This document shows positions 1 to 64,000 of a stretch of DNA of 64,000 nt, one piece after another (position 1 is the first letter of the stretch; every line of letters begins with the position of its first letter). The stretch lies in contig JBEGVZ010000019.1 of assembly GCA_041178085.1 (NCBI GenBank), positions 1-64,000 of the forward strand. The letters run 5' to 3'. The notes under the pieces are model-generated. The model had not been told where the DNA came from, did no database searches, and saw only the letters and a list, made by a program, of their open reading frames with translations. The translations under genes and the position numbers were made by a program. Source of the DNA: Pseudomonadota bacterium. Lineage in GTDB: Bacteria > Bdellovibrionota_B > Oligoflexia > Oligoflexales > RGVZ01.

Positions 1-145
1 TTTACGCCTGGTTTCATAATCACTACTTGCTGAGAAATCCTGCGAACAAAAAACCTCCGGGGCTGGTACCCCGGCTCTCACTTTTGGCTGCCTGATGCAC
101 AATGGATGGGGGCAGTTTAAATGAAGTAAGGCGGTCCTGCCGAAA

Positions 146-823
146 ATGGACGATCCTGCCATCGTTTCCCAGGAGGCCATTGAGGCGAGCCGTCATGATG
201 ATCTCGCCCGCCGGCTCGGTGCTGTCCGCGAGAAAACCTGGAAAGCACTCGATGCAATCGCACGTCGGATCCAACCAGGAATGAGTGAGCTCGAAGCCGT
301 GAAGCTGGCACAGGCCACTTTGGCTGAAATGGGCTCCCGGAAATTCTGGCACAAGTGCCATGTCCGCTTCGGCCCCGGAACTGCTGCGGGATTCGATGAC
401 CCATACGAAAACCATCAGCTCACATCGGATGATATTTTTTACATCGACATCGGACCGGTCTGGGATGGGATCGAAGGGGACGCCGCAGCGACCTACGTCG
501 TTGGGAGCAATCCAGAGTTAATCCGGTGCAGGGACGATGCACGAAAGATTTTTGATGAAACCAGGTATCACTGGCAAGAGAATGGCGTCACAGGCCAGGA
601 ATTGTATCGCTTTGCAACAGCGCGCGCTGAAATGCGCGGGTGGGTTCTGGCCCCGGATTATGTGCGGGGACACAGACTCAGCGAGTTTCCCCACTCCTTC
701 CACTCAAAGATGGCACTCGAACAGGCGGAATTTTCACCTACACCTGATCGCTGGGTACTGGAAATCCAGATTTGCCATCGAGACATGAAATTTGGCGCTT
801 ATTACGAAGATATCCTGAATTGA
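146..823 (+). CDS. M24 family (pita-bread) metallopeptidase, catalytic domain only
   Basis: Metal-ligand pattern DIG...EGD...GH...LE...YED; 225 aa. Confidence 0.8.
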   Translation: MDDPAIVSQEAIEASRHDDLARRLGAVREKTWKALDAIARRIQPGMSELEAVKLAQATLAEMGSRKFWHKCHVRFGPGTAAGFDDPYENHQLTSDDIFYIDIGPVWDGIEGDAAATYVVGSNPELIRCRDDARKIFDETRYHWQENGVTGQELYRFATARAEMRGWVLAPDYVRGHRLSEFPHSFHSKMALEQAEFSPTPDRWVLEIQICHRDMKFGAYYEDILN

Positions 824-1472
824 AGCGCGAAGTTCCTTGCACCTTGCGCCAGGTCAACCAGCCCACCAGACCAATCGTGCCGAGCACCAACAGACTGACC
901 TTGAACTTCTCGATCACCGCCAGGATCGAGTCACCATAAAAATAAATCAGATAAACTTGTGTGGGCACGGACAACAGCGCCGCCAAGCCATCAACGGCAA
1001 AAAATTTCCAGACCGGCACCCCAAACATGCCGCAAGAAAAATGGCCTGGAAAACGCAGAGCGGGGGTGAAACGAAATATTCCTGCGGCAAGGCTGCCATA
1101 TTTGCGCGCGAACATTCGAGCACGGGGCAGAACCCTGCCAGGCATGATTTTTTTAAACCACGCCCGGCGTAAAAGTTTGCCACCGAATTTTTTGCCCAAA
1201 ATGAAAACCATCAAATCACTTATGAACACAGCAAGAAAACAAAGCCATGCGGCCGTGTGTACGTTTATCGGCTCACCATCCATGCCGGTCGGCGGCGGAA
1301 ACCTGTCTGGGTGATTTCCCGCGTAGGCGAGAAATCCAACGCTTAAAATTGTGACCTCCTCGGGGATGGGCAGGCCGAAGCTGGAGGCAAACAACAGCGC
1401 AAAAACCAGGGAATAGACCATCAACGGTTGGTAAGCGTACTGGCTCAGAAGCTGAAAAATTTCATGATCCAT
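738..1472 (-). CDS. DedA family membrane protein
   Basis: GLPIPEE, SD...F.LG...G and RFTPALR motifs; start trimmed to ATG 1472; 3' end overlaps the M24 gene. Confidence 0.85.
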   Translation of the reverse strand: MDHEIFQLLSQYAYQPLMVYSLVFALLFASSFGLPIPEEVTILSVGFLAYAGNHPDRFPPPTGMDGEPINVHTAAWLCFLAVFISDLMVFILGKKFGGKLLRRAWFKKIMPGRVLPRARMFARKYGSLAAGIFRFTPALRFPGHFSCGMFGVPVWKFFAVDGLAALLSVPTQVYLIYFYGDSILAVIEKFKVSLLVLGTIGLVGWLTWRKVQGTSRFNSGYLRNKRQISCLDGKSGFPVPSDQV

Positions 1473-1604
1473 ATTCCACCCCGCGGGCACTAAACCTTGC
1501 CCCAACAGGAAGGTTAACGGCGCAATTCGAAATTCTCTGAAATCCATAAATGAGAGCGAACACTTCGCTTTAAACAATTGCGAACGCGAACTGCTCTTCG
1601 CAAA

Positions 1605-2408
1605 TCACAGGCTTTTACGGGCGATGATCAGGTGATTGACACCCCTGGGCGGGGTAATACCGATGTTGCCGATCATCCACTCGAAACGACAAATCGAAAG
1701 CAACAAGAGGCTGAAAAATTTCCCTGGAACCTTTTGTTCTGCGGCGACTTTTTGCGCGTCACCGGCCGTAACTGTATCCATCCTGCTTAGACGGTCCCGC
1801 CAAGCCATCAACAAGGCGACGGGATAACTCCAGCCAAGAAGGTTGCGGCGGAATACCGGCTCAAAACCTGCTTCCTGAAGCATTCCTGCCATCTCATCTG
1901 GCTTGAAGCGTCGGACGGCATGCACGCGTCGATCATGCCGCCGAAATAGCTCAGGATAAGCCGCATCGTTCCAGACAATAAAACCACCGGGCTTTACGCA
2001 GGCGCCAATCCTTACAATCGATGCGGCCGGGTCAGGAATGTTGCGATGATAAAGTACCCCGATGACGGTGGCGGCATCGTACTTTGTACCGCCGACAAGC
2101 GCCGGAAGATCGTCTACACCACCGACAGGTAAGAGGTTGACCAAGCCCGCAGCCGTGGCAGCGACGTGCCTCCTTGCCGTTGCGTGGGGTTCGAGGCCAT
2201 CGACAGTTCCAAATCCCGCAAAGACGACAGATGTCCCGCCCGTACCGCAGCCGACATCAAGCAAGTTTAGCGGATCTTTCGCCCCATGGGCCCTAAGGGC
2301 AGGCACCACGATACGTGCAAACAGTTCCCGCAGGATCTCCTTGCGCCACACATAGTACCAGTGCTGGTTTTCAATAGCCGCAAGTTCCTGGTATTCAGAA
2401 AGCTCCAA
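1605..2408 (-). CDS. Class I SAM-dependent methyltransferase
   Basis: LLDVGCGTG motif I; E..HWYY N-terminus; HD..VH.VRRF; probable TTG start at 2408. Confidence 0.85.
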   Translation of the reverse strand: MELSEYQELAAIENQHWYYVWRKEILRELFARIVVPALRAHGAKDPLNLLDVGCGTGGTSVVFAGFGTVDGLEPHATARRHVAATAAGLVNLLPVGGVDDLPALVGGTKYDAATVIGVLYHRNIPDPAASIVRIGACVKPGGFIVWNDAAYPELFRRHDRRVHAVRRFKPDEMAGMLQEAGFEPVFRRNLLGWSYPVALLMAWRDRLSRMDTVTAGDAQKVAAEQKVPGKFFSLLLLSICRFEWMIGNIGITPPRGVNHLIIARKSL

Positions 2409-2419
2409 CCGGCACCGCC

Positions 2420-4288
2420 TCAATCCGTAATAGATACCAGGGTGCTGCCGCGCTGCCAAAGCTCCTGGGCCAGGCTGCCAGCCGTCTCAGCATGGCTTGA
2501 GACGGCGTCGCGAAGTGCGCCCATCCATGTCTGACCGCTGACCAGAGCAGGACACTGGGCCGCAATCTCAAGCAATTCCAGCCCGAGCAACCATTCGCGG
2601 CCGTTATCCTGAATCACATCAGCCGCAAGCGCGCTCAATGCGGCAAAGTCCGTGCGCGTCACTTCGGGACTGACACCAGCTATCCCGTTTTGCGCAATAT
2701 GCCGGCCGCGGATTTCGCGGGTCGTCGCGTAAGCACGGAACATCCGTTCCTCATAGGCCGAAAAGGGTGAAGTGCGGCCGGGCGAACTGCTGACCTGGCC
2801 GAGTTCGTACTCGCCATAGGTTTGTCGCTCCGCGGGGCCACCGTGCACAGAAACTATCCTGCTCCCAAGAATCATGTCGAAGTCGCCCCAAGCCGGCTCG
2901 AAGTATCGCTTGCTTCCACGCGACACCGTGCAATCCGTGAACGTCATGTAATCGATGCTACTTTCCTCACGAACAATGCGCTTCAAGACCCCTTCAACGA
3001 CAAATCCGGAAACGAACTCCACCCTGCTGCGTTGACCGGTTTTGATTCCAGCGGCCGCAAGCTCGGTGTCGGACAATGTGTGGGGCGGGCGTCCAGGATG
3101 ACACTTGAAAAACCCGACCGGTGTGCTGAAACCGTCCGGATGGCGCTCGCGACCCTGCCCTGCCATTTGTCTTTCGTGGCGGGCAAGTTGCACTGGTCCG
3201 GTAAGTTTCAAGAAATCAATCCTATCACCTGCATCGGCCTCGAAAAACTCGATGATGCCGCTCGCCGAAATGCCTGAATCAAGAACGACCGTGTTCACAG
3301 CCTTTGAAAGGAGCGCTTTCTCTATTCCGGTAACACCGCCAGTCCGGAATGCCAGCGTCCGTTCCAGCTCCTCAAGAATCGCGGGCAAGGCTTCCAGCGA
3401 TTCTGCAACGAACAATTGCGGCTGGGGTTCAGTGATGTCGTAGCCTTGCTCGACGCAGTCGATCGTGAGGCGAATTTTTTTTACCTTCGACGAGAGGCAG
3501 TGTTCACTTTCACCAACTGACGACAGCAGCCCGGCCCCATATATCTTCGGGTTTTTGAGGTCACCGACCAGCCCATATTCGGCAGTCCACCAGGCCATGC
3601 GTCCAACCTTGGTCATCTCTGATACGTGGGTCACTTCCGCGTAAGCTTTTTTCAAAGCTTCTTCTGCCGCTGCGATCTGCCCCTTGGTCGCATCCGGGCT
3701 TTCCTTGATGTCAGACAGCCAGCGGATCGCCTCATACAGATGCACGTCCTCGGAAGAGATGATCGACTTGTTTGCCATGTTGGCGTAACGCTGCAAATAG
3801 GCACGGTATGCCGGATCACACAAAATCGGAACGTGTCCGGCAGCCTCATGGACAATGTCGGGCGCGGGCGTGTAAGCAACGTGTTCCAGTGAACGCATGT
3901 CCATGGCAATCGGAATGATGTTACGGGTCTGAAAATCAAGGAACGCAGCCGGCGGAATGAATCCACTGACGCCGATAGCCCCCCAGCCAAACTCCTGCAA
4001 GTGGGAATCGATCTCATCGATGCGTGGAATCCGGTCGATGCGCAGGCCCGTCTTCATGATCCCGGGACCATAAGCGGGAACCGCATGGCGCGAAAAAAAG
4101 TCCCGGGCGCGGCGCATGATGTAGCGCCACGTCGCGTGTTCGACCGGAGTGTAGCGTTCGTATTTCTGGGGAACCACGTAGCGCTTGAGGTAGTCTGGCA
4201 AGCTGTCCTGGCTGCGCACCGGCACGGTTCCCTCCATAACTCCCCGGGGTTGGTTACTTGATTGCTCCGGGATTCTCGTAGAAGACAT
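2420..4288 (-). CDS. Aromatic amino acid (phenylalanine-4-) hydroxylase, long form
   Basis: PDIVHEAAGHVP iron-binding His pair, WWTAEYGL, YGAGLLSS; long C-terminal extension. Confidence 0.9.
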   Translation of the reverse strand: MSSTRIPEQSSNQPRGVMEGTVPVRSQDSLPDYLKRYVVPQKYERYTPVEHATWRYIMRRARDFFSRHAVPAYGPGIMKTGLRIDRIPRIDEIDSHLQEFGWGAIGVSGFIPPAAFLDFQTRNIIPIAMDMRSLEHVAYTPAPDIVHEAAGHVPILCDPAYRAYLQRYANMANKSIISSEDVHLYEAIRWLSDIKESPDATKGQIAAAEEALKKAYAEVTHVSEMTKVGRMAWWTAEYGLVGDLKNPKIYGAGLLSSVGESEHCLSSKVKKIRLTIDCVEQGYDITEPQPQLFVAESLEALPAILEELERTLAFRTGGVTGIEKALLSKAVNTVVLDSGISASGIIEFFEADAGDRIDFLKLTGPVQLARHERQMAGQGRERHPDGFSTPVGFFKCHPGRPPHTLSDTELAAAGIKTGQRSRVEFVSGFVVEGVLKRIVREESSIDYMTFTDCTVSRGSKRYFEPAWGDFDMILGSRIVSVHGGPAERQTYGEYELGQVSSSPGRTSPFSAYEERMFRAYATTREIRGRHIAQNGIAGVSPEVTRTDFAALSALAADVIQDNGREWLLGLELLEIAAQCPALVSGQTWMGALRDAVSSHAETAGSLAQELWQRGSTLVSITD

Positions 4289-4643
4289 AGCTTGTACTGA
4301 AATCGCTGAACTCGAAGTAGATCTTACGCTCGTTTTGATCTTGCGTAAAATTCTGATTCACATCCAGGACTCCGTAACCGAAACGATAGGGACGGGCCGT
4401 TTCGCGATCACCTGTTGCCTGGGCGGTACTGATCTTGTCAATTTTTATGAAGCGGTACATGACCTTGCCATCACTGATGACATCAAGCACACCATCCGTA
4501 CCCGTCCAGTTCTGAATGCTGCGGCTGACTTTATTTTGCATCTCCTGAGTACACCCAGCCGAAAGAAAGATCGAAGCCGCTGCGATTGCAAAAATATTTT
4601 TGCGCGCTTTCTGGGCGAAGCGCAGGACACTGAAGGAAATCAT
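4254..4643 (-). CDS. Hypothetical lipoprotein
   Basis: Lipobox-like LSAGC after a hydrophobic stretch; ATGA overlap with the Nudix stop codon. Confidence 0.65.
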   Translation of the reverse strand: MISFSVLRFAQKARKNIFAIAAASIFLSAGCTQEMQNKVSRSIQNWTGTDGVLDVISDGKVMYRFIKIDKISTAQATGDRETARPYRFGYGVLDVNQNFTQDQNERKIYFEFSDFSTSYVFYENPGAIK

Positions 4644-5284
4644 GAGCGAGTCTCCATAGGCAGCATGTCTGCCGCGTTGATGATCGAAGCAGTCAACCCC
4701 CAAATGGTCGCACCGTCAACCCGGTAAAGGGCTGACTCACGACGGACGCCGAACATGTTAAAGACAAAGGATTCCCGGGTCGCTGCGGTCAGCATGGTCC
4801 AAGGGACAAAATGAACGCCGGCCACCTCATCGGGGGCTGGCACCACACCACGGCGGGGCAGTCTTGCCGTTGCCACGACCGGCACCACCTCGCTCCCGTC
4901 GATGGCCTTTCGCACGGGGAGCTGGCCGTGAAAAAGCAGCAATTCCGCCGGGACCCCCACTTCCTCCCGCAATTCGCGGATAAGCGTATCGATGGGCCCA
5001 CGGTCACCGGGCTCGGCCCGCCCCCCGGCAAGCCCAATCTGCCCGCGGTGGGAGCCGTAATGGGGACTGCGGCGAATGAGCAATACTTCCGCGGGACCAC
5101 CCGCGGAATCCGGGGGTAAAAACAACAAAGCCACCGCGCTCCTGCGCAGTGGCTCTTGTGGCAGACCTGTTTCGTGTTTTCCTGCAAGGACAGGCCAGTT
5201 GGATGGAACCGGCTCGAGCGTCGCCAGCGAAGCCGGAAGGCTGCCGGCGGGAAAACCATCCACACTGGAAAACGGGAATCGCAC
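4640..5284 (-). CDS. Nudix hydrolase, CoA pyrophosphatase type
   Basis: LLIRRS..GSHRGQIGLAGG followed by Nudix box (RELREEVG); IWGLTA. Confidence 0.85.
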   Translation of the reverse strand: MRFPFSSVDGFPAGSLPASLATLEPVPSNWPVLAGKHETGLPQEPLRRSAVALLFLPPDSAGGPAEVLLIRRSPHYGSHRGQIGLAGGRAEPGDRGPIDTLIRELREEVGVPAELLLFHGQLPVRKAIDGSEVVPVVATARLPRRGVVPAPDEVAGVHFVPWTMLTAATRESFVFNMFGVRRESALYRVDGATIWGLTASIINAADMLPMETRS

Positions 5285-5286
5285 GG

Positions 5287-5766
5287 TCAGTTGACTTTGA
5301 TCTCCGGCGCGGACTCAGCCCCCGCAGCCATCGGCAACACCTTGCTCTTGCGGCTGTCGGTCGATTGATGAGCACCATTGGATGCCTGCTGACCCATGAT
5401 CGAACGCCCGTTGAACTGGGCGCCTTCGTTGACGACCAGGACGGGGGTCACGATGTCGCCATCGAAGCGACTTTGCGGGTAGAGCTCGGCGCGGATCTTG
5501 GCCTCCAACCGGCCGTTGACCTTGCCCTGGATGATAACTTCGTCGGCTTTAACCTCGGCGAGGATGGTCGCACCCTCTTCGATGATCAAGATACCTTCAG
5601 AGATGATCTGGCCTTCGATCTTGCCGCCAATGCGGCTTGAGCCGCGGCAATAGAGCTTGCCGCTGAAATGACAACCGCTGGTGAGGATGGTCACGGCTGC
5701 GTCCTTGCCGGTGTGGACCACTTTCTTGTTCTTGCCCTGCCCGTTTTGCTCATTTTTGCCGAACAT
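5287..5766 (-). CDS. Bactofilin (polymer-forming cytoskeletal protein)
   Basis: Beta-helix repeats FSGKL..IGGKIEGQI..VIIQGKVNG..FDGDI..GAQFNG. Confidence 0.9.
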   Translation of the reverse strand: MFGKNEQNGQGKNKKVVHTGKDAAVTILTSGCHFSGKLYCRGSSRIGGKIEGQIISEGILIIEEGATILAEVKADEVIIQGKVNGRLEAKIRAELYPQSRFDGDIVTPVLVVNEGAQFNGRSIMGQQASNGAHQSTDSRKSKVLPMAAGAESAPEIKVN

Positions 5767-5788
5767 GACCACCCCCGGTTGACATCAG

Positions 5789-5865
5789 TCGATCGTTACA
5801 CGATCTTTCATGGATCTAATTTGGATCTAATTTGGATCTATTTTGTATCTGCCTTGGATCTTTCT
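5789..5865. repeat. Seven 11-bp tandem units with a GATC core (consensus TGGATCTAWTT)
   Basis: GATC at 5791, 5802, 5813, 5824, 5835 and 5857; TATC at 5846. Confidence 0.9.
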
Positions 5866-5892
5866 TCTCAATTGCCGGCGCACAGGAAACGG

Positions 5893-6645
5893 ATGTTCTT
5901 AAGAAAACGGTCAGCCAGAGCGATGGGAAGCTTCGAACGTCCACGGGCGGCAACGCTGAACTTGAACGTACCCATTTTGCCCGGGGGCACGGTCTGGCTG
6001 CCGGAAAATGCATGGGAGCCTGCTGACATTGATTATTTTGCAGCAACCGCCGCCCCACTGCAAACCCAAACCCTAAAAGCCCCCTGTGGATGGGCACCGT
6101 CAAAGCACCAAAAAGGGCCTCAAGCGCCCAACATCGCAGGACGTTGGGTGTTGAAATTGGCCCACGAACAAATATCCGCCACCGGGCAGAATCTGCCTGC
6201 CGGAGTCAGCAGCAAGCACCTCGGCTGGGCAGAAACCCATGCCTTCTATTCCTCTTTTGTGCATGCGGAACTGATTCTGGGGCTTGATGACGCAACGACT
6301 TCAGCCCCCGAAAGGCAACTTCAGCGTGACAGCGTTCCACAGATGATTGCTGCTCACTGCGTGATGCTGCGATCGTCCGGCACGCTGCGCATTCTCCCGG
6401 CGAACGATCTGTCTGCTGGCTTGATGCGCGAGCTTTACCGGGAAACCGAAGCAATCAAATTTCAAGAAGTGATGGAGCTGGGAAGATTCGCGCTGAATCC
6501 CCGTTTGCAAAACATTCCGCGGAAAACCGTGATCGATATTGCACCGTCAGTCTGGTGCACCAGCGAAGATGGAAAGGCGTTGGCCAAGTCGATGTCCTGG
6601 CTGGTAAAGCGCGCAGAAAGGGAAAGCCAGCTCCGGCGGCGGTAA
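5893..6645 (+). CDS. Hypothetical protein
   Basis: Long ORF filling the gap between divergent/convergent neighbours; start uncertain (ATG 5893 or 5923); no recognised motif. Confidence 0.55.
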   Translation: MFLRKRSARAMGSFERPRAATLNLNVPILPGGTVWLPENAWEPADIDYFAATAAPLQTQTLKAPCGWAPSKHQKGPQAPNIAGRWVLKLAHEQISATGQNLPAGVSSKHLGWAETHAFYSSFVHAELILGLDDATTSAPERQLQRDSVPQMIAAHCVMLRSSGTLRILPANDLSAGLMRELYRETEAIKFQEVMELGRFALNPRLQNIPRKTVIDIAPSVWCTSEDGKALAKSMSWLVKRAERESQLRRR

Positions 6646-6691
6646 GACTGCATCAGAGCTGGCCTGTTCGAGAAACTGACTGGGCAGCGGC

Positions 6692-7006
6692 CTATTCGTC
6701 TTCTTCCGATTCCTTGCCGGATGCATCAGGAAACCAACCCATCAGGGCGCCGGAAATCTGATGCGCCTGTTTGCCACTGCTGATGTTGAACTTGCTTTGC
6801 ATCCGGTAAACACCACTGCGCTTCTGATAACGGCGGATCGACACCTTGGGCGCCCCGTATTCGCCAGTTTTCTTGTCCATCTCGACATACTTGAACATGA
6901 TCGTTGTCCAATTGCCGCGCGTCAGGATTTTCTTGTCGACCTGCTTCACAACCAGGCGGTCGTCCTGCACAAATTCAACGCTGAGATCATCAATATTGTC
7001 TGACAC
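6692..7006 (-). CDS. Hypothetical protein, 104 aa
   Basis: GGGGAG RBS before GTG; protein-like composition (WTTIMF.Y, IRRYQK, QSKFNISS). Confidence 0.75.
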   Translation of the reverse strand: MSDNIDDLSVEFVQDDRLVVKQVDKKILTRGNWTTIMFKYVEMDKKTGEYGAPKVSIRRYQKRSGVYRMQSKFNISSGKQAHQISGALMGWFPDASGKESEEDE

Positions 7007-7069
7007 AGGGCTCCCCCCGGGTAAAATCGTTATCTGTCAGCGGAACCTGCGTTCATGAAGATTCCGGGT

Positions 7070-7103
7070 AAAAAAAAACTGCCAGATTGACCTGGCAGTT
7101 TTT
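7070..7103 (-). terminator. Rho-independent terminator of rplM-rpsI
   Basis: AAAAACTGCCAG/CTGGCAGTTTTT stem followed by a T-run on the minus strand. Confidence 0.85.
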
Positions 7104-7118
7104 CTTGAACAACAAAGA

Positions 7119-7514
7119 TTAACGCTTCGAGTACTGGAAGCGGCGGCGTGCACCGGCAAGGCCGTACATCTTACGCTCTTTCTTCCGTGCGTCGCGGGTG
7201 ATCAAGCCATTGGACTTGAGTACCTTGCGCTTGTCCGGATCGGACTCAGCGAGGGCGCGGGAAATCGCGTGGCGGATCGCACCAGCCTGGCCATTAAGGC
7301 CACCACCGAGAACGTTCACGAGGATGTCAAACTTGCCAACGGTGTCGGTCAGCTCAAGCGGCTGCATGATCACCATCTTTGATGTGTCACGGATCATGTA
7401 GTCGTCCATGGGACGCTTGTTGATCGTGATAACGCCGGTACCTGGCTTCAGGTAAACCCGCGCGATGGCGGTTTTACGCTTGCCGACTGCATGCATGTAT
7501 TTCGTCTTTGCCAT
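7119..7514 (-). CDS. rpsI: 30S ribosomal protein S9
   Basis: [24 protein letters not shown]-terminal QYSKR. Confidence 0.98.
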
Positions 7515-7517
7515 GGA

Positions 7518-7961
7518 TTAGCGGGCTCCGAGACGGGATTTCATCGCAACCGGCTTCTGTGCGGCATGGGGATGCTCGCTGCCGGCGTACACTTTAAGAT
7601 TCAGGCCGATCTTGCGACCCAGCGGCCCCTTCGGCAGCATGCCCTTGATTGCGTGCTCGAGGACGCGCTCCGGATGCTTGGCCAGCAGGTTTTCCGCCGA
7701 GATCGACTTGATCCCGCCAATGTAACCAGTGTGGTGGTGGTAGAACTTGTCTTTCATCTTGTTGCCGGTGAACTTCACCTTGTCGGCATTGATGACGACC
7801 ACGCAGTCACCCGTGTCGAGGTGGGGGACGAAAGTCGGCTTGTGCTTGCCGCGCAGAACGCGGGCCACTTCAGTTGCCAGACGACCAACAGTTTGGTGTG
7901 CGGCATCGACCACAACCCACTGTTTTTTAACGTCAGTCGGCTTTACGCTGTAGGTTTTCAT
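7518..7961 (-). CDS. rplM: 50S ribosomal protein L13
   Basis: W.VVDA..GRLA..LRGKHKP.F.PH.DTGD; GMLPK; start at MKTY. Confidence 0.98.
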
Positions 7962-8012
7962 GAACCAGAAACTCCAATGGAATCGCACTCAAAAAACGGG
8001 AAACAGGCTGTG

Positions 8013-8042
8013 CGTATATCTGAACCCGGCGCCCACCGTCAA
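8013..8042 (-). promoter_or_regulatory. Putative sigma70 promoter of rplM-rpsI
   Basis: TTGACG-N18-TATACG on the minus strand. Confidence 0.5.
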
Positions 8043-8049
8043 TAGACAA

Positions 8050-9450
8050 TCAGTACGAAATCAGGCCCGGCGCGCGCGGACAGGGAATCACGTCCCGGAT
8101 GTTCCCCATTCCGGTGACGTACTGGACCAGGCGCTCAAAGCCAAGGCCGAACCCGGCGTGGGGACACGACCCGTAACGGCGCAGGTCCAGGTACCAGGTC
8201 ATTTCCTCAACCGGTAGCTTCATTTCCCGCATCCGCGCTTCAAGGACGTCCATGCGATCTTCCCGCTGGCTGCCGCCGATGATCTCGCCAATTCTAGGGG
8301 CGAGCACATCCATGGCCGCGACGGTCTTGCCATCCGGGTTTTGTTTCATATAGAAGGCTTTGATTCCCTTGGGATAATCCGTGACGATCACCGGCCCCTT
8401 GAAGACCACGTCGGTCAGGTAGCGCTCGTGCTCGGACTGCAGGTCGATCCCCCACTCCACCGGGAACTCGAACTTGACCGGTGCCCGCTTCAATTCAGCC
8501 ACTGCATCGGTGTAGGTGATATGTGCAAACTTTGAGTCAGCCAGTCGCGCCAGATCGTCGATCTTGATCGTTTGGTATTGCTTCTCCAGAAACTCCAGCT
8601 CCGGCCGGCAATCTTTAACCGCAGCGGCAAACAGATGCTTGAGGAAGTCCTCTGCCAGTTCCATATCCTCTTTCAATGTGGCAAAGGCCATCTCGGGCTC
8701 AATCATCCAAAACTCAGACAAGTGCCTGGTAGTATTGGAATTTTCAGCCCTAAAGGTCGGCCCAAAAGTATAGATGTCGCCCAGGCCCATGGCCAAAAAT
8801 TCGCCTTCCAGCTGCCCGCTCACGGTCAGATGGGCGTGCTTTTTGAAGAAGTCCTGGCTGTAATCCACCACTCCACCCGGCCCCAGCTTGATTTTGCCCG
8901 GATCCAAAGTGGTAACCGTGAACATTTCACCAGCACCCTCGCAATCACTCGAAGTGATGATCGGCGTGTGTACCCAGCGGAAGCCGCGCTGCTGGAAAAA
9001 GTCATGGACGTGCCAGGCCAGAATCCCGCGCATCCGGAACACCGCACCGAACGTGTTGGTCCGTGGTCGCAAATGAGCGATGTCGCGCAAAAACTCAAGA
9101 GTATGGCCCTTTTTCTGCAGCGGATAAGTCTCCGGGTCAGCCTCGCCGAAAACCTCCATGCCGGTGGTCTGGACTTCCCACTTCTGCCCCTTGCCCTGCG
9201 ACTCCTTGAGCACGCCAGAGATACGCACCGCCGCACCAGTCTGGCACCTGGGCAAAAGGTCAAATGCCGGTGTGCCGGCGTCAACCACACATTGAAGCGT
9301 GTCCTGGCAGGACCCGTCGTTGAGCACCACGAAAGCGAAGTTCTTGGATTCCCTGCGACTGCGGACCCACCCGCAGACGTTGACTTCCTGACCTGCCACG
9401 CCAGCGGAGAGTAGATGGCTGATTTTTTGACGTTTGAACTTTGACTGCAT
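8050..9450 (-). CDS. asnS: Asparagine--tRNA ligase
   Basis: OB-fold GWVRS.R, LTVSGQL, FRAENSNTTRHL.EFWM.EPE, GFGLGFERL. Confidence 0.97.
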   Translation of the reverse strand: MQSKFKRQKISHLLSAGVAGQEVNVCGWVRSRRESKNFAFVVLNDGSCQDTLQCVVDAGTPAFDLLPRCQTGAAVRISGVLKESQGKGQKWEVQTTGMEVFGEADPETYPLQKKGHTLEFLRDIAHLRPRTNTFGAVFRMRGILAWHVHDFFQQRGFRWVHTPIITSSDCEGAGEMFTVTTLDPGKIKLGPGGVVDYSQDFFKKHAHLTVSGQLEGEFLAMGLGDIYTFGPTFRAENSNTTRHLSEFWMIEPEMAFATLKEDMELAEDFLKHLFAAAVKDCRPELEFLEKQYQTIKIDDLARLADSKFAHITYTDAVAELKRAPVKFEFPVEWGIDLQSEHERYLTDVVFKGPVIVTDYPKGIKAFYMKQNPDGKTVAAMDVLAPRIGEIIGGSQREDRMDVLEARMREMKLPVEEMTWYLDLRRYGSCPHAGFGLGFERLVQYVTGMGNIRDVIPCPRAPGLISY

Positions 9451-9472
9451 GTGAAACTCTTCCAATTGTGAA

Positions 9473-10723
9473 TCAGCCCCTGGACCGGATCGCGTTCAAA
9501 TGACGCGCCTCCAGGGCAACAAGATCTTTCCAGCGATTGAAGGGCACAAACCTTCGGTAATTACCGCTGTTTTTCTTTCCCGACGCAGCGCGCTCCCGCG
9601 CCTCGTTGACGACCTCATAGTAAACAGCGAGCGTGTTACGCGCAACACGGTACCAGTTGAAACGCTCGACCTGCTGCCTTCCGCGCGCGACAAAAGTCTC
9701 GCGCAGCTCTTTATCAGTCAACATCCGGACCATTGCCTGCGTCAGTTCCTCGACACTGTGAGGATTGACCATCAAAGCTGCATCGCCAACTACCTCCGGC
9801 AAGGAGGATCCATCCGAAGTCACCACCGGCGTACCGCTGGCCATGGCCTCAAGCGGCGGCAGGCCAAAGCCCTCGTAAAGGCTGGGATACGCAACGAGCG
9901 CAGCGTTCACGTAATAACGACGAAGCGTCTCGTCATCGATGAAACCCTCGAAAACAATGTCCCCGGCAAAGTCCTGGACCCGCAACTGGACGTCTGCGAA
10001 CAGCGGGCTTTCCCCGCCAACAAGAACCAGCTTGTGCTGGATCTCTGGATGCTGCCGGCGCATGTTCACGTAGGCTTCGATCAAGGTATTGATATTTTTC
10101 CGAGGTTCAAGGGATCCCACATAGAGTACGAAATCCTTTGGCGGCTCCCGGCCTGAACCTCTGGCTGAACCCAGGCTCCCGGCATCACCCAGGAAGATAT
10201 CGTCGACGGCCCAGTACACGAGGCTGACCTTGTCTGCCGTCAAGCCACAAAAATGCATCAAGTCATTGCGCGAATTATTGCTGCAGGTGATGACGCGCGA
10301 CGCACGCCGGGCCAGCCGGGGGATGATGAAGTTATAAACCGTGCGGAAAAGGAAACTGTACCACTGGGGATTCACGACGAAGCATAGGTCGTGAATGTGA
10401 ACCACGGACGTGCCCCGGTAAAAAAGCGGCGCCACATTGGCGGGTGAGTGCAGGATGTCGACATTGTGCTTGCGCGCCAGCACAGGAAGCCAGAACTGCT
10501 CCCAGATGTGGTTCATGACGCTTTCACCTTCGCGCAGGTCTGATTCGATCACTTCCACGTTCGGATGGTTCCACTCAGGGCGCCCTGCCTGCCCTTGACC
10601 AGTGAAAATCAAGTAATGGTTTTCCCGGTCGACCTCGACCAGGGTCCGGATGAGGTTGAACGCCGCGCGCTGGACCCCGGTGCGTTTGGCCACCAGGAAG
10701 CGGCCGTTAATTCCGATTCGCAT
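9473..10723 (-). CDS. Glycosyltransferase family 4
   Basis: [33 protein letters not shown]. Confidence 0.92.
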
Positions 10724-11891
10724 CGGCAACCTCCAATGCGCCATGCGCAATGCCACCCATTGCCGGCGCGTGCTGTAACTCTGCGGGCAGCCGTCCGCCG
10801 CGCCCACAAGCCTCGTAAATCTCAAGGGTCTGGCGGGTCATCTCCTGCCAGGAGAACTGGCGGGCATGGGCAACGCCGTGCTCCTGCATGCGGCGACGTG
10901 CGGGCTCATCGGCCAAACCAGTCACCAGCGCCCGCGCCAGATCCTGGTAGTCGAAGGGGTTGGCAAAAATTGCCAGGTCACCAACGACCTCCGGCAAGCT
11001 CGAAGAACGCGCAACCACAACGGGAGCGCCGCAGGCCATTGCCTCAAGGGGAGGCAGACCAAATCCCTCATAAGTCGAGGGATAAACGAACAAGTCGGTC
11101 AATGAATAGACGGCTGGCAAATGGACCTCATCGATGAACTTGGAGAAATAGATGAGATGCTTCTTGCCGTATTGCTCGGCAACACTGAGGATCCCCGGGT
11201 CAAACGGACAAGCCAGGACCAAAGGGATCGACAGCCCCGAATAACTGTATGCCCGCACCAGCTGGTGCACGTTCTTGTGCGGCTTGTTGTTGGTCAGGCA
11301 AAAGACAAAGCGTTCCGGCAGTTCATAAATATCACGCACGTACTGCAAAGTTTCCGGGTCGGTGATTCGCCGGTAATTAGGCGACACACCGTTGTAGGTC
11401 ACCGCAACCTTTTCCGGCGGGACCATCAAGTTCCGGATGATTTCCGAGCGACTGAATTCACTGACCGTCAAGATTGCTTCCGAATGCCGGATGCAGCGCT
11501 TGACGAAAAAGCTGTAATAGGCCTGGTGAAAGGGCGTGTAAAACTGCGGCAAAACAAGGTGGTTCAGATCGTGGATGGTCATCACTGTCTTGCACGGCGA
11601 GTAAAAAGGCGCCACGAAAGACGGCGAATGGAAAAGATCTGACTTGATCCGGCGCAGGATGCCCGGCAGCTCAAACTGCTCCCCCAGACTGATCCAGCGC
11701 GTCCTCGCATGGACCAGCCTCATGTTCGAGGGCAAAGCCATGGATTCAAGCGGGGAATCCCGGTTGACCAGGATACTGAACTCATGTGCGGAGCCGATTT
11801 CGCGAAGGCAGCTGAGCAGCTCATAGACGTACCGGGCGATGCCGTGCATCGTCCCCGATTTCAACATCCTTGCGTCTATGGCAACGTGCAC
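10707..11891 (-). CDS. Glycosyltransferase family 4
   Basis: [31 protein letters not shown]. Confidence 0.92.
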   Translation of the reverse strand: MHVAIDARMLKSGTMHGIARYVYELLSCLREIGSAHEFSILVNRDSPLESMALPSNMRLVHARTRWISLGEQFELPGILRRIKSDLFHSPSFVAPFYSPCKTVMTIHDLNHLVLPQFYTPFHQAYYSFFVKRCIRHSEAILTVSEFSRSEIIRNLMVPPEKVAVTYNGVSPNYRRITDPETLQYVRDIYELPERFVFCLTNNKPHKNVHQLVRAYSYSGLSIPLVLACPFDPGILSVAEQYGKKHLIYFSKFIDEVHLPAVYSLTDLFVYPSTYEGFGLPPLEAMACGAPVVVARSSSLPEVVGDLAIFANPFDYQDLARALVTGLADEPARRRMQEHGVAHARQFSWQEMTRQTLEIYEACGRGGRLPAELQHAPAMGGIAHGALEVADANRN

Positions 11892-11989
11892 TGTTCCCTC
11901 CGCCGGCGGCCGCTCCCGGGCCCGACATCCGTACAATTACGGACTTAGCCCAGAGAGCGGCACTCAGCAAAGGGTTTAGCGCGGCGGGC

Positions 11990-12673
11990 TCAGAACGCCA
12001 GGCCGAACTCGATTGCCGGCTCGAGGCGGGTCATGTAGCGGCGGCGAAGCGTAGCCTTGTCTTCGTCCGACATCGCGGACGCTTCGGGGCTCAGTTCTGC
12101 CTTGTCTTCGAAGCGGGCATCGAAGTGACGCAGCCCCAGGCCGCCACCGATGGACAGGGGAATGGACTGGGCAACCCAGCGGTAACCGGTCCGGGCATGG
12201 GCGGTCAGGCCGCGAGCCGTGTACTCATGAATGACCTTGCCGGCATCGTCCGTGATCAGGGCCATGCCAGAGGACAGGGCGAGGGCGCTGGGGTTGGTCT
12301 TCCACGTCCCCTTCATGTCGCGGACACCCGCGCCAAGGGTCCAGAACCAGCCAGACATGTTTGACGGCTGGCTGTAGCGGCTAAGAAGGACCGAAACGTG
12401 ACCCCCTTTTGAAATCATCGAATCACCGGTCTCTGCCATTTTGTCTTCGGTGTACTCCTCGGCTTCCATCATCGTCGCGCCTTCAACGGCGATGGTGGCC
12501 CCCTTGAGGTTGTATTCACCCCGGAACGCCGCATCCCTGGTCAGGGTAATGATGGGAATGGTCAGGATGAATGACCTGCTGCCGGCTCCGCCACCGGAAC
12601 CGGGCGCAGCAAATGCCACGGTCGGGGCCGCAACCACGGCGCACAATGCGAAAAATTTTGTGAAAGTCTTCAT
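11990..12673 (-). CDS. Secreted protein, probable outer-membrane beta-barrel
   Basis: Signal peptide ending AFA; amphipathic strands; C-terminal IEFGLAF. Confidence 0.65.
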   Translation of the reverse strand: MKTFTKFFALCAVVAAPTVAFAAPGSGGGAGSRSFILTIPIITLTRDAAFRGEYNLKGATIAVEGATMMEAEEYTEDKMAETGDSMISKGGHVSVLLSRYSQPSNMSGWFWTLGAGVRDMKGTWKTNPSALALSSGMALITDDAGKVIHEYTARGLTAHARTGYRWVAQSIPLSIGGGLGLRHFDARFEDKAELSPEASAMSDEDKATLRRRYMTRLEPAIEFGLAF

Positions 12674-12806
12674 GGGTCACCTCTTGGGGTAATGACGGAC
12701 TCGCCTTGCCCCCATTGTAGCAAGTTGCTATGCAGGCTGACCCTGCGTCAAAAATCTGGCAGGAAGGCGCGCGCAAAAGCTGACAACCGCTGAGACAGGA
12801 CCGGCA

Positions 12807-14228
12807 ATGGCCCAGAAAAAAACCCACGATTCCCAACCCCTGCGCCCCCGCGCCCTGCTGGCGTCCGTGCAACTTCCCGGCGTCAGCGACGCAGAACACG
12901 AGGCGTCCCTGGCCGAGCTTGCCCGGCTGGTTCACACGCTCGGCATGGATGTTGTTGAAACCATTACTCAAAAAAGAGCCTCCCCGGCTGCAGGGTCGGT
13001 CGTCGGGGACGGCAAATTGCGGGAAATCGCCCGGTGGACGGGGGGCAGTGGCGTCGTCACCGCCAATAAGCCCGTGGTCCGCACCAAGGCGGGCGTCCAC
13101 GCAGAGGTCGAGCCCGACGAAGAAACAACGATCGATCCAGAGGCCGATGAAGCAGGCGAGGGTATTGATAGCGCGGGAGATGAAAAACCCGAGTCGGAAC
13201 GTGTCAAATTCGTCGTGTTCGACAACGACCTGACTCCGACGCAGCTACGGAACCTTGAGGGGGCGCTTGGCGTCGAAGTCCTCGATCGCACCGGCGTGAT
13301 CGTCGAGATCTTCTACCGGCATGCAAAAACTCCTGCCGCACGGGCACAGGTCGAAATCGCAAGACTGACTTACCTGGCCCCGCGCATTCGTGTCACCGGG
13401 GCAGGGGAGCGCCAGGGGGGCGGCATCGGTGCCAAGGGCGTCGGGGAAACCGCGCACGAGCTGGAAAGCCGACGCATCAGGGACAAAATTGCAGCACTGC
13501 GGCGTGAAATTGAAACCATCAACAAGGACCAGGCCCTCAGGCGCAGCCGGCGCAGGGAGCAGGCAAAGGTGGCACTGGTCGGATACACGAACGCCGGTAA
13601 ATCTTCGCTCATGCGGGCGTTGACCAAGAGCGAAGTTCTGGTTGCTGACAAGCTCTTTGCCACCCTCGACACGACCGTCCGGGTGATGTACCCCGAGACC
13701 AAGCCGCGCGTTTTGATTTCGGACACCGTCGGTTTCATCAAAAAACTGCCGCACGACCTGGTGGCGTCCTTCCGCTCCACCCTGGACGAAGCTCTCGATG
13801 CATCGCTGCTGCTTTTTATCGTAGACGCGTCTGACCCGGCTTTCCGGTCGCAACTGGAAACGACTCGCAAGGTCCTTGCCGAGATTGGCGCCGACGACTC
13901 GGACAGCCTGCTGGTCCTGAACAAGGTCGACAAGCTTCAACCCGTCGAAATCGCAGCCCTCAAGCGGGAGTTCAAGGACCCGGTGTTCCTTTCGACCCGG
14001 GACAAATCCAGTGTCGCTGCCCTGCACGCGACCATCCAGGCCTGGTTTGAACGCGGAATGGTCGAGTCCGAGATCTTTGTCCCCTACAGCAAAAGTGCGG
14101 CGGCCGCCGAAGTCCACGCGACGATGCGTGTCCTGACGGAAAGCCACGAGGACGAAGGAACAAGATTCCAGGTCCGTTCGTTTCCGCAGGACGTGGAACG
14201 GCTCAGAAAGACCTTCGATCTGGCTTGA
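12807..14228 (+). CDS. hflX: GTPase HflX
   Basis: LTPTQLRNLE, GYTNAGKSS, LFATLDTT, DTVGFI, NKVD. Confidence 0.95.
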   Translation: MAQKKTHDSQPLRPRALLASVQLPGVSDAEHEASLAELARLVHTLGMDVVETITQKRASPAAGSVVGDGKLREIARWTGGSGVVTANKPVVRTKAGVHAEVEPDEETTIDPEADEAGEGIDSAGDEKPESERVKFVVFDNDLTPTQLRNLEGALGVEVLDRTGVIVEIFYRHAKTPAARAQVEIARLTYLAPRIRVTGAGERQGGGIGAKGVGETAHELESRRIRDKIAALRREIETINKDQALRRSRRREQAKVALVGYTNAGKSSLMRALTKSEVLVADKLFATLDTTVRVMYPETKPRVLISDTVGFIKKLPHDLVASFRSTLDEALDASLLLFIVDASDPAFRSQLETTRKVLAEIGADDSDSLLVLNKVDKLQPVEIAALKREFKDPVFLSTRDKSSVAALHATIQAWFERGMVESEIFVPYSKSAAAAEVHATMRVLTESHEDEGTRFQVRSFPQDVERLRKTFDLA

Positions 14229-14298
14229 GATTTCCCCTGTCCGGGTTACCATTTCGGCATTGAGCGATCAAAAGCCTCAAACCAGATGGACGGGACTG

Positions 14299-15087
14299 AT
14301 GAAAGTGATTGCCCACCGCGGCGCCAACCGCGAGGCCCTTGAAAACAGCCGGGCCGCCTATGACCTGTGCCTTGCCGGCGGGGCCACGCGCATTGAGCTC
14401 GACGTGCAGCTCAGTCGTGATGGCCACGCCGTCATCAACCACGACGACTTGCTGGGTCACACCATCGCACCGGAACATTCCGGTGGTCACATTTCCCGGA
14501 TGACTCGACGGGAACTTTCGCGGGTGCGCCTTGCCAACGGCGAACCACTTCCATTCCTGGACGAGATTGTCGACGAATTCGCAGACCGCATTGAACTGAA
14601 CATCGAAATCAAGGGGCGCAGCGAGCAACTGGCTGCGGAAGTGGCACAGGTCTGCCGCAAGCACGGTCGCCTGGATCCGTTTGTCATTTCATCTTTCGAA
14701 TCCGAGCCCCTCGTTTACCTTAAAGAACATCACCCGAAACTCCTGCGAGCATGTTTGTGGGGAAGCGATAACCTCTCTGGCAGGAACTTCAGCAGATTCG
14801 CACCGCCTGTCTTCATGGCGATGGCCGGGGCACACATCTTCCATCCGGTCGCCGACTGGATCGACGAGAACCTGATGGATCAGGCCAGGGCGCGTGGCTG
14901 GCTGGTTTACGGTTGGGTCCCGATGGCTGGCGAGACCACCGGGCGTGAGGCCTTGTGGAACTACCTGGCTGCGATCGGCGTTGACGGGCTTTGTACAAAT
15001 TATCCGCGAGAGATGAACGAATGGATCCGTGGGGTCGAACATGATCACGAACGAATCAGCAAACTCGCCCGTCAGCCAAGCGTCTGA
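14299..15087 (+). CDS. Glycerophosphodiester phosphodiesterase
   Basis: IAHRG..EN, IELDVQLSRDG..V..HD, NIEIK, GVDGLCTNYP. Confidence 0.9.
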   Translation: MKVIAHRGANREALENSRAAYDLCLAGGATRIELDVQLSRDGHAVINHDDLLGHTIAPEHSGGHISRMTRRELSRVRLANGEPLPFLDEIVDEFADRIELNIEIKGRSEQLAAEVAQVCRKHGRLDPFVISSFESEPLVYLKEHHPKLLRACLWGSDNLSGRNFSRFAPPVFMAMAGAHIFHPVADWIDENLMDQARARGWLVYGWVPMAGETTGREALWNYLAAIGVDGLCTNYPREMNEWIRGVEHDHERISKLARQPSV

Positions 15088-15985
15088 CTTGAGCGCCAGG
15101 AAACGCACGTGGCAGATTTCCCGTACGTCGGGCGGCCTGCGTTATGGCGTCAGCCTGCCTGAGGGGGCAGAAGCGGGCGACATGGAACGATTTGTCGTAT
15201 TCCTCAACGGTCGCACCGAATGGATTGAAAAATATGGCACTCTGCCGGTTGACCTGGGAATGGAGGACGATGTCGGGTTCCTGACGTGGGATCACCGCGG
15301 TCAGGGTGCTTCAGGCGGCGATCGCGGCTTCATCGATGACTACGAAGCCTACGGCGAAGACGCCCAGAAAATTGTGCAGCGCGTGGTGAAGGCCCGACCT
15401 TATGTGGCGATCGGCCACTCGATGGGGGGACTGATCTGCCTTCACTCCATCATGAAGGGGAAGCTCAAACCTGCTGCCGCCGTCTTGTCTTCACCACTCC
15501 TGGCACTTCCAGGGCGTCCTGTACCGGAAGCCCTGGCCAGACCCCTCTCTTCCGTGCTTGGGACACTCGCCTTCACAACCAGGTTATCAACGGGAGCTGG
15601 TGCCTTCACCAAGGGACCTTTTGAGGGTAACCCGCTGACCAGCGACCATGATCGTTACCAGTTCATCAAGGCCACTCCTTATCCCCTGGGCGGTGTGAAG
15701 TTCGGCTGGGTCCGCGCAACTTTTGATGCCATCGACTTCGTCAACAACAGCGATAACTTGAAATCCTATCAAGTCCCGACACTGGTCCTGTCGGGCTCAG
15801 ACGAACGCGTCACCGATCCAGCTGGAATCCAGGCATGGCTGGCAAATGCTTCCCAGTCATCGCGCGCGAAAATCCAGTTTGATGTGATTCACGGCGCGCG
15901 ACACGAACTGTTTTCCGAAACGCCCACTTACTACAACCGGGCCCTTGAAATGGTCCGGCAGTTTTTCAACAGCGCAGCACTTTGA
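15041..15985 (+). CDS. Alpha/beta hydrolase, lysophospholipase L2 (PldB)-like
   Basis: GRTE.IEKY, DHRGQGAS, GHSMGG nucleophile, GARHELFSE. Confidence 0.85.
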   Translation: MITNESANSPVSQASDLSARKRTWQISRTSGGLRYGVSLPEGAEAGDMERFVVFLNGRTEWIEKYGTLPVDLGMEDDVGFLTWDHRGQGASGGDRGFIDDYEAYGEDAQKIVQRVVKARPYVAIGHSMGGLICLHSIMKGKLKPAAAVLSSPLLALPGRPVPEALARPLSSVLGTLAFTTRLSTGAGAFTKGPFEGNPLTSDHDRYQFIKATPYPLGGVKFGWVRATFDAIDFVNNSDNLKSYQVPTLVLSGSDERVTDPAGIQAWLANASQSSRAKIQFDVIHGARHELFSETPTYYNRALEMVRQFFNSAAL

Positions 15986-16005
15986 TGTGCTAAAATCCCT
16001 GATCT

Positions 16006-16584
16006 ATGATCAAGGATGCCTTTAAACGAATCTTGCCCGCCGGGGTGCCAGTATCTTACGTCACTGCGCTGGCGCTGTGGGCTGTTGCCGAGGCGAACTT
16101 CTGGTTCGTCGCACCTGATTTCCTACTGGTGCCGCTCGCAATTTTCTTTCCCAGCCAGTGGTTTCGCATCGCCCTGACCGGCTGGGGGGCCTCGGTCGCC
16201 GGAGGCGCCCTTTATTTTGCGCTGGTTTCTGCCGGACCAACCACTGCGGAATCCATCCTTGGGCACACTCCGTTTGTGATCCCCAGGATGCACGAATTCG
16301 TCCGCAGCCTTTATACAAGCCATGGGCCTTGGGGAGGCCTGGCCCAATCATGGTCTTTCATGACTTTGAAAGTCTGGACGTATGAAGCTGTCAGGGCCGG
16401 ATTTGATTTCCTGCCCTACTACCTGATCGTTTCGTTTTCGCGCATCTTCCGACTTTTTGTCGTGACCTGGATCGCCGCCCGCTTGTCCCGCTGGGTGCTA
16501 CCCGTCTGGAGCAAATACCCCAAGATCACCTGGGTCATCTACACTGCCGGGTTTCTGGCAATGTTGGTTGTCATGGAAGGATGA
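16006..16584 (+). CDS. Membrane protein, YqaA/VTT (DedA superfamily)-like
   Basis: WAVAEA.FW..PD.LL, SVAGG..Y, K, SRIFR pattern; several TM segments. Confidence 0.6.
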   Translation: MIKDAFKRILPAGVPVSYVTALALWAVAEANFWFVAPDFLLVPLAIFFPSQWFRIALTGWGASVAGGALYFALVSAGPTTAESILGHTPFVIPRMHEFVRSLYTSHGPWGGLAQSWSFMTLKVWTYEAVRAGFDFLPYYLIVSFSRIFRLFVVTWIAARLSRWVLPVWSKYPKITWVIYTAGFLAMLVVMEG

Positions 16585-16591
16585 GGATTTC

Positions 16592-17296
16592 ATGCAAGAA
16601 ACAAAAGAAACCGCGTCGGACCGCAGGCCAATTCCAGCGCGAGAACACAAAGCCTCCCGGCAGGTCGCTCACTTCCTCGCCTCTGCGGGTGTAACCCCCA
16701 ACGCGATCTCGGTCGCAGGCCTTTTTGCGGGCTGTGCCGGCGGACTGGCGATTGCAATGACATCCGTTTCGCAGGAGCACCGGACGGCTTGTTTTCTAGG
16801 CGGTGCGCTACTGATTCTGTGCCGCCTGCTGGCCAACATGTTTGACGGCATGGTCGCAGTCCTCAATGCTCGCCCAAATCCGCTTGGTGAGCTTTACAAC
16901 GAGATTCCCGATCGTTTGACGGATGCGGCAACCCTGATCGGCTGCGGGTACAGCATCAACAGCTCCCCTGCCGCAGGCTACGTGGCTGCTGTGTTTGCAA
17001 TCATGACAGCCTACGTCCGTTCCGTCGGCAAAGTGGCAGGCGCCCCTTATGTCTTTGCTGGTCCGTTTGCAAAGCAGCAGCGCATGTTCCTTTGCATCTT
17101 CGCCTGTTTGTGGGTCGCCGTCTTCCCCGGGTTGCTTGACCTTTCGCTAACGCAATCGGCCAGCACTAACGGAAATTACTCGGTCATGGCACCGGTGTTG
17201 TGGATCATTGCCGTGGGATCGGCCATCACATGTGTGCGTCGTCTTTTCTCCATCGCAGACCATCTGCAAGCTAAACAATCAAAGACCGGAGCTTGA
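16592..17296 (+). CDS. CDP-alcohol phosphatidyltransferase (YnbA-like)
   Basis: TPNAIS, NMFDGMVA..GELYNEIPDR.D motif. Confidence 0.9.
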   Translation: MQETKETASDRRPIPAREHKASRQVAHFLASAGVTPNAISVAGLFAGCAGGLAIAMTSVSQEHRTACFLGGALLILCRLLANMFDGMVAVLNARPNPLGELYNEIPDRLTDAATLIGCGYSINSSPAAGYVAAVFAIMTAYVRSVGKVAGAPYVFAGPFAKQQRMFLCIFACLWVAVFPGLLDLSLTQSASTNGNYSVMAPVLWIIAVGSAITCVRRLFSIADHLQAKQSKTGA

Positions 17297-18282
17297 GCGT
17301 GAACTCCATTCCTCCCCGCTACCTTGATTTTGCAACGGCTTTTGAGCCAGGAAGCTTCAGGACACTCGCGCTGTTGATTGGCGGTATATTCACTTTTGCC
17401 ACTGTGGTGATTGCAGCCCTTCACCTGGCGGGCAAGTTGAAGCCGGAAAAATCTCGTGAATTAAAGCTCCGAATGTGGTCCTGGGCGGCGATCATCCTGA
17501 TCTTCATGGTCCCGATATCCGCAGGACAAGTGCCGGTCATGGTGGCCATGACCGCCCTGAGCCTTTTTTGCTTCAACGAATATGCGCGCGCTGTCGGATT
17601 GTTTCGTGAAAAGACAATGTATGCCATCTGTGCCGTCGGAATCCTGCTCGTCAACCTGGCCGCCGCCGACCGCTGGTACAACTTCTTCAACGCACTTTCG
17701 ATCCTGACATGCGTCGTATTGTCCGGACTTGGGATATGGAAGGACCAGCCCAAGGGATACACCCAACGCGTCGGCCTTGCCGTCTTCGGTTTCATGTTCT
17801 TCGGTTACGGACTCGCCCACGTCTCCTATCTGGCAAATGACCCGAACTTCCGTGGGATCATCACATTCTTGATCCTTTCCACGGAGCTCAACGACGTGTT
17901 TGCTTACGTCACTGGCCACTTGTTTGGCCGCAAGAAGCTTGCACCGAATACCAGCCCGGGAAAGACCATTGCCGGATCCATCGGCGCACTCATTTTAACC
18001 ACGGCGCTGGCAGGGTGCGTCGGTCCTTTAATATTTGCCGGTACACAGATGGCAAACGTCTGGCTTTGTCTGCCGCTCGGCCTGATCATCAGCACCAGCG
18101 GACAACTCGGTGATCTGATGCTTTCATCCGTAAAACGAGACATCGGCGTCAAGGATCTGGGGTCGGTCATTCCCGGCCACGGAGGGTTTCTTGACCGCTT
18201 TGACAGCCTGGTCCTGGTAGCCCCAGCCGCCTTTCATTTCATCAACTACTTCAACGGGATCTTCCCGCAAGGAATGAACTGA
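17293..18282 (+). CDS. Phosphatidate cytidylyltransferase (CdsA/YnbB-like)
   Basis: ND..AY..G..FG, SPGKT, GDL.S.VKRD.GVKD.G..IPGHGG.LDRFDS. Confidence 0.92.
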   Translation: MSVNSIPPRYLDFATAFEPGSFRTLALLIGGIFTFATVVIAALHLAGKLKPEKSRELKLRMWSWAAIILIFMVPISAGQVPVMVAMTALSLFCFNEYARAVGLFREKTMYAICAVGILLVNLAAADRWYNFFNALSILTCVVLSGLGIWKDQPKGYTQRVGLAVFGFMFFGYGLAHVSYLANDPNFRGIITFLILSTELNDVFAYVTGHLFGRKKLAPNTSPGKTIAGSIGALILTTALAGCVGPLIFAGTQMANVWLCLPLGLIISTSGQLGDLMLSSVKRDIGVKDLGSVIPGHGGFLDRFDSLVLVAPAAFHFINYFNGIFPQGMN

Positions 18283-18294
18283 ACGGAGGCTTTG

Positions 18295-19026
18295 ATGACA
18301 AACCAGCCATGGCAAATGAAGCCGGCGAAGGACCTTGGCCTTGGGCCCCTTGAGAGGGCAAAAAGCCTGAGGCGGGATCCTGGTCCCGTCAGTTTTTTTT
18401 CCCGCAATATCTTCTGGGCAATGGCGCACTCAATGCTCAAAACATGGAATGGATTCACGGTCGAGGGTCGCCACAATTTGCCAGAAAACATGCCCTTTGT
18501 GCTGGTGGCAAATCACAGCAGTCATCTGGACGTCATGATGATGACCCTCTCAGTGCCGGTACAAATGCGCGTGAGACTTTTTGCGCTGGCAGCCGAAGAT
18601 CACTTTTTCACAAAAGTGAGCTCAAGTTTTTTCACCAGCATCATGATCAACGCCCTGCCAATGTCACGCGCCGGGGGTGGCAAGGGACGAGAGGCGATCG
18701 AGACATTTCGAGAACGCCTGCTGACGGAATCTTGCGGGATTATTATTTTTCCGGAAGGGACCCGGACGCGCGACGGCAAAGTCGGCCGGTTTCGCGCGGG
18801 GATCGGCAACCTGGTCGCCGGCACCAACATTCCCGTGGTGCCTTGCTGGATTGACGGTGCTTTTGCAGCATTCCCGGCAGGGCGATTGATTCCGCGCCGA
18901 AAAAAAATCACCATCCAGATCGGGAAGCCACTGACGTTTCAGGATTTTGCGACGGACAAGGATGGTACCGAACAGGTGGCAAAACAACTGCAAGATGCGG
19001 TCACGGCTCTGAATCCCTCACGTTGA
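18295..19026 (+). CDS. 1-acyl-sn-glycerol-3-phosphate acyltransferase family (PlsC-like)
   Basis: NHSSHLD and FPEGTR motifs; GGAGG RBS. Confidence 0.9.
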   Translation: MTNQPWQMKPAKDLGLGPLERAKSLRRDPGPVSFFSRNIFWAMAHSMLKTWNGFTVEGRHNLPENMPFVLVANHSSHLDVMMMTLSVPVQMRVRLFALAAEDHFFTKVSSSFFTSIMINALPMSRAGGGKGREAIETFRERLLTESCGIIIFPEGTRTRDGKVGRFRAGIGNLVAGTNIPVVPCWIDGAFAAFPAGRLIPRRKKITIQIGKPLTFQDFATDKDGTEQVAKQLQDAVTALNPSR

Positions 19027-19027
19027 A

Positions 19028-22000
19028 TCAGGGAATCACGTATCCGAGCACAGGTGCCTGCACCGGCGAAGCACTGTTGGTTCCGTTGCCCTCACAGAAG
19101 GGATCCTTGCTCAGCCACTGCATATTACCATCACACCGGAAATCGTTATTCAAGACGGAGCAGCTAACCACACAACGGTAAATGGGAATCAGGCCGGCGG
19201 CGGGTGAATTCATCACGCTCCAGATACCCCCTTCTATGACATAACCTGCCCCCGGATTTTCACCCGGCTGCAGGTAATAATGCAGTTTCCCGCCCGGGGT
19301 ATCCCTGTACCAGCGTATGATCTGCTTGTCACCGCCACCGGGCGCATTGAAATACGGCTGAGCTTCTACGAGGTAGCCTGCATTCCAGCACTCGTTAACG
19401 TCCGTGGGATAAATGTGGTTGGTATAAAAGGCTGTGTTGGTCTGGCTCCGGCAACGATGGACTGGAATCTTTGTCTGGCAAACACCATTAACGATGACGC
19501 CGGAACTGCATGTTGTTGCCGGTACTGGTGCCGGCGGAGGCTGGGAGGAGGTCTGACTGCTGGTGGTCGTATTGCAGTTAGCAATTCTCACCGTATCTCC
19601 ATAGTTATCGTACCGGGAACTGACCACACCATTCCGTGTCGCTCCCACGTATGAGCTCAAGCCAGCGCCCCATGTTGCCCTAATCGTTCCCCCGACTGCG
19701 TTGCTGATTGCCCCACAGTGAATGGCCGCGACACATGGATGGCTGTCACCTGTGTAATCGAAATCACCCCAGATTCGGGCACACTGGGCAGTATTTGGCT
19801 GACACTGGATCGTATGGGCAACATTCTGGAGTCCCCGCAAAGATCTATCATAATCACAGGGGTTTGGCGGCGGCGGGGGCGGGATCGCTGCCGTATTTAC
19901 CGTCACGGTAGTGGGATTGCTGAGGTTGAAGGCACACGCTGGCGACGTACTACCTGAACAGGCCCCCGACCAAGAAGAAAACTGATAACCGGACAATGGC
20001 GCGGCCTGCATGCTCACCGCCGTCCCGGCAGGGATTGAGAAACTGCATGTTGTGTTCGCACCACATGACATGGTCATTCCTGCCGCCGTCAGGGCTACCG
20101 TTGAATTACCCGAGACAACTGTCAGTGTCGGCGATGTGTTGACTGTCACGGTGGCGGCATTCACGATCGTGAAACTGCAGGAATTTACGGCGCCTGCAGA
20201 ACAGGATCCTGACCAGGACGAAACCCGGTAACCTGTCGAAGGACTAGCCGTCATCGCAATCGAAGAACCAGCGGGAAAATTGGAGTAAGTGCAAGTAGAT
20301 CCCGCCTGGCACGTGACCGTCTGATTGGCTCCAACCACTTGGACTGAACTGTTCCCCGAATTGATAGTCAATGGAACAGATTTATCCTGCCGAACCACGA
20401 AGTGTGGTGACACGCAAATCAGCGGAAATCCACCCACGGTCAGGTTGGCGATGATCTTTGCGGCTGAATCTCCGACCGGCACGAATGCTGAGTTCGGCAG
20501 GCTCGGGTTAACGATATCGGATCCAGACCTGGTTAACGCGTACGGCACATAAGTATGCGCAAGTGGCAGTGACTCGGGTGACATGTGCAGAGTCCAGGAA
20601 ATCTCGTTAAAGGCTGTCCCGACATTCCCGCCGCTCAGTATGATCGATGGCGTAACCTTGAATGCAAAAGTCTGGTTAGCCAACAGGGCCGGGGCTGGGA
20701 GGTTGATTTTTGAAATGACAGGTGCCGGGATACCACTCATTGTGCAAGTTGGCATCTGCACAAGATTGGTAACCATGAAGGGCGGAGCACAGGCCACCGT
20801 GTTGCCTGCCGCATCAGTCACCGATCCCTGGGCGACCTCGTTGTTGGCAGTAAAAGTGTATGGGCTGGTCATGGAAAACCGGGTACCCGTTCCATCAAGT
20901 GCCGTGAACCCGGAAGCCAAAACGGGCGCCTGACTGCCAATCCGGGCCGAGGCAAGAGCCTGGTTACCCTTGTTAATCACCATGGTCAGGTTCACTGGGG
21001 TGCCGGAAATGATCTGTGCGTTGTCATTGTTGGAACGCATGACGGTACAAGATAGATTACCGGATGTCGTATCGTTGGTATTGACCGTTGCATTTGTCGT
21101 GTTTGTGATCGCGAAGCTGCACGAGGGATTATTGCTGCCCGCGCATGGGCCGGACCATGAAGCAAACTGGTAACCATTCGATGGCGTCGAAACCATCGAC
21201 ACCGATGCCCCTGCCGGGATCAGCAAATTACATGTTGACTGTGCATTGCACGTCCACGACTGGCCGGCGGCACTGACCTGAACGCTGGAGAATCCCGAAT
21301 TTACGGTCAATGGTACCGACGAATCCTTGCGCACCAGGAAGAGGGGAGAGGAACACGCCACTTGCTGGCCAGCCACGATGACAGACGAGACAATTTTTGC
21401 CTGTGAGTCTTGTCCGCTCAAGAAGGCGGCATCCGGAAGCGCCGCGTTCACGACATCAAGACCTGATTTGGCCAACGCATTTTCTGCCAGCACGGCTGGT
21501 TGCGCGGCGGATGCCATCAGCAGCTTCCACGGAGCCTCTGTGAATCCGGAAACCGGGGAACCTCCCGTGAGGGTGATCTCTGGGGTGGCCTTGAAAGAGA
21601 AAGTCCTGTTTGCCGCATCGATCGATGCCGGCAAGTTCAATTTTGCAGTAACAAGTGGGGGAATCCCGCCGAGCGCGCATGCAGGCAGCTGGATGACATT
21701 GTTCACCGAAAATGCCGGCATACATGTTGCCGTATTACCGGCAGAGTCCGTGACTGATCCCTGGACCACTTCGTTGTTTACAGAGAACGTGTACTGCCCG
21801 GTGATTGAATATTTGGTTCCGCTTGCGTCAAGCGCCGCAAATGACGCCACGCCAACATCCGGCTGGCTGGCAAGGCGGGCCGATGCAAGCGGCTGGTTCC
21901 CCTTGGTGATGACCATGGTCAGGCTTACCGGCGTCCCTGAGATCACGGGGGTATTGTCGTTGCTGGTGCGCATCAAGGAACAGGAAAGACTCCCTGCCGA

Positions 22001-23656
22001 AGTATCGTTCACCGTCAGCAGGCTGGTGTTTGTGCGCGAGCCTCCCGGCCCGATTGCAGTGCAGACAAAAGGCTTGGGTCCCTTGCCAGTCAGGCCGTTG
22101 ACAACAAACTGACTCGAAGCATTCAATGACTCAAAATTGATCACCTGCCCGTCAGGAGCGGTGACGGTCACTGGACTTGAGATCAAACCAGATCCAACCA
22201 CACGGCGAATTGTCAGGGGAACAGTTACATCAAATCCAGCGTAGGCGACTGCCGCATTGATCCCCCCAGCAGGAGACGCTGGAGCGCCGAATGCAACCTC
22301 GCAAGCAGCAGCTGGCTCGCTGACCGTCACCGTAGAAGTACACTCCCGGCGATAAGGATTGCCCATCGGATCGGTTGCAGAGATGACCCCGCGAATGATC
22401 TTGAAACCAGCCGTTCTGAAGGAGAATGACGCGCACTTGGCGGCACTTCCCGCCGGGCATTCAGCCGACGTGACATCATCGGGGGTTGTGACAATTGCAG
22501 ATAATTGCGTGGTGATGTTGGAATAGTTTTCAGTGCTGCCCGAATTCGATAGAAAAAATTCGGTGGCGGAGTTGAGGGCAGCGGTCGTCGATGCGGGACT
22601 GACAGAGCAATCAGGGCCGGCAGCGGGTGAAGGCACGGCTATGGACGCAATGCACAGCGAAGATAGAGTTCCATTTTTATTAACCACGCGGACCGGAAAT
22701 AAGTTTGTTCCGTATTGGCTGAGCGTCACGGCGAAAGTGGCCTTGCCTTCGCTGTCCGCAGTTTTCTTGCTCGTTGGATCCTGACTATCTTGCGGGAAAA
22801 CAAACGCACCGTGGTTACCAGTGCCGGTCACCGTAATGGTTGCCTGGCTGTTCAAGGCAGGGGGCTGAGTCTGGCTCGTGATGCTGGCGAGGCAAGATGG
22901 CATTCCTTCAGAGACAACCAGACCGCCGCCGCAGCCAATCGTCCTGATTACGGAACTCTGTAAATCAGTGGACCGCAATTCAACCCTTGCGTTCCAGATG
23001 TACTGCCCGGCAACCAGGCCGTTAAAGGTTTTGCTTACGGGAAAGACAAGGGGCAAGTCCTCCGTTGGCAGGCCTGAGCCCGCAGGAATCAGCTGGGCAC
23101 TTGTGACCTTGAACTTGGCGGCATCCACATTGAGCAGGTTGATCGTCATCTCTGCCGCTTCGCCACGAACGATTCCCATTGAAGGAAACGAAATGCTGCA
23201 AGAGGGAAGCAATTCAACCGTTGTCGTGAACGGCCGTTCGACCAGCAGATTCGCGACGCAACTATGCGCTTCTTTGAATTCATCGTAGGCAAGAGCCATC
23301 ATCTTGACGGTTCCAATGGCGTCGACCTTCGCCAGATCCTGAAAAGAATCAGAAGGCGTCAGGGTATCTCCATTTATTGATAAGCTTTGGATGGCCTTGC
23401 CAGAAAGTAGACTCACCCGGGCACGGGGAGCCGTACCAGCCACAATGGTCGTTTTTTCCAATGCGAAGTTACAGCCGTTGATCTTGGCATCAGAACCCGC
23501 TGTGACCGGGACCCCGAGTCCCGGCGCCACGTTTGTCACGCCGCGAAATGTCACTCGCTGGGTTCCGCAGCGATAAAGGAGCAGCGCCACCAAAGGGATG
23601 ACAATCGCCCGGTGGCGCTTCAAAAACCAAAAAAAGTGCTGTGGATCCGAGAACAT
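19028..23656 (-). CDS. Large Cys-rich surface/adhesin-like protein (Ig-like modules, InlB-B-like repeats, LCCL, C-terminal DUF5648-like region)
   Basis: N-terminal hydrophobic segment plus Cys; three GY.F/V.SWSG.C repeats; LCCL-like YTGDS.PC.AAIHCG..GG..Y.G.TRNGV.S; start trimmed to ATG 23656. Confidence 0.75.
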   Translation of the reverse strand: MFSDPQHFFWFLKRHRAIVIPLVALLLYRCGTQRVTFRGVTNVAPGLGVPVTAGSDAKINGCNFALEKTTIVAGTAPRARVSLLSGKAIQSLSINGDTLTPSDSFQDLAKVDAIGTVKMMALAYDEFKEAHSCVANLLVERPFTTTVELLPSCSISFPSMGIVRGEAAEMTINLLNVDAAKFKVTSAQLIPAGSGLPTEDLPLVFPVSKTFNGLVAGQYIWNARVELRSTDLQSSVIRTIGCGGGLVVSEGMPSCLASITSQTQPPALNSQATITVTGTGNHGAFVFPQDSQDPTSKKTADSEGKATFAVTLSQYGTNLFPVRVVNKNGTLSSLCIASIAVPSPAAGPDCSVSPASTTAALNSATEFFLSNSGSTENYSNITTQLSAIVTTPDDVTSAECPAGSAAKCASFSFRTAGFKIIRGVISATDPMGNPYRRECTSTVTVSEPAAACEVAFGAPASPAGGINAAVAYAGFDVTVPLTIRRVVGSGLISSPVTVTAPDGQVINFESLNASSQFVVNGLTGKGPKPFVCTAIGPGGSRTNTSLLTVNDTSAGSLSCSLMRTSNDNTPVISGTPVSLTMVITKGNQPLASARLASQPDVGVASFAALDASGTKYSITGQYTFSVNNEVVQGSVTDSAGNTATCMPAFSVNNVIQLPACALGGIPPLVTAKLNLPASIDAANRTFSFKATPEITLTGGSPVSGFTEAPWKLLMASAAQPAVLAENALAKSGLDVVNAALPDAAFLSGQDSQAKIVSSVIVAGQQVACSSPLFLVRKDSSVPLTVNSGFSSVQVSAAGQSWTCNAQSTCNLLIPAGASVSMVSTPSNGYQFASWSGPCAGSNNPSCSFAITNTTNATVNTNDTTSGNLSCTVMRSNNDNAQIISGTPVNLTMVINKGNQALASARIGSQAPVLASGFTALDGTGTRFSMTSPYTFTANNEVAQGSVTDAAGNTVACAPPFMVTNLVQMPTCTMSGIPAPVISKINLPAPALLANQTFAFKVTPSIILSGGNVGTAFNEISWTLHMSPESLPLAHTYVPYALTRSGSDIVNPSLPNSAFVPVGDSAAKIIANLTVGGFPLICVSPHFVVRQDKSVPLTINSGNSSVQVVGANQTVTCQAGSTCTYSNFPAGSSIAMTASPSTGYRVSSWSGSCSAGAVNSCSFTIVNAATVTVNTSPTLTVVSGNSTVALTAAGMTMSCGANTTCSFSIPAGTAVSMQAAPLSGYQFSSWSGACSGSTSPACAFNLSNPTTVTVNTAAIPPPPPPNPCDYDRSLRGLQNVAHTIQCQPNTAQCARIWGDFDYTGDSHPCVAAIHCGAISNAVGGTIRATWGAGLSSYVGATRNGVVSSRYDNYGDTVRIANCNTTTSSQTSSQPPPAPVPATTCSSGVIVNGVCQTKIPVHRCRSQTNTAFYTNHIYPTDVNECWNAGYLVEAQPYFNAPGGGDKQIIRWYRDTPGGKLHYYLQPGENPGAGYVIEGGIWSVMNSPAAGLIPIYRCVVSCSVLNNDFRCDGNMQWLSKDPFCEGNGTNSASPVQAPVLGYVIP
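20135..22009 (-). repeat. Internal tandem duplication of about 311-314 codons in the adhesin gene
   Basis: NDTSAGSLSCSLMRTSNDNTPVISGTPVSL (from 22009) versus NDTTSGNLSCTVMRSNNDNAQIISGTPVNL (from 21076). Confidence 0.85.
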
Positions 23657-23663
23657 GGAGGTG

Positions 23664-23690
23664 GGTTCGGTCAAAAACACGGAAACTTGA
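23664..23690 (-). promoter_or_regulatory. Putative sigma28 (FliA) promoter of the adhesin gene
   Basis: TCAA(GTTT)-N15-ACCGAACC, 7 nt before ATG 23656. Confidence 0.55.
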
Positions 23691-23752
23691 GCGAATTCAT
23701 GTCGGCTTCGGATTTGGATTTTTTCGTAATAAAAACAATTGCTTAGCTTACA

Positions 23753-24703
23753 TCAAACTTGACCCCTGAGCGAACAACTCCCCGGGGCGGATTCGACCTC
23801 AATCGTCGGGTGGATATGATCCCCAGCGGAATGCACAAGTTCCTTCACCTTCGCCTTGATCGCTTCAATCGCAGGCAAGTCCGAGGCGTCGACGACCAGG
23901 TGCATGGTCAACACGTGATGGGCTCCGTCCAGGGACCAGACATGCATGTCGTGCACACCAGAGACACCGGGCAATTCCATGATCGCCGCCTTCAATGAAT
24001 CGGTGTTCATGTGCTCTGGAGTCCCCTGAAGAAACAGCACAAGGGTTGAGCGAAGATTGCGCAGCACATTAAAAAGAATGAAGCCGACAAAAATGAGCGA
24101 AAGGATGGGATCGATGATGGGCAAATCGACAAACATCATCACGATGCTTGAGATTGCCACCACCACCCAGCCAAGCAGGTCTTCCACCAGATGCCACGAC
24201 AGCATGCGTTCGTTCATGGTCTGCCCGGCGTGAAGGCGTGAGGCCGCCACAGCATTGACGACAATGCCAAGTACGGCCATGCCAAGCATCCATCCGGTCT
24301 TGGGTTGCACAGGATTCATAAGTCGAGGCACGGCCTGGACGATGACGAAGATGGACGAGGCGACTAGAAAAAAAGAAGTCAGCAGCGCGGAAAGAAGAGA
24401 AACCCGGCGATAACCGTAGGAAAACCGCTCGTCACTTTTCCTGCCGGCAATACCCTCCATGCACCACGCAAGAAAAAGAGCGAGGCCGTCACCAAAGTCG
24501 TGCACGGCATCGGCCACCACCGCAACGGATCCAGCATAAATTCCACCCACCAGTTCGACCACGGAGAAGCCAAGATTCAGCAACATTGCCGTGAAAATAT
24601 TCTTGCGACTGGCGCCGTGATGATGCGCGTGGTGATGGCCATGATGATGATGGCCATGATGATGTTTCTCGTGCTTGTGGCCGTGAACGGGCTGGTTACC
24701 CAT
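23753..24703 (-). CDS. Cation diffusion facilitator (CzcD/ZitB-like)
   Basis: His-rich N-terminus, ADAVHD.GD, FSYGY.R, HLVED, VHDMHVWSL. Confidence 0.92.
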   Translation of the reverse strand: MGNQPVHGHKHEKHHHGHHHHGHHHAHHHGASRKNIFTAMLLNLGFSVVELVGGIYAGSVAVVADAVHDFGDGLALFLAWCMEGIAGRKSDERFSYGYRRVSLLSALLTSFFLVASSIFVIVQAVPRLMNPVQPKTGWMLGMAVLGIVVNAVAASRLHAGQTMNERMLSWHLVEDLLGWVVVAISSIVMMFVDLPIIDPILSLIFVGFILFNVLRNLRSTLVLFLQGTPEHMNTDSLKAAIMELPGVSGVHDMHVWSLDGAHHVLTMHLVVDASDLPAIEAIKAKVKELVHSAGDHIHPTIEVESAPGSCSLRGQV

Positions 24704-24707
24704 CGGC

Positions 24708-25202
24708 TCAGGTCTCGACCATGACAGGCAAAGACGCTGCCAAGGGTGCCGTAAGGCCAGGCGCCAGCGCGGCAGGATATTCAAGGCGTGAAACCTCAAT
24801 TCCCACCGTCCGGAAAAGTTCAAGCGATTCCTGGGAACGATACTCGTGACAATAATGGACACGCCGGACGTTACCAAGGTTGATCAGGCGCTTTGCGCAC
24901 ATCACACAGGGCAAGTGTGTGACGAAGACGACTTTATCGATGTTGCGCGGGCTGTCGCAGTTTATGACAGCATTTTCTTCAGAGTGAAGACACCCGCAAC
25001 GCCCGGCCTCGTCCCGGTCACACTGGTTGGGCAGACCGGAAGCATTGCCGTTGTAACCGACTGCCAAAACCTTGCGAAAATCGGTACTGGTGATCACCGT
25101 GCCGACCTTCAGGCGCCGGCAAGTGCTGCGTTCAGCGAGGGCGAATGCCAGGGACAGGTAGATTTCCGGAAACCCGGGACGTCTTGAACTTGCGGGGGTC
25201 AT
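24708..25202 (-). CDS. dCMP deaminase-like Zn-dependent deaminase
   Basis: RSTC.RLKVG, GYNG, HSEENA, PCVMCAK. Confidence 0.88.
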   Translation of the reverse strand: MTPASSRRPGFPEIYLSLAFALAERSTCRRLKVGTVITSTDFRKVLAVGYNGNASGLPNQCDRDEAGRCGCLHSEENAVINCDSPRNIDKVVFVTHLPCVMCAKRLINLGNVRRVHYCHEYRSQESLELFRTVGIEVSRLEYPAALAPGLTAPLAASLPVMVET

Positions 25203-25213
25203 CGGTGTTCTCC

Positions 25214-26494
25214 TTACCTGCCCTGGGCCAAATGGGATCTACCCTCAAAAGATAACTCGATGCCCCAGTCGGATTCCAATGGAATCATCTGGCGGGAATC
25301 ATGACGGACACCGGGATCACCCAAGATTCCCTGGTCCCAGCGCAACGCCCGGGCCCCTGCGGGGGAGCGATCCCCAAGGATCACAGGAGCCTGAAATAAA
25401 TGAAGCTTTTGCAATTCTGGCCGGGTCCGCTGGTCGTTCCCCCCGAGCACAGCCTGATAAAGTCCAGGGCCGCCTTCAAGTAACACGCTTCGCACCCCAA
25501 GTCCCTGCAGTGCCTCATCCACTTCAGCCCAGATGAAGCGCCCGGTCGACGGCTCGCAGGGGACTTGAACCACCTTGATGCCGCGTTCTTGCGCCCGGGC
25601 AATTTGCTCTTGCCCTGCAACAATCCAAATCGTGGTCTCTGACTGAAAATGAATCAGGTTGGCGGCTGGACTGTCACAAAGCGCGTCCAGGGCACGCCCG
25701 CGCGGATCAAACACCACGCGGCGCGGGGTCCTGCAGGTGACATGACCTCCCAGGAATGGATGCCTTACATCAAGGCGAGGATTGTCCGCCAGCGCGGTAC
25801 CAGCCCCGACTGCGACAGCATCATAGGCCAGACGCAGAAAATGCCCGTAGGCCCTGGCGCGGTCCCCGGTGATCCAAACACGGCGATCCCCCTCAAAGGC
25901 AACGACACCGTCCAGACTGCTGGCTACTTTCATGCCGGTAAAAATACGGCCTGTGGATATGTTGTGCAGGAAAACCCCGGCCAAGTCTGCGCAAGCCGCG
26001 GACCAGGGTTTCAGTGTTTGGGCGGCCGCGGCCTCTATCACTTCGACTCCAGCCTCACGAAGGAGGGCTGCCCCCTTACCCGCGACCAGGGGATTGGGGT
26101 CCCGCAGACCGTAAACAACTTTACGGATGCCGGTCGCTGCCACGGCCCGGGCACAGGAAGGGGTCCGTCCTTCGTGAGCACAGGGTTCAAGGGTGACGTA
26201 AAGAATGGCACCTTCAAGGCGCGCCTCCCGACCCTGCTCCCTCACCTGCTTGAGGACATTGGCCTCAGCATGCAGGCTACCGACTTTCTCGTGGGCTCCG
26301 GCCGCCAAAAAACGATGTTCCTGGTCAACCAGAACGGCGCCGACCAGCGGGTTGGGGGAGACAGCGCCAAGGCCGCGCAGGGCGACAGCCAACGCCATGT
26401 TGCACGCGTCATCGGGAGTCAGTGGCTCCCCGGCGGCAGGCAAGGCCAGATCACGCAGCAGTTCATCCTTGGCCAGGTTGAACCAGCGGATCAC
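25214..26494 (-). CDS. ribD: Riboflavin biosynthesis deaminase/reductase
   Basis: SPNPLVGAV, HAE, TLEPCAHEGRTPSC, K.A.SLDG, DNPRL, LLEGG. Confidence 0.93.
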   Translation of the reverse strand: MIRWFNLAKDELLRDLALPAAGEPLTPDDACNMALAVALRGLGAVSPNPLVGAVLVDQEHRFLAAGAHEKVGSLHAEANVLKQVREQGREARLEGAILYVTLEPCAHEGRTPSCARAVAATGIRKVVYGLRDPNPLVAGKGAALLREAGVEVIEAAAAQTLKPWSAACADLAGVFLHNISTGRIFTGMKVASSLDGVVAFEGDRRVWITGDRARAYGHFLRLAYDAVAVGAGTALADNPRLDVRHPFLGGHVTCRTPRRVVFDPRGRALDALCDSPAANLIHFQSETTIWIVAGQEQIARAQERGIKVVQVPCEPSTGRFIWAEVDEALQGLGVRSVLLEGGPGLYQAVLGGNDQRTRPELQKLHLFQAPVILGDRSPAGARALRWDQGILGDPGVRHDSRQMIPLESDWGIELSFEGRSHLAQGR

Positions 26495-26542
26495 AGGCCA
26501 GCCCCCGGACCGCGGAGGGTAAATTGGGGTACAATCTTCGTC

Positions 26543-27814
26543 ATGGATAAAGATCTCTCACACTTTGCGAAACTGGACCAGCAGCTCGTTGATGCCGCCA
26601 AGCAAATCAAGGTCCTCAGTAACCTTGCCTGGCCGGATGAGCTGGCTCACGAATTCCTGACCGGTTGGAAGGCAGGAAACCCGCCCATTCCCCGGCCAAA
26701 ATACAAGATCCACAGCTATCCCGCCCAGCTCCAGACCCTGGAAGGGATCATCAAGGCCGCTGGCGACCAGCATCCCGTAGGGCGTTACATTTCCCGGACG
26801 GCGCTGAGCTACATCCGCGCCGGCCGGATGCTTGAGTGCATCGGAAAACCTGAGTTCACGAAACTTTCTGTGGACTTGTATGGCAAGCCTGGCGATTCGA
26901 TCGGCTCAACGGAAGTGACCAACCTTGCGGCCGCCGAACACTTCATCAAAGCCATCGACGAATACAGCACCATTCTTGCCGCGCCCGAGCCAGAACCAGC
27001 GATTCCCTCCGAGCAGATGGCCGAAGCGCTGCGGGCACGTTTCAATCCTTTCTTCACGAAGCATCCGGTGGAGATCGTCATTGACCCAGACCTGCCGTCG
27101 AAAGCGGCCGCCAGCGCGCGCCGCATCCGGATCCGCGGCAACACCAGGTTCACCGACCTGGACGTCAAGCAACTGGCAGAACACGAGGGGTTGGTCCACA
27201 CAGCAACGATGCTCAACGGGCGCGAGCAGCCAAACCTGAAAAGCCTTGGACTGGGATCGCCAAGAACCACCGTCACCCAGGAGGGCATTGCCACCTTCGC
27301 TGAATTCATCACCGATACGATGGACGTCTGGCGCTTGAAACGAATCGCCCTGCGCATCAAGGCGATTGACCTGGCGCTCAAAGGCGCCAACTTCATCGAA
27401 GTATTTAAATTCTTCCTGGGTGAAGGCCAGTCGGAGAAAGAAAGTTTTGCCTCGGCTGCACGCGTCTTCCGCGGCGGCAATCCGGAGGGGGGCGTCGCAT
27501 TCACCAAGGATGCCGTCTATTTGAAGGGACTTATCTTTGTTCACACATTCCTGCGCAAGGCGATCCAGAACCAGAAGGTCCACTTCCCGACTTACATGTT
27601 CGTCGGGAGGCTGACGCTTGGGGACATCGTGTCTTTAGAGGAATTCATCGAAAAAGGCTGGATTGCGCGCCCTATTTACCAGCCCGAGTGGCTGGCCAAC
27701 CGGGAATGTCTGGCGGCCTATCTTGCGTATGCCTCTTTTGCCAATCGCATCAATTTGAGCAAAGTCACACTCGCGGACTTCGAGGATGGATCTCTGGAAT
27801 CCGCCGCGAAATAG
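26543..27814 (+). CDS. DUF1704 / QEGLA-motif putative metallopeptidase
   Basis: HEGLVH (HExxxH), TQEGIA, RVFRGG, FTKD.VY; the 5' extension in the ORF track is antisense to ribD. Confidence 0.85.
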   Translation: MDKDLSHFAKLDQQLVDAAKQIKVLSNLAWPDELAHEFLTGWKAGNPPIPRPKYKIHSYPAQLQTLEGIIKAAGDQHPVGRYISRTALSYIRAGRMLECIGKPEFTKLSVDLYGKPGDSIGSTEVTNLAAAEHFIKAIDEYSTILAAPEPEPAIPSEQMAEALRARFNPFFTKHPVEIVIDPDLPSKAAASARRIRIRGNTRFTDLDVKQLAEHEGLVHTATMLNGREQPNLKSLGLGSPRTTVTQEGIATFAEFITDTMDVWRLKRIALRIKAIDLALKGANFIEVFKFFLGEGQSEKESFASAARVFRGGNPEGGVAFTKDAVYLKGLIFVHTFLRKAIQNQKVHFPTYMFVGRLTLGDIVSLEEFIEKGWIARPIYQPEWLANRECLAAYLAYASFANRINLSKVTLADFEDGSLESAAK

Positions 27815-27833
27815 AACCCATCAGGAACTGAAG

Positions 27834-28595
27834 ATGTCGTCAAAATCATCACTCATGATCATGATCGCGATTTGTTTTCTGTCCCGACCGTCTTTCGCTG
27901 AGGTTGTGACCACGGATGTCGCGACCCAGTGCGCGACCGGGATGAGAGACGACCGTTCATGCCAGGAGAATCGCATTCACCCATGGGCTGGTACATTGGA
28001 ACTGTCTTTTGGCCTGGACGGAGCGCTGGCCGGCCGAACTTCAGATGAGAGGACTTTTTCTACGAAAGTAAAACCCAACGACAGTGCCAACACGACCTTC
28101 AAGAATGACGGCAGCGAGAGCCTCAGGTTCGCCGCGACCTTCCGCCTGGATATCTTTGAAAAATTCGGCGCCGGATTCACCGCCGGCTATGATGCGACGT
28201 CACTCGACGCAACGCCGAAAACCCAGACCGGTTATGTTTCTTCGGATTCATCGCCGTTTTCGATGGACTATTCAGGCCCGTTCGTAGAGACAGCGATCTT
28301 CTTTCCAGTACAGCGATTAAACACGGTGGGTATCCTGGGTGGCTTGCGGCGCTATTTTGTCGACCATGCGACCGCAACAAACGAGGACTTCGCTGGCAAA
28401 TCCAAACTGGAATATTCGGCGAAGGTTGCACCACGGGAGGCCTTCTTCGGACTTTTCGTTGGCCCGTTTTATGTCACGGCAAGCAAAAGGACTGAAGTCT
28501 GGAGCCAGGACGCGGATCAGTCCCTGCTGGATAATTCAGGAACGGGTTTCGAGATCGGACTGTCCGGTCCGTTCGTAATGATTTTTCCACGTTAG
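27834..28595 (+). CDS. Secreted hypothetical protein, possible beta-barrel
   Basis: Signal peptide ending SFA; alternating aromatic/Gly strands. Confidence 0.6.
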   Translation: MSSKSSLMIMIAICFLSRPSFAEVVTTDVATQCATGMRDDRSCQENRIHPWAGTLELSFGLDGALAGRTSDERTFSTKVKPNDSANTTFKNDGSESLRFAATFRLDIFEKFGAGFTAGYDATSLDATPKTQTGYVSSDSSPFSMDYSGPFVETAIFFPVQRLNTVGILGGLRRYFVDHATATNEDFAGKSKLEYSAKVAPREAFFGLFVGPFYVTASKRTEVWSQDADQSLLDNSGTGFEIGLSGPFVMIFPR

Positions 28596-28598
28596 GAT

Positions 28599-29645
28599 TC
28601 ACTTGGTCAGCAGCTCGTCGACTGGACGGGCATAGGCACAAAACAGCTCTAAATCCAGGCGCATGTTGAATTGAACCACATCAGGATCGCTCGTCTGCGC
28701 TTCATCCACTGCAATTGCCTTGCTGAAATAGGCATTCCAGACCTGCTGCCTTTTGCTGATTGCCTCACTCAAATCGAACGCGCCATCGTCGCGGATGAAA
28801 AATCCGCGTCCCGGAACCTGATCTCCAAAGAATCGCCTTTGTACTGCATGGGGTATCAGCAAAGTGAACTGGCTGGGCAAAAGGGAAGCTTCAAGGATCC
28901 CTGCTGGATGAATCGGCCAGACGATTTCACCGCGACTGTTTTTAAAACCGCGTTCTGGCCACACGACTCCCATGATGCCTTGCCCGCCACGATTTGATTC
29001 GCTTGATTCGTTCAGTTGCCATTTGTCCTCAACGACGCCGGCGCCGCGTTGAATCGAGTATTGCTTGGCCTGAAGAGCACCGAGCACAAGACCTTTCTCC
29101 TCACCAAATGCAAGCAGCATTGTGGTTACGGAATCGCTAAGCCGTGTATGCCGGAAGGACTTTTCGATGTCCGCCCGCTGCGGTGAATCCAATGCGACAA
29201 GAGTGCCTAGCGGCTTGGTCTCTTCCTGGCCTTTCACCATCGGCGCCTGTTCGTCTTGAAAAATCGATGCTCCGACAATTGCCTTGAACGCTTGATAAAC
29301 CTTCCCCCTCAACTCGGCTGCCTGGTCGATCGGAATGCCCGCGGGAGGACGCGGAACAACGGCCTTCACGGGCATGGACCAGGATTTTGCTGGTCGCCCA
29401 TTGATGCAGTAGAGCTTAAACGTCTCTCTTGGCGACGCCAGGAGCTGGTGAAACCGCCCGGCGTCTTTCAGGCCGGCCTGAAGCGGCGTAATCCATGAAA
29501 ATTTCGAACGCGCACCCGCCAGTTCGGACTCCCGGTACATTCCAGCTGATGTGCTCAGGCAGGACACCGCCAACAAGGAAAAGGCCGCGAGAATTAGAAG
29601 CCTGCTCGCGGAGATCATTGCCGAATTGTTAATTTGCCGGATCAA
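28599..29645 (-). CDS. Hypothetical lipoprotein
   Basis: Hydrophobic stretch ending LAVSC; 348-aa ORF overlapping the upstream gene's stop. Confidence 0.65.
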   Translation of the reverse strand: MIRQINNSAMISASRLLILAAFSLLAVSCLSTSAGMYRESELAGARSKFSWITPLQAGLKDAGRFHQLLASPRETFKLYCINGRPAKSWSMPVKAVVPRPPAGIPIDQAAELRGKVYQAFKAIVGASIFQDEQAPMVKGQEETKPLGTLVALDSPQRADIEKSFRHTRLSDSVTTMLLAFGEEKGLVLGALQAKQYSIQRGAGVVEDKWQLNESSESNRGGQGIMGVVWPERGFKNSRGEIVWPIHPAGILEASLLPSQFTLLIPHAVQRRFFGDQVPGRGFFIRDDGAFDLSEAISKRQQVWNAYFSKAIAVDEAQTSDPDVVQFNMRLDLELFCAYARPVDELLTK

Positions 29646-30453
29646 GGATCACCTGAAATGTTTCGTGCCTGCTTCCGGCAGCGATGATTTTAATCGACTT
29701 GCTGAGGTATCCTTCTGCGCGCACGATTACTTCTTCATCACCGGATTCGATCGTCAGGCTGGTCACACCTACCGGGGAACATTTCACAGGGCGTGCCTTC
29801 TTTCCCTTAACGACCAGAGAATCGCACGGAGGAATACTAACGATATCCATGACCCAGCTTGAGGCCCCGGCGGATATTGGCTGGCTACGATCAAACTGTA
29901 GCTCCCGCTGCCGGACCAGGCCTTCGCGATCGGACTTGGGCATCCTCTGGGGCGATTTGTCACTTTGCGCCCCACCCTCATCAACCACACCTTTCGTCTG
30001 CTCAACCTTGCTGAGGTCGAAGGCGCATTTCAGCCAGACTTCGTAAAGTCCATCGCTGATGGCACGGACTTGGTCGCGCAAAGGATTGCACGAAAGACCC
30101 TTAAAGGAAGCGTTCTCCTGAACTTCCTGGTGGACTGAAACGCCATGCTCAGACTCCACGGTGACGCCGCGGACTGCAATGTCACTGCGCAGAAAATCTG
30201 TCGCAGCGGACTTGCAACTGCGCACCGAATAAGCCCTGGCGTGGTCAACCGACGGTCCCTGCCCGGAACAAATGACCATCAGCGAATTTCCTGAACGCGC
30301 CACCGTGCTGCCCTGAGCCCAATCCGGGACAGTGGACTGAATGCGGGCGCTGAGTTCCTTCGTTCCCGTGACGCAGCCGAAGCATTGCATGAGGCAAAAA
30401 AGGCCTGCGATAAAGGCGCCTTGAAGGATTGATTTCCGGACGATCTGTTCCAT
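29629..30453 (-). CDS. Lipoprotein with LPP20-like and C-terminal PEGA-like regions
   Basis: FGC lipobox, PDWA motif, VRAEGY..K.I..VIL C-terminus. Confidence 0.55.
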   Translation of the reverse strand: MEQIVRKSILQGAFIAGLFCLMQCFGCVTGTKELSARIQSTVPDWAQGSTVARSGNSLMVICSGQGPSVDHARAYSVRSCKSAATDFLRSDIAVRGVTVESEHGVSVHQEVQENASFKGLSCNPLRDQVRAISDGLYEVWLKCAFDLSKVEQTKGVVDEGGAQSDKSPQRMPKSDREGLVRQRELQFDRSQPISAGASSWVMDIVSIPPCDSLVVKGKKARPVKCSPVGVTSLTIESGDEEVIVRAEGYLSKSIKIIAAGSRHETFQVILDPAN

Positions 30454-30610
30454 GGCCTCATGTATCGACATAAAGCGGCATCGGGTTAGCATAACCCTCG
30501 AGACACATGGGAAAAACTTTGATTGGATCCCAAAAACCATCCGCAATCACAGAGAAATCAGGCCATATTTTCCCGAATCCAATTGAGAAAAAACCCAACT
30601 TGACCCGGGG

Positions 30611-32923
30611 TCACAAAATGGCCTGAAGCTCCAGATATGGAATCGGTGGGACACCCTGGAAGTACATTTCCTTGGTGTAGTCGTAGTTATAGTTCACGCC
30701 GAGTGCTGCGCGCTTGAACCAAAGATATTCAATGCCGAAGCGAAGGTTCATCTTCCAGGTATCCCAAAGGATATCGCGTCCTGCGTACAAGCTGATTTCA
30801 TTGTAGTTTGGCAGGCGCGCCTCGTAGAGTTCCGTATCTCCCTGGCGTGGCTGGTACTTGTCCAGGTTGGCGTTATACACAGCATTCCCCTTGGGCGTGA
30901 AAGTATCACCCGTGTGGTAATTAAAGCGCCCGCCAAGCTCCCAGAGCTCGGTCAGGCGATAGTTGCCCGCAAGGTTGGCGACATGGGTTTGGTCATACTC
31001 GGCATTGTGCCAGCCAGTTTCACCACTTTCGCGCGCCTCGTTACGCGACCAGGTGTAGGAAAGCCAACCGAAAAGGCGTTCTGTCAAATTTCGGCGGATC
31101 AAAATTTCCGCTCCACGACTCCTCAGTTCGGCGCCATTGACGAATCGCTTTTCCGGGTCGACGCGGACAAGATTCCACGCCTTTTTCGAAAACAATTGCA
31201 CATCAGAACTCCAGCGGTCAGTCCACCGGGACTCGACGCCCGCCACGTAGTGCAGCGACCTTTCAAAATCAAGGTCCGGATTGCCAAATGACTTTGATGC
31301 TTCACCCGGTTCAGGATTTTTCGAAAAAAGCCCGGTGGCAAACTTTGCAGTATGAACATCGTTGATGTCCCAGCGCATGCTGAGCCGCGGATCCGCCGAG
31401 CTTTTGCGAAGCTGGTCGTTGTAGTACGCGCGCACCCCCGGGATCAAGAGAACAGGGCCCAGCCTCTTTTCCATGGAAACCCAGCCCGCCCCACCTTTGG
31501 TGGTGGATTCCTCGGAGCCTTCGTCGACGGGCGCCTCATCGGGGTCAAAGAATGGATCGTTGGGGTCAAAGCGGATTGCCCGGAAGTAAACCGTCGCGAT
31601 ATCGACACGCGGATCGATGCCAAAATAGATTTTGTCGTCCGCATTCAACTTCCAGGTCAGCTCCGCGGGAACCTTGGCTGACCAGACCTTCAATCTGACG
31701 GAGTTATCAAGAATCTGGAACTTCAAGCGGAAGTACTGCAATTGCGGCGTGGTCGACAGGGACCAGTCACCATTGATGCGCTTGGTGCGCTCGTACCCAA
31801 GAATGCCGTAGTAGTTAAAAACACTGAAAGCGGCGTTGCCATCTTCACCGCGCGCCGCATCGTTGGGGAATACCGCCCGCAACCCGTCCGTTGATGCAAT
31901 CGAAATCAGACGTCCGCGCCCGTCATCAAATTCCTCGTTATAAAGGGCGACGTAATCTGAGAAGTAGGGGACGATCGTTGCGCCAAGCTCCTCCGGCAGT
32001 ACTTTTGGCAAGATGTAGTCCAGGTAACTCCTGCGCACCGACAAGCTGAAGCTTGCTTTTTCGCCAACCGGCCGTTCATGAAATGCGCTGGAGTAAATCG
32101 GCATGTTTACGGTGAAAATGCTGGTCGGCCGTTCCACCAGCTTCGTCTTGGAACGGATCTTGATCACACCTCCGGTGGCGTCGCCATATTCGGCACCAAA
32201 ACCCCCAGCGGAAAACTCCACATCTTCGATCATTGACGCAGGGAGCACCGTGTATTGTCCGACGCCGTGGTAGACAAATGGGACTTCCAGGTCGTCGATG
32301 TAATACTTGCTGTCGTCTGGCGCCGACCCGCGGATCACAACCTGGCTACCAAAGGCCGCCTTTTGCACACCGGGCATGAGTTTTGTCACCTGCCCTGGAT
32401 CCCCGCCGGGCGCAACCCTGCGCGCTTCCTCGACCGAAATGACTTGCTTGGATACTCCAGGCCGCTTCTTGCCCGTGACCACGACCGTATCGTCTCCACC
32501 AAGGGCCGGTTCAAGAAATATGTCCAGCTTGAGTTCAACCTGTCCCTGGGGCGCTGGAGCGTTCTCCTGGATTTGCGCATCCAGTCGCGCCTTGGCTTGT
32601 TGCAGCAAGTCCGCAACGCTCACTTCGAGTGGTTTGAAACCGAAACGGCTGCAGCGAAAAACCGCGTCTGCCGGAAGTTCGAAAACGACAGACCCGTCTG
32701 GCGCCGCGCGGAATTTTTGCTCACCAGCAGTGACTTCCGTCCGGGTAACGTTGTCCCCGCTTCCCTTTTTACGGAACCTAATCTGCAGCTTTACGGGGAG
32801 TGTCGCTGCCTCGGGGGAGGGGCTCTCTGCAAAGGCAACAACAGCCGGATCAAGGGAACACAGCGCAACGATGAGGGCGACAAAAAGCGCCTGGAACTTG
32901 ATGCCCGGATTCACTGATCCCAT
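30611..32923 (-). CDS. TonB-dependent receptor
   Basis: VVVTG, plug MPGV..VIRGS..YYIDD..YH, GGFGAEYGDATGGVI; barrel strands; AAGGAG RBS. Confidence 0.88.
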   Translation of the reverse strand: MGSVNPGIKFQALFVALIVALCSLDPAVVAFAESPSPEAATLPVKLQIRFRKKGSGDNVTRTEVTAGEQKFRAAPDGSVVFELPADAVFRCSRFGFKPLEVSVADLLQQAKARLDAQIQENAPAPQGQVELKLDIFLEPALGGDDTVVVTGKKRPGVSKQVISVEEARRVAPGGDPGQVTKLMPGVQKAAFGSQVVIRGSAPDDSKYYIDDLEVPFVYHGVGQYTVLPASMIEDVEFSAGGFGAEYGDATGGVIKIRSKTKLVERPTSIFTVNMPIYSSAFHERPVGEKASFSLSVRRSYLDYILPKVLPEELGATIVPYFSDYVALYNEEFDDGRGRLISIASTDGLRAVFPNDAARGEDGNAAFSVFNYYGILGYERTKRINGDWSLSTTPQLQYFRLKFQILDNSVRLKVWSAKVPAELTWKLNADDKIYFGIDPRVDIATVYFRAIRFDPNDPFFDPDEAPVDEGSEESTTKGGAGWVSMEKRLGPVLLIPGVRAYYNDQLRKSSADPRLSMRWDINDVHTAKFATGLFSKNPEPGEASKSFGNPDLDFERSLHYVAGVESRWTDRWSSDVQLFSKKAWNLVRVDPEKRFVNGAELRSRGAEILIRRNLTERLFGWLSYTWSRNEARESGETGWHNAEYDQTHVANLAGNYRLTELWELGGRFNYHTGDTFTPKGNAVYNANLDKYQPRQGDTELYEARLPNYNEISLYAGRDILWDTWKMNLRFGIEYLWFKRAALGVNYNYDYTKEMYFQGVPPIPYLELQAIL

Positions 32924-32948
32924 TGTCTTCACTCCTTCGACTCGGTCA

Positions 32949-32965
32949 CCGGCACTGTCGTTGCA
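32949..32965 (+). promoter_or_regulatory. Putative sigma54 promoter
   Basis: CCGGCACTGTCGTTGCA = GG-N10-GC, upstream of the DUF2267 gene. Confidence 0.6.
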
Positions 32966-32993
32966 AGATTCCCTGGATGGAGGTGAACCCGCC

Positions 32994-33425
32994 ATGACAC
33001 AGACCGGACTGCCTGCTTTTGACAATACGGTACAGACAACCAACACGTGGCTCAACGATTTGATGCTTGAGCTTGGCAAGGACGACAGGCATCTGGCCTA
33101 TTCCGCCCTGCGGAGCGTGCTCCACGCCCTGCGCGACCGCCTGACGGTAGAACACGCGTCTGCCCTGGGTGCTCAGATGCCCATGCTAGTAAGGGGGTTT
33201 TACTACGAGGGCTATAAACCCCACGGGAAACCGACCCGGGAGCGGCGCAAAGACCAGTTCCTGGCCAAGATCCGGCACGAAATGCGCCGGGGGCCGTCAC
33301 TAAACCCGGACGAATCCGAGCATATGGCCCGGGCTGTCATGCACACCGTCAAGCGGCATCTGGGGGAGGGGACCATCGACCGGGTCAGGAAGGCCCTGCC
33401 CAGGGATCTGCGCGAGCTGATGTAG
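32994..33425 (+). CDS. DUF2267 family protein
   Basis: FD.TVQTTN.WL, AY.ALR.VLHALRDRL, LGAQMP.LVRG.YYEG; GGAGGT RBS. Confidence 0.88.
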   Translation: MTQTGLPAFDNTVQTTNTWLNDLMLELGKDDRHLAYSALRSVLHALRDRLTVEHASALGAQMPMLVRGFYYEGYKPHGKPTRERRKDQFLAKIRHEMRRGPSLNPDESEHMARAVMHTVKRHLGEGTIDRVRKALPRDLRELM

Positions 33426-33466
33426 GTGATTTGTGATAGCATTTTCTGCAGGAGGGTCTGCGGCAA

Positions 33467-33757
33467 ATGCTTTCACTCGAACCACTGCCAATTGAAGAGT
33501 TCGTCGGTTTGGAGCTTGCCACGCCGGCGGCCCGGCAAATCATGGCAACATGGCCACTGCCACCAGAAAAGGTGGAGGTCGTTGTCACACGCTATTTCAG
33601 GTCCATGGGGATCCTGACCGTCCAGCCTTTCGCCCAAAAAGAGGTTCTCAAGGAGCAGCTTCTCCGCTATCTAAGAACCTCCACGGAACTCGCCGACATA
33701 ATTGACAAGGCCCGGCGGGCGTCCTTGAAAGAAGAACGGCGCAAAGGCGAAAAATGA
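33467..33757 (+). CDS. Hypothetical protein
   Basis: AGGAGG RBS; ATGA coupling to ettA. Confidence 0.7.
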
Positions 33758-35430
33758 CTCAGTACATTTATAATATGGTCAACCTGCGGAAGGTCTATCC
33801 ACCCAACCGCGAGGTCCTCAAAGGCATTTACCTGAGCTTCATCCCCGGTGCCAAAATCGGCGTACTGGGCCTCAACGGAGCAGGTAAGAGTACTCTGCTC
33901 AAGATCATGGCCGGAGTGGAAAAGAACTTTCAGGGAGAGGCCTTCCCGGCAGCCGGAATCAATATCGGTTATCTGGCCCAGGAACCTCAGCTGGATGGGA
34001 CACTGGACGTCCGCGGCAATGTCGAGCTGGGCGTGGCCAAACAGCGCGACCTGTTGCGAAAGTTTGAAGAGCTCTCTGCCAAACTTGGCGAGCCCATGGA
34101 TGGCGACGAGATGATGAAGGTCATCGATGAACAGTCACGGGTCCAGTCGGAGATCGATGCCTGCAACGCCTGGGAATTGGACCGCATGCTCGATATCGCC
34201 ATGGACGCCCTGCGCTTGCCGCCAGGGGAAGCCGACGTTTCCAAACTATCCGGGGGCGAAAAACGCCGCGTAGCCTTGTGCCGTCTGCTGATTGAAAAGC
34301 CCGACATGCTGATCCTGGACGAACCGACCAACCACCTCGATGCAGAAAGCGTCGCGTGGCTTGAACGCTTCCTTCACGAATACCCGGGCACCGTGGTGGC
34401 CGTGACCCACGATCGTTACTTCCTTGATAATGTTGCCGGATGGATCCTTGAACTGGACCGTGGCGAAGGGATTCCCTGGAAAGGAAACTACTCAAGCTGG
34501 CTCGAGCAAAAGCAGCTTCGCCTGGCCCAGGAAGAGAAAACTGAGTCAGCCCGCCGCAAGGCTCTGGCCAAGGAACTCGAGTGGGTGAGGATGTCTGCAC
34601 GGGCGCGCCAGGCAAAAAGCAAGGCACGTATCCAGGCCTATGAAGAAATGGCCAACCAGAGCTACGAGGCACAAACAACGGTTCAAGAACTCAAGATTCC
34701 ACCTGCTCCGCGCCTGGGCGAACTCGTGATCGAGGCCAAGGGCATTAAAAAGTCCTTTGGCGACAAGCTGCTGTTTGAAGACCTGACTTTCAACCTGCCG
34801 CGCGGCGGAATCGTCGGCATCATCGGTCCAAACGGTGCAGGTAAAACGACGCTGTTCCGCATGATGGCCGGCGCCGAGAAGCCGGACGCTGGAACCATGC
34901 GCCTGGGTGACACGGTCCAGCTGGCTTACGTTGACCAGGGGCGCGACACGCTGGATGGTAACAAAACTGTGTGGGACGAAATTTCGGGTGGCCAGGAAGA
35001 TATCGAATTTGGCCGCACGAAGATGGCCTCGCGCGCCTACGTGGCAGCTTTCAACTTCAAGGGCTCCGACCAGCAAAAGAAGGTCAAGGACCTTTCCGGC
35101 GGTGAACGCAACCGCGTCAACCTGGCCAAGCTGCTCAAGAGCGGTTCCAACGTCCTTTTACTCGACGAACCGACCAACGACCTTGACGTCGACACGCTAC
35201 GTGCGCTGGAAGACGCCCTTTTGAACTATGCCGGCTGCGCTGTTGTCATCAGCCACGACCGCTGGTTCCTGGACCGTATTGCGACCCATATCCTGGCGTT
35301 TGAAGGGGATTCCAAAGTTGTGTGGTTTGAGGGCAACTATCAGGACTACGAGGCCGACCGGAAGCGCCGCCTTGGTCAGGAAGCCGATACACCGCACCGG
35401 ATCCGGTACAAGAAGCTGACGCACGACTAA
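33754..35430 (+). CDS. ettA: Energy-dependent translational throttle protein (ABC-F)
   Basis: Two ABC cassettes ([21 protein letters not shown]), ELEWVR linker, RIRYKKL C-terminus. Confidence 0.96.
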
Positions 35431-35482
35431 TTCGACTGGGACTGGGGCAGTCAAGAGGGCGACGGGTAGACACCTGTTCAAC

Positions 35483-36442
35483 TCACCTTGTCCCGGCTTT
35501 CCTCCTGGTTTTTCTGGTTTCCACGACAATTTCGTCATTGTCGTCTGGCTTGAACTTGTCTGCCTTGATTTTGATCTTGCCGTTTTCTACCTCGTACGTT
35601 CCAGCGGGCAGCTCACGGTCACCGACCAGGACGCGCAGGACTTCTGATTCCATGCCGGGAACTGATTCTAGTTGCAGCTCCACATCCACCAGGCTCGTCA
35701 CGGACTCCGAAAGCTGGGCGAAATAATCGCTCCAGTCGACCGCGCAAATGTCGTAGATCTTGCCGCCGGTCATGTCGGCAAGTGTCTGATATTCCTTGCC
35801 CACCCTGGCAATGCTGCACTTGGACTGTGGTGTTGCGACAAAACCATACAAAACAGGGTTTTGACTCCCCAGGAAGGGACTGACCTGAGTTAGATAATTC
35901 CCGCTGTGGACAAAACCTGCATTGTCATCCGAAACAACTACAATAATTTGCCTGGCATCGGCCCGCACTGGCACTCTCTTTTGCTTCAACCCGGCGACAT
36001 GTACCTTCAATGAATCGGTGCTGCCGATCGGCATTTTTACCGCAGTGACAAGGTTGCCCAGGGAATCACCAAGTGAATTCAAAAAGGCCTGATCCGCAAG
36101 CATGTTAACTTTCACGTCCGTGCGGCCAGAAAGCGACTGAACAAAAGATTTCAGGTTTGATTTAACAATTTGAATTTCATTATTCATGGAACCTGAAGTG
36201 TCCAATAGCCAGGTGACATCCACCTTGCCCTTGGCCTGTTCCCGCGGGAAAGACTTTCGCACCAGCTCACCCTCTTCTGCCCCCTCGATGGGGCGCCCGA
36301 GAGCATTACCCTGGGCGTTTGCCTTCGGAGATCCTGCGAAATTCGAAGAGTTTCCACATGCAGTGGCAACCCCCGACAACGCCACGAAGCACAGATAAAA
36401 CTTCGCAAAACGACCTGAAGTAAGATTCATGTCAAAGTTCAT
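35483..36442 (-). CDS. VWA-domain lipoprotein
   Basis: ATAC lipobox, MIDAS DTSGSM, VVSDD, Y..LA..TGG...IC..DW. Confidence 0.85.
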   Translation of the reverse strand: MNFDMNLTSGRFAKFYLCFVALSGVATACGNSSNFAGSPKANAQGNALGRPIEGAEEGELVRKSFPREQAKGKVDVTWLLDTSGSMNNEIQIVKSNLKSFVQSLSGRTDVKVNMLADQAFLNSLGDSLGNLVTAVKMPIGSTDSLKVHVAGLKQKRVPVRADARQIIVVVSDDNAGFVHSGNYLTQVSPFLGSQNPVLYGFVATPQSKCSIARVGKEYQTLADMTGGKIYDICAVDWSDYFAQLSESVTSLVDVELQLESVPGMESEVLRVLVGDRELPAGTYEVENGKIKIKADKFKPDDNDEIVVETRKTRRKAGTR

Positions 36443-36449
36443 GTCAATC

Positions 36450-36477
36450 TTTTCGGTGCCAACCGCAACGATCTTTA
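36450..36477 (-). promoter_or_regulatory. Putative sigma28 promoter of the VWA gene
   Basis: TAAA-N16-ACCGAAAA, 7 nt before ATG 36442. Confidence 0.45.
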
Positions 36478-36537
36478 AAGCAGGAAAAAACCCACCCCAG
36501 GCAACCATTTTTACTGGCGAAAATACTGCCCCATGCG

Positions 36538-37440
36538 ATGGAATTTCCACCAAATCAGCACGCGACTTCCCATGTCATTTCCATGCTGAACGCGAATCCA
36601 TTAGACCTTCTGGCAACCCGGCTGACCGGGGAGATTCGGAGGGCCTGCCTTATGACTGGAAATTCCCAGTTCCTGATGCAAAGCGTCGCGACCGTCCTTC
36701 CTTTCGCCCCGCCTGGACTCCTGCTTGTTGCGACCTTTTTGCAACTCCGCAGATCCCCGGTCAGCCGGCTGCTTTCCATCATTCGCAGCGAACGCCTCCA
36801 TCTTTTGCAGGTGGCTGGCTCGGGTAGCCGCGAGGCCGGGCACCCCAAGTCGCAGACAGCAGAGGAATTTTACGCAGCCATCAAGGAAGCGCGGCGCAGT
36901 GGCCAGGACCTCGTCCCACGGCTTGAGATGCTGGAGGATAACCTTGAAAAACTACGCGACGAAGAGCAGGAACTCGCTGACGCCTTCAAGGGATTGTGGG
37001 CCCGCACCGGAATGGCACTTTGTTTCACATTGATTCTGGTGATGACCATGAAGGCTTCAGGGGCCACACATGAAAGCAATACAGCGCAGACGGCAGCCAC
37101 CGGGACTGCGTGTGCTAGCCTGATGCTGGCAGGTGTGTTGCTGCCTCTTGGCAACCTCCAACGAGCAAGGAAAGAACTTGATGTCCTGGCTCCGCCTGCG
37201 GGAACAGCACTCACCCGATGGGTTTTAACTGGACGCTTCAAGGGCGAGGACAAAGATCCACTCACCCGCAGCGGGATTTCCGACTCGATTGCTGTCGTGC
37301 GCGAAGGAGATCAACTATTCCGGGAACTGCGATCCCGGAGCAGGAACGCTCTCTCAAAGGCCTCACGAATGACATCGGTGTACGAAGTGCTAACGCTCGC
37401 GCCGTCATCAGCTCTGCTTGTGGCCGGGAACTGGTGTTGA
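36538..37440 (+). CDS. Membrane protein, divergent TadB/T2SS-F-like
   Basis: EARRSGQDL..RLE.L...LR segment followed by TM helices; start uncertain. Confidence 0.4.
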   Translation: MEFPPNQHATSHVISMLNANPLDLLATRLTGEIRRACLMTGNSQFLMQSVATVLPFAPPGLLLVATFLQLRRSPVSRLLSIIRSERLHLLQVAGSGSREAGHPKSQTAEEFYAAIKEARRSGQDLVPRLEMLEDNLEKLRDEEQELADAFKGLWARTGMALCFTLILVMTMKASGATHESNTAQTAATGTACASLMLAGVLLPLGNLQRARKELDVLAPPAGTALTRWVLTGRFKGEDKDPLTRSGISDSIAVVREGDQLFRELRSRSRNALSKASRMTSVYEVLTLAPSSALLVAGNWC

Positions 37441-37465
37441 TCGAACAGAGAAGCGAAGACCCTGA

Positions 37466-38824
37466 TTATTGCCAAGCAAAAGCCCGGTCGATCATGTTCG
37501 CGAAACTCTCATCGGAAAGCGCAGGTTCTCCGTCCGACTGGCTCGGCGTTCCAGCCTTGGGACCAAGGACCACAGTCGCCCGATTTTCAGGAGCAAATAA
37601 CTTTCCGGCGCATCGCATGATGTCGTCTGCCGTCACCGCCATGATCCGGTTGGCGTACTCGTGAAGGCTCCGGCTCTTGCCGTTGAGTTCATTCCACGCG
37701 CAGCGGAAGGCAACCTGCGTCGGCTCACTTGCCGCCATTTCAAGATCCACCAACGCACGCCGCTGAAACTTCTCAAGTTCCCGCGCACTGACCGGGGACT
37801 CCGTGACGTCACGCAGGAGTGATCCGAGTTCGGATACGAAGCGGCCCATATTATCGTAATCGACCGAAGCGTTGATGTTCATGAGTCCACAATCCGTCAA
37901 TAGGGTGGCGTCCGATGAGATATCGTAAACCAGACCCAGTTCCTCGCGGATGCGCCGCGGCAGTCGCGCGCTGAATCCATCAGAAAGCATGCGCACCAGG
38001 ATTTCGTAAACCGGTGCATTGTCATGCCACTGTCCCTCACAACGGAACGCCATCTGGAACTGGTATTCGTTGTCAGAATTTTCGATCACTTTCGATGCGG
38101 GCAGGCCCTTGCGAGGCGGATGCTTGCTCGAATCCCGGGACTTCGGGGGAGCCACGCCAACGGCCTGGTAAGTTCCAAACAGGCTTGCCCCAACTTCCGC
38201 TTCTTCCGCCGTGCCACCAACCACACACAGGGCCATGCTGTCCGGGCGGTACCAGCAGGCGCGATAATCCTTGAGCGACTGCTCCGTGATCCGGGCAAGG
38301 GTCGCAGGTTCGCCGATGATCGGCCTGGCCAACGCATGACCAGTCCAGACAAGCTGGCTGACGTGATGGGGAACATCGGTGGAAATCCCGAACTCGTTTA
38401 GCTCACCGTGGAGTTCGCGCAGGATGATCTGGCGTTCAACTTCAATGTCACGAAAGACCGGCTCTGAAATGAACTCATGAAAAAGCTCAAAGGCCTCGCG
38501 ATGGTTTCTGCGAACGCCTGAATAAACGTACTCCGTATATTCCTGGCCGGTGGCTGCATTCCATTCGCCGCCAAGCCATTCAAAAGCCTCCGCCAGTCCC
38601 CCAAACGAAGGGTACTTCTTGGAGCCGCGGAACATCATGTGTTCCAGAAAGTGTGAAATCCCGGACTCGTGAGCGCCCTCGACCCTGGAACCCGCTTTGA
38701 TCAGGCAGCTAAGGAATAGCCTCTCATCATCACGCCCCGGCACATGAATGAACGTCATCCCGTTCGGCAGGCGACGACAGGTGACGCGTGCGTCGAATCC
38801 AGAAAGGGCGGAAAGCGTTGCCAA
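37466..38824 (-). CDS. M16 (pitrilysin) family zinc peptidase
   Basis: AGSR.E..GISHFLEHMMFRGS (HxxEH); IREELGLVY. Confidence 0.92.
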   Translation of the reverse strand: MATLSALSGFDARVTCRRLPNGMTFIHVPGRDDERLFLSCLIKAGSRVEGAHESGISHFLEHMMFRGSKKYPSFGGLAEAFEWLGGEWNAATGQEYTEYVYSGVRRNHREAFELFHEFISEPVFRDIEVERQIILRELHGELNEFGISTDVPHHVSQLVWTGHALARPIIGEPATLARITEQSLKDYRACWYRPDSMALCVVGGTAEEAEVGASLFGTYQAVGVAPPKSRDSSKHPPRKGLPASKVIENSDNEYQFQMAFRCEGQWHDNAPVYEILVRMLSDGFSARLPRRIREELGLVYDISSDATLLTDCGLMNINASVDYDNMGRFVSELGSLLRDVTESPVSARELEKFQRRALVDLEMAASEPTQVAFRCAWNELNGKSRSLHEYANRIMAVTADDIMRCAGKLFAPENRATVVLGPKAGTPSQSDGEPALSDESFANMIDRAFAWQ

Positions 38825-38850
38825 GGGGCCTCTTGAAAGTCGGAGGTAAA

Positions 38851-39897
38851 TCAGTTGTAACGACGAACCAGCTTCATGGCGAGCGCCTCAAGGTCTCGCC
38901 GCGCAGCTGACTCAGGGAAGACCGACAGGCATTCGATGGCCTCCATCGTCCAGCGCGTTGCCATCTCGATGGTCTTCATGGCCGTGTCGTGCTGCTCAAC
39001 AAGTCCAGCAACCCACTCAACATCAGCATCCGGCACGACATCACTCGAAAGAACGCGCTCGAACCTTTTGCGTTCGTGATCCGTAATCAAATCACGAAGC
39101 ATGATCACCGGCATCGTCACTTTGCCCTCACGCAAGTCCGCAAGGGTCGGCTTACCAGACTGTTCCTTGCTATTGAGGTAGTCGAGGGCATCATCAATCA
39201 GCTGGAAGGCAATCCCGACGTGCTGGCCAAATTTGGCCAACGCATCACGCTGCGTTTCGTCGGCACCGCCCAGGACACCCGCAGACCTGCAAGCCGCTGC
39301 AATCAAGACAGCCGTTTTGCAATCCAGGATCTTCAAGTACACCGGCACTGGTACGTTGGCATTGAACACATTTTCCAGCTGGATCAATTCGCCTTCACTC
39401 ATCAGGCGGATCGCCCTTGCGAAGGTGGAAACAATCTCGAGGCTTCCAGTCTCGGCCATCATCTCGCTGGCACGGGCATAGATCAGATCCCCGGTCAGAA
39501 CGGCGGCCTGGTCACCCCAGATGGAATTGGGGGTTGGTTTGTTCCGGCGGAGGGTGGAATTATCCACCACGTCATCGTGGAGCAGGCTGGCGGCGTGGAC
39601 GAATTCGGTCACAGCCGCAATGGGGTACAGGTGCGCTCCCCGGTAGCCCAGCATCCTGCAGACAAAAAAGTAGAGGGCCGGGCGAATACGCTTCCCCCCG
39701 GAGGCAATCACGTGATCGATGATCGCCCTGGAAGAACGGCTTTCAGATGGCAAGTATCCGGAAAGATTGGAATTAAGCTGATCAATGTCGGCAGCCACGG
39801 GAGCCAGCGCCCGCTCCAGACTGAATTCCCGGGCGGCGCTGACGAGATCCCGTGCGGCCTGCTCCGAAAACTGCTTGATCGTATTCAACAATTCCAC
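38851..39897 (-). CDS. Polyprenyl diphosphate synthase (IspB-like)
   Basis: GGKRIRP, LLHDDVVD..RR, KTA, FQLIDDALD, GK...DLREGK.T; start trimmed. Confidence 0.92.
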   Translation of the reverse strand: MELLNTIKQFSEQAARDLVSAAREFSLERALAPVAADIDQLNSNLSGYLPSESRSSRAIIDHVIASGGKRIRPALYFFVCRMLGYRGAHLYPIAAVTEFVHAASLLHDDVVDNSTLRRNKPTPNSIWGDQAAVLTGDLIYARASEMMAETGSLEIVSTFARAIRLMSEGELIQLENVFNANVPVPVYLKILDCKTAVLIAAACRSAGVLGGADETQRDALAKFGQHVGIAFQLIDDALDYLNSKEQSGKPTLADLREGKVTMPVIMLRDLITDHERKRFERVLSSDVVPDADVEWVAGLVEQHDTAMKTIEMATRWTMEAIECLSVFPESAARRDLEALAMKLVRRYN

Positions 39898-39916
39898 CAG
39901 ACGAACCTTTCGCGCG

Positions 39917-39939
39917 ACTTGCTCATTATTTGAGCAAGT
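39917..39939. promoter_or_regulatory. Perfect inverted repeat / candidate operator
   Basis: ACTTGCTCA-N5-TGAGCAAGT between divergent genes. Confidence 0.5.
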
Positions 39940-40002
39940 GGTAAGAACCGCCCATCTCGGGACGGACCCAAACGTCTCGACTTCTACCGGGAGGTTCCCT
40001 GC

Positions 40003-41436
40003 ATGGCAAGCCGATTGTCCGATGAATCCCTGCTCGCAAACTACGACCGGGGCCTCGGAAGTTTTGAATGGTCCGCCACCGGGTTGCCCTCTGCCAGCGA
40101 AGAGGAGCGGGCCGCTCGCGGGTTGCTCGACAGCCTTCTGGCCTCGCAGAACCCCGGTGATGCCGTCCAGTCGATCGAACCTGCCCTGATCCGTCACAGC
40201 CTTCTTGCTGCAGGTATTGAAGATTACGTTGAAATACTGCCCCTGCTGGCCAGGGATCAAGTGACCCACATCATGGACTTTGAGGCCTGGCACGACTCCC
40301 GCTTGAGCCTTTCCGGAGCCATGCACTGGCTGCAACTCCACAAGCAGGCCAATCCGGGCGAACTCCTGCGGCGTTTCCGGGACCTGGAGGAAGAGGTCCA
40401 GACCGGACTTCTCGGCCCAATGGTCGAAACCTACGACCTTGACGCTTACGAGAAGATGTCTGATCAGGAGCAGGACTCCCTGATGAGACTCCCCTGTGGG
40501 GAAGTGTTTTACAAAATCAAGAGCGAGGATCCAGACACCCGCCAGTTTGTCGAAGAACTGGTCAACGCCGCCTTGGCCGCGGACATCGAATATGCGTACT
40601 CGCTGCTGGCCCATTCCACCTATCTACCCCCCAATGAACAAGAAGCAACTGCCCTCCGGTTCCGTAACGCACGCCTGGAGGAAGAAGGCTTTGTCAGTGT
40701 AGAAGAGGCCGCACGGCTGTTTATTGCCGGATCAGGTGAGCAAGCGCTCAAGCGCTGGACGGGCAAGACGGTTGACGAAGTCGTCGACGCGCTGGTGAAA
40801 CCAGGAAACGAAAGCATCGGGCAAACTGCGATCGCTTTCTCCAAGGCATCAAACGGGACCTTGATCGACCTGGCACTTCTGCATTGTGACGACCCTGCTG
40901 TAGTTGCAACACGCCTTGCACACCTGGCAAATACCGTTGCTTCCGCTTCCGGCGTTGCTGCTGACGACCGTTCCGGACTGAAACTCGTACTGGCCCACAC
41001 CAAGGGCTATTGCAACCTGGGGCTGGAATTGCTGGCATCCGATCCAAAGCTGGCCGGCAAGATCCTGTCTCACGAACATCCGGCGACGATCTTCAAAGTG
41101 GCCGTGGCTGTCTTTGACGCAATCAGGCGCAGGACCGTCTCTGCGATGACCAGCAGTGGCTTGCTCCCGGCAGAACTTGGAAACCGGGTCCTGCAACTTC
41201 AGTTCACCCGTAAATTTGGCCAGGTGCTGCTGCTTCTTGACCGCGAAGGCCTGCCCGTCATCGGTTTCGAGGCCAACGAGGTCTTGAAGGCGATGTTCAA
41301 CCGTTTCCCGCTCTGTCCTGCGGTTGACCGTAAAGGCGAGAAAATGACATTCCAGCCCGTCCATGACTTGAGGGGCCTGATGACCCTTATGGACTGGGCA
41401 AATCGCCTGCCCCAAACCAGCAAGACACTGCACTGA
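40003..41436 (+). CDS. Hypothetical protein (DUF6178-like)
   Basis: GGAGG RBS; Q...MDFEAW and E.ALRFR.ARLEEEGF motifs. Confidence 0.7.
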   Translation: MASRLSDESLLANYDRGLGSFEWSATGLPSASEEERAARGLLDSLLASQNPGDAVQSIEPALIRHSLLAAGIEDYVEILPLLARDQVTHIMDFEAWHDSRLSLSGAMHWLQLHKQANPGELLRRFRDLEEEVQTGLLGPMVETYDLDAYEKMSDQEQDSLMRLPCGEVFYKIKSEDPDTRQFVEELVNAALAADIEYAYSLLAHSTYLPPNEQEATALRFRNARLEEEGFVSVEEAARLFIAGSGEQALKRWTGKTVDEVVDALVKPGNESIGQTAIAFSKASNGTLIDLALLHCDDPAVVATRLAHLANTVASASGVAADDRSGLKLVLAHTKGYCNLGLELLASDPKLAGKILSHEHPATIFKVAVAVFDAIRRRTVSAMTSSGLLPAELGNRVLQLQFTRKFGQVLLLLDREGLPVIGFEANEVLKAMFNRFPLCPAVDRKGEKMTFQPVHDLRGLMTLMDWANRLPQTSKTLH

Positions 41437-41468
41437 CAAAGACCCGGGAATCACGAGGAAAGCGTCCC

Positions 41469-41882
41469 ATGCAAACAGGAAACCAGAAACAGTGGCTTAC
41501 CAGCGAAGACTGCGCCGTGCTCGCTTCGGGCATGAACAAGAAATATTCCCCGTTCACCGGAGAACGATTTTTTGAATTCCAGTCGGGCGGGGACACTGGC
41601 GTGATGGAAGTCATTGCTACGCTGCGCAACAAGGATGGATCTTTTTTCTATCCGGTTGAGACACGCATCGACTTCAAAGACCAGGGCGTCAGCGAAGAAA
41701 ACGCCCGGGCCGTCCTGGTCGACATGATCGACCAGTACTTTCAGGAATACCTGCTCAACGACGGTGAAGTTTATTTGCCAATTGACTGGGCCGACTACGA
41801 AATGGACGGTTTGCGTTTGCAAATGCGCGGCCAGGTCCGGAACCTTGTCCTTGAGAAAATGGCTGACGACCTTCTCGCCTGA
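41469..41882 (+). CDS. Hypothetical protein
   Basis: GAGGA RBS; FFYPVE.R, YLPIDW, RGQVRNL.LE..AD segments. Confidence 0.75.
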   Translation: MQTGNQKQWLTSEDCAVLASGMNKKYSPFTGERFFEFQSGGDTGVMEVIATLRNKDGSFFYPVETRIDFKDQGVSEENARAVLVDMIDQYFQEYLLNDGEVYLPIDWADYEMDGLRLQMRGQVRNLVLEKMADDLLA

Positions 41883-41903
41883 CAGAGGCGTCGCTCGATC
41901 ACA

Positions 41904-42932
41904 TCACGCTGCAGCGACGGCCTTGGCAGGATGCTGGGAGGCCTGCTCCCAATTGTGTGGTTTCATGATTGCACCATCATGGAAGCTGACCCGGTTCCTG
42001 CCATTTTGCTTCGAGAAATAAAGGGCAGCATCCGCCCTGGTGATGTCTGCATGCGGATCCGCGCTGCTGACGTCCAGGCTTGCGACACCAACACTGACCG
42101 TTACCGGAATATGTGTGCCTTCGAATTCGAAACGATAAGACTGCACCGCAGCACGGACTTTCTCCGCCGCAATGAGTGCACCATGGATCGGCGTGGCATT
42201 GAGCACGACAACAAACTCCTCGCCGCCCACCCGGAATGCCGTGTCACTGGAGCGGCATTGCGACTTGATCACCTGAGCCACCGTTTTAATCACATAGTCA
42301 CCGGCTGGATGGCCGTAGGTGTCGTTCACCTTTTTGAAAAAGTCGATGTCCATCATGAAGACTGAGTGAGTTCTTTCGTTGGCTTCGGCTGGCAAAAATT
42401 CAATGGCCTTCTTGCGATCGGTAAGGTGCTCCTCAAGACCATTCCGGTTCATCAGACCAGAGAGCATGTCCGTCTTCGCCTTGACGGTCGAAGCGGTTAG
42501 CTTGGATCCCTGAGTGGATTCGCCCGTAATTTCCCGCATGACCAGGAATGTCCCGATGACTTCACCAGCTTCGTGGAAAGGGTATGCGGCAAGGATAAGC
42601 TTGTTTTCTCCGCCTGCTGACGTCCCGGTGACAAGATCCTCACGACGGGGTGAACCGAGGGCAATCAGGTCCTTCAGGGGAAGCGGACTGCCACTGATGT
42701 CAAACTTGATCAAATTTTCCAGAGTCTGAGCACGCATAATCTGTTTGGTGCCCGTTTTCAGCAACACCGTGGCATGCTGGTTGGCCTTGACCACCCTGCC
42801 GTCAACATCCAGGAGGACGTAAGCGTCGATGACCGTCCCGCGTACGAAATCCTCGAAGATCTTGAAATGCTGAAGGAGAACGGAGTTATCCCGCTGTGGC
42901 ACTGTCGTGTTTTCTCCAACCATTCCAGGCAC
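41904..42932 (-). CDS. PAS-GGDEF diguanylate cyclase
   Basis: TD.LSGL.NR, DIDFFKKVNDTYGH.AGD, RSSD I-site, GGEEF, RAD.ALY..K.NGRN. Confidence 0.93.
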   Translation of the reverse strand: MPGMVGENTTVPQRDNSVLLQHFKIFEDFVRGTVIDAYVLLDVDGRVVKANQHATVLLKTGTKQIMRAQTLENLIKFDISGSPLPLKDLIALGSPRREDLVTGTSAGGENKLILAAYPFHEAGEVIGTFLVMREITGESTQGSKLTASTVKAKTDMLSGLMNRNGLEEHLTDRKKAIEFLPAEANERTHSVFMMDIDFFKKVNDTYGHPAGDYVIKTVAQVIKSQCRSSDTAFRVGGEEFVVVLNATPIHGALIAAEKVRAAVQSYRFEFEGTHIPVTVSVGVASLDVSSADPHADITRADAALYFSKQNGRNRVSFHDGAIMKPHNWEQASQHPAKAVAAA

Positions 42933-42942
42933 CCCTTACTGA

Positions 42943-43419
42943 TCAGGCAGCAATCCAAGCAAAAAACTCATCTTCGAGCTCGTCCATTTCCATCGCCCCA
43001 CCGCACTTCTCACACTTGACTGGCGGCAGCTGCACACCAAGCTCACGCGGCAAATTGCGACCTTCCTGAAACAACTCATTGCGGTGGTGACCACACTGGC
43101 CGCAGGAATAACTGCCGTAGACAGAAATAACCCGGGAGCTGCCCCTGAAATTGGGGATCATGTTGATCTGGGAAACAATCTCAGGAGTGCACTCTTCAAA
43201 CGCCACCGTGCGTCCGGCGCCTGCCTGACGGATGAAGCTGATCCATGCCCGGACACCGCAGGAGTTGATCGATTCTACGCGGCGGAAATTAAACACAACC
43301 TTAGGCGGCAATTGGGCCACCAGACTTGCAAGAGTTGCCTCTGAGTCCTCATTGATGACCCCCGCGAAGTAGCACCTCTGCCACTCACCGGCTGCCTCGA
43401 ATTGGAAAACAAGAGCCAT
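42943..43419 (-). CDS. STAS-like domain plus Zn-ribbon protein
   Basis: G.INED, INSCGVR.W, CGQC and CEKC pairs; GGAGG RBS. Confidence 0.75.
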   Translation of the reverse strand: MALVFQFEAAGEWQRCYFAGVINEDSEATLASLVAQLPPKVVFNFRRVESINSCGVRAWISFIRQAGAGRTVAFEECTPEIVSQINMIPNFRGSSRVISVYGSYSCGQCGHHRNELFQEGRNLPRELGVQLPPVKCEKCGGAMEMDELEDEFFAWIAA

Positions 43420-43455
43420 GGGCCAACCCTCCCCGGAAGAACGTTCTCCTTCCGG

Positions 43456-43482
43456 GGATCGGTCAGGCGCCTGAAAGCTTTA
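43456..43482 (-). promoter_or_regulatory. Putative sigma28 promoter of the STAS-DGC operon
   Basis: TAAA(GCTT)-N15-ACCGATCC. Confidence 0.6.
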
Positions 43483-43543
43483 AGGCGTTATGACAACAAT
43501 CCAGTGAATTCAGGCACTTGGGGCCAAACCCCAGACCCGGCAA

Positions 43544-45460
43544 TCAGCTTTGGCCCTTGAGGTACGGATAGCCCTTGGAGGCCTTGACCAGCTGCTCAAG
43601 GATCTTGGCAGATTCCTCACCCGTGAGGCGTCCTGCTTCAACCTGACGGGAAAGCTGCATCTGGTACTTCTCGTAGATCTCATTCATGCTGTAATTGCGG
43701 CTCTCAAGCAGCTCACAGATCGGGTCACCGCTGGTCAGCTTGGAAATCTCGTAGTGACCGTCGTCGTTCAAGCGAACTTCCGCCTCATGAATCGCCCCGA
43801 ACAAGTTGTGCTCGTTGGCAAGACTCTCCTGGTAGGCACCAGTAAGGAAAAAGCCGATGTAGTACGGTTGGTCGCTGGGGGCATGGAGGTCCAGAGTCGT
43901 CTTCACGTCGGAACGGTCGATGAAGGTCGTCAAACAGCCGTCCGAATCACAGGTGATGTCGACAATCGTGGCTTTCAACGTCGGTTTCTCATCGTGACGC
44001 GACAGCGGCATGACCGGGAACAACTGGTCAATCGCCCACGAGTCCGGGATCGACTGGAAGATCGAGAAGTTGGCCAGATACTTGCTGACCATGAGCTTTT
44101 GCAGGTTACCGAATTCCTCGGACTCATGGCGATGGAATGAAGCAAAATAAAGGGCTTTGCGGCAAATACGGTAGAACAACTCTTCCGACAACGCCCGCTC
44201 GTTCAACTGCAAGTAGCCAAGGTTGAACAATGTGAACAGTTCTTCCTGGTACTCGATCGCGTCGTGGTAGTACTCGTTGTAGTTCTTCCGGTTCATATTA
44301 TCGAGGATGTAGCGGAGTTCCTTGAGGCCCTTGTGGGTAAGGTTTTCCACGGGCTCAAGCTGCCCTTCCACGAAAGGCTCAAGGCTGTCCGCACCCTGGA
44401 CTTCGCGGATATCGGTCACGACAACCGAATGGTATGCAGCGATCACCCGGCCGGATTCCGTGACGATGGTCGGATGCGGGACGTTCTCATTGGTACAGAC
44501 TTCGCCCAGCACGTAAACTGCGTCGTTGGCAAATTCCTGCAACGAATAGTTGGCGCTCGAATGGAAAGACGTCTTGCTGCCGTCGTAATCGACGCCCACA
44601 CCACCACCAATGTTCAGGTATTTGGGTACGAAACCCATCTTCACGACTTTGGCGTAAACGCGGGAAGCCTCTTTCAAGGCGTTCTTGAAGCGCTTGATCT
44701 CGGTGATCTGGGAACCGATGTGGAAATGAAGCATCGAGAGGCGTGGTGCAAGGTCAGCGGCCTGCAGCATCTGGAGGCAACGCAACACTTCGGTCGTGGT
44801 CAGGCCGAATTTCGACGATTCACCCGATGACTTTTCCCATTTGCCGGCGCCCTTGCTGTAAAGACGGACCCGCAAACCGATTTCCGGACAGTGATTATTT
44901 TTCTCGGCAAGATCCAGAATGAGTTGCAACTCGTCAGGACCTTCGACCACCATCACCACGTTTTTGCCCATGGCAGACGCGGCGAAACCGAGCTCGATGA
45001 ACTCCTTGTCCTTGAAGCCGTTGCAGATCATGAGCGCACTGGAAGGCATCGTGTAGCTGAGTGCCGCAATGAATTCTGTCTTGCTGCCGACTTCGAGGCC
45101 GTAGTCCATCGCCTGGCCGGCGGACACGATCGCATCGATGAACTCGCGACGCTGGTTGACTTTGAACGGGAACACGCCCATGTGGCGTCCCTTGAAACCG
45201 GAGTCAGCAATGGCGTTGCGGAATGACCGGTGCATCCGCTCAAGCTGGCACTCAATCACCTGAGGGAAACGGATGATCAGTGGAGCATCGTGACCCTGCG
45301 CCTTGCACTGGGCAACGACTTCCGGCACCGGAATCGAAAGGTGTTCTTCACCGGTTGGGTGGCATACGACGAGACCTTCGTCGTTGATGCTGAAGTAACC
45401 GGCACCCCAATCGTCAATCCCGTACAATTCACGGGCTTCCTGGATCTGGCGGATGTTCAT
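43544..45460 (-). CDS. speA: Biosynthetic arginine decarboxylase
   Basis: WGAGYF, FPFKVNQ (PLP Lys), LHFHIGSQ, ESGR, FQSIPD.WAIDQLFP, DITCDSDG. Confidence 0.95.
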   Translation of the reverse strand: MNIRQIQEARELYGIDDWGAGYFSINDEGLVVCHPTGEEHLSIPVPEVVAQCKAQGHDAPLIIRFPQVIECQLERMHRSFRNAIADSGFKGRHMGVFPFKVNQRREFIDAIVSAGQAMDYGLEVGSKTEFIAALSYTMPSSALMICNGFKDKEFIELGFAASAMGKNVVMVVEGPDELQLILDLAEKNNHCPEIGLRVRLYSKGAGKWEKSSGESSKFGLTTTEVLRCLQMLQAADLAPRLSMLHFHIGSQITEIKRFKNALKEASRVYAKVVKMGFVPKYLNIGGGVGVDYDGSKTSFHSSANYSLQEFANDAVYVLGEVCTNENVPHPTIVTESGRVIAAYHSVVVTDIREVQGADSLEPFVEGQLEPVENLTHKGLKELRYILDNMNRKNYNEYYHDAIEYQEELFTLFNLGYLQLNERALSEELFYRICRKALYFASFHRHESEEFGNLQKLMVSKYLANFSIFQSIPDSWAIDQLFPVMPLSRHDEKPTLKATIVDITCDSDGCLTTFIDRSDVKTTLDLHAPSDQPYYIGFFLTGAYQESLANEHNLFGAIHEAEVRLNDDGHYEISKLTSGDPICELLESRNYSMNEIYEKYQMQLSRQVEAGRLTGEESAKILEQLVKASKGYPYLKGQS

Positions 45461-45546
45461 TGCACTCCCCTGCAATGGCTGTGGTACAAGACTAAACCGA
45501 ACCGCTATAACTAGGGCATCTGCTGAAATTTACAACAGTAAAGACC

Positions 45547-46203
45547 ATGGCCAGACACAAGAAAGACGAACCAGGGTCCCCGCCAGTGATTTCCTCTGGA
45601 ATTTTCCGGGGAATGAAGCTGAAAACACCGCCGGGTTCCGGGACGCGACCGACCCTGGCCAAAACCCGTGCGGCAGTGATCAACTCCGTCCAGGGACTGC
45701 TGGAGGGCGCAAGAACGTGCGACCTTTTTGCCGGATCTGGCGCAGTTGGCATAGAAGCCATCAGCCGGGGTGCCGCCAGCTGTGTTTTCGTGGAAAAGGA
45801 CCCCTCCGCTTTATCGGCCCTGACCGCCAACCTGGCTGAGTGCCAACGCAGATGTGCTACCCAGGGATTGAACGTCCCACCCATGCCGGTAGTCCGGGGC
45901 GACGTCATGCAGTATCTGCAGAGATCTCTGCATGACCTTCAGCAAGGCTCAAATAGCCAGAATGACAGCCTTTTCGACCTGATTTGGGTGGACCCTCCGT
46001 ACGCCATGGTGGCCGCGATCCTTCCAGACCTGCTCAAATTTGCCGAAGAGTGCCTGGCGGAGAGGGGCCTGGTCCTGCTTGAGTCAGGATCAAGCCAGGC
46101 CGACGCACTCAACTTTCCGGAACATTCCGGGCTTGCTGGACTGACTCTGAAATCGGAAAAAAAGTATGGCGGCACGTTCATCACAACCTGGCAAAAAAAG
46201 TAA
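45547..46203 (+). CDS. rsmD: 16S rRNA m2G966 methyltransferase
   Basis: ISSG..RG.KL, TRPT, DLFAGSGA.GIEA.SRGA, DPPY; adjacent to coaD. Confidence 0.9.
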   Translation: MARHKKDEPGSPPVISSGIFRGMKLKTPPGSGTRPTLAKTRAAVINSVQGLLEGARTCDLFAGSGAVGIEAISRGAASCVFVEKDPSALSALTANLAECQRRCATQGLNVPPMPVVRGDVMQYLQRSLHDLQQGSNSQNDSLFDLIWVDPPYAMVAAILPDLLKFAEECLAERGLVLLESGSSQADALNFPEHSGLAGLTLKSEKKYGGTFITTWQKK

Positions 46204-46690
46204 TCGCGGTCGCACTGCGATTTACGCCGGCAGCTTCGATCCGGTCACCCTCGGTCATGTCGACGTGATCTCCCGGGCGGCGAAACTGTTCGACCGATTG
46301 GTCATTGCGATCGGCCGCAATCAGTCGAAACCGCCCCTTTTCAGTGTCGATGAACGCATCGAAATGATTTCTCAGGTGTGCAAAAAATGGCCTCATGTCG
46401 AGGTCCGTTCGTTCACCGGGCTTGCCGTTGACTTCGCAAGGAAAGAGGGCGGCTTGGCTCTGGTCCGGGGCCTCAGAACCGAGGTGGACTTCGTTTACGA
46501 AATGCAAATGGCCTTGATGAACCGTCATCTATCCGGTGACTTGGAAACCATCTTCATCCCGACCGCCCAGGAATTTGGTCACGTTTCATCGTCCCTTGTC
46601 CGGGAGGTAGCCTCCCTTGGCGGGGATGTCTCCAGCCTTGTCCCCCCTTCAGTTGCTAAAAAGATTTCCGAAAAGTTTCCGGGACTTTGA
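46166..46690 (+). CDS. coaD: Phosphopantetheine adenylyltransferase
   Basis: YAGSFDPVTLGH, RGLR...DF.YE, SSSLVRE. Confidence 0.96.
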   Translation: MAARSSQPGKKSNRGRTAIYAGSFDPVTLGHVDVISRAAKLFDRLVIAIGRNQSKPPLFSVDERIEMISQVCKKWPHVEVRSFTGLAVDFARKEGGLALVRGLRTEVDFVYEMQMALMNRHLSGDLETIFIPTAQEFGHVSSSLVREVASLGGDVSSLVPPSVAKKISEKFPGL

Positions 46691-46759
46691 CTGAAATGCG
46701 GCCGTTCGCAAGACGCCTGGTTGCTGGCGTTGAGCGGACGGTTTCCCGGAGCTGTTTTG

Positions 46760-49351
46760 ATGCGCCTCTTGCATGCCTCACGACCAGTTGCATTGACGCT
46801 GCTGTGGACGACAGTGGTGTCTGCGGCTTTTGCGCAAGCACCCGCAACGAGCTTGCGCAAACCTGCCATCGAGCAGGGTCCGCCCAAAGTCGTTGACGCC
46901 GTGCAGGGCGACGTGGTGCGGATGAAAATCCAGTACACCGCCGACAGCGGCCGCGTGCAGCAGGTGAAATGGGCTCTCAGGTCCGAGAAATCGAAAAGCA
47001 TGATCTGCCGCGAAGGCACCTGCACACTGAAAACATCAGCAATCAAGCCAGGCAGTTACGCAATCTATGTCGTGGTTTTTGATGAAACAGGTTCCGACAG
47101 CATCAAATTTGATTTCCGGCTGGCCGCCGCACCGGCGAAATACACTCCCAAACAGGTCGAAGTCCCGTTGATCAAAGCAGGGGAAGACGTCAAATCGGCC
47201 CAGACAGCGGGCCTGCCGGTCACTGGCCAGTTTGTCCGTTCGATCGAGGGACGAACCTACGCACATAACCGCTCTCAGGTCCGCGTGGTCGGTACCAGCA
47301 GGGAACCCCTGGAAAAACTTGATTCCATACGGACGGGCTTGCCGGGAATCCTCCATTTCTCGCTCACCACCCAGGACGAGGCGTGGCTCCTTGATAACAG
47401 CCTTGCACGCATCGTTCGGAACAGCAAGGGACGTGCGTTTGTCAAACTCGAACGCGGTTCGCTGCGCGTGCGCACCCTGCGCAACATCGACAAGGAGTGG
47501 AACGTCACCGCATCGGGCTACGTCTTCACCGGCCAGTCGAAGCAAGACACCGTTGTGATCCGGCTGCCAGGCGATGAGCTCCTGGTCGCATCATTGCGGG
47601 GAATCACGAGGGTCCACAAGGAATCGAAGGTCAAGGGGGAACCTGACCCGGGTGACTTCTTCACCATCGAACCAGGAACCATGGTGCGCTTGCAAGCCTT
47701 GACCGGTGGTCCCACGGAAGATCCGGGGCGACCGCAACCTGCTGGCAATGACGTCGAGGTGGATACCGTGGCAAAGATCATCCGCAAAACCACTCCCTTT
47801 TATCTGAAGGCGCGGAGCAACATCAGCCAGGAAGGCGAGTCCTTCATCCAGAACCGAAAACCGGAGTCCCTGAAGGCGGCAAACGACTGGGCGCGAAAGG
47901 CCGTTGCTGAGGACGATGCCTGGCTTGCACTGGAATCACTCCTGTACCGCTTTGACGAGGCTGCCAAGGATCCTGCCGCCTGCTACCTGCTGGGGAAAAG
48001 CTACCTTGAAATCATGCTTTACCCGGAAGCAGAGGAGTGGCTGAACCGCGCAATTGAAGCCGAGCGGACGCTCAAGGACCGTACGATGGCAAATGATGCG
48101 CGGCTCGTCCTTGCTGAGCTCGCTTACCGGCGGAAGCTCTGGGATGTCGCCGCACGGCATTTCGACCAGGCCGACTCACAAGCCATCGATGCCTGGATCC
48201 GGGACAAGGCCCGCGGCCAGGATCGCATGTTCATGATCGGGAAAACGTGCGCGCTGAGCGAGCGCCGCATATGTGCAAAGAAATACCTGCCAACCACAGC
48301 TTTGAACGATCCTCGTCCTGAAGTCCGCGCCGAGGCCACGAACCTGATCAAAAAGATTCCCGTGCTGCCGGGATCAACAGCGCGCTTCTCCTTGCTCGCG
48401 GGATATAACTCAAACATCTTCAGTTTGAAGGAACCCGGATCAAAGGACCGTCCTGGCGATGCACCAAAAAACCAGGATGGAATTTATACTGGAAAATTTC
48501 ACTTCGACCTGCGTAGCGGTGCCCATGACGCGATGCCCAGGGAGGAGCAAACCCGATTCGGGCTTGAGCTTCAGGTCGACCTTGAGAAATCCGGATTCAC
48601 CACGGCAAAGATGAACAATTTTGGGCGTAGCCACTACGATGCGCATGCCGGGATTTTCCTGACTGCTGCGTCAAGGCCAGACAAACCGACCCCTTCCTTC
48701 GACGGATCAACTTACGTCTACATCACGACGGATGGAGTGGGTCCACAGCGCGTACATGACGAGGCTGGTGGGGGCGTGCGCGTCAGTGTGCCGTTTCTTC
48801 TCGGCCTGGAACTTGAGACACGGATTGGGCGGACAATTGATCCGCAACCGCCACTCGAGCAAGTGCTTGACCCACTCACCGGAGAATTCATTGCCGCATC
48901 GGACGACACCGGCACCATCCAACGATTCCGGTTGCACCTTGTCCCGGTCGGACCGGATTCGCTGACCGGCGAACCAAGGGGTAAAGTCCAGATTGCGCTG
49001 GATGCCACCGCAACCATGGCCAAACGGGCAGAAGTCGCAGGTAGCGCAGGAGACCTCACCGTAGCGGGCGGGGCGCTGACTGTGTCGCAGAAAGCGGTGC
49101 CAACGGGCGTCCTTGCGATCCGGGCTGGCAGCGAATTCATCACGCGTGACATCACAGAAGAATCCGCAGCAGAACTAGGCACACCACAAGAACGGATGCG
49201 TACCCGCGTTGGCGTCAACTACTACCACGAAGTCAGCCAGAAAGTGCACATCGAGGTCAACACCGACTACACGATTGGCACTGCCCAGCCAGAATCATTC
49301 GACGGCTTCACTCGCAGCACTGCCACGTTCGGGTTGCACCTCGAGTTCTGA
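46760..49351 (+). CDS. Exported multidomain protein: FecR-like + TPR + C-terminal beta-barrel
   Basis: Signal peptide ending AFA; L.RGSLR FecR-like segment; TPR-like YLLGKSY..A..W...A; GYNSN barrel start; terminal FGLHLEF. Confidence 0.65.
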   Translation: MRLLHASRPVALTLLWTTVVSAAFAQAPATSLRKPAIEQGPPKVVDAVQGDVVRMKIQYTADSGRVQQVKWALRSEKSKSMICREGTCTLKTSAIKPGSYAIYVVVFDETGSDSIKFDFRLAAAPAKYTPKQVEVPLIKAGEDVKSAQTAGLPVTGQFVRSIEGRTYAHNRSQVRVVGTSREPLEKLDSIRTGLPGILHFSLTTQDEAWLLDNSLARIVRNSKGRAFVKLERGSLRVRTLRNIDKEWNVTASGYVFTGQSKQDTVVIRLPGDELLVASLRGITRVHKESKVKGEPDPGDFFTIEPGTMVRLQALTGGPTEDPGRPQPAGNDVEVDTVAKIIRKTTPFYLKARSNISQEGESFIQNRKPESLKAANDWARKAVAEDDAWLALESLLYRFDEAAKDPAACYLLGKSYLEIMLYPEAEEWLNRAIEAERTLKDRTMANDARLVLAELAYRRKLWDVAARHFDQADSQAIDAWIRDKARGQDRMFMIGKTCALSERRICAKKYLPTTALNDPRPEVRAEATNLIKKIPVLPGSTARFSLLAGYNSNIFSLKEPGSKDRPGDAPKNQDGIYTGKFHFDLRSGAHDAMPREEQTRFGLELQVDLEKSGFTTAKMNNFGRSHYDAHAGIFLTAASRPDKPTPSFDGSTYVYITTDGVGPQRVHDEAGGGVRVSVPFLLGLELETRIGRTIDPQPPLEQVLDPLTGEFIAASDDTGTIQRFRLHLVPVGPDSLTGEPRGKVQIALDATATMAKRAEVAGSAGDLTVAGGALTVSQKAVPTGVLAIRAGSEFITRDITEESAAELGTPQERMRTRVGVNYYHEVSQKVHIEVNTDYTIGTAQPESFDGFTRSTATFGLHLEF

Positions 49352-50515
49352 TGGTGGCTCTCCAGGAGACACCAGGCCAAGCCAGACAGTCATCTGGCTG
49401 TTACCTTTTTCCTCACCCTGGCTGGACAGCAAATCACCAAGGAACTTGCCGAAGAATGGCATGTGACTGATCCACCAGGAACCGGTGCTTGACCCCGCAT
49501 CCAGGGCAAAATCAATAGAACCGCCGAAAACTGACTGCCTGAAGGCCAACAACCTCTTCCCTGAAATCCTTCCGGTCAACAGATGGTCCTCGCTACCCGA
49601 CACCCGCTGCGTCAACCAGACCTCGTATTCAACGGCTGCACGCCCCTCATGACAACCAAGCCATGACGCGCGCAGGGAAAGTCCATATTCCTTCCATCCC
49701 CGGCTGTCATGCCAGCCTTGTGGCAGTGCCCCGTTGCCACCAGCAACGTGCCGCTCTGACCGCGCCGGTGACCAAGTCACGACCGGGCCATCGGTTCGGA
49801 ATTCACCACCGCTCCGGACCATTGCTTCAGCACCGGGGAACAACGCCAGCCGGGGCTCGGCAATGACCTTGGCCCGGACCTTGCCATCCCTGTCATTTGA
49901 AGCAATGGAAGCGACGCCACGCGCCAGCTGAAGCACTGATGCTCCACCTGCAAGGCCAGTCCCGACAACACGACCAAGCTGGCCCTCGACGTGAATCGCC
50001 GGCGACACCCCCCCCGCTGAAGAGGACTGGGTGGAATCCATGACAATCTTGAAACGAACCGCATCGACTTCGTTGATCATGGAATCGCAGCCTGGCGGCC
50101 AGTTTGAATCGGTCGCTGTGCCGGGGGCACGCTTGGCCTCTGGCGCGCGAATTGGCGCGGAAAAAACTTCAACGACAATTTCTGCAGGCTCCTTGAAAAC
50201 CCCGTTCGATTCACCTTTGGCACCGGAAGCTGGATCTCGCTCAGGCTGGAGGAGCACCACTCCTTTCGCAAGACCAGTCACAACCCATTGATCCCCATCA
50301 GCCCGTCGCGCATGAATCACCCCCTCGCGGTTGATGCGCAAACGCCTGACGCCGGGCAGGGCAATCGCCATGGTGGCTCCGGTCGCGACCCGGTATTTGC
50401 GTGGCATTGTCACCGCTAGTGCCCTTCCAGGATCAAAAATCCAGGCAGAAAGGACGCACAAAACATTAAAAAAAAGAAACCGGGCACGACGCCCCGATGA
50501 ATCGCCCATGGTCAC
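49295..50515 (-). CDS. Divergent Tad-type secretin (CpaC/RcpA-like)
   Basis: VTGLAKG pilus N-domain, IAEPRL..GAEA...GGEF, WKEYGLSL, MPFFG.F. Confidence 0.65.
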   Translation of the reverse strand: MTMGDSSGRRARFLFFNVLCVLSAWIFDPGRALAVTMPRKYRVATGATMAIALPGVRRLRINREGVIHARRADGDQWVVTGLAKGVVLLQPERDPASGAKGESNGVFKEPAEIVVEVFSAPIRAPEAKRAPGTATDSNWPPGCDSMINEVDAVRFKIVMDSTQSSSAGGVSPAIHVEGQLGRVVGTGLAGGASVLQLARGVASIASNDRDGKVRAKVIAEPRLALFPGAEAMVRSGGEFRTDGPVVTWSPARSERHVAGGNGALPQGWHDSRGWKEYGLSLRASWLGCHEGRAAVEYEVWLTQRVSGSEDHLLTGRISGKRLLAFRQSVFGGSIDFALDAGSSTGSWWISHMPFFGKFLGDLLSSQGEEKGNSQMTVWLGLVSPGEPPSELEVQPERGSAASEAVE

Positions 50516-51033
50516 CTCCCGGGTCGGCGAGTCGCGCGACGCATTTTCCGATCGACGATCACATCAGCTGCGAGTGTGCCTCCACAACCCGTTGTCGTGC
50601 CCTTCCCCAAAGCCAGCTTTTTATGAGTCACACCTGCAAATGCCCCGGAAAAATTTGTGATCGCCTGTCGCACCGTTGAAAGCGATGCCGACGACACCTG
50701 ATCAAGGTCTTGCGCGAGCAAGAAAACATCGCCGGAGGCCAACAAGCGGTAACTATCCGGAGAAAGAGCGCAAACACTGTCGTCTCCGGCGTGCCTGCCA
50801 AGCAAATGCACGCGGTCGCCCGGCTGGAATCCGGCGCCTTCGACAATCCCTCCTGGCAGGGCAATCAATACATTAGGGGTGGACAATTGGCGGGCTGCCG
50901 CTGGCCATGCCTCACCCTGGACAAGGCTGCTGATGGCGCCACCAAGCAGAACCGCCAGAAGGTGAGTCGCCATGGACATTGCATAAGCGGGCAGGTCAAG
51001 ACGATTCGCTGGAGAAACCTGTTCATTGTTCAT
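50512..51033 (-). CDS. Truncated CpaB/RcpC-like protein
   Basis: N-terminal TM; GFQPGDRVHLL motif; GTGA overlap with the secretin gene. Confidence 0.45.
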   Translation of the reverse strand: MNNEQVSPANRLDLPAYAMSMATHLLAVLLGGAISSLVQGEAWPAAARQLSTPNVLIALPGGIVEGAGFQPGDRVHLLGRHAGDDSVCALSPDSYRLLASGDVFLLAQDLDQVSSASLSTVRQAITNFSGAFAGVTHKKLALGKGTTTGCGGTLAADVIVDRKMRRATRRPGR

Positions 51034-51190
51034 CGACTTCCATTTCCTTCAAAGACTCGCACGCTGAGCCAGCCGCAAGACAGGCTGCCTTGTTGTGCAT
51101 TCTCGCCACGTGTCCAACCCACGCTCTCGAAGACAACACCCATGATTGAAATGACATGATGATGACAAACCACGAGACCACGACTTCCAT
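51023..51190 (-). CDS. Small pilin-like membrane protein, 55 aa (not in ORF track)
   Basis: GGGAG RBS; MEVVVSWFVIIMSFQSWVLSSRAW...AACLAAGSACESLKEMEVDEQ; overlaps both neighbours. Confidence 0.5.
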   Translation of the reverse strand: MEVVVSWFVIIMSFQSWVLSSRAWVGHVARMHNKAACLAAGSACESLKEMEVDEQ

Positions 51191-51441
51191 CACCGAACTC
51201 CCTGTTCAGCAGATCGGGCGCTGCGACGGAAGATAACCGTGCTTCGCAATCCCGAGCCGGTGAGACGCGCACGGCAAGATTCCCTCCGTTGATCCTTCGC
51301 ACACCGAACCTCGCGAGCCTCCTCTGCAGCCACCGCGGTGGCCCGCGACTTTAGCCGGACCGCCTGTGCATCAAACTCACGGGTCAGGAGCACCAGCTTT
51401 GCAAGACCAAGAAGATATATGGGCAAGATCGTCGAATACAT
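51190..51441 (-). CDS. Small membrane protein, possible minor pilin
   Basis: AGGAGG RBS; N-terminal hydrophobic helix; Cys pair. Confidence 0.5.
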   Translation of the reverse strand: MYSTILPIYLLGLAKLVLLTREFDAQAVRLKSRATAVAAEEAREVRCAKDQRRESCRARLTGSGLRSTVIFRRSARSAEQGVR

Positions 51442-51524
51442 GAAGGGAGCCTCCTGCAGAAGAGCCTGCGAATCAGAGGCGAAGGATGTTTCATCACGTG
51501 ATCAGGGAACAGTGACTTTCGATG

Positions 51525-52532
51525 TCATTGCGTGAGGTGAGGGCGCCAAGGGGATGCACTGCGAAACGGCAGCACGGCATCCAGGTCCTGAACGCCTAGA
51601 ATACAAGCAAGCAAACGATCGAAACCAAGCGCGTTGCCAGCACAAGGTGGAAAACCGCGTGCCATCGCATCCAGGAAATCCGTGTCTTCAGGAACCTCGG
51701 GCAAGCCGATCAACTTGCGGCGGGCCGCACCCTCCCGGATCCGGGCCTGGTTGGCCTCCTTGCCGGGCAATTCGAAGAAGGCGTTGCTCAGTTCAACCCC
51801 GCCGGCGAACAATTCAAAACGCCGGGCGACGTCACCCTCAACCACAGCCAAAGCTGCCTGCGAAGCAGGATAGTCATGAAGGATGCAAAGCGGAAACTTT
51901 GCCAGGGCTGGCTCAACTTTCTCGATCAGCACCTTGAAAAAGGCTGTGTCGAAATCCTCGTCGCCCCGGATGGACACGACGCCCGCAGCCTTTGCCCTGG
52001 CCGCCAGTCCCGGATCAAGGTCAACCAGTTCAATGCCAGCGAATTTATTGAAGGCATCCTTGACGGAGAATGCTGGCACATCATCCGGCACCTCCATCCG
52101 CGCCTCACTTCCAAAAGCCCTGACCGCACCGCGAACAAGCTCGACAGATTCCTGCATGAATTCCCGGTAGCTGCTACCGCAGTGATACCACTCCAGCATG
52201 GTGAACTCCGGGTGATGCCAGGGGCCAAGCTCACCCATATTGCGAAAACAAGGGCCGATCTGGAAGATCTTGCGACAACCGGCCGCCAGCGCCTGCTTCA
52301 TGTGCAACTCGGGACTGCTCCGCAGGTAAAGCTTCTCACGCGCGCCGCCCAGAGATTCCCACATCGTTTCAAAATAGTTGAGATAAACCTCCGTGCCGGG
52401 CGTTCTTACCAGGCAAGGGGTTTCAATCTCGAGGTAGTTTTTACTGGAAAAAAATTCGCGCAATGCCGCGCGCAGGCGGGCACGCGACCTGAACAAGTCC
52501 ACCGCGTCCTTGGCCGCTCGCATTACGGTCAA
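51525..52532 (-). CDS. epmA: EF-P lysine aminoacylase (EpmA/GenX)
   Basis: Class II aaRS core without anticodon domain: LRSSPELHMK, FRN, HHPEFTMLEWY, RFELF..GVEL.N, ALGFDRL. Confidence 0.92.
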   Translation of the reverse strand: MTVMRAAKDAVDLFRSRARLRAALREFFSSKNYLEIETPCLVRTPGTEVYLNYFETMWESLGGAREKLYLRSSPELHMKQALAAGCRKIFQIGPCFRNMGELGPWHHPEFTMLEWYHCGSSYREFMQESVELVRGAVRAFGSEARMEVPDDVPAFSVKDAFNKFAGIELVDLDPGLAARAKAAGVVSIRGDEDFDTAFFKVLIEKVEPALAKFPLCILHDYPASQAALAVVEGDVARRFELFAGGVELSNAFFELPGKEANQARIREGAARRKLIGLPEVPEDTDFLDAMARGFPPCAGNALGFDRLLACILGVQDLDAVLPFRSASPWRPHLTQ

Positions 52533-55057
52533 CCCTTTTTGGCTGAGCGCGACGGGGCGCGGTCCTTCAACCGCTCACGATGGACGACCTCAAGGCGATC
52601 CATGGCCCGCTCCAGGGCAGACCCCTTGGAGAAAGGCGCCTCACGAAGGATTTCAACCGATGGCACGCCAAGATCGACGCCTGTGGCAATCTTGAACGCT
52701 GAAATCACGTCCATCACAGGAACGACGTGCAGGATGCCGGCCTCGACTGCCTTGCGCGCCTCGCGCGACAGCATCAAGTTCAAGGCATTCTGGCGCGGGA
52801 TAATGCAGGTGTAGGCACCTTTTTTAGACTTGTTGCGACCAATAATCTGGCAGGTCTTCCAGAAACCCTCGATCTTCTCGTTGACGCCACCGATCGGCTG
52901 GATCTGACCGAACTGATTCAAGCTGCCAGTCATGGCCACGCCCTGCCGCACAGGAATCCCTGAAATTGCACTCATGATCGCAATGAACTCTGCCAGTGTC
53001 GCGCTGTCGCCGTCGATCATGCCATAAGACTGCTCAAAGCAGATGCTTGCGGCCAGCCCCAACGGGCGTTTCTTGCCCAGCAGCGAATTGAGCAAGCCAG
53101 TCAGGATGAAGACGCCCTTGTCGTGGATCTTCCCGGACAGCTTGCTGGCCCGCTCTATGTTGACCACACCGTCGTGACCTGGAGCCGTGGTGCATGTGAT
53201 CCGGCCCAGTTTTCCAAAGGAATAATCGCCCATGTCGTAAACAGCGAGGCCGTTTACCTGGCCAATCACGTCTCCGTCGACGGAAAGCAGCAGGTCTTCC
53301 TGTCGCACCATGTTGAACAGGTTTTCTTCGATCAAATTGACACGGAAATACTTTTCGTCGAGAGCCTGCTCGACGTGTTTCCGGCTGACCGTCTTCGCGC
53401 CTTGCTCTCGCGCAATGTAATCCGCTTCAATGGTCAGGTCCTTCAATTCCCCAAACTGGGTCGACATGAAACGCTGGTCTTCGACCAGGCGGGACCCGTA
53501 CTCGACAATCGCGCCGATGGAGGACCGGTCAAACGGCAGGAGGTTCTCCACCTTGCTGCGGGTCGCAACAAAAGACGCATAAGACTCAATGTTGTCCTCA
53601 GACCTCTCCATCTTGTGGTCGAAGTCCGCCTTGATCTTGAAGATCTTGTGGAAGTCTTCATCCGCGTCATGAAGGATGTGATAGATGTCGTCATTGCCGA
53701 TCAGGATGACCTTCAAGTCGAGCGGGATTGGCTCCGGCCGCAGACCCGAAGTCGGCAGAAGTGAATACTGTTCCCCCATGTCCTCGATGTAGCCAAGCCG
53801 GTTCTTCAGAACGCGCTTGAGCGTTTCCCAGATCGATCCTTGCTTGAAAATATCCAGGGCATTAAGCACCAGATAGCCGCCACTTGCCTTGTGAACGGCC
53901 CCGGCCTTGATCATGGTGAAATCGGTCAAGTACATGCCGTGTTCGACGTTCTTCTCAATACGACCAAACAGGTTGTAATAGGTTGGGTTGGTCTCGATGA
54001 TGACCGGCGCACCCTTGGCATTGGTATTGTCGACGAAAACATTGACCCGGTAACGGCGGAAGCGGTCGCGCTCTTCAGGCGGCAGGAACATTTCCTGTAC
54101 CTGCTCCTGCTGGGGTTCGTCCGACTCGACGAAGTCCAGGAGGTTTTCCAGGATGTCGTTTTCAACATCCTTCAGGAACTCAATGATCGCAGCGTTGTCA
54201 GAAAATTCATGACGGACTGGATCCAATTGCGACGAGACCACCTGGCTGCCGATCTCGCTGCGCAGTTTCTCCACGTAATCCTTGGTTTCCTGCTCGATCG
54301 CACGGACCTTGCGTGCAAAATCCAGAACTTCCGGTTCAAGCTGCGAACGCCGGTCTTCAATTGCGTCGCGCTGTTCATCCGTAAGCTTGCCATATTCCTT
54401 TTCAGTCAGCGGACGACCGTCAAGGATGGGAATGGTCTCGATGCCCATGCGGGTTGACTTGATTGCGAAGTCGAGCGATTTTGCTCGTTTCTCCAGGTCG
54501 CTGAACAGCTTCGACTTGCGCTCGTTTGACGCGGACAAATATGCGTTGACCGCATTTTCGTAGTCCTCGCTTTGCAAGGCTGCCGTGATATCGGAACGCA
54601 GCGACTTGACAAGGTGCTCCATCGACTTCTTGATGCGCCGCCCCTCACCTGGCCCCATGCTGATGGCCCTGGGTTGCTCGGTCTGGGCAAAATCATAAAC
54701 ATAGATCCAGTCTTTCGGACGGGCGGCATCCGCCGACCAACGTTCAAGGAACGTCTTGATCACACTGGTCTTGCCGGTCCCTTGGATTCCGGCCACGTAA
54801 ATGTTGTAACCAGGCTTGCGAATGCCAAGTCCCATTTCGATCGCCCGGACCGCACGGGTCTGAGCAATGAACTCATGAGAAGTTTCGACGGTCTTGGTGT
54901 TGGCAAATTGGAAGGAGTCGTCAGGACAGGCAATGTACACCTGGTCCAGCCCGAGTGGGGCCGGCACGCCCTGTGCACGGGCAGGCGTCACACCAGCCCC
55001 GGGCTTGCGCCCGGGCTGTTTCCGCGGACGGCGACTTGCGGGAGACTTTCCTGCCAT
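52529..55057 (-). CDS. LonC-type (AAA_32/S16) protease
   Basis: GIQGTGKT, long coiled-coil insert, NPTY.NLFG.IE, catalytic DGDSA and GGVNEK. Confidence 0.9.
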   Translation of the reverse strand: MAGKSPASRRPRKQPGRKPGAGVTPARAQGVPAPLGLDQVYIACPDDSFQFANTKTVETSHEFIAQTRAVRAIEMGLGIRKPGYNIYVAGIQGTGKTSVIKTFLERWSADAARPKDWIYVYDFAQTEQPRAISMGPGEGRRIKKSMEHLVKSLRSDITAALQSEDYENAVNAYLSASNERKSKLFSDLEKRAKSLDFAIKSTRMGIETIPILDGRPLTEKEYGKLTDEQRDAIEDRRSQLEPEVLDFARKVRAIEQETKDYVEKLRSEIGSQVVSSQLDPVRHEFSDNAAIIEFLKDVENDILENLLDFVESDEPQQEQVQEMFLPPEERDRFRRYRVNVFVDNTNAKGAPVIIETNPTYYNLFGRIEKNVEHGMYLTDFTMIKAGAVHKASGGYLVLNALDIFKQGSIWETLKRVLKNRLGYIEDMGEQYSLLPTSGLRPEPIPLDLKVILIGNDDIYHILHDADEDFHKIFKIKADFDHKMERSEDNIESYASFVATRSKVENLLPFDRSSIGAIVEYGSRLVEDQRFMSTQFGELKDLTIEADYIAREQGAKTVSRKHVEQALDEKYFRVNLIEENLFNMVRQEDLLLSVDGDVIGQVNGLAVYDMGDYSFGKLGRITCTTAPGHDGVVNIERASKLSGKIHDKGVFILTGLLNSLLGKKRPLGLAASICFEQSYGMIDGDSATLAEFIAIMSAISGIPVRQGVAMTGSLNQFGQIQPIGGVNEKIEGFWKTCQIIGRNKSKKGAYTCIIPRQNALNLMLSREARKAVEAGILHVVPVMDVISAFKIATGVDLGVPSVEILREAPFSKGSALERAMDRLEVVHRERLKDRAPSRSAKKG

Positions 55058-55058
55058 C

Positions 55059-55766
55059 TCAGGTCAAGGCCACAGTGCCAACATTGAAGCCAATGGCCAC
55101 ATTGCGCCATTCCTCTGCCAGTTCAAACTCGGTTGCCGGCATTGCCAGCGATTGCAAAGCTGAACTGACCAGGCGCTGACCAGCGCCACCCGTACCCGCC
55201 TGGACCAGCATGTCGCCGTAGGCATCGATGAAATCGATCGCCTCTGCAACAGAGTCCCGGTTGATGTTCAGGACAGACAGGTCGAGGCCCTTTTTGAACC
55301 AAACGCCTAGTTCCTGAAGGTTCGCGCCGGACTTGACGCCCAGACGCACACAGTCACCGTAAATTGCCATCAGAATTTCGACCGGCAGGTTCGCCTCATG
55401 GCGACCCGCGAAATAGCCAAGGGTCTTGTAGGCGTTGCGCCAGTTCTTGCTCATCTGAAGGACTCGCACCTTTTCCATGGTGGCATCGTAGGCCTTCACA
55501 GCAGCATCGCGCTGTTGCTCGATCCTCTTCCGACGCGCGGCCAGATGGACCTGCATGCGATCCTCAAGATCGCCAAGCGCCTTTTTGGCATCGTCCAGGG
55601 AGATCACATCCTGCACGTCCAGCTCCCGGGACAGGGCCACCGCAAGGGCGTCCACCGCAACGGCAATCTGGGTCTTGGTCAGTTCCGCGATCTGAAAGAT
55701 CGTGAACTGGGCCCCGGCAGGCCACTTCTGTATGAAGCGTTCCAAAGCAAAAATAAAATCCAGCAT
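55059..55766 (-). CDS. Hypothetical helical protein
   Basis: GGAGGT RBS; stop lies 1 nt before the LonC start. Confidence 0.75.
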   Translation of the reverse strand: MLDFIFALERFIQKWPAGAQFTIFQIAELTKTQIAVAVDALAVALSRELDVQDVISLDDAKKALGDLEDRMQVHLAARRKRIEQQRDAAVKAYDATMEKVRVLQMSKNWRNAYKTLGYFAGRHEANLPVEILMAIYGDCVRLGVKSGANLQELGVWFKKGLDLSVLNINRDSVAEAIDFIDAYGDMLVQAGTGGAGQRLVSSALQSLAMPATEFELAEEWRNVAIGFNVGTVALT

Positions 55767-55897
55767 CGGACCAACCTCCCTGTGCCCAACGAGCCACTGT
55801 GGCTCCCTACCGTCCTTGGTAGTGCCTTTGCAGGCGATTTAACTGGCAATTTTTCAATAGCTTACCCAGCAAGCCACCGGATTGCAAAACTTTATTT

Positions 55898-55956
55898 AAA
55901 AATAAAAATCTCCCCTGCCAGTCCGGCTCCTTGGAGCCAAACTGGAAAGGGAGATT
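55898..55956 (-). terminator. Long hairpin/terminator after the small basic ORF
   Basis: AATCTCCC..CCAGT..GGCTC CAAG GAGCC..ACTGG..GGGAGATT followed by TTTATTTTT; G-U pairs favour the minus strand. Confidence 0.75.
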
Positions 55957-55981
55957 GCCTTAAATTTAACCAGCGTACCGG

Positions 55982-56086
55982 TCAGACGGTCCTGAGTGAA
56001 CGACGCTTCTTCATCATGCGACGCTTCTTGCGACCAACTTTGCGGCGACCTTTGGGGTGTTTGCGGCGATGCCTTGATCCGTGCAC
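55982..56086 (-). CDS. Small Arg/Lys-rich protein, 34 aa (not in ORF track)
   Basis: GGAG RBS 6 nt before GTG; MHGSRHRRKHPKGRRKVGRKKRRMMKKRRSLRTV; own terminator. Confidence 0.75.
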   Translation of the reverse strand: MHGSRHRRKHPKGRRKVGRKKRRMMKKRRSLRTV

Positions 56087-56158
56087 AAATAACTCCACTA
56101 ACCATCGAGATCTTGAAAAATTACAGAACGCATTGGTTACTTGGAGTACCGGTAAATT

Positions 56159-56185
56159 TCAAGCTGGAAATCAGAAAGCCGACAA
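56159..56185 (+). promoter_or_regulatory. Putative sigma28 promoter of the HAMP gene
   Basis: TCAA(G)-N15-GCCGACAA. Confidence 0.6.
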
Positions 56186-56210
56186 CCTTTCAGGCAAGCA
56201 GGAGCAAGTC

Positions 56211-56711
56211 ATGACAGCACACCGGCCACGGCGAAAAAAACAATCGGTTCTGATCGAGCCGTTCAAGCAAATCAAGTTTGGACTCTATGTCCTCGGAATT
56301 TCTACGGCTTTTCTGTTTGCATCCGGCTTCCTGTTCGTTCGCGCCTTTCGCGACCAGTACGAGCATGTCATGGGCCTGTTCAACGTGGTGGACGAATCCA
56401 TGCAGTGGGAACTGGTCACCAACGACGTGTTCACCGCCAATGCGATCCGGATCGGGGTCCTTTACGCGGTTTACCTGGCCGTGCTGTTCGGCGTCATTTT
56501 CCGCCTCACGCACCGTTATTACGGGCCGCTTGTCTCGATCGAACGCTTTGTCGAGGAGATCAAGCGGGGCAATTATGCACAAAGGGTCCGGATCCGTCGC
56601 GGCGATGAACTTCACGGGCTGGTGAACTCCCTGAACGCCATGGCTGAACACCTTGAAAAACGCCACGGCAAAAACTCCCGGGAAACCAGGGAATCAAAGC
56701 ATCCAAATTGA
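56211..56711 (+). CDS. Two-TM HAMP-only membrane protein
   Basis: AGGAG RBS; two TM helices; HRYYGPL..I..F....GNY.....R.GDEL..L...LN.MA. Confidence 0.8.
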   Translation: MTAHRPRRKKQSVLIEPFKQIKFGLYVLGISTAFLFASGFLFVRAFRDQYEHVMGLFNVVDESMQWELVTNDVFTANAIRIGVLYAVYLAVLFGVIFRLTHRYYGPLVSIERFVEEIKRGNYAQRVRIRRGDELHGLVNSLNAMAEHLEKRHGKNSRETRESKHPN

Positions 56712-56729
56712 CTGGTAAAAACGCAGGCG

Positions 56730-58031
56730 TCAGCCGATGACTCGCGGCTGGCCAGTGGTCTCAATCACGTTCTGCCAAAGCTCACCATCTGGGTTGATGC
56801 GCTGCTTGTCGCTACCGAGCGCTTGCATGGGCACATGCGTCATCCGCCCATGCCAGTATCCGATCAGAAGGCCCGTCTTGCCAGCCATGGCCGCATGCAC
56901 TGCGTACTGTGCCATCTTGGTGCAGAACATCTGGTCAGCTGGATTGGCTGGGGCCGCACGGATGATGTAGCTCGGATCGATGTATTTGACCGAAACAGGG
57001 GAACCCGCTTCCTTGAATAGAAGCTGGAGACGCTCCTTCAAGAACACACCAATATCACCAAGCTTTACGTTCCCGGATGCATCACGGGGGCGCTCGGACC
57101 CGGCGAAATAATGCTGCCCGGCCCCTTCGGCAACCACCACCAAAGCATGTTGCCGCCGGGCCAGCCTTGCCTTCAACAATTCAAAAAGACCTGCAGGCCC
57201 CTCCAGGCGAAAGGGCACCTCGGGAACCAGACAAAAGTTTGCGTGGCCTGTAGCCAACGCCGAATTTGCCGCGATGTATCCGCTTTCGCGGCCCATTAAC
57301 TTGACCAGACCGATTCCGTTTCGTACCCCGATGGCTTCGGCATGTGCCGCGTGGACCGCCTCGCACGCAATATCAACCGCTGTCTCGAAACCAAAAGAAC
57401 GTCGAACAAAGGGAATGTCGTTGTCGATGGTTTTCGGGATCCCGACAACGGCAACCTTGGCATTCCTACGCTGCAATTCCCGGTGGATCGCAAGAGCGCC
57501 CTTCATGGTCCCGTCGCCACCGATCGTGAACAGGATATTCACACCCATGCCCAGAAGGCTGTCGACCATCTGCTCAGCGGTCGGCGCGCCCCGCGAAGAC
57601 CCAAGAATCGATCCCCCACGCTGATGGATGTCATCCACGACATCTGGATCGAGGCGCATCGGTTTATCCAGGGTGCCGGCGGCAAGACCCTGGTAACCAT
57701 AGCGAATCCCGGCGATTTCCTTGACCCCATAGCGATGCCACAGGTGCAGGACGAGGGAACGGATCACTGCGTTCAAACCAGGACAAAGCCCACCACAGGT
57801 CAGGACCGCAGCACGCACCTTGTCGTACTGGAAAAACACCGGGTTGCGTGGACCCGCCACCTCAAAGCTTTCGGGAACAAGCCCGCCGGCAAGGCAACGT
57901 TCCACTTCCGCGGCCCGTGGATCGATGACAATTCGCTCCGAATCCCGGGTGAAGTGGGAGCCGTCCAGTCGGGCAATCGGACTTTCCACCAAGGGTTTTC
58001 CGAGGTTTTCGATTGTAAAGCGCTGGCTCAT
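56730..58031 (-). CDS. pfkA: ATP-dependent 6-phosphofructokinase
   Basis: TCGGLCPGLN, GGDGT, PKTIDND, LMGRESG, YIDPSY.IR. Confidence 0.92.
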   Translation of the reverse strand: MSQRFTIENLGKPLVESPIARLDGSHFTRDSERIVIDPRAAEVERCLAGGLVPESFEVAGPRNPVFFQYDKVRAAVLTCGGLCPGLNAVIRSLVLHLWHRYGVKEIAGIRYGYQGLAAGTLDKPMRLDPDVVDDIHQRGGSILGSSRGAPTAEQMVDSLLGMGVNILFTIGGDGTMKGALAIHRELQRRNAKVAVVGIPKTIDNDIPFVRRSFGFETAVDIACEAVHAAHAEAIGVRNGIGLVKLMGRESGYIAANSALATGHANFCLVPEVPFRLEGPAGLFELLKARLARRQHALVVVAEGAGQHYFAGSERPRDASGNVKLGDIGVFLKERLQLLFKEAGSPVSVKYIDPSYIIRAAPANPADQMFCTKMAQYAVHAAMAGKTGLLIGYWHGRMTHVPMQALGSDKQRINPDGELWQNVIETTGQPRVIG

Positions 58032-58148
58032 GGATTATCCGGGGCAATGCTGCCGGTTATACCTGTCTGTTCCCAGAATAACATCAACTGGGGCCCTGAA
58101 CATAACACCTGGGACCAGGCGGGTCCGCTGATAAACACGCGAATTTGT

Positions 58149-59255
58149 ATGCAAAATTTTTATTCCATCCCACGTTCCGAACTTGAACGCAGATGCGTTG
58201 AGGCCCAGGTGCCTGCGATCCACGGAAGCACCCTGTTCCGTTCGGCCTATAAGGGATTGTCCCGCGAACCCTGGGCTGGCCCAGGGTTACCCGCCAACAT
58301 GAGGAACCTGCTTGGGGATGACATCTGCACCCCGCGTCCAGAAGCCACGGATATCCTGGTCTCCCGTTACGATCATTCCGTAAAATTCCTGTTCCAATTG
58401 CCTGGCGTTGCGCCAGCTGAATCGCCTTCCGCCGAAAGCCGGATTGAGACGGTCCTGATGCCAGAGAAAAACCGCATCACCCTTTGCGTCTCAAGCCAGG
58501 TGGGCTGCCGGCAAGCGTGCACTTTCTGCCATACCGGGCGGATGGGCCTGCAACGCAATTTAACTGCCGGCGAAATCGTAGGTCAGCTGGTCGCCGCAAA
58601 CGCATGGATCGCGGCGCATCCTCAGTGGCTTGAAGACCTCAAACTACCTCCGTTCCAGCGTGTCACCAACATCGTGTTCATGGGCATGGGGGAGCCACTC
58701 GACAACGTTGAAGAAGTGGCGCGCGCCATCGAAATCATGACGGACGCACTTGGACCCGCCATTGCCTTGCGCCGGATCTCCGTATCGACAGCAGGGCACC
58801 TTGACGGGCTCGCGCGCATGCTCGAGCTGCACCCTCAGGTCCGCCTTGCGCTCAGCGTCCATTCCCCATTTGAAGCCGAAAGATCCAGAATCATGCCGAT
58901 CAACCGGCGCTGGCCCTTGAGCGCAGTCCTTGCGGCAATCCATCGCGCACAGCAGACCCAGCCGCACGAAGTGCTCCTCCAGTACACCCTGATCCACGGC
59001 GTCAACGACTCCCTCGAACATGCCCGCGAGCTTGTCAGGATCACTGAAGGCCTGAGAATCAAAGTCAACCTGATCCCGCTCAACGAAATCGATCCATCGC
59101 GGTTTTGCAGCCCCGCCCGTGAATCCGTGGAAGCATTCCGCGACTACTTGCACCAATCCGGCCTGCGCGTCATGGTCCGCTACAGCAAAGGCCAGGACAT
59201 TGCGGCTGCCTGCGGCCAGCTGGTATCTTTGCAAGACCGCAAAAAAACCAATTAG
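58149..59255 (+). CDS. rlmN: 23S rRNA m2A2503 radical SAM methyltransferase
   Basis: CVSSQVGCRQACTFC, FMGMGEP, VNLIP.N, DIAAACGQL. Confidence 0.92.
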   Translation: MQNFYSIPRSELERRCVEAQVPAIHGSTLFRSAYKGLSREPWAGPGLPANMRNLLGDDICTPRPEATDILVSRYDHSVKFLFQLPGVAPAESPSAESRIETVLMPEKNRITLCVSSQVGCRQACTFCHTGRMGLQRNLTAGEIVGQLVAANAWIAAHPQWLEDLKLPPFQRVTNIVFMGMGEPLDNVEEVARAIEIMTDALGPAIALRRISVSTAGHLDGLARMLELHPQVRLALSVHSPFEAERSRIMPINRRWPLSAVLAAIHRAQQTQPHEVLLQYTLIHGVNDSLEHARELVRITEGLRIKVNLIPLNEIDPSRFCSPARESVEAFRDYLHQSGLRVMVRYSKGQDIAAACGQLVSLQDRKKTN

Positions 59256-59345
59256 TTACCCATAATTACCGACACTTCCACCGAGCACCAAAACTTTCGC
59301 GACCCATTTTTCCAAATACCTTCAGTGGTTGCTCCTGACCCTGCC

Positions 59346-59372
59346 TAATTTTTTTGCAAATCATGCCGATTA
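59346..59372 (+). promoter_or_regulatory. Putative sigma28 promoter of the fapA-like gene
   Basis: TAAT-N15-GCCGATTA. Confidence 0.6.
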
Positions 59373-59402
59373 TCCCTGAAGGGGAATTATGGCTATCGCT
59401 GA

Positions 59403-61766
59403 TTGGCAGCGACTGGCGTCCCCTCCGGAGAATCACAGTTGCGGTTTTGGCCCTGGAACAATTTGCCAAAGCTCCGTTACGATCCGGGGACCCATCAGGT
59501 CTCTGTTTCGCTGGATCGCTCCTTTTGCCTTACGGAACGAAAGGCGCCACAGAAATTACTGAAAAAGGCCGTGGCGATTCTTGAAGCACACAAAACGGCT
59601 GGCGAAATCCATTCGTACATCACCCACACCAGCAGGCTCACTGCCGTTTGCAACGCCATGATCGCCATGGGGGACGAAGAAAATTCTTTTTCCATCGACT
59701 GCGTCATTGCAGCCGGGATCCCGAAGATGGAAGGGATATCCATTGCTGCCGTCAAATCCGAAGATACATCCAAACAGCTGAGAACCTTGCTCTACCTTAC
59801 AATTCGTGCGCCGCGCACTTTGATCGCAGCCTGGCGGGTAGAGTGGCTTGAAGCATTGATCATCGAAAAACTTTCTGCGATCGGCATCAACGACCGTCCG
59901 CACCTGGCCCAGCTTGAATCCACCTTGATGCGGGCCGCCGCCGGCGAAAGTACCGACCAGGTTCCACTGATGAGGGCTCCGGAAGAGGCGGCACTTGAAT
60001 CTGGAGCCGTGCATAAAAGCAGTTTTACCATCTCCGTCAACCACACCAGAAAAGAGATGTACGCTTACATCAACAACCCCTGGTTCATCAGGAAAGCGCA
60101 CGCTGACCAGCAAGTCCTTCAAGCCCTCGAGAACGCTGCAAACAAATCAGAAGCCAGCCGGGGAACAGACTACAAGGTACACCGCCGTCAAGTCAGCGAC
60201 GCCCTGAAGGCCGCCAGAACCGGCATTCAGGGAATCGGACTCGAATTACCCCTGGTGATCCTTGGCGGCGGGACTTTCACCCTTGGCGAAAGCACCCGTC
60301 CCGTGAACTACCCCGGCCAGGGCAGGTTGTTCATCGAGGTAAGCGAAGACCGGATGAGTGCCAAGATCGTCCGATTCAATATGGGCATTTACGACGACAC
60401 AACTTTTGTGCCCGACAAGGGCTGGCTGACCAGGGAACTGGAACGCCTCGGCGTGGCCGCCTCCGTGACCGCGGAAAAGATGGGCGAAGCACTCGAAAAG
60501 ATCCGGAACAAGGAAACTTTAGACGGCCTGGAAATTGCCGCCGGAATTCCTTCCACGGGAGGGAAAGAACCGTATCTCTTCCTGACCTATCAGGTCAGCC
60601 CGCTGGCTCTCAGCAGCGGGGAGGACTCACGCCAGGTCAATATGCGTGAAATCCAGCAGCGTTCACTTGTCCGCACCGGTCAAGTGATTGCAGAAATCAA
60701 ATTCAAGCAGCCTGGCGCTGACGGAAAGAACGTCTTTGGCGAAGCCCTGCCAAAAATGGCCGACGAACCCTTCGAAGTAAAAGTCGGCGAGGGCGTCGAT
60801 GCCGTCGACGGAGTATTCAAGGCCCGGTACGACGGTGCGCCGGGTATCGACGGCAACAACATCACACTCGCGAAAGCCTATATCGTCAACGGAGACGTCG
60901 ACATCCGCACCGGCAACATCCGTTTCGACGGCCCAGTCGAGATCAAGGGCTCGATCGAAGCCAACTCCATCGTAGAATGCACTGGTCCCCTTATTGTTGG
61001 CGGATCCATCATGGGCGCGACGGTCCGCTGCAAAACAAACATTTCCGTGCAAGGCAGTATCACCATGGGCGGGCAGGGCAGCGTGATTGCGAAGGACGCA
61101 ATCCAGGCGGAGTTTATCGAAAACGCGCGACTTCAGTGCTCTGGCGACATCAAGGCGAACAAGGCCATTCTTAACTCTGAAGTCATTTCCGGAAAGGCCG
61201 TTGAAACTATTGAGGGCACTGGGATCATTGCAGGCGGATCCATCACTTCCCGGGAATCGGTCCGCTGCGGAAACCTGGGCTTCAAAAATGGTGCAACCAC
61301 CGAGATCAATTGCGGTGGCGACTTTAAAGCGGAGCTGGGTGCACGCATCCGAAAAAACCGGCTCACCCGCCTGCAAAACCTGCAGGAAGAGGTCAAGAAC
61401 ACCCTTAAAGAACTCAACTCAAAATCCGCCAGCCAGATGACTCCGCGCCTTGAAGAGATGAAAAAAGTCGCCCTGCGAAAGCAAGGCATGCTGAAGGGCC
61501 TGATTGAAAAGGCGCAGGCCCACCTGCGCGCGGCACAGGCCAAAATCTCTTACCAGGAGAAGTCGAAGGTCTATATCCAAAACCTGCTCACCACCAACTG
61601 CCGTGTCATGATCGGCGGCAAAGTGATCCCGATTGAGACCGACATGATCGGTTGCGTTATCCAGGGCAAACAGCGCAAAGGCAGCTATATCGTTGCCATC
61701 AACGAAGCTGACGCGGGTGAAGGTGCAAGTGGAGATACAGGAGAGGCCAGCCCGAAGGCGAGCTGA
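59403..61766 (+). CDS. FapA/DUF342 family protein with N-terminal extension
   Basis: VSEDRMSA, G.NVFGE, VNGDVD..TGNI.FDG.V.I.G beta-helix, coiled coil; start uncertain. Confidence 0.85.
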   Translation: MAATGVPSGESQLRFWPWNNLPKLRYDPGTHQVSVSLDRSFCLTERKAPQKLLKKAVAILEAHKTAGEIHSYITHTSRLTAVCNAMIAMGDEENSFSIDCVIAAGIPKMEGISIAAVKSEDTSKQLRTLLYLTIRAPRTLIAAWRVEWLEALIIEKLSAIGINDRPHLAQLESTLMRAAAGESTDQVPLMRAPEEAALESGAVHKSSFTISVNHTRKEMYAYINNPWFIRKAHADQQVLQALENAANKSEASRGTDYKVHRRQVSDALKAARTGIQGIGLELPLVILGGGTFTLGESTRPVNYPGQGRLFIEVSEDRMSAKIVRFNMGIYDDTTFVPDKGWLTRELERLGVAASVTAEKMGEALEKIRNKETLDGLEIAAGIPSTGGKEPYLFLTYQVSPLALSSGEDSRQVNMREIQQRSLVRTGQVIAEIKFKQPGADGKNVFGEALPKMADEPFEVKVGEGVDAVDGVFKARYDGAPGIDGNNITLAKAYIVNGDVDIRTGNIRFDGPVEIKGSIEANSIVECTGPLIVGGSIMGATVRCKTNISVQGSITMGGQGSVIAKDAIQAEFIENARLQCSGDIKANKAILNSEVISGKAVETIEGTGIIAGGSITSRESVRCGNLGFKNGATTEINCGGDFKAELGARIRKNRLTRLQNLQEEVKNTLKELNSKSASQMTPRLEEMKKVALRKQGMLKGLIEKAQAHLRAAQAKISYQEKSKVYIQNLLTTNCRVMIGGKVIPIETDMIGCVIQGKQRKGSYIVAINEADAGEGASGDTGEASPKAS

Positions 61767-61929
61767 AAAAGACCAGGCTTGATCCCCTCTTTTCATTCAA
61801 CCACACGGCTGCAATGGTCCGTGCAAACATAATCCGGATGTGTCGAGAGATCTGGTGCATCAGCAAACAGCAAGATCCCCCGCAGGACCACCTTGATATC
61901 TACCTCTGGTTTCACAACCATTACCTGAT

Positions 61930-61960
61930 AAAAAATCCGGCGACCAAAAAGACGCCGGAT
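61930..61960 (-). terminator. Rho-independent terminator of the REC-PilZ gene
   Basis: ATCCGGCG-N10-CGCCGGAT followed by TTTTT on the minus strand. Confidence 0.75.
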
Positions 61961-62014
61961 CGCATTTCCCACCCGGTGCTACGCTTGTGAGAGTGCGCCG
62001 CGGATGGGGGAATT

Positions 62015-62731
62015 TTAAAGGTAGTACCTCATCGGCGAATCACTTTCGGCATTGATCGCGACGTACTTCTCAAGGCGCTTCTTGCCATCACCCTTGAAGC
62101 TTTCGATGCGGAAGCCGAATCCAGACACAGGATTCGCCACCTTGCGCACGACACGACCACTGACTTCGATCGGTTTCTTCACACCTGGAAGCTGCAGTTC
62201 GATATCCAGCTGCGTACCGGGCTCAAGAGCGAGATCGCTTTGAAGAAGTACCCCGCCGTTCGATACATCACCAAGCTCGCAGCTGACGGATTCGCCATCG
62301 AAAACAAAACTTGCGTTGCCACCAGTGCCAACGCGGGTTTCCCCCCGAGTCCGGTGGGACAGAAGGGACTTGAGCTTTTCGATGAAGTATTGACGCGGGA
62401 CAGGCTGCTCCACAAAGAGGTCTGCGCCTGCCTCTATGGCGCCAGATTTGGTGCGGGCGCCAGGCTGCACACTGGTCACCACGATGGGCAACTTGGCAAA
62501 TTTTTCCAAAGTCCTGATGTGCTTGATGACCTGGACAGCATCCACTTTGCGGTAATCGAGGTTGATGACCAGGACGTCCACCGCTGACTTTGCCAGCATA
62601 CGCTCTGCCTCGTCGTAAGAAGATGCGCCACGCACCACGACACCCATCTTCTTGTAACCGGCGGAATCAAGCTCCGTCGTGATCGAACGATCGTCAATCG
62701 ACAACATCTGGATTGGCTGGTTCTTTCCCAT
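62015..62731 (-). CDS. Pseudo-receiver plus PilZ domain protein
   Basis: REC fold (IDD..AGAD.F..P); PilZ RGETR and DVSNGG; AAGGA RBS. Confidence 0.88.
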   Translation of the reverse strand: MGKNQPIQMLSIDDRSITTELDSAGYKKMGVVVRGASSYDEAERMLAKSAVDVLVINLDYRKVDAVQVIKHIRTLEKFAKLPIVVTSVQPGARTKSGAIEAGADLFVEQPVPRQYFIEKLKSLLSHRTRGETRVGTGGNASFVFDGESVSCELGDVSNGGVLLQSDLALEPGTQLDIELQLPGVKKPIEVSGRVVRKVANPVSGFGFRIESFKGDGKKRLEKYVAINAESDSPMRYYL

Positions 62732-62803
62732 CTGGGGTATCCTTTCCATTTCTCGATGCCACTTATGGCTGCCGGGAATACCTGCGTCGCAGATCCCATT
62801 GGT

Positions 62804-62830
62804 GCTTCGGCGCAAACACGTTAGGCTTGA
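62804..62830 (-). promoter_or_regulatory. Putative sigma28 promoter of REC-PilZ
   Basis: TCAA(G)-N15-GCCGAAGC. Confidence 0.55.
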
Positions 62831-62835
62831 AGGAA

Positions 62836-63684
62836 ATGTTGCAGTCACGGGCAAGGGCAGGCTTGGACAGGAAGCAAAAAAAACAGAAAATACGCTGTGA
62901 TCAGGCGATGTTGGATCAAAATCTGGCCAGCTCAATCGAGGAAGCCAGGGCCCTTGTGATGGCCGGGATGGTCCTGGCAGGGGACCAGAAAATCGACAAG
63001 CCATCGATGATGGTGGAATCCGGCCAGCAACTGCGCCTGAAACAGGAGTCCTCGCGACGTTATGTCAGCAGGGGAGGTGACAAGATCGAATCAGCGGTGA
63101 TGTCGCTGGGGATTGCGTCCATCTTCAAAAACTGCACAGTTCTGGATCTTGGCTCATCCACTGGTGGGTTCACGGATTTTGCGCTGAAGCGAGGAGCCAA
63201 GCTGGTCATTGCAGTTGATGTGGGACACAATCAGCTTGCGTGGGAACTGCGAAAGAATCCAGCTGTGCTCGTCTTCGAATCCACACATCTACGGGACCTG
63301 AGGCAAGCGGCTTCAGAACGCGACCTGATCTCTGAACTGGACTCCGCCAAAGTCGTGATCGCTGATCTCAGCTTTACGTCTCTGGCCAGGTTGTTACCTG
63401 ATATTTTTGCCGCTGCCCCTGCCGCGACGGAATTTCTGCTGCTGGTCAAGCCACAGTTCGAATTGGATGCCAGTCTGGTACCGAAAGGCGGCGTGGTGAG
63501 CGATCCTGCGCATCGCAAACTTGCGGCTGAACTTGTTGATGACGGCTTCAAGAAAAACGGTTTTGCACCGGGAATCTGGGTTGATTCCGCGGTGCCAGGC
63601 AGAACGGGAAATATCGAGATTTTCTATTACAATCGCAAAACCCGTCAGGCCGGCAGCAACGCCCGGGCCGAGGACAAGCAATAA
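62836..63684 (+). CDS. tlyA: TlyA family rRNA 2'-O-methyltransferase
   Basis: S4-like N-terminus, YVSRGG.K, DLGSSTGGFTD, DLSF.SL, LVKPQFE, GNIE. Confidence 0.92.
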   Translation: MLQSRARAGLDRKQKKQKIRCDQAMLDQNLASSIEEARALVMAGMVLAGDQKIDKPSMMVESGQQLRLKQESSRRYVSRGGDKIESAVMSLGIASIFKNCTVLDLGSSTGGFTDFALKRGAKLVIAVDVGHNQLAWELRKNPAVLVFESTHLRDLRQAASERDLISELDSAKVVIADLSFTSLARLLPDIFAAAPAATEFLLLVKPQFELDASLVPKGGVVSDPAHRKLAAELVDDGFKKNGFAPGIWVDSAVPGRTGNIEIFYYNRKTRQAGSNARAEDKQ

Positions 63685-63911
63685 TAAAAATGAGCTGCAT
63701 CGAGCGCGTCGATCCAGATTGTGTCGTTCTGGTAGTCGTAGTGAGCTGCGATGTCTTTGTTGCGGATCGCACTAATCACAATTTCTTCTTCAACGCTATA
63801 AAGGTCAATCATCCCGGCAAGGCTTAAACGCTTGCCGTCGTATTGCGCGGGGTCATGGCCGAGTTCACGCAAAGCTTCGGAGAAAGCATGCTTGGACACC
63901 TGCAAAGACAT
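63645..63911 (-). CDS. Small acidic hypothetical protein
   Basis: GGAGG RBS; 88 aa; convergent overlap with tlyA. Confidence 0.7.
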   Translation of the reverse strand: MSLQVSKHAFSEALRELGHDPAQYDGKRLSLAGMIDLYSVEEEIVISAIRNKDIAAHYDYQNDTIWIDALDAAHFYYCLSSARALLPA

Positions 63912-64000
63912 GGATGCCTCCCGTGCCGATCAAGGTTTCTGTGTACGGTTTTTGTGTTCGGTATATTCAAAGTCTAGTGGGGTTGCGAGGGTCTCTCAAC

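Follow-up and report, generated by a model that had tools for sequence, protein, structure and literature searches.

The closest described counterparts of the gene reported here are the tiny basic ribosomal proteins bS22, eL41 and bL37. According to the published descriptions, three types of bS22 have been confirmed structurally, and they are 19 % identical in a three-way comparison (PMC7797042, PMC12123416, PMC10618245). Going by the same sources, the bS22 proteins of Flavobacterium, Porphyromonas and Borrelia were discovered by cryo-EM only, are hypothetical or unannotated in databases and are nearly invariant within their lineage, and the one from Borrelia starts with GUG. In M. smegmatis, Lys16 of bS22 contacts h44 and the protein is dispensable for growth (PMC10081302). 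eL41 is described as a tiny basic helix in the same pocket as bS22 (PMC10618245), and bL37 of Actinobacteria as a tiny, basic protein encoded by a stand-alone gene (PMC10081302, PMC10618245). Sharma et al. (PMC10618245) predict that more such peptides exist, hidden by their short length and non-AUG starts.

We analysed a window of DNA, the whole stretch of 64,000 nucleotides, in which a sequence-only reading had pointed out a stand-alone gene for a 34-aa basic protein, with GGAG and a GTG start, in an apparent gap of about 440 bp. The gene was borne out on the minus strand, which the reading had left unstated, within a gap of 444 bp between a 235-aa hypothetical gene and a divergent HAMP-domain gene (Table 1). 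The composition given by that reading also held: the peptide (4.3 kDa, pI 12.0) has 11 Arg and 7 Lys, i.e. 18 of 34 residues, three His and no Asp or Glu. The hairpin with a U-tract, said to be strand-specific, could be confirmed. The 50 nt from 55956 to 55907, followed by a U run, fold at -37.9 kcal/mol (z -7.0) on the coding strand versus -29.3 kcal/mol on the other strand, and none of 200 shuffles folded as well as the coding-strand hairpin. Nine of the 11 Arg codons are CGY; the reading had been right that they are mostly CGC or CGT, but against the genome background of 58 % CGY the excess is not significant (p = 0.09).

Table 1. Features of the small gene and its surroundings (positions in the window)
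Feature	Position	Strand	Remarks
34-aa hyper-basic protein gene	55982..56086	-	GTG start 56086-56084, TGA 55984-55982
Shine-Dalgarno GGAG	56093..56096	-	6 nt upstream of the GTG start
Intrinsic-terminator-like hairpin and U run	55898..55956	-	folding energy and z score in the text
124-bp region in common with the divergent HAMP gene	56087..56210		promoter expected here
235-aa hypothetical gene, downstream (context only)	55059..55766	-	followed by a Lon-type protease gene and epmA
Divergent HAMP-domain membrane protein gene	56211..56711	+	ATG at 56211

The HAMP frame has no stop as far back as 55398 and thereby covers the 34-aa gene; gene callers may miss the small gene for this reason. A GTG at 56098, which would give 38 aa, was discarded as the start because it overlaps the Shine-Dalgarno sequence and because all 70 loci use the downstream position. 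A simple consensus scan of the region called neither a terminator nor a promoter, and the -10 element showed no clear positional peak upstream across the 70 loci. We infer that the small gene has its own transcript. In the RNA run X1 (8 % of words) coverage appeared only at 55041-55310, outside the small gene, at a depth of 2.7 and as contigs. In the DNA run X2 a contig from another organism matched the ORF only at 56019-56056, and its loose ends continue as related coding sequence.

Copies of the gene were recovered from all 61 relatives searched (E ≤ 1.4e-7), and 99 of the 104 genomes of the Oligoflexia phylum, the window's own genome counted, hold one strong copy (raw tally 100, with a chance row for G081 left out). 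These copies are 75-97 % identical, and the records that carry names assign the group to Oligoflexia (Oligoflexales, Silvanigrellales). Five genomes lacked a match. In G067 the contig ends just before the usual neighbour gene, and G081 is a fragmented genome with 86 % completeness; no copy was found in G111, which is 98 % complete. The last two, G061 and G062, form a separate family, the only one in Oligoflexia without the gene. Across the 70 loci read, the start codon lies at the same position in every case (38 GTG, 24 TTG and 8 ATG, so that 62 starts are non-AUG), 66 have an SD-like word no more than 16 nt from the start, and the peptide is 33-36 aa long. The alignment contains 15 invariant columns, including Gly, His and one hydrophobic position. 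Identity by codon position is 0.79/0.91/0.44, and pN/pS, pooled over the loci, is 0.19, pS being close to saturation. A downstream hairpin with a U tract was found on the sense strand in 39 of the 70 loci, on the antisense strand in 15 and after shuffling in three. In five genomes compared, identity to the window copy was 91, 88, 91, 79 and 76 %, versus 75, 68, 66, 63 and 59 % for uS9, so the peptide is the more conserved of the two in all five. Judged from these comparative data, the 34-aa ORF is a real single-copy gene; its near-universal single-copy occurrence and strong purifying selection within the lineage are as expected of ribosomal proteins.

The 235-aa gene adjoins the small gene in 54 of the 70 loci, and the order Oligoflexales keeps the arrangement HAMP gene, ORF, 235-aa gene and Lon-type protease. 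In the window, the downstream run conserved within the order (235-aa hypothetical, LonB-like protease, epmA) spans 51525-55766. Silvanigrellales-type loci have a different neighbour and arrangement, with rplM-rpsI facing the small gene in four of them. As gene order changes between the orders, the function is independent of the neighbours. This bears on whether the ORF could encode a leader peptide, acting by attenuation or arrest on the downstream 235-aa gene, Lon and epmA. A short ORF followed by a terminator does precede a same-strand gene run in those 54 loci, but the Silvanigrellales-type peptide is equally conserved though the next gene differs or lies on the opposite strand, and in other phyla and in phages the peptide has unrelated surroundings. 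The changing gene context largely refutes a leader function, which we regard as very improbable. In G061, a contig ends upstream of the homologue of the 235-aa gene with a highly repetitive frame of Lys/Ser or Gln/Glu (L159:2-293), at the place that the small gene occupies in Oligoflexales.

Pfam, NCBIfam, PHROGs and the PDB returned no match for the peptide or its alignments. The bS22 models PF08213 and NF047430 matched 0 of 51 members at E ≤ 10 and 0 of 17 peptides of the wider family described below, while the positive controls L110-L112 pass PF08213. Among the models of eL41 (PF05162), bL37 and other ribosomal proteins in Pfam and NCBIfam, the single hit was S8e at E 4.8 for one of 51 members. 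Foldseek with the predicted model gave no match. The top two named look-alikes in the ESM Atlas were eL41 (0.87) and a COX24_C cluster (0.85, with the family on 26 % of its members). Both are leads only; for eL41 the score is below 0.9 and the recognition score below the reliable range. One NCBI copy is annotated as 'hypothetical protein' (WWW13428.1), and many database copies are mis-started and have long N-terminal extensions. Literature searches that included spellings of the motif and covered openly accessible papers with few of their supplements found no description of the family; members may already stand, as families without a name, in supplementary lists of small-protein surveys.

In size and charge the peptide resembles bS22, which is about 30 aa long, highly basic and free of acidic residues; the values here are 33-36 aa and 53 % Lys and Arg. 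The bS22 of the PF08213/NF047430 type (Mycobacterium, Cutibacterium and deltaproteobacterial relatives) and mS38 have the same ~30-34 aa, ~53 % Arg and Lys and no acidic residues. The PF08213 type is likewise often unannotated, and in all but one genome tested the occurrence of the two is mutually exclusive. It differs in its GS[VI]IKK start, absent here, whereas the Gly-flanked GRRKxG core belongs to this peptide. The bS22 of Flavobacterium, Porphyromonas and Borrelia has a THK motif that this peptide lacks, and none of our profiles matched the PDB; the GTG start of the window copy is like the GUG of Borrelia. eL41 differs in being a single helix of 24-25 aa, and bL37 gave no sequence match. 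The same holds for bTHX of Thermus, which is also tiny, basic and encoded by a stand-alone gene.

No formal test placed the peptide in the bS22 family. HHalign against bS22 gave probabilities of 0.7-1.1 %, and the Oligoflexia peptides scored z -1.6 against 25 bS22 sequences, a score reached by 97 of 100 shuffles. In the published bS22 alignment we noticed by eye that a basic residue at 11, a hydrophobic one at 12, a small one at 13 and Lys at 16 are common to the three types. The corresponding register, K[VILM][AGS]xxK[RH], is present in 66 of the 70 loci; the motif was chosen post hoc, its register is ambiguous, and a slightly looser pattern was matched by 179 of 5000 shuffles (3.6 %). For the free 34-aa peptide without RNA, AlphaFold (AF2) predicted helices at residues 4-9 and 19-33 connected by a loop at 10-18 (pLDDT 81, pTM 0.36). 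bS22 is described as one bent helix, whereas the model has a loop of nine residues; for so short a free peptide, such a model is weak evidence. The differing types of bS22 are a precedent for unrelated-looking tenants of one pocket.

PF08213 exceeded its cut-off in three of the 104 phylum genomes (G061, G062 and G027). The first two, which are without the 34-aa gene, carry a canonical bS22 whose peptides match solved bS22 at E 5e-7. In the window's genome, which is 96 % complete, neither the bS22 HMM nor the short motifs of either bS22 type were found. G027 holds both genes. It is an 8 % contaminated bin in which bS22 lies on a 2.1-kb contig with a GC content equal to that of the bin, and this contig is likely, though unproven, contamination. 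In a sample of 201 genomes from the phylum to which G112 belongs, five carry the GRRK-core family and three others a bS22 variant, and none carries both. The variant, from three small genomes (L133, L134 and L135), reads HKRRM(W) in register with KKRRM; in L133 it scores below the NCBIfam cut-off and above that of Pfam. In the class of G112, 110 of 121 genomes are without a strong GRRK-core match and PF08213 matches 0 of 121, many relatives thus showing neither. The contrast seen in G061 and G062 is one phylogenetic event, and the replacement pattern reflects few independent events. A loose bS22 DNA pattern matched in 53 of the 104 genomes, about as often as its control. Among the 50 of 101 matches that were translated, bS22-like small ORFs came up only in G061 and G062 (G027 being already known); the other 51 were judged from the 27 matched bases.

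The window's genome contains a second unannotated basic ORF, of 40 aa, with a Shine-Dalgarno sequence and 53 % Arg/Lys (G000:C87:16452-16571:+, L155:2953-3072). It adjoins an ORF that, as read from the sequence, is transposase-like (L155:1838-2779). Copies of the 40-aa ORF, in which the motifs RxPRNRxKTA and SPHG never vary, turned up in 51 of the 104 phylum genomes; the searches of G061, G062 and 27 Silvanigrellales-type genomes gave none. It has no Pfam or NCBIfam match, and the K[VILM][AGS]xxK[RH] register occurs in 0 of 11 members. We take it as another candidate small ribosomal protein. Since it is conserved yet not found in G061 and G062, it could be a stand-in for bS22 and a rival tenant of its pocket.

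The 34-aa protein might then be ribosomal but seated elsewhere, in a cavity of the 50S subunit or the 30S head like bL37 or bTHX, with the 40-aa protein or nothing in the bS22 pocket. The core-gene conservation would be the same in this case, there is no significant similarity to bS22, and the N-terminal half, rich in His, Pro and Gly and non-helical in the model, is unlike the bS22 helix. The ESM Atlas lists a bL37-region cluster at 0.81, and the only PDB rows for wide profiles were the basic extension of uL3, at E 0.095-4.1 and not significant. Bacteria fill that site with the loop of their own uL3, and a seat elsewhere leaves unexplained both the bS22 swap in G061 and G062 and the bS22-like starts of some phage peptides (see below). 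We hold it to be unlikely. The uL3 chains 4v4n_AC, 9sra_BC and 6zu5_LB0 of the PDB share the string KGRRKV(GS) in their basic extension, without significance.

The earlier reading had called the protein lineage-specific, and this did not hold. Tiny basic ORFs with the core GRRK[VILM]GxKKRR are also present on viral contigs, in Planctomycetia, on SAR11-like contigs and in some Bacteriovoracia-like genomes. A 70 % identical copy is found in G112, whose record is titled Bacteriovoracaceae, and its phylum yielded strong copies in five of 201 sampled genomes, its class in 11 of 121. The Planctomycetia family, to which weak profile rows (E 3-10) gave the lead, comprises at least 185 clusters, part of which bear the names Pirellulales or Planctomycetia. 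Using a DNA pattern for GRRK-hydrophobic-G-x-KKRR, we obtained at least 119 metagenome and at least 120 IMG/VR stretches and read 80 of each. Peptides of 19-44 aa with at least 39 % Arg/Lys outside the pattern were encoded by 77 of the 80 metagenome and all 80 viral loci read, with a start codon in 74 and 80, respectively. The core is invariant in these peptides by construction; the small size, the charge and the upstream His are not. His two or three residues before the core was seen in 45 of 77 metagenome and 47 of 80 viral peptides, and in 0 of 25 planctomycete-type ones. The metagenome loci read include 40 on low-GC contigs, 25 of planctomycete type and about ten in phage-like DNA, and the neighbours of the 40 low-GC loci look like SAR11 genes, as inferred from sequence. 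All these groups are likely homologous with the window peptide, though for a motif so short and basic this is not proven. Searches of plasmids, GenBank phages and IMG/VR based on tblastn found nothing; as the plain pattern scan recovered at least 120 viral stretches, these blanks reflect low-complexity filtering or divergence rather than absence. A GTDB scan, with 34 of 402 candidates, was probably limited in the same way. The blastn search with one phage locus gave chance rows only.

The neighbours of the viral copies include DNA polymerase, helicase, terminase small subunit and phage endonuclease, and no ribosomal protein family was found among the 66 of 400 neighbour clusters scanned. By raw counts, a tRNA or tmRNA gene lies near 14 of the 80 phage loci, within 500 nt in ten and within 15 nt in five; those ten copies are always on the same strand as that gene, and 66 of the 80 loci have no tRNA nearby. 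Six copies adjoin tRNA or tmRNA genes at 8-15 nt (L304, L325, L377, L238, L310 and L340), three of them inside arrays of 8-13 tRNAs; L238 lies in a cluster of six tRNAs. The ten close neighbours would suit a non-stoichiometric factor binding RNA (the ribosome transiently, tRNA, tmRNA or another structured RNA) instead of a structural protein, as would the patchy occurrence in the G112 class (11 of 121) and the missing copy in the 98 % complete G111. However, near-invariance and a near-universal single copy in Oligoflexia fit a fixed pocket, and the bacterial loci have no fixed RNA gene neighbour, the clustering having covered protein neighbours. Such a factor seems rather improbable to us.

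Six of the 56 distinct phage peptides (L229, L205, L301, L309, L312 and L327) start with M[GS]S[VI]LKK like bS22 of the PF08213 type and then carry the GRRK core. These six alone exceed shuffles against bS22 (z 3.9), having been picked by their N-terminus and probably representing one or two lineages. They possibly bridge the bS22 and GRRK-core families. Phages are known to carry ribosomal proteins, including the small exchangeable bS21 and bL12, which are under purifying selection (PMC6375957). The likeness is that of small proteins carried by phages, and incorporation of GRRK-core peptides into ribosomes would be an analogy. That paper has 0 occurrences of bS22, and the GRRK-core family is without a PHROGs match.

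The sequence-only reading had offered a protamine-like peptide as its alternative, i.e. one which, like protamine or histone H1, would compact the nucleoid or phage DNA solely through its charge. The family is common in phages, and 53 % Arg and Lys with no acidic residues would suit such a role, but 15 invariant columns, with Gly, His and a hydrophobic position among them, and a length held at 33-36 aa point to a binding site of defined shape. The genome moreover has separate Ala/Lys-repeat peptides outside long ORFs (C97:32431-32532:- and C32:17899-18123:+), which we take to be of the histone H1-like kind. DNA condensation is therefore disfavoured and, in our estimate, improbable. A 55-aa basic ORF also lies outside long ORFs (C112:28352-28516:+).

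Our main reading, with a probability of about 0.5, is that the 34-aa protein is a small ribosomal protein buried in rRNA, probably in the pocket of bS22, mS38 and eL41. That it is ribosomal at any site we consider rather likely on indirect evidence, and this role is the best reading of a real gene without a database family; the earlier proposal of an undescribed small ribosomal protein therefore stands in this part, without its restriction to one lineage. Size, charge, fixed length, invariant Gly and His, single copy and non-AUG starts match rRNA-buried proteins that became known by cryo-EM only. As described in PMC10618245 and PMC10081302, bS22 and bL37 are comparable in size, charge, non-AUG starts and stand-alone position. 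The phage copies close to tRNA or tmRNA genes also speak for this reading, as do, as leads, the eL41 and COX24_C look-alikes. The bS22 pocket is suggested by the replacement of bS22 in G061 and G062, the phage peptides with bS22-like starts and the register basic-hydrophobic-small-x-x-Lys. The predicted site would be the 30S pocket at helices h44/h45, touching the 50S subunit. There the K-hydrophobic-G-x-K-K-R-R segment and the C-terminal helix would neutralise and clamp the phosphate backbones of the rRNA beneath the decoding centre and would steady the subunit interface, as described for bS22. Copies carried by phages would be exchanged into the ribosomes of the host, in the way demonstrated for phage bS21. 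As bS22 is dispensable in M. smegmatis, a knockout of the 34-aa gene may be silent.

We tentatively suggest that GRRK[VILM]GxKKRR marks a sequence class, the third and so far uncatalogued, of the decoding-centre peptide bS22/mS38/eL41. In Oligoflexia, some Bacteriovoracia, SAR11 and Planctomycetia its members would take the place of bS22 in the ribosome, and many phages of marine and freshwater habitats would carry them as a further virus-encoded ribosomal protein. Tiny basic proteins that lie buried in rRNA and escape annotation are already known in kind; what the GRRK-core peptides provide is a defined sequence family for the prediction of Sharma et al., open to direct test. If the suggestion is true, several large, mostly uncultured bacterial groups would have a component next to the decoding centre that is unlisted in family libraries, phages would carry versions of it, and the family would bear on how often the bS22 pocket was refilled in evolution.
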